Virus record (IMG/VR): IMGVR_UViG_3300037797_000018 | Location: 1-35,578 of that record | DNA length: 35,578 bases | Reading direction: 5' to 3' (one strand) | DNA from: a virus | Taxonomy: Duplodnaviria > Caudoviricetes | Shown: piece after piece, positions 1 to 35,578 of the stretch | How positions within the stretch are numbered: the first letter of the stretch is position 1 | Layout of the letters: each line of letters opens with the position of its first letter | Notes under the pieces: model-generated | What the model was told of the DNA's origin: nothing | The model's input: only the letters and a program-made list of their open reading frames with translations | The model's database searches: none | Program-made: the position numbers and the translations under genes

Positions 1-124
1 GTGCGATCCAGCACTCCACATCCACATCTTCGGGAACGGTTTCTTCCTCGTGGCAGCGTGCTCTGAGGCGTGCGCGATCACGTGGCTCGAACGGCAGAAG
101 CCAGCGGTTGAGGGGAAGGGGTGA
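1..124 (+). CDS. 3' part of a 64-aa Cys/His protein spanning the end-start junction (begins at 35508)
   Basis: The frame from GTG 35508 continues across the junction without a stop to TGA 122-124: MSTSRGGRGRPGRNRGGHPHCHALCDPALHIHIFGNGFFLVAACSEACAITWLERQKPAVEGKG. Confidence 0.65.
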   Translation, partial: CDPALHIHIFGNGFFLVAACSEACAITWLERQKPAVEGKG

Positions 125-128
125 AGCG

Positions 129-398
129 ATGGCAACGGAACAGGTAGCGCAGCACACGCCGGCCGGCAGGAGCATTCCTGAGCGCGGCGCAGTGCTCGTG
201 CGGCTCGCGATCGAGGACGTGGTTAGCGGGGAGACCGACCGCGTTGAGATTCACGACGGCTGGCGCATCGTCCTGTGCGGCGGTTGGTACGTCTCCTACG
301 AGCAAAGGTTCGCGAACCAGACCACGCAACTCACGCTCAAGTACGACCCCGACTGGCGCGAGAAGGCAGCCGCCGAGACCGAGGCGGTGCCCTCGTGA
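129..398 (+). CDS. hypothetical protein
   Basis: ATG 129 after GGGGTGA RBS-like sequence; stop overlaps the next GTG (GTGA). Confidence 0.7.
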   Translation: MATEQVAQHTPAGRSIPERGAVLVRLAIEDVVSGETDRVEIHDGWRIVLCGGWYVSYEQRFANQTTQLTLKYDPDWREKAAAETEAVPS

Positions 399-640
399 CG
401 TTGGACGCGATCCTGGACAGCGCAGTGGAGCAGTGGCGGTCGTACGGCGAGATCGAGGACGACGACGAGTACGGGGCAGCGGTGGAGGCGATCTTCGACG
501 CGCTCCCTGCGGACCTGATGGCGCTGGCGGTAGACCCTCGGGTGGTGGTGGCGCCGGTGGTGTTCGCGGCGCGGAGCGTGGCGCAGGCGGTGCGGTACGC
601 GGTGGAGGGTCTGGTAATGGCGCGGATGGAGGCAGCGTGA
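395..640 (+). CDS. hypothetical acidic protein
   Basis: MTLDAILDSAVEQW...; GTGA overlaps at both ends. Confidence 0.7.
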   Translation: MTLDAILDSAVEQWRSYGEIEDDDEYGAAVEAIFDALPADLMALAVDPRVVVAPVVFAARSVAQAVRYAVEGLVMARMEAA

Positions 641-756
641 GCCCGTGGGCGCTGTTCAAGTGCGCGCTCGGGCGTCATCCCCGAGGGGCTGGGGCGAAGC
701 GAAAGCAGCGGCGGCAACCACAGCGTTGCGCACGCTGCGGAAGGTGGGCGACGTGA
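637..756 (+). CDS. small basic Cys-containing protein
   Basis: MSPWALFKCALGRH...CARCGRWAT; GGAGG upstream; GTGA coupling at both ends. Confidence 0.55.
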   Translation: MSPWALFKCALGRHPRGAGAKRKQRRQPQRCARCGRWAT

Positions 757-1004
757 GCCGTTGCGAGTGCGATCTGCATGAACTCGATCAGCGCGAGGTG
801 CTGGAGAAGTTGTCGGCGTGGGCGAGTGCGGAAGTGGTGAAGTACGCGGAACGCACCGGGGACTACAGCGGGGCCGCGGAACTCTCGTGCCTGAGCCAGC
901 GCGCGGACGATCTGCTGGACGAGGCCGATCGTCCCGAGTGCTGCGAGCGAGCGGTGCAACTGGAGCGGCCGGCGATCTGCTTCGAACACGGGAGGGTGGC
1001 ATGA
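753..1004 (+). CDS. hypothetical Cys/His protein
   Basis: MSRCECDLH...ECCE...CFEHG; coupled by 4-nt overlaps. Confidence 0.65.
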   Translation: MSRCECDLHELDQREVLEKLSAWASAEVVKYAERTGDYSGAAELSCLSQRADDLLDEADRPECCERAVQLERPAICFEHGRVA

Positions 1005-1636
1005 CTGAGCGACGGTGGTGGGAGCCGTACAAGGTGACGGTCCCCGAGGGCGAGGCTGGGTGCACGGTCGTGGAGCGGTTCACGATCGCGGACGCGCACA
1101 ACCTCACGAACATGCGGCTGGCGATGTCCGGGATGCGCACGGTCCCGGAAGGCACATGGGCTCGCATCTACTCGGGCGGCACGCTCTGGATGAGCGACAC
1201 CCCGAGCGAGATCATCGACCACATGGAGCCGATCAAGAAGGCCGAGAAGATTGGTGGGCGCGTGCTCGTCAACGGGCTTGGCATCGGTGTGGTGCTACAG
1301 GCTGTGCTGCGAGCCTCTGCGGTTGAGCGCGTGGACGTGGTGGAGATCGCCGCTGACGTGATCGCGCTGGTCGCGCCTCATTACGAGCAGATGGCGCGCG
1401 AACTCGGGGTCGAACTCGTGATCCACGAGGCCGATGCGCTGACGATTCAGTGGCCGCGCGGTACGACCTTCGACGTGGCGTGGCACGACATCTGGCCCGG
1501 CATCTGCACGGACAACATCGAGACGATGGGCACGCTGCACCGGAAGTACGGCAGGCGTGCACGCTGGCAAGGGTCGTGGCGACGCGAGTCCGTGCTGGCG
1601 CAGAAGCGACGCGAGCGCGCGCAAGGCTGGTGGTGA
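1001..1636 (+). CDS. class I SAM-dependent methyltransferase / spermidine-synthase-like protein
   Basis: WMSDTPSE, VLVNGLGIG (motif I), VDVVEI, IHEADA and FDVAWHDIW appear in Rossmann SAM-binding order; GGAGG RBS. Confidence 0.8.
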   Translation: MTERRWWEPYKVTVPEGEAGCTVVERFTIADAHNLTNMRLAMSGMRTVPEGTWARIYSGGTLWMSDTPSEIIDHMEPIKKAEKIGGRVLVNGLGIGVVLQAVLRASAVERVDVVEIAADVIALVAPHYEQMARELGVELVIHEADALTIQWPRGTTFDVAWHDIWPGICTDNIETMGTLHRKYGRRARWQGSWRRESVLAQKRRERAQGWW

Positions 1637-1640
1637 AGCT

Positions 1641-2333
1641 GTGACCAGTGAGGTTTCTATCCGCAACACCCTGACTGAGATCGGCGAGTTGGACACGCAG
1701 ATCAAGGAGATGGACGACCTGATCGCGGAACTGGCGTGGCACATCGCGAACGTGACGCAGGAGCAAGAGGCACAGCACGGCCATTCGGTGCGCAGCGCGG
1801 CGACGCTGGCTGCGATTGCTCCGCTGAGGCGGGAGCTGGCCGAGGTTGAGTCGCTGCGCAGTCGGGCGAGCCACGAGCGGCAACGGTACGAGTACGCGCT
1901 GCTGGCGCGGGCGAACAAGGTGGGGACACCGCTGCCGGAGCTGGTGGCGACGTACGTGGATCTCGGCGAGATCACCGCGCGCCTCGCGGACGCGCGGATT
2001 GCGGGGCTCGTGGGAGATGCCGAGCCATACCTGGAAGACGGTTCAGATCCGAAGTTGCTGGCAGACATGCAGAAGTCCATCGACGCGGAGAAAGAGAAGC
2101 AGGCGGCGAAGGCGAATGAGCGCAACGAGGCGCGGTCGGCGGCACAGAAGAAGCTGGCGAAGAAGTACGTGGGACCGAAGGCGCACGTGGAGCCGCATAC
2201 GGACGACGACTGCGCTCACTGCAATCAGGTGAAGGCACAGGACGAAGCGCTGAGCGACCCGGAGGGGGCGGCAGCGGTGGTGGAGGAACGGTTCGCAGCA
2301 CGTGAGCCGAGCGCATCAAGGTTTGAGGACTGA
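1641..2333 (+). CDS. hypothetical coiled-coil protein
   Basis: Helical, charged ORF with a C-terminal HTDDDCAHC motif; GTG start after GGTGGTGA. Confidence 0.7.
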   Translation: MTSEVSIRNTLTEIGELDTQIKEMDDLIAELAWHIANVTQEQEAQHGHSVRSAATLAAIAPLRRELAEVESLRSRASHERQRYEYALLARANKVGTPLPELVATYVDLGEITARLADARIAGLVGDAEPYLEDGSDPKLLADMQKSIDAEKEKQAAKANERNEARSAAQKKLAKKYVGPKAHVEPHTDDDCAHCNQVKAQDEALSDPEGAAAVVEERFAAREPSASRFED

Positions 2334-2339
2334 CCGGCG

Positions 2340-2702
2340 GTGAACATCGCGGTGGTTGGGTCTCGTGACTGGCCGAACAGCGGGATCGTGAAGGAGAAGC
2401 TGACGCTCTTTGTTGACCATCTCGTGCCATTCAACGAACCGATCACGATCGTCTCGGGCGGTGCGCGCGGCGTGGACACATGGGCGGAGGAATGGGCGAG
2501 AGATCACGGTCACGAAACGCTCATCTTCAAGCCTGACTGGAACCGCTACGGCAATTCGGCGGGGTTCCGCCGCAACATGCAGATCGTGGACGCGGCCGAC
2601 CTCGTGATCGCCTTCCAGTGGAGGGAATCGCGCGGGACGCAGCACTCGATAGACCTCGCCAAGCAAGCGAAGAAGCCGCTCCGTGTGGTCACGGGTGGCT
2701 GA
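2340..2702 (+). CDS. SLOG-superfamily protein (DUF2493/YspA-like)
   Basis: IAVVGSRDW, IVSGGARGVDTWAEEWA, PDWNRYGNSAGFRRNMQIV, SRGTQHSI are the characteristic motifs. Confidence 0.9.
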   Translation: MNIAVVGSRDWPNSGIVKEKLTLFVDHLVPFNEPITIVSGGARGVDTWAEEWARDHGHETLIFKPDWNRYGNSAGFRRNMQIVDAADLVIAFQWRESRGTQHSIDLAKQAKKPLRVVTGG

Positions 2703-2714
2703 GGGAGGGGAACG

Positions 2715-3182
2715 ATGACGAACGATCCGAACGCATTTCTCATGGGGGCTGGTGGACGGTCGGCGACCTTCCCTGACATCGGGACGGAGTACGACGGTTA
2801 CATCGTGTCGTACGAGATGCGCCAGCAGACGGACTTCAAGTCGGGCCAGCCGCTGCTGTGGAACGACGGCAACCCGCGCATGCAGCTCGTGGTCACGATC
2901 CACACGAACCTTCAAGAGGACGCCGACGACGACGGCATGCGGACGCTGTACATCAAGGGAAACATGCAGAAGGCGGTCAAGGACGCGGTGGCGAAGGCCG
3001 GAGCGCGTGGGATCGCTATCGATGGGCGGCTGTTCGTGCGGTACACGGGTGACGGCGAGAAGCCGGACCCCAAGCTGAACGCGCCGAAGTTCTACATCGC
3101 GAAGTACCTGGCACCCGTGCAGGCGATCCCGGGCGATCCCGGCGACGGCCCTCCGCCTGACGACGACGCAGCCCCGTTCTGA
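2715..3182 (+). CDS. single-stranded DNA-binding protein, actinophage type
   Basis: RQQTDF..G.PLLWNDGNPRMQLVVT, DDDGMRTLYIKG, VRYTGDGE, APKFY; acidic tail ending in PF. Confidence 0.75.
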   Translation: MTNDPNAFLMGAGGRSATFPDIGTEYDGYIVSYEMRQQTDFKSGQPLLWNDGNPRMQLVVTIHTNLQEDADDDGMRTLYIKGNMQKAVKDAVAKAGARGIAIDGRLFVRYTGDGEKPDPKLNAPKFYIAKYLAPVQAIPGDPGDGPPPDDDAAPF

Positions 3183-3334
3183 TGAAGTGCTGCAAGTGCG
3201 GGGCAGAAGCGACGCGCACGTGGACGACGCCCGCGCCACGAGCTGACACGCGGGACGTGCCACCGCCCGGTGTGGTGTGGTGGACGATCGGGTACTGCGG
3301 GGCGTGCTGGTTGATCCGTGAGGCTGCGGCATGA
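3182..3334 (+). CDS. small zinc-ribbon-like protein (not in ORF track)
   Basis: MKCCKCGAEAT...GYCGACW, 50 aa; TGATG and ATGA coupling. Confidence 0.6.
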   Translation: MKCCKCGAEATRTWTTPAPRADTRDVPPPGVVWWTIGYCGACWLIREAAA

Positions 3335-3555
3335 GCCCGAGGACGGGGTATGTCGTGGCGGAGGTATGTGAGGGCTCCAGCGAGAAGCCGGTAGCGGTCG
3401 AAGGGAAGTTCGGCCAGTGCCCGCATTGCGGGGCGTGGCGAGTCGTGCGCAAGGACGGTCTGATGCGCTGGCATCCGTATCCGGAGGAGCCCGTGAGGCT
3501 GCGGCACGAGGTAACGGCGGCGCGGCGGGAGCGGGACGAGCGGAGGGGGCGGTGA
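3331..3555 (+). CDS. small zinc-binding protein
   Basis: C-EGS...GQCPHCG...MRWH motif. Confidence 0.7.
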   Translation: MSPRTGYVVAEVCEGSSEKPVAVEGKFGQCPHCGAWRVVRKDGLMRWHPYPEEPVRLRHEVTAARRERDERRGR

Positions 3556-3875
3556 CCGCTCGCGGGACGTGGAAGGAGAGCGAACGTCGGATGGCAGTTG
3601 CGCTCGGTGGGGTACGCGTCCCGATCACCGGCCGGCAGCGCGGGGATGCACCGGACATTGCTCACGAGCTCTACGCCATCGAGCACAAGTACGGCCAGCG
3701 GCTGCTCTCTGGACGGCTGCACGAGGCGGTCGAGCAAGCGGTGGCAGCAGCGCTGACGACGGGGCGGACGCCGCTGGTGACGATGGAGGAACACCGGCCG
3801 GGGCGCCGGGACAACGAGCGGTACGTGCTCATGCGGCTTGAGGACTTCCTGGAGATCACGAGCGAGGGGGAGTAA
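3552..3875 (+). CDS. Holliday junction resolvase, Hjc-like PD-(D/E)xK nuclease
   Basis: WKESERRMA, DAPDI, AIEHKY catalytic pattern and C-terminal VLMRLEDFL. Confidence 0.75.
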   Translation: MTARGTWKESERRMAVALGGVRVPITGRQRGDAPDIAHELYAIEHKYGQRLLSGRLHEAVEQAVAAALTTGRTPLVTMEEHRPGRRDNERYVLMRLEDFLEITSEGE

Positions 3876-4246
3876 TGGCGAGCGAGGAACACGATGCGCT
3901 CAATCGAGAGATCGCGGAACGGCTGCTCGGCTGGACGCGTGACGAGTGGGAGGACGTGGACGGCGGGATGAATCCGGGGTGGCGCATGCCGTCCGGGGAG
4001 ATGTGGACCCACGACTTCACGCCGGCCTTCGCCGGCACGTGGGAAGGCTGCGGGAGAGTGCTGGAGGTCATGCGCGAAGGCGGGTGGGCTGTCTTGATCG
4101 CGGTGAAGCCTGACCGTCAGTGTCAGGTTGATGTGCTTCGGCCGCGAGAAGCCGTGCATGTGGCGGCGTCCAGTGCGGCAACCGTGCCCGAGGCAGTGGC
4201 GAAGGCGTGCGTTCAAGCGCTCCGAGCGGAGCACCATGCCCGGTGA
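3875..4246 (+). CDS. phage ABA-sandwich-domain-like protein
   Basis: DALNREIAERLLGW ... F.GTWEGCGRVLEVM ... PEAVAKACVQA pattern. Confidence 0.65.
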   Translation: MASEEHDALNREIAERLLGWTRDEWEDVDGGMNPGWRMPSGEMWTHDFTPAFAGTWEGCGRVLEVMREGGWAVLIAVKPDRQCQVDVLRPREAVHVAASSAATVPEAVAKACVQALRAEHHAR

Positions 4247-4373
4247 GGTTGCTACGGGAGACGTGGTGCTGATCGTGGGGATCGCGATCGCGGTGATCTC
4301 GGGGTGGGCGCAGTGGCGTTCAGGGGTGCTGGCGGAGCCGTGTTCGTGCGGACGACGGCGCGGTCATCGGTGA
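4236..4373 (+). CDS. small membrane protein
   Basis: One hydrophobic helix (VVLIVGIAIAVISGW) followed by CSCG. Confidence 0.5.
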   Translation: MPGEVATGDVVLIVGIAIAVISGWAQWRSGVLAEPCSCGRRRGHR

Positions 4374-4522
4374 TCACGAAGCGTTGCCCTGAGTGCGGGC
4401 GCGACACGGTGATCCGTTTCGAGTGGGCGCAGACGGCGCTTCCGCCGGGGCTCTCGTACTGGAGGTGCGCGCTCATGCCGGATGCGTGCTGGGCGGGGCC
4501 GTTCGTGATGGAGACGCCCTGA
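4370..4522 (+). CDS. small zinc-ribbon protein
   Basis: KRCPECG...WRCALMPDACW; GTGA coupling. Confidence 0.6.
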   Translation: MITKRCPECGRDTVIRFEWAQTALPPGLSYWRCALMPDACWAGPFVMETP

Positions 4523-4639
4523 GATGGAGCGCTGGTGTGTGTCCCGGAGCGTGGCCCGTGGGCTTGGAGCTGGGGAGTCGGGTACTGCGGGAGCGTTCCG
4601 GGATGCACACGGGGAGATTCATCGGGAAGGGGGCGGACG

Positions 4640-4840
4640 GTGACGACGAAGGCTCAGGTGGTGAGGTATTTCACGGTCGAGTGGCAAACGCGATACGAGG
4701 CGGGCGTGCCCGTTGGGACTCGTGGAGATCTAGTGCAGGCTGCCGTGGCGAGTGGGCTGCTTGACCGTCGCGCGCTTGAACAATGGGACTCGCGGCGAGG
4801 CAAGGGAGCGCAGTTTGAGTACCGCCGAGCGCAGCCGTGA
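4640..4840 (+). CDS. hypothetical protein
   Basis: MTTKAQVVRYF...; GTG after AAGGGGG; overlaps the next start. Confidence 0.55.
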   Translation: MTTKAQVVRYFTVEWQTRYEAGVPVGTRGDLVQAAVASGLLDRRALEQWDSRRGKGAQFEYRRAQP

Positions 4841-5031
4841 AGCCGCTCGCTGAGCTTGTGTGCCCCTATTGCTGGCGCGACCTTCGGGTATGTCGAGTCC
4901 CCGGGTGCGGCAAGCCGTCACGTGCGCGAGGCGTGTGTCAGGGCCACTACACGCGCCTGCTCCGCTACGGGAGAGTCGTGGCGGACGTACCGCTGCGTCC
5001 GCGTTCTCAACCTGAGCGGGTGCAGCCGTGA
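4837..5031 (+). CDS. small protein with C-x4-C-x9-C-x2-H zinc motif
   Basis: CRVPGCGKPSRARGVCQGHYTRLLRYG, a motif often found N-terminal in phage HNH proteins; extra CPYC. Confidence 0.7.
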   Translation: MKPLAELVCPYCWRDLRVCRVPGCGKPSRARGVCQGHYTRLLRYGRVVADVPLRPRSQPERVQP

Positions 5032-5222
5032 AGTGCGAGCGGTGTAACGGCACGGTGCTGCGGGTGCTGGAGGTTGAGGGATACGAGCGTCAGTGTGTGG
5101 CATGTGGGCGAGTGCCTGAGGCTGACCTGGAGGAGCTGCGATCTTCTGCTGCGCTGACTGAGCGGTGGATGGAGGGCAAGAGCCGCCGGCGCCAGCCCTC
5201 GATCAATGGTCAGGTCATTTAA
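5028..5222 (+). CDS. small zinc-ribbon protein
   Basis: MKCERCNG...QCVACG. Confidence 0.7.
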   Translation: MKCERCNGTVLRVLEVEGYERQCVACGRVPEADLEELRSSAALTERWMEGKSRRRQPSINGQVI

Positions 5223-5749
5223 TGCCGCGCGGCGTCTACGTCCGGACTGACGAGTACCGCGAGAAGCAGCGTAAAGCGCAACCGAAGGGGCCAGAATCGC
5301 CGAGGTACCGACACGGTGGGGTCGGCACGCAGACCTATAAGACCTGGGCTGGAATGCTGGCGCGCTGCCGCAATCCACGAGAGACCGGATACCAGAATTA
5401 CGGGGGGCGGGGGATCACCGTTTGCGAACGGTGGATGGTCTTCACCAATTTCCTCGAAGACATGGGCGAGAGGCCACCCGACCTGTCTCTGGACCGCATC
5501 AACAACGACGGCAACTACGAACCCGGCAATTGCCGTTGGGCTGATCGCGCCACGCAAAACGCTAACAGGAGAAACCATCAGCCTCGCGGTAGTGCAAGCC
5601 TGCGCGCCCGTCTCAACGAACTTCAAGTGCGCGAGATACGGCGACTGTACGAAGCGGGCGCAAGGCGCGCAGACATTGCTCGATGGTTTCGGATCGGTGA
5701 AACAACGGTGTCGCACGTCGTCAATAGGCGCACGTGGAAACACATCTGA
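5222..5749 (+). CDS. HNH-type homing endonuclease with C-terminal HTH
   Basis: YKTWAGMLARC, NYGGRGITVCERW, LSLDRINNDGNYEPGNCRWA...QNANRR; C-terminal ARLNELQVREIR...IARWF...RTWKHI. Confidence 0.88.
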   Translation: MPRGVYVRTDEYREKQRKAQPKGPESPRYRHGGVGTQTYKTWAGMLARCRNPRETGYQNYGGRGITVCERWMVFTNFLEDMGERPPDLSLDRINNDGNYEPGNCRWADRATQNANRRNHQPRGSASLRARLNELQVREIRRLYEAGARRADIARWFRIGETTVSHVVNRRTWKHI

Positions 5750-5769
5750 TGCGCTTGTAGGACGTGGAG

Positions 5770-5799
5770 ACGCCCTCGGTAGGTAGAGCCCGAGGGCGT
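5770..5799. terminator. probable bidirectional terminator hairpin between convergent units
   Basis: Perfect 10-bp stem ACGCCCTCGG/CCGAGGGCGT with 10-nt loop, between the + gene ending 5749 and the - gene ending 5831; no U-tract. Confidence 0.55.
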
Positions 5800-5830
5800 G
5801 TGAGAGGCTACAGGAGCCCCGTACGCGGTT

Positions 5831-6100
5831 TTAAGTGGTGGGAGTGGTGGAACGGGCCTTGTCGAGCGCAGCACGGGCACGGGCAAGAACGTGCACGACG
5901 TCCGCTGGTAGATCGCTGTCGTCGCTGAGTGAACTGGCCTCCCACGCCTCGCGCTCCAACATCGCCAGAGCCTCCGCGAGTGCATCGCGCATGTCAGCCG
6001 CCGCCTCGTGGAGCGGGCAGAACACGATGCGATGGCCTACTCCGGCGAGGTTCAGGTGCCTGACCCGACACTCGGAGCATGAGGGTGTGGGAGTGGTCAT
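5831..6100 (-). CDS. hypothetical protein
   Basis: CSEC...FCPLHEAAADMRDALAEAL; last gene of a coupled reverse operon. Confidence 0.7.
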   Translation of the reverse strand: MTTPTPSCSECRVRHLNLAGVGHRIVFCPLHEAAADMRDALAEALAMLEREAWEASSLSDDSDLPADVVHVLARARAALDKARSTTPTT

Positions 6101-6237
6101 TGGGATGCTCCTGTAGCCGCCAGCCGTAGCAGCTCAGCGCCGACTGCGCACAAGGCCATCGGGTGATCTCGACATTGCCGGCACGCGTCTAGGTGGTCGT
6201 GGAACTTATCGCGTAGGGCGTCGGTGGGTGTGGTCAT
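6097..6237 (-). CDS. small Cys/His protein (not in ORF track)
   Basis: MTTPTDALRDKFHDHLDACRQCRDHPMALCAVGAELLRLAATGASQ; ATGA overlap with the next gene. Confidence 0.6.
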   Translation of the reverse strand: MTTPTDALRDKFHDHLDACRQCRDHPMALCAVGAELLRLAATGASQ

Positions 6238-6253
6238 GGTGGGTGAGGCTCCT

Positions 6254-6412
6254 CTACTGCTGGACGCGCGGCGAGCGCAGGGCCATGCATGGTGGGCAGT
6301 GCCAGTGGAATCGGGGTTTGCGGTCGTTCGAGATCGCGGGGCGCTTCACGGCCTCAGTGGTCATCGTCCAGCAGTACCAGCAGCGTCGTGCAGTCGTGGC
6401 GGTGGTGGTCAT
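6254..6412 (-). CDS. small zinc-finger-like protein
   Basis: CWYC...HCPPC; ATGA overlap with the upstream gene, GAAGGAG RBS. Confidence 0.6.
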   Translation of the reverse strand: MTTTATTARRCWYCWTMTTEAVKRPAISNDRKPRFHWHCPPCMALRSPRVQQ

Positions 6413-6597
6413 AGCTGATCTCCTTCTACTGCTAGGGACTCCACGACGTTGAAGCCGAGCAGCTCCAGGCCGCGCAGGTCGTCGTCCGTGACGGTCTTCT
6501 TGCCCGTGATGCGCTCCCACCCGCGAGCCTGCTGCTCGTTCGCCGGGTAGCGAAGCACGCGCCCGTACGCGCTCTTGATGTTGACGGGAAACTCCAT
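6409..6597 (-). CDS. conserved small phage protein
   Basis: IKSAYGRVLRYPANE...ITGKKTVT..DL..LELLGF resembles a recurrent small phage family; AGGAGG RBS at 6603-6608. Confidence 0.75.
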   Translation of the reverse strand: MEFPVNIKSAYGRVLRYPANEQQARGWERITGKKTVTDDDLRGLELLGFNVVESLAVEGDQL

Positions 6598-6629
6598 TAG
6601 CGCCTCCTAGTGGGTAGTTGTCAGGGTGG

Positions 6630-6658
6630 AGCGTACGAGTTAGACTGGTGCTTGTCAA
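6630..6658 (-). promoter_or_regulatory. housekeeping sigma (SigA/sigma70-type) promoter for the reverse operon
   Basis: TTGACA (6653-6658), 17-nt spacer, TACGCT (6630-6635) on the minus strand. Confidence 0.8.
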
Positions 6659-6680
6659 CTGGTAGCGTCAGGAGGTTCGA

Positions 6681-7139
6681 TTGAGCGTGACGGCTGTCCC
6701 CGATGCGTTGAGGTGGGAGGTGTGGGTACGAGACGACTTCCGGTGTCGTGCTTGTGGCTCCCGGATGTTCCTCGTGGTTGACCACATCCAGCCCGAGTCG
6801 CGGGGCGGCAGGACCGTGGCTGACAATCTGCAAACGCTCTGCCGAGCCTGCAACTCCCGAAAGCTTCACCACCTCACCGAGTTCATCGAACCAGGGCGCG
6901 CCTGCGAGAGTTCAGAGTGCTGGTGTCGTCAGCCGGTGGAGGTGCAGCCCGAGGTAAGTCTGTTCACGACTGAGGAAGCACGCACGGCTGACCGGCTGCG
7001 TATCGTGAAGAAGCTGCCGGCGGGCGGGCCGAAGAAGCCAGCGGGCTACTTCGTGAGGTACCTGCGGGTGGAGAGGGCGCGTGATGGTCTGTTCTGGGAG
7101 AGGCGGACTCGCGAACTCTGCCCGTGGCGAGCTGCCTGA
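6681..7139 (+). CDS. HNH endonuclease (McrA-like, zinc-binding)
   Basis: RDDFRCRACG...VDHIQPESRGG...DNLQTLCRACNSRK; TTG start with AGGAGG RBS. Confidence 0.88.
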   Translation: MSVTAVPDALRWEVWVRDDFRCRACGSRMFLVVDHIQPESRGGRTVADNLQTLCRACNSRKLHHLTEFIEPGRACESSECWCRQPVEVQPEVSLFTTEEARTADRLRIVKKLPAGGPKKPAGYFVRYLRVERARDGLFWERRTRELCPWRAA

Positions 7140-7163
7140 GCGTGGGTCATTCGAGGAGGCACC

Positions 7164-7334
7164 ATGAGCGACCCGCTGAAGGAGTACCGCTGTCCATGTG
7201 GTGCCGTGCTGAAGACGGGTGTGGGTGGTGTGACCGGCGCGCAACTCGGGCGGCATGCACGGTCGAAACGCCATCAGGTGTACGCACGACTGGACTACGA
7301 ACGTCGCCGGAAGCTGAGGGTGGGGGAGGCGTGA
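7164..7334 (+). CDS. small C2H2-like zinc-finger protein (not in ORF track)
   Basis: YRCPCG...RHARSKRH; GAGGAGG RBS; 56 aa. Confidence 0.65.
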   Translation: MSDPLKEYRCPCGAVLKTGVGGVTGAQLGRHARSKRHQVYARLDYERRRKLRVGEA

Positions 7335-7627
7335 TGCCAGAGGGTGATCGCACGGACCTGTGCGAGACGTGCGGGCACGAGAAGGCTGCGCACGATCCCC
7401 CGCGTCCCGGACGCGAACGAGTGGACGGATCACCTGAGTCGGGGCACTGCTCGGCCTGCCCATGCGATAAGAAGGACGAGTCGGCGTGCCTCCACGACTA
7501 CTGCCCACGGCTCTGTGACCACGAACACGTCGATCCGCTCGATGAGCCGCGCCCGACCATGTACACGGGCTGGTACCTGTGCCGTGATTGCAATCGACGC
7601 ATCGAGCTTATGGACACGATCGCGTGA
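7334..7627 (+). CDS. Cys/His-rich protein
   Basis: TDLCETCGHEKAAH...GHCSACPC...CRDC; GGAGG RBS. Confidence 0.7.
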   Translation: MPEGDRTDLCETCGHEKAAHDPPRPGRERVDGSPESGHCSACPCDKKDESACLHDYCPRLCDHEHVDPLDEPRPTMYTGWYLCRDCNRRIELMDTIA

Positions 7628-7638
7628 CGTAACGGGAC

Positions 7639-7668
7639 GTTGCTACGCGAAACCTCGGGTCGTAGACT
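7639..7668 (+). promoter_or_regulatory. putative terS promoter overlapped by a palindromic operator
   Basis: TTGCTA (7640-7645), 17 nt, TAGACT (7663-7668); GTTGC-tacgc-GAAAC at 7639-7653. Confidence 0.6.
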
Positions 7669-7676
7669 CGGGGGCA

Positions 7677-8195
7677 ATGGCACGCACCCTCACCGCTCGT
7701 CAGCAGCGTTTTGTCGCTGAGTACGCGATCGACCTCAATGCGACGCAGGCCGCCATCCGCGCCGGCTACTCCTCACACACCGCGTACTCGCAGGGTCAAC
7801 GGCTGTTGAAGCATGTTGAAATCGCCCCTGCGATTCAACAGACCCATGTTGAAGTGACCGCCATCGTCGCTGAGCGTGTCGGGGAGGCTGCTGGCTCCGC
7901 TGCCTGGATTGTCGAGAAGGCGTGCGAGGTCGTGCTGCGTGCGTTGGCCGCGGTGCCGCTCAAGGACGCGAAGGGCAAGGTGCTGCTCGACGAAGAGGGC
8001 AACCCGGTGATGGGTGATGGCAACCTGAGCGCAGCGACGCCAGCCCTCGTGTTGCTCGCGAAGCGGTGGCCAGAGTTCTCACCGAAGGGCGACGAAGCAG
8101 GCGGGGACACGCACCAGCATCTCCACCTGCACGGGCTGAGCGACGACCAGTTGCGCGCGATTGCGCAGCGAGGGCTCGGTGATGGTTCTCGCTGA
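7677..8195 (+). CDS. terS: terminase small subunit
   Basis: LTARQQRFVAEYAIDLNATQAAIRAGYS...QGQRLL is the typical Terminase_2 N-terminus; directly upstream of TerL. Confidence 0.93.
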   Translation: MARTLTARQQRFVAEYAIDLNATQAAIRAGYSSHTAYSQGQRLLKHVEIAPAIQQTHVEVTAIVAERVGEAAGSAAWIVEKACEVVLRALAAVPLKDAKGKVLLDEEGNPVMGDGNLSAATPALVLLAKRWPEFSPKGDEAGGDTHQHLHLHGLSDDQLRAIAQRGLGDGSR

Positions 8196-9636
8196 GCCGA
8201 CACCCGCCGAGGCGGTCGACGAACTCGCGCGCCGCAACCTCGGCGACTACGCGATCAGCATCTCGCCTGACACGTACGAGCAGCCCGCCCAGGTGTCCGC
8301 TCTCATCGGACACCTGGGGGCGCTCGAGCGCCGCGAGATTCGCCGGCTGATCGTCGAGATGCCTCCCCGCAGCTCCAAGTCCACGCACGTCTCGCGCCTG
8401 TTCCCGTCGTGGTGGCTCGGGCGTCATCCCACGGACGGGGTGATCGTCGCGTCCTACGGGCAGGAACTCGCCACCGAGCACGGACGAGCCGTGCGCGATC
8501 TGCTCACGCACCCGCGGTACCCGTTCGCGACTCGCCTGCGCTCGGACGTGAAGGCGGCGGGGCGGTGGCAGACGGACAAGGGCGGCGGGCTGATCACGGC
8601 AGGCGTGGGTACGGGCCTCACGGGGTTCGGTGGCGATCTGAACGTGCTGGACGACCCGATCAAGGGACGCGAGGAAGCCGAGAGCGAGATCGTCAGGGAG
8701 CACACGTGGTCGTGGTACCAGGACGTGTTCTCGACGCGCTGGATGCGTGACTCGGCCGTGGTGGTGATGGGGACGCGGTGGCACGAAGACGACCCGATCG
8801 GTCGCATCCTCAACACCGAGGGGGCATCGGACTGGACGCGACTACGCATTCCGTACCTCGCGGAGCAGGATGACCCGCTGGGCAGGCGCGAGGGCGAGGC
8901 GCTCGACGTCTTCGGCAATGTGCCGTTGGTCGAGAAGGGCGAGATCAGCGCCTACGGCTTCTCCGCGCTGTACCAGCAGCGCCCCACCCCCGCGGGTGGC
9001 GGGGTGTTCAAAGCCGAGTGGATGCAGCGTCGGTACTGCGTTGGGCATGACGGGGCGGCGTGTCCGAAGGATGCGAAGCCGCTGGCCGAGCGATACCCGC
9101 GATGGCGCAACGCGCAGACGGTGGACATCGGCGGGAAGCAGGGCGTGGGCCACGACCCCTCAGCCATTGCGACGTGGGGGTACGACGGCATCACGCTGTA
9201 CGTGCTGGACTACTGGTCGAGTCAGGCGGAGTACGCGGACATCAAGCCGAAGTTCGCGGCGAAGTGGCACGAGTGGCGCGGGTTCAAGGGCGGCAATCCC
9301 CACCTGATGCACATCGAGGATGCGACATGGGCGCAGCCGCTGATCTCCGATCTGAACCGCGAGACGGGCGTGCTGGTGGCAGCGGTGACGCCGTGGGGAT
9401 CGAAGTGGGTACGGGCGGACGCTGCGGCGCCGGTGTTCCAGGCGGGGCGGGTGGCGTTGCCGTGTCAGGCTCCGTGGCTCGACGGCTGGATGCATGAGCA
9501 CCTGAGCTTCCCGAATGCGCTGCACGACGAGGCCGTGGACACGACGAGCATGGCCGTACGGGAACTGCGCGAGATCGGGGCGACGATGCCGACGCACACG
9601 ATCAGCGGGAAGCCGCTGAGCAGGAAGGCGAGCTGA
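8182..9636 (+). CDS. terL: terminase large subunit
   Basis: Walker A variant MPPRSSKS, Walker B LNVLDDP, MGTRWHEDD, ALYQQRP, RNase H-like tail with FPNALHDEAVD. Confidence 0.95.
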   Translation: MVLAEPTPAEAVDELARRNLGDYAISISPDTYEQPAQVSALIGHLGALERREIRRLIVEMPPRSSKSTHVSRLFPSWWLGRHPTDGVIVASYGQELATEHGRAVRDLLTHPRYPFATRLRSDVKAAGRWQTDKGGGLITAGVGTGLTGFGGDLNVLDDPIKGREEAESEIVREHTWSWYQDVFSTRWMRDSAVVVMGTRWHEDDPIGRILNTEGASDWTRLRIPYLAEQDDPLGRREGEALDVFGNVPLVEKGEISAYGFSALYQQRPTPAGGGVFKAEWMQRRYCVGHDGAACPKDAKPLAERYPRWRNAQTVDIGGKQGVGHDPSAIATWGYDGITLYVLDYWSSQAEYADIKPKFAAKWHEWRGFKGGNPHLMHIEDATWAQPLISDLNRETGVLVAAVTPWGSKWVRADAAAPVFQAGRVALPCQAPWLDGWMHEHLSFPNALHDEAVDTTSMAVRELREIGATMPTHTISGKPLSRKAS

Positions 9637-9637
9637 G

Positions 9638-10288
9638 ATGACTGACGTGATGATCGCGATGACGGTGGAGGAAGCGCGCCTGACGCTCGATGAGATCCGC
9701 GAGGCGCTGGACGCGGGCCTCGATCAACTCGCCCGCGCGCAGCGTGCTAGTGCTGCCCTGGAGGAACGCGGGGGGCACCAGTCGCTGGGTTACGGCACGA
9801 TCACGGAGTGCCTTGCGGTGGAGTTGGGCGTTACGCAGAGGCGTGGCCGGCAGCTCATGCAACAGGTCCGCATTTCGGGGTTGCTGAGCGAAGCGGCCGG
9901 CGAGCAGGTGGTCGTCACGGCACGCGAGGCGCAGACACTTTCGCGAGCTTCTAGATTCGAAAGGAAACGCGTTTCCGCTGATCTGGCCGCAGGCGAGCCG
10001 CCGGCGAAGGTCATCCGCGAGGCGGTAGAGCGGGTACGCACAGCGGGCCCAAAGCCAGCGGGGAAGCGCTCGAAGTACCCACCGGGGCAGGAGGGACGCG
10101 TCCAGCGCCTGGCCGCGCAGTCGCGTGATTTCTTCGACGAGCTGGCTGACGTGGATTTCGCGGAGCATCCGGTCCCGCCCGACTACGAGCGCATCATCGA
10201 CAGGCTCGCGGACGGCTGGTGCGAGCTTCGCGATCGACTGATCGAGGCGCAGAAGCGACCCATCCGCATCGATGAATGGAGCGCGTGA
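9638..10288 (+). CDS. hypothetical protein with possible helix-turn-helix
   Basis: LGYGTITECLAVELGVTQRRGRQLM segment; lies between terL and portal. Confidence 0.65.
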   Translation: MTDVMIAMTVEEARLTLDEIREALDAGLDQLARAQRASAALEERGGHQSLGYGTITECLAVELGVTQRRGRQLMQQVRISGLLSEAAGEQVVVTAREAQTLSRASRFERKRVSADLAAGEPPAKVIREAVERVRTAGPKPAGKRSKYPPGQEGRVQRLAAQSRDFFDELADVDFAEHPVPPDYERIIDRLADGWCELRDRLIEAQKRPIRIDEWSA

Positions 10289-10545
10289 TGGGCTACCAGC
10301 CACGAACCGATCGCAGATGTTCGGGCTGTTCGCGGTTCCCCGACTTCACCGGGCGCGACATGTTGCACTGGCGATCGTGCGTGCCGAAACGGGACTGGCC
10401 GACGTTCGCGGTACAGGCGGACGCGGGTCGCACGATCGACTGCGATGCGTCGCTGGGTGTGTTGTGCGAGGACTGCGGGTTCGTCGCGGCGAGCGCGTTC
10501 GGGCTGCGGGCGCACCAGCGCAAGCACAAGGCGGTGACGGCATGA
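10288..10545 (+). CDS. small zinc-finger protein
   Basis: CSGC at the N-terminus and C2H2-like CEDCGFVAASAFGLRAHQRKH at the C-terminus. Confidence 0.65.
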   Translation: MGYQPRTDRRCSGCSRFPDFTGRDMLHWRSCVPKRDWPTFAVQADAGRTIDCDASLGVLCEDCGFVAASAFGLRAHQRKHKAVTA

Positions 10546-10721
10546 CGCCTGCTGAACTGGACCGGCTCGTCGCGGCAGTCGAGCGACACGCGATGTTCGG
10601 GTGTCCTGCTACGGCTCGGCGGGATGCGCCTGACTGCGCACCGGAGGTCCACCGTCTCGCGGAGTCGGTAGTTTCGCTCCTTCGTGTCACCGAAGAACTC
10701 AAGGCGCGCATCGATGCCTGA
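10542..10721 (+). CDS. hypothetical protein
   Basis: MTPAELDRLVAAVERH...; ATGA coupling; overlaps the portal start. Confidence 0.6.
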   Translation: MTPAELDRLVAAVERHAMFGCPATARRDAPDCAPEVHRLAESVVSLLRVTEELKARIDA

Positions 10722-12861
10722 CGCATCCGTTGACACGAAGCAAATCTTTGAGCGACTGCGCAACAAGCGGCGCGAGTACGCGAACGTGCAGACACGGATG
10801 GCCGTGCGCCGTGCGCTGATCTCCCGTGTGCTCGACGCGAACGTGAAGGACAACCAGACCGGCACGAACGTCAACGCGCCCTTCGACAGTTCCACGATGA
10901 TCATCCGGTCGATGCTCGGTGAGCCGAGCAAGGCTGTGCAGCACTACGAGAACCGGCTGAGTGCGAACCAGCCGAACATCACCGTCCTCCCGATCACCAC
11001 GAAGCCCGACCTGACGAAGCGCATCGACCGGCTGGCCGGCGAGCAGGAGCGACTTGACGCGGAGCTCTGGAGTGAGGCGTGTGCCGTCGCGGGTGGGCGT
11101 GGGGAACACCAGCGGGCGGCATCGGCGATGGTGGTGGGTGGGGCTGCGTACCTGCTGACGCTGCCGAGAGATCTCGCCTTCGGGTTGCCTGATCGCGAGT
11201 ACCACGGTGACATCACCGACGAGGAAGTGGCGCTGCTGATCCGTGACGGGAAGCTGGCGCCGTCGAAGGTGAGCCATCCTCGGACTGGGGAGATGGTGTA
11301 CGCGGAGTCGGGGGACGTGTGGGCGGGGCGGCGCAAGGCTGCGATGAAGCAGCAGAAGGTCTCGGGCAAGGGGCTGTTCGTCCTGAGGGCGTTGCCGCGC
11401 GACATGGTGTTGTGCGAGAAGGACGCCGAGGGGCTGCGGTGGGGCGCGATCACGGAGACGATCCCGCAGTCCACGTTCTCCGCAGGCTCGGCGTGGGCGA
11501 AGTGGGCGGCGAAGCACGACACGTCCTACTCGGGCAATCCCGCGGCCTACTCGCTGATGCTGAACGAACGCGGGCAGGTGATCGGTGGGCTGGCGCAGGG
11601 TGGGCCGCCGACGTACCAGCAGCGCGGACAGACCTCGTTCACGTTCATCACGTACACGGATCGGGAAGACCTCGTGTACTGCGTCGCGGGGCCGAACGAC
11701 GTGGAGGGCGGGCGGGAGATTTGGCGGGGCAAGCACGGGTGCACGATCCAGGGGCAGCCCGCGTGTCCGCTGGACGAGATCGCGTGCATCCGTGGCGACA
11801 TCGACCTGCCCGATCACGAGTTCCTGACGCCGCTGGACCCGCTGTTCGCCGTCATCCCGAACGTCAACCAGTTCCTGACGATGCGCAGCAACATCGCGGT
11901 CTACAACGCGACGCCGCGGTTCGTGTCGGAGAACTCGACGGGATCGCCGTTGCGTGGTGCGGACGGTGAGCCGGTCAACGTGCAGAGTGCGCCGACGCCG
12001 GGGCTGAACCCCGAGGAGATCGCGGCGTACCCCGGCACGGTCAAGCAGCTCACGATCGACGCGAAGGATCTGGACATGGCGATCCAGACGATGTTCACGC
12101 GCATCGACCTCTACATGCCGTCACCGGTGACTCAGGGGGCGTCGGGTGCGTCGGCTCCAGCGTGGCAGGTGCACCAGCTGATCCAGCAGGCGCAAGAGAA
12201 CCTGAGGCAGCCTGCGGACAATCTCGCGGCGGGCATCCAGCGGTCGATCCTGAAGATGCACGGGTGGCTGCGTCAGTTGGACGTGTCGGTGTACTTCTGG
12301 AGTGCGCCGGGGCATCGCAAGGACTCGCGTGAGTTGCGCGGGCTGGTGGAGTTCGACCCGAAGGACTTGACCGACTCGATCACGGTGCGGATGGAGTTGG
12401 ATACGCCCGAAGACCTGATCGTGCTGGATCAGGTGGGACAGGCGAAGTTGAAGGACGGGCTGATCACGCGAGAGGGCTACTTCGAGCAGTACGCGCGTGC
12501 TCAGGACGCGAGACAGGCGACGATCGACTCGTACGCGCAGACCGTCGCGGACTCGCTTTTGTTCGGGCGCCCGCTGCCGGGATCGGCGCTGCTCTCGATG
12601 GTGGCGCAGAGAGTGATGGGACGGTTGCAGGTGGAGCTGCCCGAGTGGTCCCCGAACGCGGCGAGGGCACAGGCGCAGGATATGTCGATGGGTGCGCAGG
12701 CTCAGGTCGCGGAGCAGGAGTTGATCGCGGGTCCGCCCGCATCTGAGCCGATCGTCGCGGGAGCAGAGGACGTGAGTTTGGCGAACGCGGCGGGGGTGAG
12801 ACGGCCGGGGATGGGGATGGCTGACTCGTTGCCGGCGGCTCTTGGGATGTCGCCGGTATGA
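10714..12861 (+). CDS. portal (head-tail connector) protein
   Basis: 715-aa helix-rich ORF, the first large gene after terL; VTQGASGASAPA motif followed by a long helix; call rests mainly on size and synteny. Confidence 0.75.
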   Translation: MPDASVDTKQIFERLRNKRREYANVQTRMAVRRALISRVLDANVKDNQTGTNVNAPFDSSTMIIRSMLGEPSKAVQHYENRLSANQPNITVLPITTKPDLTKRIDRLAGEQERLDAELWSEACAVAGGRGEHQRAASAMVVGGAAYLLTLPRDLAFGLPDREYHGDITDEEVALLIRDGKLAPSKVSHPRTGEMVYAESGDVWAGRRKAAMKQQKVSGKGLFVLRALPRDMVLCEKDAEGLRWGAITETIPQSTFSAGSAWAKWAAKHDTSYSGNPAAYSLMLNERGQVIGGLAQGGPPTYQQRGQTSFTFITYTDREDLVYCVAGPNDVEGGREIWRGKHGCTIQGQPACPLDEIACIRGDIDLPDHEFLTPLDPLFAVIPNVNQFLTMRSNIAVYNATPRFVSENSTGSPLRGADGEPVNVQSAPTPGLNPEEIAAYPGTVKQLTIDAKDLDMAIQTMFTRIDLYMPSPVTQGASGASAPAWQVHQLIQQAQENLRQPADNLAAGIQRSILKMHGWLRQLDVSVYFWSAPGHRKDSRELRGLVEFDPKDLTDSITVRMELDTPEDLIVLDQVGQAKLKDGLITREGYFEQYARAQDARQATIDSYAQTVADSLLFGRPLPGSALLSMVAQRVMGRLQVELPEWSPNAARAQAQDMSMGAQAQVAEQELIAGPPASEPIVAGAEDVSLANAAGVRRPGMGMADSLPAALGMSPV

Positions 12862-13061
12862 CGAACGACGAGAAGAACCTGCGCTGTCTCGACTGCGGAC
12901 ATCGTGGCGGGTTCCACGATGACTACAACGACTTCGCCTGCCGGCTCGCGATCGGGCGGCACCCGTGCCCGTGTGTCGGTTGGGAGCCCGAGGCGTCACC
13001 CGACCCCCTCGGTGAAGGTGGGCTCTGGGGACTGAGCGGCACGATCGGACGGTCGCGATGA
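12858..13061 (+). CDS. small Cys/His protein
   Basis: RCLDCGHRGGFH...C...HPCPC; ATGA coupling at both ends. Confidence 0.6.
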   Translation: MTNDEKNLRCLDCGHRGGFHDDYNDFACRLAIGRHPCPCVGWEPEASPDPLGEGGLWGLSGTIGRSR

Positions 13062-13336
13062 GTTCGCCGCTCAGTGCTGATCTGCTTCAGGACGTGGAAG
13101 ACAAGGCCGTCGAGATGGTGATGTCCGTGCTTGAGGGCGTCGTCGAGTTGATGCAGGTGGACGGCAAGGTGTACGGCGATGTGGACCTGGATCGCGGTCA
13201 GCGGATTCTCGCGTACGAGGCGGCGGTGACGAGTGGTGAGATGAACTCGCTGGTCGTGGTGGACCCGGGGCTGGCGCGGCGCATGAGCGAGCAGTACCGC
13301 AAAGACGTGCAGGCGATGCCCGCGATGAGTGCGTGA
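13058..13336 (+). CDS. hypothetical protein
   Basis: Coupled 92-aa ORF with ordinary protein composition. Confidence 0.7.
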   Translation: MSSPLSADLLQDVEDKAVEMVMSVLEGVVELMQVDGKVYGDVDLDRGQRILAYEAAVTSGEMNSLVVVDPGLARRMSEQYRKDVQAMPAMSA

Positions 13337-15621
13337 TGGCACGGCTCAGCGCGGACCAGCTCTACGAACTCGCGGTCTCGCACTTCGGTGATCTTGGGCC
13401 GCGGTGGGTGCAGTGGGCGATCGAGACGGCAGGGGCTGAGTCGGGCGGGGCCTACGGGTCTGATGCCATCGGGGACAACTTCAAGAGTGGGCACCAGTCG
13501 GCGGACTCGGCGGCGCGGTACGACTACGGGCCGTTGCAGGTCAACAGTCAGCACGGCTTCGACGCGAAGCGGCTGGTGGACGATCCCGATTACAACTTCG
13601 CGAAGGCGCGAGAGATTCTCGATCGGCAGGGACCGGAAGCATGGGCCACGTCGAAGACGGTGATGCCGAAGGTCTTTGGAACTGGTGGACGAGGACAGGA
13701 GGGCGGGATGCCGCCTGAGGGATGGAAGTCAACGGGCGGCGGCTGGTGGACTCCCCCGGGCGGCGGTGCGCCAGAACATCACCCGGAGTGGGACTCGAGC
13801 GCGAGCGATAACAACGTGCTCATCCGCAACTTCCCTGACGGATCGCTGCGCCAGTCGTCGGATAACGGCGGCACGTGGCAGGTGATCGGCGAGTCTCCGT
13901 CTGAGGCGCAGGGGGTGTCGTACTCCGGGTCGGGGCTGCCTGCGGGGTACGTGCAGGGGTCGGACGGGTTCGTCTACAAGCAGGTGGCGGGGACGCGAGG
14001 CGGGATCACGCTGCGCCGTGCGACTCCCGGCGAGTTGACGACGCTGAACACGACGGGGGCCACGCCGCAGAAGCCGCAGACGTACACGGATGAACGCACG
14101 GGCGATCTGGTGTTCGTGGACCCGTTCTCTGGCGAGGAAGTGCGTCGCATTCCCGGCGCGTCGTGGGCGTCGATGTCACCGCAGCAGCAGGCCGAGATTC
14201 GTGCCGGCGAGCTTGGCGCTGCACGCGAGGCAGCGGCGGGGGAGAACGCGCTGGATCGCACGGCGACCGCGACGGAGAACGAGAAGAACCGCGCGGCCGC
14301 CGCAGCACAGACCGCAGCATCGATCGCGCAGCAGCAGAAGCAACTCGACGAGACGATCGCCAACAACCGACTCCAGGCGGCGCAGGCGGATCAGAACCTC
14401 GGGTTCCTCTATGACAAGTTCGCCGTCGAGACGGACGCGAACAACCGATCGGCGATGCTCGCGACGCAGCAGGCGATCTGGGGCGCGCAGCGCGACGTGC
14501 AGCAGATCAACTTCCAGTACGGGCAGCTTCAGCAGCAGGCCGCGCAGTTCAACGCGCAGCAGCAGTTCGCGGTGGAACAGGAGAACCAGCGCCGCACGGA
14601 GGCGCAGGCCGAACGCAAGCGCGCACTCGCGGAGTCGATCGGCGTCACGGCGCAGGACGCAGGCTCGCGTGGCAAGCTCGCGGCGCAGATGCTGGCGAAC
14701 CCCGGCCTCGGTGAACTCGACGCGAGTCTCGCAGGCGGTGAGGACTTCTTCACCGAGGAATCGCTTGTTCCGCTGACGGACCTGTTGGGGCAGCGAGAGG
14801 ACGCCGCGAAGCCGCCGAACTTCCTCCAGTTCAACCCGATCAGTGCTCCTGCGGCACCGAATATCCAGATGCCGAACTTCACGATGCCGACCCCGATGGC
14901 GCTCCCCCCGCGTCCGGTGCCCGTGACGCAGACTCCGGCCGCTGGTGTGGCTCCTGTGGCGTCTGGTGCGAATCCTGCGGCGAACACTGGCGGGGCTGCG
15001 TCGGGTGAACTGTCGGCCGACGACCTCATGGCGCTGATTCGTGCACAGTCGGCACCGGGGACGACAGGGGCGATCCAGGCGAAGGCGGACGGCGGGCTGG
15101 CCGAGGGCATGTACATGGGCGACGAGGAAGGGCCGGAACTGCACATCCCGCTTGGTCCCGGCGAGGCGCTGGTCATCCCTCACGGACAGGTGAAGAACTT
15201 CCTGCGCAACGTGTCGGACGTGCAGGGGATGAAGAAGGGCGGGATGTTCAAGGACGGCAAGCAGGCACCCGTCGCGGCGGACATGGTCGGCATGGGCATC
15301 AATGCGATGGCGGACGGGGGGTTCTTCTCCGAGGGCAACATCTTCGGCACGGCGCAGCCCACGGACCAAGCGGGAACGATGACGTTCTTGGCGGAGGCGT
15401 TGAAGCGTGCGCTGAGTGGGACGCCGTGGCAGCAGCAGGGCCGCGCACCGACGCCCGTGGAAGTCTCGGCGCCGGGGACGGATCCCATCGTGCAGGAGTT
15501 GGGCGGTTCACTGTCCGCGTTGGGCACGGGGACGCCGCAGGACTTGTTCTTGCGCAGGGCGCGAGCGTTGAAGCCACAGGGCATCACGGAGAGCGCGGGC
15601 GGACTGAGGCGATCGGGGTGA
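13333..15621 (+). CDS. internal virion/ejection protein with N-terminal lysozyme-like (lytic transglycosylase) domain
   Basis: AIETAGAESGG (catalytic Glu), DYGPLQVN, DPDYNFAKA, GPEAWAT; followed by a Q/A-rich coiled coil and a Pro-rich linker. Confidence 0.75.
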   Translation: MMARLSADQLYELAVSHFGDLGPRWVQWAIETAGAESGGAYGSDAIGDNFKSGHQSADSAARYDYGPLQVNSQHGFDAKRLVDDPDYNFAKAREILDRQGPEAWATSKTVMPKVFGTGGRGQEGGMPPEGWKSTGGGWWTPPGGGAPEHHPEWDSSASDNNVLIRNFPDGSLRQSSDNGGTWQVIGESPSEAQGVSYSGSGLPAGYVQGSDGFVYKQVAGTRGGITLRRATPGELTTLNTTGATPQKPQTYTDERTGDLVFVDPFSGEEVRRIPGASWASMSPQQQAEIRAGELGAAREAAAGENALDRTATATENEKNRAAAAAQTAASIAQQQKQLDETIANNRLQAAQADQNLGFLYDKFAVETDANNRSAMLATQQAIWGAQRDVQQINFQYGQLQQQAAQFNAQQQFAVEQENQRRTEAQAERKRALAESIGVTAQDAGSRGKLAAQMLANPGLGELDASLAGGEDFFTEESLVPLTDLLGQREDAAKPPNFLQFNPISAPAAPNIQMPNFTMPTPMALPPRPVPVTQTPAAGVAPVASGANPAANTGGAASGELSADDLMALIRAQSAPGTTGAIQAKADGGLAEGMYMGDEEGPELHIPLGPGEALVIPHGQVKNFLRNVSDVQGMKKGGMFKDGKQAPVAADMVGMGINAMADGGFFSEGNIFGTAQPTDQAGTMTFLAEALKRALSGTPWQQQGRAPTPVEVSAPGTDPIVQELGGSLSALGTGTPQDLFLRRARALKPQGITESAGGLRRSG

Positions 15622-15625
15622 CGCC

Positions 15626-18600
15626 GTGGTGATGTCGGAGCCGAGAAGCTGGTACGAGCGTCGTCAGGCGGATCAGCGCAAGCGATACCCCGAACTGGAC
15701 CTCGCCGATCCCGTGATGGTGTCGAGCGTGGACGCACGGCGAATCTCACGGGGCGAGTTGCCATCGCAGATGACGCAGGACACGACGCGGATCGCGGCGG
15801 ACATTGCGCGAGCGAAGGGCGGTGACACGTCTGGCAACGGGTTCCTGTCGAACCTGTGGCCGGGAGCGCGCAACGTTGCCGGGGCGCTGCTCGGGCCGCA
15901 AGTCGAGCAAACCGGGCGGCTGTTGGAACACCTCGGGCGTCCTGCTGGTGCGGCGACAGCGGCGCTTGCGGGCCGGACGCCGGGAGAGTCCGCGCGCGGA
16001 CTCGTTGAGGGATTCCGTGACCCGGTGGAGGGCGTCCAGCGAGGCCGTGACGCGGGGTTCGTGCGTCACCTGTCGGATGATCCGGCTGAGACGTTGCGGC
16101 GGGGGGCAGGGGCGACACCGCTCGCAGCCGTGGCCGCACGGCTTGGGTTCAGCCCGCGAGACATCGGCGGCGCTGCCGTTCCTGCCGTTGCTGATCCGCT
16201 GAACTTCGTGCCGGGGCTCGGACCGACGAAGCAGATCGTGCAGGGTTCGCGTCGGGCGAATCGCGCGGTGGCTGCGACGGGTCGCGCAGGGGATCGCCTT
16301 CGCAAAGCTGCTCCTTTCGGTGGGCTGGACGAGGCCGGCGATGCTGTGGCCGACGCGCGTTTCACTCGACAACTTGAACCCGATGCCCCCGCCCCGTACG
16401 AAGCGCCTCCGACCGTGCGGCGGCTCTACGGCTCGCGCGACATCGAGGAAGGCGCGGTGCGCGGGCGTGGGGAGCGACTGGCCGAGAGCGGGCGCTTCCG
16501 TGCCGACGATCCGATCGTTACTCCCGCGCTGCGGGTGCGCGACGAGAGCAGGCAGGCCGTCACGAACCAGGCGACCCGCGTTGAAGCGCAGGCACGTACC
16601 GCGATCAAGCGATCGGGGTTCAAGTTCGAGGGACCGCCCGACGCGCAACGCATTCCGGCACTCGCTGGCATCGACCCGAGTGTTCCCGGCGCTCCGACGC
16701 TGCGTGACGTGATGGCGCGTCGCCCGGTGTACGAGCCACACCTGACGCCACAGCAGCGGCAGTCGCTCGATGCGCTCGGGGAATCGCTGACTCCGTACCG
16801 GCAGGGGCTGGACGAGGTGGCCGAGGCCGAGGCCGCGCTGACCGGCAAGCCATCGACGATCAAGATCGGGTCACGTGCCGACGTTATGGAGGGCGGGGTC
16901 TACATCCCGCGTGGAACTGCTGAGACGGAAGAACTGGCCGACATTGCGGCGCGTCGTGTCGGCGGCGGCGGCCGGCGTGCCGGGGGCAAGCAGGGGTTCG
17001 AGAAGTCTGCGACGTTCGCGTCCGAGGCCGAAGGAATCGAGGCTGGCTATCGCTACACGCCTGTCTCCGAGGCGATGGGCGGGTACGTGCGTGGGGCTGG
17101 GAACCGCACGCTCGATCGGCACACGGCTAACTACTTCATCAGTCGCGTAGACGACGCAGGAAAGCGGATCGCGGAGACGCGCGCAGATCGCGTTGACCCC
17201 GGACTGCGCGCGGACGTGGAGGCTCTGCGGACACGCATCTCAGGGCGGCAGGCGACATTCGGCCGCAGGGTGACGCGGCAGCAGGCGCAGGAGCGTGCGG
17301 CCGTCGAAGCGGAACGCACCGCAGAGGGAGTCGAAGGCATCCGCGACAAGCGCGGGGCCGCGTTCGACGACCGCACGGGGCTCTCGACGGACGAGGCAAT
17401 CCGCGCGGCTGAGCGTGAGCTGGACTCGCTTGAACGCGCAGCACGGCAGACAGAGAGCGCCGCGGATGTGTCACGTGGGCGGGCAGAACGCACGGCGATG
17501 GGGGCCGTGGACACGAACGAGGAGCTGGCGCGGTTCCGCGCGGAACTCGACGAACTGAGCCCACGCTGGAGGCGAGCGCAGGAGCAGGCCGCATCGACGC
17601 CGCGCGATCAGGGCACGATCCCGTTGGCGGGACTTGAGGCGTACTCGTTCCCGTGGGAGATGGCGGACGAGGCGACACGCATCCTGCGGTCAGAGATCCG
17701 CGGGGCAGCAGGCGACATCAGCGGACCACTGCGGGCCATCAACAGCATCGCGCGAGGCGTGCAGGCCACGGGTGAGATGTCGTACCTCGGCATCCAGATG
17801 GCGATCGGCATGTTCTCCGATCCCGCGGGGTGGGCGCGTGCAGGGAAGGCCGCGACGCGGGCGTGGCTGAACTCGGGCGACGAGGTGATGGGTTCGTTCG
17901 TTGCGAACTTCGACCAGCGCGCGGTGAACGCGGGACGGCCGTCGTCCGAACGGTGGGCTGCGTCGGGGTTGCGGCTTGCGGAGTCGGGCACGGAGTTTCG
18001 CGTAGGCGGGCGCAAGGTGCCCACCAAAGTACAAGGCGTGGCGGAGTCACGAGCAGGGCGAGCCGCAACATTCGTTCCGCGGCAGCTCGTGAAGCGAGCG
18101 GATCGTGGGTTCGGTGTAGCGGGCGACACGATGCGACTGGAGCTCGCGGACACGCTCGCTGAGGAAGCGCTGGCGAAGGGGCGCAGGCTCACCGATACGG
18201 AACTGCGCACGCTGGCGGAGAGTGCGAACCGCGTCACGGGCTGGACGCCGCAGCGCGCCTTCGGGTCATGGGGCGAGGCTGCGAACTTTGCGCCGCGATA
18301 CCTGGCCGCTCGCGCCCGTGCTGCGGGACAGCTCGCATCGACCGACCCGCGTAAGCGCCAGATCGCGCGCAGGCTGGTGGGCCGGTACATGGCGATCGGC
18401 GCGACCATGACGATCGCGATCAACGAACTGTCAGGCGAGGAAACGGATTTCCGGCCGTTCAGCGGGAGCAAGGGGCCGACGTTCAATCCGCTCGACGCCG
18501 AGTACAAGAACCCGAACTTCATGCGCGTGATCAACAAGCTCGGGCGTGACTGGTCACTGCTCGGACCGATGGATGCGCTGTTCGGGGTGGTGGTGGGTGC

Positions 18601-19378
18601 GGGCTCGCTGGCGACGAATCCGACCGGCGACCCGGAGGAGATACTGAGGCGGATGCGCACGGTGCTCTCCGGGCCGATCGCGTCCCTCGGGCTCGACTGG
18701 CTCGTGTTCGGAGAGAGCTTCGAGAGGGAGCCGCTCGATTTCGATTCGCGTGCCGGGCAGATGGATCTCCTTCAGCGCGTGGTGCCGTTCGCTGCGCCTG
18801 AACTCGTGGAGTCGGCGGTAGTAACGAAGCAGGCGGCAGAAGGAGGCTCCGTTGGCGGGGCCGTGAGCGAGGCGGTGGGTGGCACGCTGGAGGGGTTCGT
18901 CGGTGGGCGCGGGTCGGCCCTGACCCCGCGGGAGCGCGTGCTGCGTGGAGAGTTCGAGGAACTCACGCCCGAGAAGCGATTCGAGGCCATCGCTGCTGAG
19001 TCGTGGCGGATCATGGGGGACCAGGAATCGCTCAAGGGGATGATGGGCGACGCCGAGAACGTGTTTCAGTGGCGCCAGCAGACCGAGAAGGACTTGCGCG
19101 AGCAACTCACGAATTCGGGGCTACAGGCTGGTGAGGTACAGGCTCAGATCGATAGCGCGGTCGTTTCACACCCGCTCTACCGGGCGTATCTCGACTTGCG
19201 TACGGCACTGCGGACGCAGTGGGTAATCTCCCACCCGGCCGAAGCCGTGAAGAAGTGGAACGCCGACGCGAGCAAGGCGTGGGATGACTCGTCGAAGTGG
19301 AGCCCGACGAAGGAACAGCGTGAGATTATGACCGGGTGGATGCGGGCGACCGGCGCCCCGGCAGAAGCCGCGCCGTGA
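15626..19378 (+). CDS. large internal virion (DNA ejection) protein
   Basis: 1250-aa Ala/Arg/Gly-rich helical, Cys-free ORF; ADPLNFVPG motif is typical of podovirus ejection proteins. Confidence 0.65.
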   Translation: MVMSEPRSWYERRQADQRKRYPELDLADPVMVSSVDARRISRGELPSQMTQDTTRIAADIARAKGGDTSGNGFLSNLWPGARNVAGALLGPQVEQTGRLLEHLGRPAGAATAALAGRTPGESARGLVEGFRDPVEGVQRGRDAGFVRHLSDDPAETLRRGAGATPLAAVAARLGFSPRDIGGAAVPAVADPLNFVPGLGPTKQIVQGSRRANRAVAATGRAGDRLRKAAPFGGLDEAGDAVADARFTRQLEPDAPAPYEAPPTVRRLYGSRDIEEGAVRGRGERLAESGRFRADDPIVTPALRVRDESRQAVTNQATRVEAQARTAIKRSGFKFEGPPDAQRIPALAGIDPSVPGAPTLRDVMARRPVYEPHLTPQQRQSLDALGESLTPYRQGLDEVAEAEAALTGKPSTIKIGSRADVMEGGVYIPRGTAETEELADIAARRVGGGGRRAGGKQGFEKSATFASEAEGIEAGYRYTPVSEAMGGYVRGAGNRTLDRHTANYFISRVDDAGKRIAETRADRVDPGLRADVEALRTRISGRQATFGRRVTRQQAQERAAVEAERTAEGVEGIRDKRGAAFDDRTGLSTDEAIRAAERELDSLERAARQTESAADVSRGRAERTAMGAVDTNEELARFRAELDELSPRWRRAQEQAASTPRDQGTIPLAGLEAYSFPWEMADEATRILRSEIRGAAGDISGPLRAINSIARGVQATGEMSYLGIQMAIGMFSDPAGWARAGKAATRAWLNSGDEVMGSFVANFDQRAVNAGRPSSERWAASGLRLAESGTEFRVGGRKVPTKVQGVAESRAGRAATFVPRQLVKRADRGFGVAGDTMRLELADTLAEEALAKGRRLTDTELRTLAESANRVTGWTPQRAFGSWGEAANFAPRYLAARARAAGQLASTDPRKRQIARRLVGRYMAIGATMTIAINELSGEETDFRPFSGSKGPTFNPLDAEYKNPNFMRVINKLGRDWSLLGPMDALFGVVVGAGSLATNPTGDPEEILRRMRTVLSGPIASLGLDWLVFGESFEREPLDFDSRAGQMDLLQRVVPFAAPELVESAVVTKQAAEGGSVGGAVSEAVGGTLEGFVGGRGSALTPRERVLRGEFEELTPEKRFEAIAAESWRIMGDQESLKGMMGDAENVFQWRQQTEKDLREQLTNSGLQAGEVQAQIDSAVVSHPLYRAYLDLRTALRTQWVISHPAEAVKKWNADASKAWDDSSKWSPTKEQREIMTGWMRATGAPAEAAP

Positions 19379-19379
19379 G

Positions 19380-19589
19380 TTACTGGCCGTCTACGCAGGA
19401 CTCGAACATGGCTGTATACATCTCGCGGAGCTCGGGATCGTGTTCAGCTCTGGTGTGGAGCGACGCTAGCTCGCGGCGGCACACGTTTTCGGCGGTGAGC
19501 GGTCCGCCGTATTCGAATCGTGCCCACACGGCGAGCACTGCGATCGCCACGAACACGATGATGAAGGCGCGGCCGTCGGTCAGTCTCAT
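19380..19589 (-). CDS. small membrane-anchored or secreted protein
   Basis: N-terminal hydrophobic helix and two Cys; GAGGTGGAG RBS on the minus strand; fills the gap exactly. Confidence 0.6.
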   Translation of the reverse strand: MRLTDGRAFIIVFVAIAVLAVWARFEYGGPLTAENVCRRELASLHTRAEHDPELREMYTAMFESCVDGQ

Positions 19590-19613
19590 GTCTCCACCTC
19601 AGGGGCAAAGCAT

Positions 19614-19766
19614 ATGACGGCGGTCGTGTCGGTGTTACCCCGTGAGATCGAGGAGCGCATCGCCGACTTCCTCGTTGCCGGCAAGACGGGCTCCGTCGAG
19701 TTGCACATCAACGGCGGCAGCATCGAGTCGTGGAAGATCATCGAGTCGGGCCGCGTGCGCCGATAG
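19614..19766 (+). CDS. 50-aa DUF2292/YezD-like micro-protein (not in ORF track)
   Basis: MTAVVSVLPREIEERIADFLVAGKTGSVELHINGGSIESWKIIESGRVRR: a helix, then GSVELHINGGSI beta-hairpin and a terminal E-x-x-R. Confidence 0.65.
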   Translation: MTAVVSVLPREIEERIADFLVAGKTGSVELHINGGSIESWKIIESGRVRR

Positions 19767-19797
19767 GTTGCTATGGGCGACGCGCGCGCATTAGAGT
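19767..19797 (+). promoter_or_regulatory. putative head-gene promoter overlapped by a palindromic operator
   Basis: TTGCTA (19768-19773), 18 nt, TAGAGT (19792-19797); GTTGC-tatgg-GCGAC at 19767-19781. Confidence 0.55.
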
Positions 19798-19828
19798 GAG
19801 CATCATCTAGGAACCGGGCCACCCGTAT

Positions 19829-19885
19829 AGCGGAGCCCCTTCGTGATCGTCATTCGTGACGGTCGCGCGGGGGCTCCGCTTTTTT
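19829..19885 (+). terminator. long intrinsic terminator/attenuator in the scaffold-gene leader
   Basis: 11-bp AGCGGAGCCCC/GGGGCTCCGCT stem plus an 11-bp upper stem with two G-U pairs, TTCG loop, then a T6 tract. Confidence 0.85.
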
Positions 19886-19915
19886 GTTGCCCGGAATCAA
19901 GAGGAGAGAACGTAG

Positions 19916-20794
19916 ATGGTGCAGGCGCAAGCCGCGGCTGATCCTGCTGCTGCCGCCCCGACAGCCGATCCCATCGTCACGACTGATGCCGATCCTTCCG
20001 AGGGTCAGGCGGTAGTCGAGGCAGAGGGTCAGGCGGGCGCAGTAGTCGAGGGTGCGGTCGAGGAGGCTCCGAAACCGCTTTCGCTCGCCGATGTTCCTGA
20101 GGCTGATTTGCTCGCGCACTTGCGGGAACGCAAGAACGCGGACGGACTCAGCGTCGAGGACCGGCTGCGAAAGAGCGAGCGTGACCGCTACGAGGCGTCA
20201 CGGCGTCTTGAAGCGGGCAAGGTCGAGAGCGTCACGAGGCGTACGCAGCGTTTCCTCGAAAGGCACGGGGTCGACCCGTCCGAGGCAACGCCGGAGGAGC
20301 TGGGGGAGCTGAACGCTCTCTCGCACTACGCGAACCTCGACGCGCTCGGCAACATCGGCAAGGCATGGGCTCAGGCGACCGCCGAGGAGTTCGGCGCGCA
20401 GGATTCCGTGCTCTTGCAGGAAGCACTGGCACGCTACGCGGACGACCCCACGGGCATCGACGATCTCGCGTCGAAGACGTGGATCGCTGCGCGTGATGCC
20501 GTGCGGACGCGAACGCTCGCCGAAGCGTCTCTCTCCGACGTGCCCGAGGGATCGAAGTTGCGCGCGGACATCAACGCCGAAGCGCAGCGGCTGGCGGATG
20601 TCGAACTCCAGGCACGCGAACTCGCGGCCCGGCAGAAGGACTCGCCGCCATCGGCTCCCGTGGGTGCGCCGAGCGCATCCCAAGAAGAACGCTACCGCTC
20701 CATGAACGCAGGCGAAGTCTCGCTGCTGCCACCCGCCGAATACGAGGCGTGGATGACGTGGCGTGCTGCGCAGCCTTCGGGGGCGCGCCGCTAA
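19916..20794 (+). CDS. capsid scaffolding protein
   Basis: Acidic disordered N-terminus, helical body, Pro/Ser linker and short C-terminal helix; directly upstream of the MCP; GAGGAG RBS. Confidence 0.75.
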   Translation: MVQAQAAADPAAAAPTADPIVTTDADPSEGQAVVEAEGQAGAVVEGAVEEAPKPLSLADVPEADLLAHLRERKNADGLSVEDRLRKSERDRYEASRRLEAGKVESVTRRTQRFLERHGVDPSEATPEELGELNALSHYANLDALGNIGKAWAQATAEEFGAQDSVLLQEALARYADDPTGIDDLASKTWIAARDAVRTRTLAEASLSDVPEGSKLRADINAEAQRLADVELQARELAARQKDSPPSAPVGAPSASQEERYRSMNAGEVSLLPPAEYEAWMTWRAAQPSGARR

Positions 20795-20803
20795 GGGACT
20801 GAC

Positions 20804-21718
20804 ATGACCATTTCCGACAGCGTCGGGAGTGCAGCGGGCATTCCGACGATCTGGCATCCCGCACTGCTGAGGCAGATGCGAACCCCGCTCGTGTTCCTCG
20901 GGCTCACCACGCGTGAGTACGAGGGCGACATCACGCAGGCAGGCGACACGGTACGCATCGTCACGACCACGGCCGTGACTCGTGCTGCCTACGTACGTGG
21001 AACCCCGATCACGGCTGAACGGCTGGTGCTCGCGGGGCAGGAGCTCGTGATCGACAAGCAGTACGGATTCAACTTCGAGGTGAACGACCTCGACATGCGG
21101 CAGGTCAAGCCGAACTTCGTGGAGGAGCAGTCCTCGGTCGCGACGTACACGCTCCGCAAGGGCCGCGACTCGGACATCGCGCTGGCGATGCAGGCGGGCG
21201 CCGGGACGGACCTCGGAGACTTCTCCGTGGGTACGGGCGCAGGCGACGCGGATGCGTTCGAGATTCTCGCGCGCATGGCGACGGAACTCGACGAGAACGA
21301 CACCCCGGACAACGGCGCGATGCCGAGCATGGACGCCGAGGGCGGGCCTGACGGCGGGTTCCGCTTCGTCGTGGTGCCGCCGTTCTTCGCCGAGATGCTG
21401 GTCATCGACCCGCGCAAGTCCTCGTTCGGCACGACCGACAACCTCAAGACCTACGGCGAGCGGTACATCGGCCGTTCCGCTGCGGGGCTCGAGATCTTCA
21501 AGTCCAACCAACTCCCGGCGGGCATCGCGAACTCGTCCACGCACACGGACATCATCGGGGGTTGGTCACGGGCGACGGCGTTTGCCGGCCAGTTGACGCA
21601 GTTCGAGACGCAGCGGGTACAGGGCGACTTCGCCGACTTCCACCTGGGGCTCGACGTGTACGGCACGAAGGTGATCCGCGCTGCGCAGATCGTTCGTGCA
21701 GAAGTCGTGAGGGCTTAA
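20804..21718 (+). CDS. major capsid protein (P22 coat-like, HK97 fold)
   Basis: IPTIW, REYEGDITQAGDTVRI, LVIDKQYGFNFEVNDLD, RFVVVPP, IGRSAAGLEIFKSN, GLDVYGTKVIR. Confidence 0.92.
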   Translation: MTISDSVGSAAGIPTIWHPALLRQMRTPLVFLGLTTREYEGDITQAGDTVRIVTTTAVTRAAYVRGTPITAERLVLAGQELVIDKQYGFNFEVNDLDMRQVKPNFVEEQSSVATYTLRKGRDSDIALAMQAGAGTDLGDFSVGTGAGDADAFEILARMATELDENDTPDNGAMPSMDAEGGPDGGFRFVVVPPFFAEMLVIDPRKSSFGTTDNLKTYGERYIGRSAAGLEIFKSNQLPAGIANSSTHTDIIGGWSRATAFAGQLTQFETQRVQGDFADFHLGLDVYGTKVIRAAQIVRAEVVRA

Positions 21719-22093
21719 GTGGTTGACGTTGCGGTCGGAATCACTCCATTCGTTGCCGGGACGATCTCGATCGACCTGATCACGGCAGCGGCCAATCTCG
21801 AATCTGTGCAGGCCACCGAGTGGGCGGTCATCGACGCGGACGGCGACACGTCGGACCTCGTGATCTCGGCGTACTCGGCGGGTGCGTTCACGCTCACGCT
21901 GGTCGGCGGCGTGAACCCGCCTTCGATGATGGCGCTCCAGGGCAGCGGATCGGCTCAGTCGGGAGGTGCAGGTGACGTGTGCCTGCTCACCATCCCGGGG
22001 GGTCGGTACGTGCAGGCCAACGGCACGGTGCGAGTCCTCGTGGGGACGAACACCTGCGTCATCGGGGCGTTCCGCGCCGCGAGGGAGCAGTAG
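21719..22093 (+). CDS. putative capsid decoration/cement protein
   Basis: Beta-rich 124-aa ORF immediately after the MCP; GRYVQANGTV motif. Confidence 0.6.
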   Translation: MVDVAVGITPFVAGTISIDLITAAANLESVQATEWAVIDADGDTSDLVISAYSAGAFTLTLVGGVNPPSMMALQGSGSAQSGGAGDVCLLTIPGGRYVQANGTVRVLVGTNTCVIGAFRAAREQ

Positions 22094-22102
22094 GAGGGCA
22101 GC

Positions 22103-22600
22103 ATGGTTGACACCGTAATCCCTCTCTCAACTCCCGTCGGCAACGGGGAAATGCTCGTCTCCAACGCTCTCCGTGGAGCGTTCGGGCTTGGTGTTCAGGT
22201 TGACCGTGCTACCGAGCACATGGGCGACAAGGACATCTTCTCGGTGGACGGCGGGCGGGTTCTGCTTACGGGCATCCTCGGGATTGTCACGACCGCGATC
22301 GGTGGTGGCTCCGAGGACATCGAACTGGACTTCGACCCGGACAACTCCGAGTCCACGATTGCTCTGTGCACTGTCACCCTGATCGACGGCGATCCGGTGG
22401 GCACCATGTACACGCTGGCCGCAGCGGTCGGCTCTGCGCTCACGATTGGGACGCAGACCATCGCCATCGGGCCGGTGCCCGGGTGGGTACTGGAAGCGGG
22501 CGACATCGTGCTCGACGAGACGGGGACAGAGCTCGGGTCCATCCAGTGGACCGTCTGGTACATCCCGCTCGACGAGGGCGCGACGGTCACGGCGGTCTAA
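22103..22600 (+). CDS. putative virion structural (decoration) protein
   Basis: Beta-rich acidic ORF ending WTVWYIPLDEGATV; AGGAGG RBS. Confidence 0.65.
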   Translation: MVDTVIPLSTPVGNGEMLVSNALRGAFGLGVQVDRATEHMGDKDIFSVDGGRVLLTGILGIVTTAIGGGSEDIELDFDPDNSESTIALCTVTLIDGDPVGTMYTLAAAVGSALTIGTQTIAIGPVPGWVLEAGDIVLDETGTELGSIQWTVWYIPLDEGATVTAV

Positions 22601-22610
22601 GGAGGTCACG

Positions 22611-22892
22611 ATGCCGCTGATCTATCTGACGAGAGACATCGTGCACAACGGGTTCCCGTACACCGGGGATACCACGTGGCGGGTGTCGGACGAAGACGCC
22701 GCTGCGTTCGAGGAACTCGGCGTGGTCGGCGAAGCGCCGGCAGACGAAGCGACTCCTGCGGCACCGGCAACGGGAGCGCCCAACCATTCGGCGCTCAAGG
22801 CCGAGTGGGTGGACTACGCGGTGTCTCAGGGCATGCCGCGATTCGTTGCCGATGAAAAGACGAAGGACGAGCTGATCGCGCAGTTCGGCTAA
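22611..22892 (+). CDS. small head-associated protein
   Basis: C-terminal PNHSALKAEWVDYAV..G....ADEKTKDELI motif, as I recall from small post-capsid proteins of actinophages; AAGGAGG RBS. Confidence 0.65.
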   Translation: MPLIYLTRDIVHNGFPYTGDTTWRVSDEDAAAFEELGVVGEAPADEATPAAPATGAPNHSALKAEWVDYAVSQGMPRFVADEKTKDELIAQFG

Positions 22893-22897
22893 CACCG

Positions 22898-22933
22898 GGG
22901 GAGCGGGGCTTGTCCCCTCCGGCTCCGCTCCCC
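22898..22933 (+). terminator. GC-rich hairpin after the head genes
   Basis: GGGGAGCGGGGC/GCTCCGCTCCCC 12-bp stem with one G-U pair; weak pyrimidine tail. Confidence 0.55.
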
Positions 22934-22975
22934 TTCCTCCGCCAAAGACCGCGCAACCATTAAGGGGGCGGCACC

Positions 22976-23383
22976 ATCGCAACCACTACCGAATTCATCG
23001 AAGTTCAGAACACAACCCGCGTGCTCTCTGGCATTGCGACGGTTGACGACGAGGAAGCGTCCACACTCGACATCCCCTGTGGGGGGCGCGCGGTCGTCAG
23101 GATCGGCGTTCCCACGATCGACTCATCGACGCTCACGTTCACCGTGCAGGCGTACCCCGGCGCGGCGTTTCGCACGCTCAAGAACGAGCAGGGCGGCACG
23201 CTGACCGTGCCCGCATCCACGGGGGCGATGTCGCTCCAGATCGCGGCACTCTCAGGCTGCTACGCCTTCCGCATCGTCTGTGGCACTACGCAGACAACCG
23301 CGGCGGTCGCGTTCGAAGTGCAGTGCGTGGGCGAGTCGCCCATCCCTGTAGCATCGTTCGTCACCACGGATGAGATCGCCTGA
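22976..23383 (+). CDS. putative virion structural protein (start ATC 22976 or GTG 23021)
   Basis: Beta-rich ORF; the only RBS-like sequence (AAGGGGG) precedes the in-frame ATC. Confidence 0.6.
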   Translation: MATTTEFIEVQNTTRVLSGIATVDDEEASTLDIPCGGRAVVRIGVPTIDSSTLTFTVQAYPGAAFRTLKNEQGGTLTVPASTGAMSLQIAALSGCYAFRIVCGTTQTTAAVAFEVQCVGESPIPVASFVTTDEIA

Positions 23384-24678
23384 TGACCGACCGGGCAACA
23401 CTGATCAAGGACGTGGCGCGCAAGATGGGCGCGCAGCTCGGGGAGATCGGGACGAACACGCAGACGACGGCTGTCCTGTCGGGGCTGATCGACACGACGG
23501 GCGACGACTCGGCGTACACGAACGCGCGGCTGATCTTCCCCGACGCGCCCGACGAAGAGTCGAAGCAGCGGCTGATCACGGGCTGGGTGGACCTCACGGG
23601 AGTCGCGACGTTCGTCACCCGTACGGCGTTTGAGGATGACGAGACGTACATCCTCGTGAACCGCGCGGACTACACGCTCGCGGAGTTTCGCGAGGCGCTG
23701 GCCGAGGCGCTGGCGAAGTCCAAGCGATCGTATCGGTACGTCATCCCCGCGATCCCCGGCGAGCGGTTCTACAACCTCCGCGCTCTCGACTGGATCAACG
23801 GCGCTGGTGACGTGGACGCGGTGTACGTGTCGTCGAGTCCGAACCTGCTGCACAACGAGGATTATTCGCTGTGGCAGGAAGGCCCTGACGCGGCCCCTGA
23901 CGGCTACACGCTCGCAGGGACTGACGCGACGGTTGCACGCTCCACGACGACGCAGCGAGGCGGCTACGCAGCCACGGTGACGCGGGTGGGGAATGACGCC
24001 ACCCTGTACCAGACGGTGCCCTCAGCCCTCACTCAGTACCTCACACGCGGGGTCCAGCGACTCGGTACAGCCCGCGCGGGCGAGTGGGTCACGGCGACGG
24101 TCGCGAGCCGCGCACGCATCGGGATTTACGACGGCGCGACGACGACCTGGGGTGACTACCACTCAGGCTCAGGTGTCCCCGAATGGCTCACCGCATCGGT
24201 CCAGTTGACCTCCGCGATAACGGAACTCCGCACGGTGGCGAGCGTGGACACAGGGGACACGGCGGCGACCTTCTCGGGCGCGGTGCTCGTGGTGCAGGAC
24301 GACGCCATCGGGGACGCGCTCAAGAACTACGGCTCCGGCGCGTTCAGGGAGCAGCGCGTGCCGAAGGTGGTCCGCAACGTCGGCGGGGCGCCCACGGTGG
24401 AACTCCAGACCGCGACGAGCGGGCAGGTGCTGATCTACTGCCGGCGCAAGTTCGCGCAGGTGACGACCGACACGGAGAGCATCGACGACCAGTACGCGCG
24501 GGTGCTGGAGGCGGGGCTGGCGGTGCATCTGCTCGGGAACATCAAGGCGGGCGTGGACCGCACGCGCTACGACCGGGTGCTGGAGGAGGAGACGCCGATC
24601 TGGACGCGGTTCCTCGCGACGTTGAGTGACCTCCCCGTGCCTGCGCCGCTGACGCGCGTTGAAGTACGGAGCGCGTAA
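23383..24678 (+). CDS. putative head-tail adaptor/tail tubular protein with inserted carbohydrate-binding-like domain
   Basis: Helical N- and C-terminal segments flank a beta-rich block starting NLLHNEDYSLWQEGPDAAPDGY. Confidence 0.55.
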   Translation: MTDRATLIKDVARKMGAQLGEIGTNTQTTAVLSGLIDTTGDDSAYTNARLIFPDAPDEESKQRLITGWVDLTGVATFVTRTAFEDDETYILVNRADYTLAEFREALAEALAKSKRSYRYVIPAIPGERFYNLRALDWINGAGDVDAVYVSSSPNLLHNEDYSLWQEGPDAAPDGYTLAGTDATVARSTTTQRGGYAATVTRVGNDATLYQTVPSALTQYLTRGVQRLGTARAGEWVTATVASRARIGIYDGATTTWGDYHSGSGVPEWLTASVQLTSAITELRTVASVDTGDTAATFSGAVLVVQDDAIGDALKNYGSGAFREQRVPKVVRNVGGAPTVELQTATSGQVLIYCRRKFAQVTTDTESIDDQYARVLEAGLAVHLLGNIKAGVDRTRYDRVLEEETPIWTRFLATLSDLPVPAPLTRVEVRSA

Positions 24679-25628
24679 TGGCCATCACATGGGAAGCGGT
24701 GCCCGCGCTCGAGACCGTCTCGCATATCGATCTCGAACAGGCGGCGAACCAGAACCTCTACGCGGTGGTCTCTGGCTGCACCGTCACGGAGTCCGCCTCA
24801 GACATGGTGGTCACGGTGGCGGCGGGTGTCGCGCTGGTGAACGGCGTGCAGGTCACGGTCGCGGGCGACACGATCACGCTGGTTGCCGACGCGACGAACA
24901 AGCGATGGTCCTACGCGACGATCGACTCGTCTGGTGACGTGATCCTTGTGTCGGGGACGCCTGCCGCGAGTGCTCTCGTTGAGCCGACGAAGCCCGATCC
25001 TGCGGGCAAGACGATCCTCAAGATGTACAAGATCGAGGCCGCGCAGACGATCGCGGCGGACATCGCGGTCGCGCCCGAGAAGCGGATCATCGTCCCCGCT
25101 GCGCCAGACATTCCGACCATTGTTCTCAACTACAAGTCATCGACGCAGGTGTTCACGACCGATACCACGTTCGCCGACGTGACTGGAGCTAAGGCTGCGA
25201 CGTTCGCGTTCGCGATTGCGCCCAACGAAGTGTGGGACGTCGATTACTGGATTCCGCTTGCGTTCGGCGGCACAGGCGGTGTGAAGTTCCAACTGACGGG
25301 GCCGGGTACGCCAACGGACGTGAATATCACAGGGGTGCGCTCAGTCAGCCAACGGGAAACCGGCCCCGGCGCATCCAGCGTGTTCATGCTCCCGTTCGCC
25401 GCCATCACGGCCTTCTCGACCGATGTCGCCGCGGGTGATTCCGCCGCATCCAGCTCGCAGACTGTCGACAAATATCCGAACGACATTCCTGCGCTGGCTC
25501 ACATCAAGGCGCGGATCATCAACGGTGCGAACGCCGGGGCGGTGACGCTGCAAGCCGCGCAGAACTCGTCGAACAGCACGACCACGCTCGGCATCGGGTC
25601 CACCATGCGCGCCGAGAAGGTGGGGTAG
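24678..25628 (+). CDS. putative tail fiber/spike protein
   Basis: VVSGCTVT..ASDMVVTVAAGVALVNG...ADATNKR N-terminal module; C-terminal INGANAGAVTLQAAQNSSN...GS module. Confidence 0.65.
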   Translation: MAITWEAVPALETVSHIDLEQAANQNLYAVVSGCTVTESASDMVVTVAAGVALVNGVQVTVAGDTITLVADATNKRWSYATIDSSGDVILVSGTPAASALVEPTKPDPAGKTILKMYKIEAAQTIAADIAVAPEKRIIVPAAPDIPTIVLNYKSSTQVFTTDTTFADVTGAKAATFAFAIAPNEVWDVDYWIPLAFGGTGGVKFQLTGPGTPTDVNITGVRSVSQRETGPGASSVFMLPFAAITAFSTDVAAGDSAASSSQTVDKYPNDIPALAHIKARIINGANAGAVTLQAAQNSSNSTTTLGIGSTMRAEKVG

Positions 25629-25630
25629 CG

Positions 25631-25984
25631 ATGTTCAGGGCATACAGGGTGATCGCGACAGGGCAGTGGGCCGGCCCGCTGCTGGAAGATGCGGGATTCC
25701 CCGACGACGGACTGGAACGAGCCGATCGCGTGGCTGAGACGCTCGGGCTCCAGCCGGGGGCGCTGGAGGTGGTGGACTCGGAGACGGACCCGCGTACCGG
25801 CGAGCTGCTGGAAGACCCGAACGTCCCGCCTCCACCGGGGCCGCCTGACCCCAACCCCGACGAGGAACTGAGGCGCGCACTGGAGGCGGCACGCGCTGGA
25901 TCAATGGGCGATCTCATCGACGTGTTGCAGGGCATCAACGGACTGGCTGCCGCGAAGGGGCGGCTCGCGGAAGGTGGGCGATGA
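25631..25984 (+). CDS. hypothetical tail-associated protein
   Basis: Follows the fiber gene; Pro-rich linker then a helix, resembling a fiber chaperone. Confidence 0.55.
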   Translation: MFRAYRVIATGQWAGPLLEDAGFPDDGLERADRVAETLGLQPGALEVVDSETDPRTGELLEDPNVPPPPGPPDPNPDEELRRALEAARAGSMGDLIDVLQGINGLAAAKGRLAEGGR

Positions 25985-26244
25985 TGGCAACGGTCGCGAT
26001 CGATGCTGAACTCCGCATCCGGGCCGTGACGATCACGTTCACGCCAGCGGGTACCTTCGACAAGGCGATCCTGATCGCCGATCTCGTGGATGACACGGGG
26101 AACGTGATCGGCTCACCGAAGGCGAAGGCGTACACGGCAGCGGAAGCGGGGGCGCTCGGCGTCACAGGGGCGCAGGCCAACGCGTTCAAGGCCGCGACGA
26201 TCATCCTCAAGGACGACTACCAGATCACGGTGCTCGGGGCATAG
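25981..26244 (+). CDS. hypothetical protein
   Basis: Coupled 87-aa ORF in the tail cluster. Confidence 0.65.
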   Translation: MMATVAIDAELRIRAVTITFTPAGTFDKAILIADLVDDTGNVIGSPKAKAYTAAEAGALGVTGAQANAFKAATIILKDDYQITVLGA

Positions 26245-26247
26245 CCC

Positions 26248-28161
26248 ATGCCCGTCGAAACGAACCTCATCCTGCTCGCGGGACAGCGCTACGCCCTCGT
26301 CGCGGACTCGCAGTTGCCGTCAGGCAAGCGTGCGTGGCAGCGCGAGAAGCGGCCCTCACAGCCTTCCGATCCCTCCGTGCAGCAGACGGCATCGTGGCGG
26401 CTCTCGGGACCGATCGGGCTCTCGCGTGAGGACGTGGCGGGTGGGCCGCTGGCGGTCGATTACACGAAGAACGCCGACACGCTGTACGAGAACCTGCTGC
26501 TGCCGGGACCGGCGCGCAACGAAATCACCCTCGCGTCTGCGACTCCCATCTCTGAGGTGCAGGCGTTCTACGACACCTTCCTTTACGACGACGGTGTGCC
26601 GTACGACTCAGGCACGTCTGCGTATGCGGCTGGGGGCGCGAAGTTCGTGGACGAGGACCGGGGCGCCCTGTTCTTCCACGACCAGGCATTCTCGACGCAG
26701 GTGGAGCCGGTGGGCATGACGGCCACCGAGACGATTGTGCATCTCGCGGCCGTTGAGGGCGCGGCGATGTGGCGCAACCGGGGCTACCTCGGGCTCGGCC
26801 AGTCCGCCCTCATGCAGCGCCGCGCCACCGTGAGCCTCACGCAAAGCACGTACGAGGACGTATCGACGTTCTACGCAGGCGCGCTCGTGGTCGGTCCTGA
26901 CCGGCTGTGGATGGTGGACCCCGAAGACCCCTCCGAGGTTGCGCTGCGGTACTCGCTCGACGCGCTCGTGACGCGCAGCAACCCCTTCCCCGTGGGCGAC
27001 CCCGGCATCCCCGCCACGGGCCTCGGGACGTACGGGCGGTCCGCCCTCGCGGGCTCGGAGATCGGCGCGTTCGGCTTCAACGAACTCGGCCAGCCCACCC
27101 GTGTCGTGGAGTCGTTGAAGGGCCACCGATCGAACCTGAACGGCGTGTGGGTGCAGACGTTGTGGGGCTGGTCGTACATCACGACGGACATCGGGTTGAA
27201 GGCGACGATCCCCGGACAGATCGAGAACCCCGCTGGACCCGGTGCCGATCGGAGGTACGAGGGACCGAACGGGCGCATCTCCGCGATCTGGCCGTACAAG
27301 GACGCGCTGTTCGCGGCAGCCCTTACAGCAGACGGTGACGCGTACGTGTACCGGGGCGAGTTCGACGACGGGCGCTACGGCGGGAGCACACAGCAGAACG
27401 GCCGGCCCGCGTGGTTCCCGTTCGCGTACCTCGAAGCGACCGAGGTCGGGGTGATCTTCTCGACGGCGCTGAGGCCGACGCCGACGTTGCTGGTGGGGGA
27501 GAACTCGCAGATCGCGTCGTACTGGACGCTTTCGGTGCTCGATCGCGACATCGACGACCCGGCCTACCGATTCCACACGGGCGCTTCCGAGTGGAACGGG
27601 ACGACGATGATGCGCAACCCCGGCACGCACAAGAATCTCCGGTACTTCGTGGCCTACGCGGAGGACTGCGACGCGACGAACTCGTACCAGGTACAGGTCA
27701 GCGTCGATGGCGGGGCGTACGTGAACATCGACGACCCGATCACCGCTGGAGGGCACTACTTCTTGCGGCCCTCTGTGGCCGGTGTGCCGCTGACGACGGT
27801 GAACGGGCATACGTACAAGCCGAGGATCGTGGGGGCGCACGACAACGCGGTGACTCCTGCGAAGCTGCGCGGGACGCTGGACATGGTGTACGACGAGCGG
27901 CCCGACACGATCATTCAGCACACGTTCATCGTGGAACTCGGAGCGACGCGCAACACGCCGAACGGGGCGATTACCGACTTCGACACGCTCTCTGATCTCT
28001 ACAGGGCTCACGGGGTAGGGGCAGCCTCCCCGCTCGCGTTCCAGCTCCCCGGTCAGACCGTGACGACGTACGGGTTCATCGTGGACTACGCCTCGATCAC
28101 GGACCTCGTGGGGGATGGGGTGCAGCGGGCGACGATCACGGTGCAGGAGTACGCCACGTGA
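26248..28161 (+). CDS. putative tail nozzle/stabilization protein (P22 gp10/T7 gp12 analogue)
   Basis: 637 aa, rich in aromatic residues and Gly, propeller-like beta composition; position in the tail cluster. Confidence 0.55.
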   Translation: MPVETNLILLAGQRYALVADSQLPSGKRAWQREKRPSQPSDPSVQQTASWRLSGPIGLSREDVAGGPLAVDYTKNADTLYENLLLPGPARNEITLASATPISEVQAFYDTFLYDDGVPYDSGTSAYAAGGAKFVDEDRGALFFHDQAFSTQVEPVGMTATETIVHLAAVEGAAMWRNRGYLGLGQSALMQRRATVSLTQSTYEDVSTFYAGALVVGPDRLWMVDPEDPSEVALRYSLDALVTRSNPFPVGDPGIPATGLGTYGRSALAGSEIGAFGFNELGQPTRVVESLKGHRSNLNGVWVQTLWGWSYITTDIGLKATIPGQIENPAGPGADRRYEGPNGRISAIWPYKDALFAAALTADGDAYVYRGEFDDGRYGGSTQQNGRPAWFPFAYLEATEVGVIFSTALRPTPTLLVGENSQIASYWTLSVLDRDIDDPAYRFHTGASEWNGTTMMRNPGTHKNLRYFVAYAEDCDATNSYQVQVSVDGGAYVNIDDPITAGGHYFLRPSVAGVPLTTVNGHTYKPRIVGAHDNAVTPAKLRGTLDMVYDERPDTIIQHTFIVELGATRNTPNGAITDFDTLSDLYRAHGVGAASPLAFQLPGQTVTTYGFIVDYASITDLVGDGVQRATITVQEYAT

Positions 28162-28415
28162 CGACGCAGCCGCTGCCTACGCGGAGCCTTGCGCAGATCG
28201 ATCAGTTGATCGCGATGCTCCAGTCAACACCGACCGGGCTGGCGCTGCTGAGCGGTTCGGTGGTCGTCCCGATCACGGAAGACGCGCGGACCGACGTGGT
28301 AGGCGTGCCGCAGGGCGCGCTCAACGTGTACCGGGACGGCTCGAGTCGCTACCTCCAGATCTTCGATCACGAGGGCACAGGGGCGCCGGGATGGTTTGAG
28401 GTGGAACTGACTTAA
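28158..28415 (+). CDS. hypothetical tail-associated protein
   Basis: GTGA coupling, AGGAG RBS; short beta-rich C-terminus ending GWFEVELT. Confidence 0.65.
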   Translation: MTTQPLPTRSLAQIDQLIAMLQSTPTGLALLSGSVVVPITEDARTDVVGVPQGALNVYRDGSSRYLQIFDHEGTGAPGWFEVELT

Positions 28416-28590
28416 CAAGGGGTGCGCCGCGCGGGGCTAGCAGCCAACCAGACCCCGCGCAACGACTTCACCACACGGAAAGGACCCGTGCAGTGCGCGC
28501 AGAGATTACAAGCAGCGACTGAGATCGAACACGGGGGAGTGACCGATGCTGATTGCGTTGGGGCCGGCGCAAAAGGGAAAGGAGGACGGT

Positions 28591-28863
28591 TTGACTGAAG
28601 AATCTGTCGCCGTGCTCCTCGAACGGATCAGCAACGTGCTGTCCCACGTGCAGCGCATCGAGCGCCAGTTGGAGCGCGCGGAGTCAGAGCGGATCGCGTG
28701 GCAGCAGAAGCACGAGGGAAACCAGGAGGCAGACGAGAAGGCGATGGACGCGCGGATGTCGTCACAGGAGCGTTGGCGCGCGCAGTGGCTGGCGGTGCTG
28801 GCGCTCGCGTCGATCGCGTTCGGCAGCGGGGCGGCGTGGGTGTCGCTGGTGTTCGGCAGATGA
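28591..28863 (+). CDS. coiled-coil protein with C-terminal transmembrane helix (lysis-associated type)
   Basis: TTG start after AAGGAGG; coiled coil then WLAVLALASIAFGSGAAWVSLVF. Confidence 0.65.
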   Translation: MTEESVAVLLERISNVLSHVQRIERQLERAESERIAWQQKHEGNQEADEKAMDARMSSQERWRAQWLAVLALASIAFGSGAAWVSLVFGR

Positions 28864-29027
28864 TCGACACGGACACCGCGCTGCTGGGCTTCATCGCCGT
28901 GGGCCTGCTGGTGATCGGCGTCGCGTTCGCCGCGCTGTTCGCGATCGTCAAGGAGATGGCGTGCCGCCGCTTCGACCGGCTGGAGAAACGGATCGAGGCG
29001 CTAGAGGGTCCACAGGAGGACGCATGA
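28860..29027 (+). CDS. small membrane protein
   Basis: One transmembrane helix then FDRLEKRIEALE coiled coil. Confidence 0.65.
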   Translation: MIDTDTALLGFIAVGLLVIGVAFAALFAIVKEMACRRFDRLEKRIEALEGPQEDA

Positions 29028-29233
29028 TGCCGCCGCTCGTGGCTGCTGCGGTTGCGGGGTTCTTCGCGGGGGCTGGGTTCAGGGGATACCGCATCGCGCA
29101 CGAGCGTCACGATCTTGATGCCGGGTGGCGCGGGGGCTGGGCTGCGGTGCGCTGGATCAACGTCGTGTGCGCGGTGCTGGCGATCTACTTTCTCGACGCA
29201 GCGGTGCTGAGGCCGGCAAGGGAGGACGCATGA
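29024..29233 (+). CDS. small two-helix membrane protein
   Basis: Two hydrophobic segments; GGAGG RBS with ATGA coupling. Confidence 0.65.
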   Translation: MMPPLVAAAVAGFFAGAGFRGYRIAHERHDLDAGWRGGWAAVRWINVVCAVLAIYFLDAAVLRPAREDA

Positions 29234-29625
29234 ACTGGCAAATGACGCTCGTCGCAATCGCAGCGATCATCGGGTTCGTGACGATAGTCGCTATCGGCCC
29301 CGAGGATCTCAGCGAGTACGGTGATTTTCTGACCGCGGCGCTGGTGGCGGTCGTCGGCGCGATCACGATGATGCAGAACCGCTCGTCTCGGGCCGAGATC
29401 AAGAACGTACACGATGCGGTGAACTCGGGCGCCGAGCGCGAGCTAAAGGCGAAGGGCGAGCAGTCCCGCGCGGAGGGCGTGCTGGCTACGCGTGAGGACT
29501 TCCAGCCCATCATCGACGAGGCGATCGCGAAGGCCGTCGTCGCAGCACTGGCTTCACAGGCTCAGGCGAGCGCGCACGCCATCGGGCACAGCACCGATGA
29601 ACCGCCCGCCCCGCGTGCTCCTTGA
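29230..29625 (+). CDS. putative holin-like membrane protein
   Basis: Two N-terminal transmembrane helices followed by IKNVHDAVNSG and a soluble tail. Confidence 0.55.
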   Translation: MNWQMTLVAIAAIIGFVTIVAIGPEDLSEYGDFLTAALVAVVGAITMMQNRSSRAEIKNVHDAVNSGAERELKAKGEQSRAEGVLATREDFQPIIDEAIAKAVVAALASQAQASAHAIGHSTDEPPAPRAP

Positions 29626-29626
29626 C

Positions 29627-29641
29627 GTTTCGCATAGCAAC
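29627..29641. promoter_or_regulatory. palindromic operator-like site
   Basis: GTTTC-gcata-GCAAC; 29627-29642 is a 15/16 inverted match to 7638-7653. Confidence 0.55.
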
Positions 29642-29688
29642 GGCGCACCGTGTGACGCAAGTAGGGGGCCACGGTGAAGGAGGGCGCG

Positions 29689-29829
29689 ATGGCTATTCGA
29701 GATGGGATGGGGCCGGTGACATCAACGGACTTTCCGATGGAGCACCAGCGCGCAGATGACCGATGCCCCTGCCACGCATGCGTGACGTTCCGGTTCACGT
29801 TGTGGGCATCGAAGCAGCCGCAGCGGTGA
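29689..29829 (+). CDS. small Cys-containing protein (not in ORF track)
   Basis: MAIRDG...RCPCHACV...; AAGGAGG RBS. Confidence 0.6.
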   Translation: MAIRDGMGPVTSTDFPMEHQRADDRCPCHACVTFRFTLWASKQPQR

Positions 29830-30011
29830 CGCCACTCACCGCAACCACCGACCTCTGTCTCGATTGCGGCCACACGCACGAATGCTGGTGCAGCGGCGAG
29901 CGCGATGCCGACGTCGAGGCGACCCTGTGCTGCGACTGCGACAAAGAGGGCCGCACCGACCACATGATCCACGTCAAGCGCGTGCATGTGAGCGCGGGCG
30001 GGACCGAGTGA
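29826..30011 (+). CDS. small Cys/His protein
   Basis: TDLCLDCGHTHECWC...CCDC; GTGA coupling. Confidence 0.6.
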   Translation: MTPLTATTDLCLDCGHTHECWCSGERDADVEATLCCDCDKEGRTDHMIHVKRVHVSAGGTE

Positions 30012-30214
30012 CGCTCAGCTACCACGCTGCCGTCCTAGAAGCCGAGCGCATCATTCGCCGTCGCCGCCCTCCCCGGTGGAGGGAGGCCGCGGTACAGGCG
30101 GCGATCCTCACCTGGTACGTCGGGCTGATCGTGGGCGCGATCCTCATGGTCGGCCATCACACCGTCAACGAAGCCAGAGCCCTCTACGGGCGTCCACCTT
30201 GGCGCAGGTACTGA
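30008..30214 (+). CDS. small membrane protein
   Basis: Basic patch followed by a hydrophobic helix (AAILTWYVGLIVGAILMVG). Confidence 0.55.
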   Translation: MTLSYHAAVLEAERIIRRRRPPRWREAAVQAAILTWYVGLIVGAILMVGHHTVNEARALYGRPPWRRY

Positions 30215-30327
30215 CGTGCCCCGCGTGCGATCGGACAACCGTGGGGAGCTGCTGGTGTGCGCTGTACGGGACGTGGGTAGCGCATTTCCGCTGCACCTTC
30301 TGCCGCGCTGAGTGGAGGGGGCCATGA
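30199..30327 (+). CDS. small zinc-ribbon protein
   Basis: TCPACD...FRCTFCRAEW; start uncertain (TTG). Confidence 0.5.
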   Translation: MAQVLTCPACDRTTVGSCWCALYGTWVAHFRCTFCRAEWRGP

Positions 30328-30665
30328 TCACGCTCACGCTCACTGCCGCTGAATGCGAATACCTCACTCTGGAACTGCCCGTGGACGTGCTCTTCGACGA
30401 GGCCGGCGGTCCTGACTTCCGCGTGCAATTCCTCACCGTTCGCGACGTGGAAGGACCGCACGAGTTCGCGTTCGACGAGAACGAGCTGTGGCTGCTCGAT
30501 CACATCCTGAGACCGCTCGCCCGCACCGCGAAACTGCCTGACGGCCTCCCGCTCAGGGACGGCCCGGAAAGTCTGCTGGAGCGCATCTGGAGCGCTCTGG
30601 TGGACGTCCATTCACCCAGCGCACTCGCCATGCTCCGACATCAGGGCGTGGTGGTACGGGAATAG
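30324..30665 (+). CDS. hypothetical protein
   Basis: GGAGG RBS and ATGA coupling. Confidence 0.7.
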   Translation: MITLTLTAAECEYLTLELPVDVLFDEAGGPDFRVQFLTVRDVEGPHEFAFDENELWLLDHILRPLARTAKLPDGLPLRDGPESLLERIWSALVDVHSPSALAMLRHQGVVVRE

Positions 30666-30674
30666 GAGGGCATT

Positions 30675-30815
30675 GTGCCCCAGACCACGCGGACGACCAC
30701 CACGACGCCTGTGCAGCCGCAGACGCGGCCCTACCAGTCGCCCGATGAGACCCGCGAGCCCGAGAAATGGTGCGACCAGCAGACGCGCGAGGCCGGGGTC
30801 GAGGCGGCACCGTAG
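30675..30815 (+). CDS. small Thr/Pro-rich protein (not in ORF track)
   Basis: MPQTTRTTTTTPVQPQ...; AGGAGG RBS; fills the gap exactly. Confidence 0.55.
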   Translation: MPQTTRTTTTTPVQPQTRPYQSPDETREPEKWCDQQTREAGVEAAP

Positions 30816-31472
30816 ATGATCGGCACGTGCCGCGACTGCGGTGACCCGCGCCCGCTCGGGTACGACGGCCAGCACGACATCACACGGCCGACGTTCGACC
30901 ACCGCTACGATCCACTCCCGGCGAACCAGTGGGCCAGCCCCGAGGGATTCACGTCCCGTCCGCCACGCGTGCAGTACCGCGTGCGCGACAAGGACTCGGG
31001 CGAGGTCGTGGTGCGCATGACGGCGCTCATGGCCGACGGTGCCGTGCGCAAGGGCGCGTACTACCACTCACTCGATCACCACGACCTGCATCTCGCGAAG
31101 TCGGCAGCCCGGCTGCTCCAGCAGGCGTGCGGGTACTTCTACGCCGACGACGAGAAATACGAGCCGCTGGAAGGCGTGGCGGACATCGTGATCCCCGACC
31201 ACGAGGTGCGTGAGCGGATCGAGCGCATGGACCTCGGGGAGAACAGCAGGGAAGCGGAGCGCGTGGGACGCAAGCGCTACGTGCTCACGGAGCTCCCGTG
31301 GGATCAGCAACGGGCGCTGGTAGAGCAGATCACGGCGCTCTACCGCGAGTGGCAATTCGAGTGGATCGGCGAAGCCACGCCCAAGGAGGAAGCCGAGTAC
31401 CAGAAGCCGACACCAGTCGGGACCGACATGACAGACGACGACCTACGGCTCGCAATGGGCGCGTACGGATGA
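30816..31472 (+). CDS. hypothetical protein
   Basis: 218-aa ORF with N-terminal CRDCG; coupled to the endolysin. Confidence 0.75.
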   Translation: MIGTCRDCGDPRPLGYDGQHDITRPTFDHRYDPLPANQWASPEGFTSRPPRVQYRVRDKDSGEVVVRMTALMADGAVRKGAYYHSLDHHDLHLAKSAARLLQQACGYFYADDEKYEPLEGVADIVIPDHEVRERIERMDLGENSREAERVGRKRYVLTELPWDQQRALVEQITALYREWQFEWIGEATPKEEAEYQKPTPVGTDMTDDDLRLAMGAYG

Positions 31473-32098
31473 TCGATCTGACCGCTCGCTACCGGCAGTC
31501 TCCGCTCACGCACGCGGGGAAACGCTGGGCCGTGCATCACTCGGCCCCGCCTGCGCCGGTCTCGGTCGTGGGGCTGACGCAGCAGCAGGAGATCGCCGTT
31601 CTCGATTCGCTCGATCGCTACCACCGCGACGTTCAGAAGTACACGGTGGGCATCGGTTACCACGTGTGCGTCTTCCCCTCGGGGCGCTCGTACCGCGTCG
31701 GACGGCAGGGCACGCAGCGTGCGCACATCCTCAACCGCAACCACGAGTACGACGGGCTGTGCTTCATGGGGAGCTTCACGACGACCCGGCCGAGCGACCT
31801 CGCGCTGGACGAGGGGCTGCGGGTGATCCGGGCCTCGGGGATGAGCGTGGGCGGGAGGCACCGCGACCTGGCAACGCCGGGGTACACGGAGTGCCCGGGG
31901 AGCTGGCCGCTCGCGTTGCTCACCGGCCGCATGTTGCCCGAGGACTTGAGTCCGCCGCTGACGGGGACTCAGAAGACGGTGCTGTCGATGCTCAACTTCC
32001 CGGTAAGCCTGGGCGGGCTCGGCGGCACGGTGACGGCTACGTCCCTGCCTCGTGAGGGCGGGGACGACATCTACAAGATCAGGGTGAGGAGGACGTGA
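31469..32098 (+). CDS. endolysin, N-acetylmuramoyl-L-alanine amidase (Amidase_2/PGRP-like)
   Basis: AVHHS, GIGYH, RAHILNRN, GRHRDL, TECPG zinc-amidase motifs. Confidence 0.9.
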   Translation: MIDLTARYRQSPLTHAGKRWAVHHSAPPAPVSVVGLTQQQEIAVLDSLDRYHRDVQKYTVGIGYHVCVFPSGRSYRVGRQGTQRAHILNRNHEYDGLCFMGSFTTTRPSDLALDEGLRVIRASGMSVGGRHRDLATPGYTECPGSWPLALLTGRMLPEDLSPPLTGTQKTVLSMLNFPVSLGGLGGTVTATSLPREGGDDIYKIRVRRT

Positions 32099-32280
32099 TG
32101 GACCTGATCCAGTTGCTGGTGCTGGTCGCGATCATCGGGCTGTTGGTGTACGGGATCACGACCTACATCCCGATGCCGCCCGCGTTCAAGAACATCATCA
32201 TCGTGTTCGCGATCGTGGTGGTCGTCTGGTACCTGCTCGTGACCTTCAACCTGCTGCCTGAGAACGTGCTACCAGCCTGA
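32095..32280 (+). CDS. small two-transmembrane protein (Thivi_2564-like; candidate holin)
   Basis: LIQLLVLVAIIGLLVYGITTYIPMPPAFKNII..VVVVWYLL; directly after the endolysin. Confidence 0.7.
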   Translation: MMDLIQLLVLVAIIGLLVYGITTYIPMPPAFKNIIIVFAIVVVVWYLLVTFNLLPENVLPA

Positions 32281-32372
32281 TGCGGGTGGTGCTCGGCGTG
32301 ATCGTCGCGGCGCTTGCGATCCTCGCGTACTTCTCGCTGCGCGCGTTTGGTGATCACGATGAGGCGCCCTGA
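32280..32372 (+). CDS. 30-aa single-helix membrane peptide (not in ORF track)
   Basis: MRVVLGVIVAALAILAYFSLRAFGDHDEAP; TGATG coupling at both ends. Confidence 0.5.
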   Translation: MRVVLGVIVAALAILAYFSLRAFGDHDEAP

Positions 32373-32512
32373 TGTGGCAGTGCTCGACGTGTGGCGCGCG
32401 GCATTGGTACTCGCGAGAGCGCCCGCACGTGAACCCGCGTGACGAGTTCTGGATCGGGCAGCGCGAACTGTGCTGCATGGACTCGTTCGCGAAGGCGTGC
32501 CGCCGCCCGTAG
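32372..32512 (+). CDS. small Cys-containing protein (not in ORF track)
   Basis: MWQCSTCGARHW...LCC...ACRRP. Confidence 0.5.
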   Translation: MWQCSTCGARHWYSRERPHVNPRDEFWIGQRELCCMDSFAKACRRP

Positions 32513-32559
32513 GTTGCGCACCGATACGCGCTCCTGCTGATCGCGGGGATCGTGTGGGT

Positions 32560-32589
32560 GTAGACGTTGCGCGGAGCAACCTCTACGAT
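32560..32589 (+). promoter_or_regulatory. promoter of the replication/accessory module with an operator in the spacer
   Basis: TAGACG (32561-32566), 17 nt, TACGAT (32584-32589); dyad GTAGACGTTGC-gcgga-GCAACCTCTAC (10/11) with a perfect GTTGC-N5-GCAAC core. Confidence 0.65.
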
Positions 32590-32704
32590 GCGGGGGCCTT
32601 CCGCGGCGACCCGGGCGGTGGGGCTGGTTAGCTACCAGCCCGCCCCCAACCCCTCCCGGTCACGCTCGACAAGGCACCTCTCCCCGCGGAAGGAGTTGCC
32701 AGCC

Positions 32705-32971
32705 TTGCCCGACACCTACTCCGAATGCTCAAGCACTTTCGACGGGCGGCATCACTTCGCGCCGCGACGGTGGGGTTCACGCGAACTCAACACCCTGCGT
32801 ACCGTTCTCGCCTGTGTATGCGGTACCGAATGTCCGTCTGAAAAACGCGCCGAAGTTGAAGCTGCTCTCAACGAAACCGCGATCGAGATCGAGCGTCAGC
32901 GCTTCCCGCTAAAGCGGCCTCTCGGCCCCGGGTACGGCAAGAAGCCGCGCTACTTGAAGCGGTTGCTCTAG
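32705..32971 (+). CDS. hypothetical protein
   Basis: TTG start after AAGGAG; C...HH...CVCG motif and a basic C-terminus. Confidence 0.6.
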   Translation: MPDTYSECSSTFDGRHHFAPRRWGSRELNTLRTVLACVCGTECPSEKRAEVEAALNETAIEIERQRFPLKRPLGPGYGKKPRYLKRLL

Positions 32972-33102
32972 TGCAGGGCCAGAAGCCCGGTACGTGCGAG
33001 GTTTGTGAAGCCGACGCATTCGTGCGCACGGTGTACCTACGCGGGACCGGAGCGCCGCTCAAGGTTGACGTGTGCTCGCTCTGTGCCTGGAGGCCGTGGT
33101 GA
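32971..33102 (+). CDS. small zinc-finger protein (not in ORF track)
   Basis: GTCEVCE...DVCSLCAW; overlaps both neighbours. Confidence 0.55.
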   Translation: MQGQKPGTCEVCEADAFVRTVYLRGTGAPLKVDVCSLCAWRPW

Positions 33103-33794
33103 GCATCACGCCCTACTACGACCGCGGCGGGGTAACGCTCTACCACGCGCCCGCACGAGATGTCCTGCCATTCGTCGAGGCGGACGTACTGATCACCGAT
33201 CCGGATTATGGCGTCGGCATGAACTACACCGAGGACGAGGACGCGAAAGGGTTGACAGCAGACGAGGCCGACGCACTGCTCGTCGAGACGCTGCAACTCG
33301 CACGTATCCGTAGCGGTCATGGGCTGATCTTTTGGAGTGGATCGTGGGGGCGCATCCAGAAGCTTGACGATCTCGTGACGCTCGGTGGGTGGGAGATTAA
33401 GCACTTCGGCATTTGGTACAAGCCGAACGGTGCTGGCGCGTCGGGGAACGGCATGGCTCGGCGCTTCGAGACGTGGTTCTGGATCCAGCGTCCTGATGCT
33501 CCGTCGAAGAAGGGCGAGTGGTCGCGCCTTCCGGACTGTATTGAAGTGTCGCGGATCCACCGCAAGATGACCGAAGGTGTCGGTCACCCCTCGCAGAAGC
33601 CTATCGAACTGATGCGCCGCTTAGTGCGGTTCTTCTCGATGCCCGGTGATGTCGTACTGGAGCCGTTCGCGGGGTCCGGAACGACGCTGCGGGCTGCGCA
33701 GGAACTCGGGCGCATCGTCATCGCGTCGGAGATCAACGAGGACTACTGCAAGGTAGCGGTCGATCGGTTGCGGCAAGAGGTTCTGTCGCTGTGA
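33099..33794 (+). CDS. DNA N6-adenine/N4-cytosine methyltransferase (beta class)
   Basis: N-terminal LITDPDYG (DPPY-like), HPSQKPIELM, C-terminal VLEPFAGSGTT. Confidence 0.9.
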   Translation: MSITPYYDRGGVTLYHAPARDVLPFVEADVLITDPDYGVGMNYTEDEDAKGLTADEADALLVETLQLARIRSGHGLIFWSGSWGRIQKLDDLVTLGGWEIKHFGIWYKPNGAGASGNGMARRFETWFWIQRPDAPSKKGEWSRLPDCIEVSRIHRKMTEGVGHPSQKPIELMRRLVRFFSMPGDVVLEPFAGSGTTLRAAQELGRIVIASEINEDYCKVAVDRLRQEVLSL

Positions 33795-34270
33795 CGGCCG
33801 AGAGAAGAACCGCTGACGGCATGCCCGAATACCTGCTGTGGGCCGAGCAGCAGATCGCGGGCGGGGCGATGCTCGTCTCCCGTGAAGCAGTCGTCGAGGT
33901 CGGCAGGGTCATCACGGGGGCGCAGTTCTACTACCACTCATGCGGGCAGGTGTTCCAAGCCGCGGTCGCGCTCGCATCCGCCGGCACGGAGCCCACGGTG
34001 CCCGCCGTCGCTTACCTCATGGACGCGGAAGGCACGCTCGACGACGTGGGCGGAGCGCCTGCGCTGGTCGATATGACGTGGACCGCGATGGACTTCGCAA
34101 CGCGCGGCTGCATGCTCGCCAACGCGGGCGTGGTGGCTGAATGGGCTGCACGGCGCGCGGTCGTGGCTGAGGCGCAGGAGAGCGTGCGTGAGGCCTTCAC
34201 AGGGCGCAGACGGCTCGCGATCGTGCCGCGCCACCTACGCACCGATCACAACGATCTTGAGGCCGTATGA
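33791..34270 (+). CDS. stand-alone DnaB helicase N-terminal-domain protein
   Basis: AEQQIAGG..., FYYHSCGQVFQA, LDDVGGAPALVDM, VVAEWAARRAVV match the DnaB NTD pattern (AEQ.VLG, FY...H..IF.A, L..VGG..YL, IV.E.A..R). Confidence 0.75.
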   Translation: MTAERRTADGMPEYLLWAEQQIAGGAMLVSREAVVEVGRVITGAQFYYHSCGQVFQAAVALASAGTEPTVPAVAYLMDAEGTLDDVGGAPALVDMTWTAMDFATRGCMLANAGVVAEWAARRAVVAEAQESVREAFTGRRRLAIVPRHLRTDHNDLEAV

Positions 34271-35511
34271 CCTTCACGTTTGGCACAGTCGAACGCGGGC
34301 GGATTGACGCGCGCAAGGCGGTGGGGGAATTGACGCTCGTGCTGCGGGCCGACCAGGTACGGCTCGGCGGGCGCTTCAACCCGGACGGGGTGCACGCGAG
34401 GATCGCGCTATTCATCGCGAAGAAGAACGGCAACGGGCAGTCCACATCGACGCTCGTGTGGTCGGACACGGTGAACGGCGACTCGGGCAAGGACCGCCAC
34501 GACTTCGCGAACAAGCTCTACGGCACCACGAAGACACCAGGCCGCATCGATGATCCCGCGCTGCGTCAGGCGTACCAGCAGGATGAGTTCGAGTACGACT
34601 TCGCCATCTGGTCACGGACGTTGTGGAACGCGTGGATCGGGCCTACCTCGGGCGGGTGGGTGAAGGGCGACCGAACGCCGTCCGCGCCACCGTGGTCGGT
34701 GCCGGGGCTCGTGATGGCGGGCTCCACGCTGATCGGGTTCGGGGACGCGAAGGCAGGCAAGAGCACGCTGTACCGGCTCACGTGCCAGTCACTGACGCAT
34801 GGGCTCGATCACATCATCCCGATCACCGCGCAGGAGCCGAGCATCTGGATCAACGCCGAGGAATCGCCCGAGGAGCACTCACGGCAGATCGGCAACGTGA
34901 ACGAGGCGCTCGGCATCGATCGCGAGACGCCGATGTTCACGATCCACGCGCGGGGGATGAGTGCGACGGACTTGCCGGCGCGGGTGGAGAAGGCGCTGCA
35001 CGAGACGAAGGCGAAGCACATCTTCGTGGACTCGCTCTCGCGGCTCGCGCAGGGCATGAACCTCAACGACAACGCCACCGCGACGCTGCTGATCGATTCG
35101 ATGGCGGGATTCGGCGCGTCGGTGAACTGGCTGGGCCACACCGGGCACGAGAACTCCTACCGGCTCGGCGGCTCCAAGCACTTCAAGAACGCAGCCCGCG
35201 TGATGGTGCGGATACAGGGGCGCATGAGCATCGGCGGAGTCTCGCCCGAGCTCAGGCGTGGCATCCGTGCCAGCGTGACGGACGCGAACGGCGCGGCGCC
35301 TACGGAGGCGATGCACTGGACGCTCGACTACCACCGTCAGCACGGACTCAGGGCGGTGGAACTGGCGGAACCCGATGCCTGGCCGGTGCTGTCGTGTGGG
35401 CAGCAGTACGGCGAGGGCAAGGTGTGCCGCCGCAAGACATGGGATGGGGTCACCAGAGCCGGTGAGGTTCGGTGCCCCCGTCATCGCGATGAAGACGACG
35501 ACGAGTCGTGA
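34267..35511 (+). CDS. RecA-fold ATPase, RepA/AAA_25-type helicase-like
   Basis: Walker A GDAKAGKS, WINAEES, Walker B IFVDSLS, LGHT, GSKHFKNAAR; C-terminal Cys/His cluster. Confidence 0.8.
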   Translation: MTFTFGTVERGRIDARKAVGELTLVLRADQVRLGGRFNPDGVHARIALFIAKKNGNGQSTSTLVWSDTVNGDSGKDRHDFANKLYGTTKTPGRIDDPALRQAYQQDEFEYDFAIWSRTLWNAWIGPTSGGWVKGDRTPSAPPWSVPGLVMAGSTLIGFGDAKAGKSTLYRLTCQSLTHGLDHIIPITAQEPSIWINAEESPEEHSRQIGNVNEALGIDRETPMFTIHARGMSATDLPARVEKALHETKAKHIFVDSLSRLAQGMNLNDNATATLLIDSMAGFGASVNWLGHTGHENSYRLGGSKHFKNAARVMVRIQGRMSIGGVSPELRRGIRASVTDANGAAPTEAMHWTLDYHRQHGLRAVELAEPDAWPVLSCGQQYGEGKVCRRKTWDGVTRAGEVRCPRHRDEDDDES

Positions 35512-35578
35512 GTACCAGCAGGGGCGGACGCGGACGGCCGGGACGTAACCGGGGAGGCCATCCCCATTGCCACGCCCT
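35508..35578 (+). CDS. 5' part of the junction-spanning 64-aa protein (continues at 1-124)
   Basis: GTG overlaps the ATPase stop (GTGA); frame stays open to the end of the window. Confidence 0.6.
   Translation, partial: MSTSRGGRGRPGRNRGGHPHCHA

Follow-up and report, generated by a model that had tools for sequence, protein, structure and literature searches.

Lambda N, together with nut/boxB, pairs a small phage protein with a short promoter-proximal RNA hairpin. In LicT/RAT, as described in the accessible part of PMC5393181, the antiterminator hairpin and the terminator overlap by 8 nt, and the hairpin is captured kinetically before the terminator completes. Candidate structured RNAs, GP20-a and GP20-b among them, lie upstream of phage head genes (PMC10690425, accessible text), and OscA appears in the accessible parts of PMC2996968 and PMC3596284 only as a small, functionally uncharacterised product of the oscA-sbp sulfate unit. 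The stretch of DNA analysed here, which we call the window, spans an entire linear virus record (35,578 bases, estimated completeness 88%). Its genes run from the terminase small and large subunits through three large genes and the locus of a small gene to a 292-aa gene and the major head protein, with the following features:

6618 to 6658, both strands: overlapping promoter-like pair, TTGTCA-17-TAGACT on + and TTGACA-17-TACGCT on -
7640 to 7668, + strand: sister promoter-like site TTGCTA-17-TAGACT, 9 nt 5' of the ATG at 7678, with no gate after it (from sequence)
19601 to 19605, + strand: Shine-Dalgarno-like AGGGG, 8 nt 5' of the small ORF (from sequence)
19614 to 19766, + strand: small gene with ATG start, 50 aa, candidate antiterminator (from the ORF, homologues and a model)
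19768 to 19797, + strand: sigma-70-like promoter candidate TTGCTA-18-TAGAGT, right after the small gene's stop codon (from sequence)
19816 to 19838, + strand: hairpin of two stems separated by a 3x1 internal loop (CAC / A), candidate antiterminator and protein-binding site (from fold and covariation)
19829 to 19885, + strand: intrinsic-terminator-like hairpin with U6 (predicted fold)
19900 to 19906, + strand: Shine-Dalgarno sequence AGAGGAG of the first gated gene (from sequence)
19916 to 20794, + strand: putative head scaffolding protein, 292 aa (from position)
20804 to 21718, + strand: major head protein (phrog_267, E 7.9e-34)

The predicted folds place a candidate antiterminator hairpin over the 5' arm of an intrinsic terminator, a trait of the BglG/SacY/LicT systems. 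As in those systems, so far as the accessible part of PMC5393181 describes them, a weak internal-loop hairpin with a variable apical loop lends its 3' strand to the terminator's 5' arm; the overlap is 10 nt here vs. 8 nt in RAT, and the protein has 50 residues vs. the ~55 of the RNA-binding unit there (PMC5393181, same part). Unlike RAT, the hairpin has one internal loop instead of two and no RAT match in Rfam, and unlike BglG, SacY and LicT, the proposed regulator is a stand-alone protein, and what follows it are head genes of a phage, not sugar operons. Neither a CAT_RBD nor a PRD domain was found in the window's protein (Pfam) or among the matches of the 74 homologues, and 50 residues leave no room for PRDs. 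The module most likely works like BglG/RAT yet fails membership on both its protein and its RNA. Resemblances to the other systems are likewise partial. A small phage protein and a short promoter-proximal hairpin recall lambda N with boxB; unlike N, the protein is predicted to fold as a helix plus beta-hairpin and its sequence holds no arginine-rich motif, the hairpin overlaps the terminator, and the genes behind it are late, not early. With lambda Q, and with AlpA as presented in the accessible part of PMC7969949, the locus shares a regulator gene that directly precedes a promoter, behind which come a short leader and a terminator guarding late genes; whereas Q and AlpA bind promoter DNA and polymerase, here it is the transcribed hairpin that is conserved and the promoter spacer that varies. 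Like GP20-a and GP20-b, the element is a structured RNA upstream of phage structural genes, and unlike them it has a proposed partner protein, none being described in the accessible text of PMC10690425. The element was not found in six supplementary files of that paper, as far as these extend, and may still be among its 10,006 candidates. Rfam gave no match for the window (nine weak rows, all below cut-off) or for 20 loci. Literature on DUF2292/YezD, OscA and antitermination, covered at title and abstract level and with few subscription journals, held no description of the module.

The three large genes between terminase and head (725, 762 and 1250 aa, at 10684-19378 on the + strand) had no match in Pfam or PHROG and are probably portal and ejection proteins. 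The product of 19916-20794, which had been called the scaffold, also gave no significant family match in Pfam or PHROG; the name is kept on placement and composition, the next gene is indeed a major head protein, and at two other loci (L015 and L054) PHROG scaffolds occupy the equivalent position. On the minus strand, oriented head to head with the small gene at a distance of 24 nt, is a 69-aa ORF (19380-19589) that has an SD-like GAGGTG, is hydrophobic towards its N-terminus and has no family match in Pfam, PHROG or NCBIfam; the closest relative, L011, has a different small hydrophobic minus-strand ORF in the same place.

The 50-aa ORF singled out by the original prediction is present and is a conserved gene: a profile built from three close sequences matched 73 representatives (the 74-row protein alignment omits one 919-aa repeat match). 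Its GC3 is 0.92. An overlapping 50-aa ORF at 19642-19794 was rejected, its GC3 of 0.60 and second-position GC of 0.88 being those of the real gene's shifted frame. Between the window and L011, 49 codons comprise 25 identical, 11 synonymous and 13 non-synonymous positions, and the two proteins are 74% identical. Conserved residues in the family include P9, F19, T25, G26, L30, G35, E44 and R47. The protein is neutral in charge (7 K+R, 7 D+E), and no known RNA-binding family, and no Q or HTH family, occurs among the family matches of the protein and its homologues in Pfam and NCBIfam or, for Q and HTH, Pfam and PHROG. The predicted model (pLDDT 84) contains one helix and a beta-hairpin; searches of solved structures with it found no fold match (Foldseek, best E 1.2; VIA-align, best Z 3.4, rmsd 5.0 over 42 aligned residues), and in the ESM Atlas, where the best score was 0.87, one cluster at 0.80 carries DUF2292 on 11% of its members, which serves as a lead only.

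We could partly uphold the proposed resemblance to DUF2292/YezD. Aligned by hhalign with eight genuine DUF2292/OscA proteins, the 74-sequence profile scored P 91% and E 1e-6 over 43 columns, falling to P 47% and E 2e-4 when only the 13 closest rows were used, and 12 of the 74 homologues match PF10055 weakly (best E 1e-4). Formal membership failed: the window's own protein has no match in Pfam, PHROG or NCBIfam, lies below the PF10055 gathering cut-off of 22 bits with no match at E 0.1, and does not match NF033785 (OscA), which asks for 85 bits and a position before sbp, the context here being phage head genes. By its sequence, the protein is a distant DUF2292/OscA relative and no formal member. 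A further likeness to DUF2292/YezD (PF10055) and OscA (NF033785) is that an AC-N10-GAG-type hairpin lies just 3' of the gene in both.

The promoter-like sequence of the original prediction is also there, with boxes at 19768-19773 (TTGCTA) and 19792-19797 (TAGAGT) and 8 of 12 consensus matches, though a consensus scan missed it (0 found); under approximate sigma-70 weights, it is the 6th best site of the window, both strands included. Transcription would start near 19804. The hexamer ATCTAG at 19805-19810, near this point, is the same in the window and L011 although the neighbouring bases differ. L011 keeps the site as TTGCTA-17-TAGGAT, and 14 of 17 loci have, no more than 75 nt from the hairpin, a promoter-like site that falls in the top 5% of background windows, most of which are coding sequence; across loci such sites stand 14-45 nt 5' of the hairpin. 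The peptide trace of an in-frame TTGACA occurs at the C-terminus of 28 of the 69 homologues with a parsable tail (five tails were left unparsed) vs. 4.9 in shuffles (maximum 12). Because the promoter-like site lies at the 3' end of the gene, the small gene is upstream of the gated transcript and its product would have to act in trans. The -35/-10 spacer itself is not conserved (top base frequency 0.31-0.54 in 13 loci) and differs even between the window and L011, which weakly disfavours a DNA site of the Q/AlpA type, though such elements can be phage-specific. A separate promoter between the terminator and the head genes would have spoken against a gate; no promoter-like site above 4 bits was found at 19885-19916. 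Elsewhere in the window, the TTGCTA-type pattern, which was written only after both of its sites (7640 and 19768) had been seen, recurs at 7640-7668, from which the transcript carrying the small gene may arise; ATG 7678 is probably the true start of the terminase small subunit, on a nearly leaderless mRNA, and the longer GTG call at 7344 probably wrong. The window's two best promoter-like sites overlap on opposite strands at 6618-6658, before an HNH gene. A GGGCGAC within the promoter spacer, considered as a second hairpin, was dropped for want of a GAG/GCCC partner.

Folding bears out the hairpin at 19816-19838 (-8.8 kcal/mol as drawn, -10.0 with one extra U-G pair) and its 10-nt overlap with the terminator at 19829-19838. 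The terminator (-44.7 kcal/mol) is the strongest of seven hairpin-plus-U-tract sites in the window, and the region 19760-19920 has a folding z of -4.9 vs. shuffles. Two details of the original prediction needed correction: its G-U pairs favour the + strand but do not make the terminator exclusive to it (-35.0 on the minus strand vs. -43.2), and the UUCG loop is present but closed by A-U, and so is no cUUCGg tetraloop. In the window's predicted fold, both stems of the small hairpin have their 3' strand taken up by the terminator's 3' arm; the terminator arm is five bases longer than usual and spans both stems, as in L082. When the growing transcript is folded, at equilibrium and not kinetically, the hairpin is formed (p about 0.99) to about 19871 and gone by 19874, and L011 behaves alike. 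The terminator is favoured at equilibrium in every locus examined, by 7-11.4 kcal/mol over the forced hairpin in 13 of 17 loci, a range that a tight protein binder might offset, and by 16-17 kcal/mol in three (the value for L012 is unreliable). The window has the largest gap, 17.1 kcal/mol, because its terminator arm spans both stems, and with such a gap only kinetic capture could work. The element is present once in the window (next E 0.82) and once in each of 5/5 other records; the copy-number scan also showed one extra weak antisense overlap of the element model.

The small gene and the hairpin element travel together. Searching from the protein side with a back-translated pattern gave seven viral loci, all seven true homologues and all seven with a hairpin overlapping a terminator downstream (L012 has an insertion). 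A second protein pattern gave 10 matches, namely six known contigs, L083 (= L044, typical) and the identical contigs L082, L085 and L087, which have the same layout with a variant internal loop (the element model misses L082); this brings the protein-first total to 9/9 distinct viral loci (seven typical, two variant). Searching from the RNA side with a hairpin-plus-terminator pattern, 14 of 18 loci had a same-strand homologue ending just upstream at E < 0.01, a 15th had one at E 0.12 and three had none; once six near-identical copies had been collapsed, nine of 13 loci had a homologue and one more a weak match, and two of these loci had come up in the protein-side search before. Two of the three misses lack the overlap and look like chance, and the third stands before terminase genes with merely 324 bases upstream. 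Thus the conserved internal-loop hairpin overlapping a terminator that had been predicted next to homologues was found from both directions. Strict pairing was not: a variant RNA pattern gave six loci, of which one, already known, has a homologue by HMM, L057 has a candidate by eye only and four have none; a wider profile run over the whole records of five element loci without the protein found a homologue in 0/5, these records being fragments (8-60% complete); and two of three homologues from bacterial genomes lack the element. Of these bacterial loci, L064 and L065 have a TTGACA promoter-like site and neither hairpin nor terminator, and L031 has the terminator with a degenerate hairpin (model E 0.15). 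The gene upstream at L065 resembles, by eye, an HTH/zinc-peptidase regulator. A degenerate copy of the element also lies ahead of the terminase small and large subunit genes at L049.

Other searches returned little. An exact-hairpin DNA scan of viral contigs gave eight matches, all chance, with no terminator and no homologue; viral contigs searched with a 3-sequence alignment or the capsid protein gave no related locus; a metagenome search gave one, which ends right after the small gene; and annotated phages gave three weak matches at E 7, which we set aside. In GTDB genomes, one of 21 matches to the back-translated pattern was a true homologue, and a profile search of two phylum samples found genomes with a homologue in 0/301 and 2/301 cases. 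The genes after the gate are head or packaging genes in 11 of 21 loci; of the other 10, two have small HTH-like genes (L042 and L047) and eight are unknown or without a match.

The hairpin is a conserved element with compensatory changes in its inner stem. Its consensus is GGG(C/A)(G/C)AC-stem-GAGCCC, and RNAalifold returns the same fold of two stems and one internal loop. Among the 11 equally long copies, to which this count was restricted because loop lengths vary, 93.5% of inner-stem cells are paired vs. 79.4% in shuffles, none of 500 being as high (a control that ignores relatedness), and vs. 22-51% in slid controls. The middle pair of the inner stem (12-20) is kept in 11/11 copies with four pair types, at positions that every search pattern left free; three of the 11 copies do not form the innermost pair (13-19). 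Seven of the 11 aligned copies came from the RNA-side search, whose pattern prescribed the outer stem and the terminator arm, which provide no evidence in these seven. L011 and the window have both stems in common but differ in the loop and in the upper part of the terminator, and their capsid proteins are 32% identical.

At bacterial DUF2292/OscA loci we found a sister hairpin directly 3' of the DUF2292 gene in eight of nine loci from 201 sampled genomes. It has the AC-N10-GAG type of spacing, and all 11 matches to its pattern lie just after the gene; the pattern was drawn from these same loci, so that only the clustering is informative. The sister hairpin is in a different register, with a 4-nt loop, and the phage element model fails to detect it. 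No overlapping U-tract terminator was seen by eye at these loci, which makes other modes of action possible. L069, L071 and L074 each have a second copy, directly beside a predicted stem that would mask the Shine-Dalgarno sequence of the next gene, which suggests translational control.

We reasoned that these parts could form an antitermination switch of the RAT type, in which a new stand-alone protein stabilises the hairpin so that the capsid genes are read. Folding predicts that the hairpin forms first and is displaced once the terminator's 3' arm is made, with termination as the default. The protein would recognise the (G/C)AC x A internal loop in the nascent RNA and keep both stems closed during the polymerase pause at the U tract; of the terminator only the upper stem would remain, at too great a distance from the U tract to stop transcription, which would run on into the capsid genes. 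LicT is reported to need to capture its hairpin before the terminator completes (PMC5393181), and by analogy such capture would be required here too. Among the + strand genes the small gene comes last before the gate, and its message is probably part of the terminase-to-large-protein transcript; capsid expression would therefore be delayed until that upstream operon is translated, a simple timer. The 50-aa protein likely binds the hairpin, which would permit read-through. The micro-protein switch of the original prediction is thereby partly supported: the coupling of gene and element, the kinship to DUF2292 and the absence of a later promoter stand, whereas formal DUF2292 membership and strict pairing do not. 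We consider it fairly probable that some protein-hairpin gate operates at this locus, and the RAT-like mechanism in particular just on the probable side.

The same pair could alternatively be a loading site of the N-boxB/nut kind, from which the protein would travel with RNA polymerase and prevent termination both here and further on; the overlap would then be secondary. Such a site would accommodate both the bacterial hairpins that lack an overlapping terminator (8/9 loci) and the single promoter-proximal copy in each phage record (the window and 5/5 others); it would have no need for the hairpin's own 3' strand to build the terminator's 5' arm, which it does in all typical phage loci, and, with no arginine-rich motif in the protein and merely one strong terminator in the window, we regard this explanation as unlikely. 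To the same degree we doubt a real switch that is held by a host factor or needs no factor at all (put-like or purely kinetic), with the gene linked to it through the promoter in its 3' end or through some other late job. The -35 box, often inside the gene, would alone suffice for that link, and both the element loci at which no homologue was detected and the homologues that lack an element agree with it; however, conservation in the protein reaches far beyond the embedded -35 towards the N-terminus (P9, F19, G26, G35, E44), the pairing recurs in bacterial oscA loci, where by eye no promoter-like site lies between gene and hairpin, and the records without the protein are fragments.

The order of gene, promoter, terminator and late genes is that of Q, pR' and tR', and raises the question of whether the protein binds DNA at the adjacent promoter and alters polymerase for read-through of the terminator. 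AlpA is described in the accessible part of PMC7969949 as binding promoter DNA and then polymerase. Against such a mode stand the variable -35/-10 spacer (13 loci; window vs. L011) and the lack of an HTH or Q family match in Pfam and PHROG, and it leaves the covariation in the transcribed hairpin unexplained; we hold it to be quite improbable. An ordinary leaky terminator that ends the upstream operon, with the small hairpin incidental, would fit the equilibrium preference for the terminator in every locus, and GC-rich GGGC/GCCC pairs arise easily beside terminator stems. It does not account for the compensatory inner-stem changes, the promoter-like site 14-45 nt 5' of the hairpin would yield just a short dead-end transcript, no promoter-like site above 4 bits lies downstream of the terminator (19885-19916), and we consider it very improbable.

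To our knowledge, most sequenced phages have no recognisable late-gene regulator. If the RAT-like reading is true, a 50-residue protein and a 23-nt hairpin would amount to a very small system for antitermination, neither its protein nor its RNA being related to BglG/RAT, N or Q, and its small size would allow easy reporter testing and potential use as a compact genetic switch. A broader proposal, which we put forward tentatively and hold to be somewhat less probable than not, is that the DUF2292/OscA-like superfamily consists of unrecognised stand-alone 50-residue RNA-binding switch proteins, each with a cognate (G/C)AC-N10-GAG hairpin: in phages a late antiterminator that would time capsid synthesis, and in bacteria a sister pair in sulfur-uptake operons that at some loci would free a sequestered ribosome-binding site. 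DUF2292/YezD/OscA, so far linked merely to sulfur starvation and the chromate response, would then have a directly testable function.
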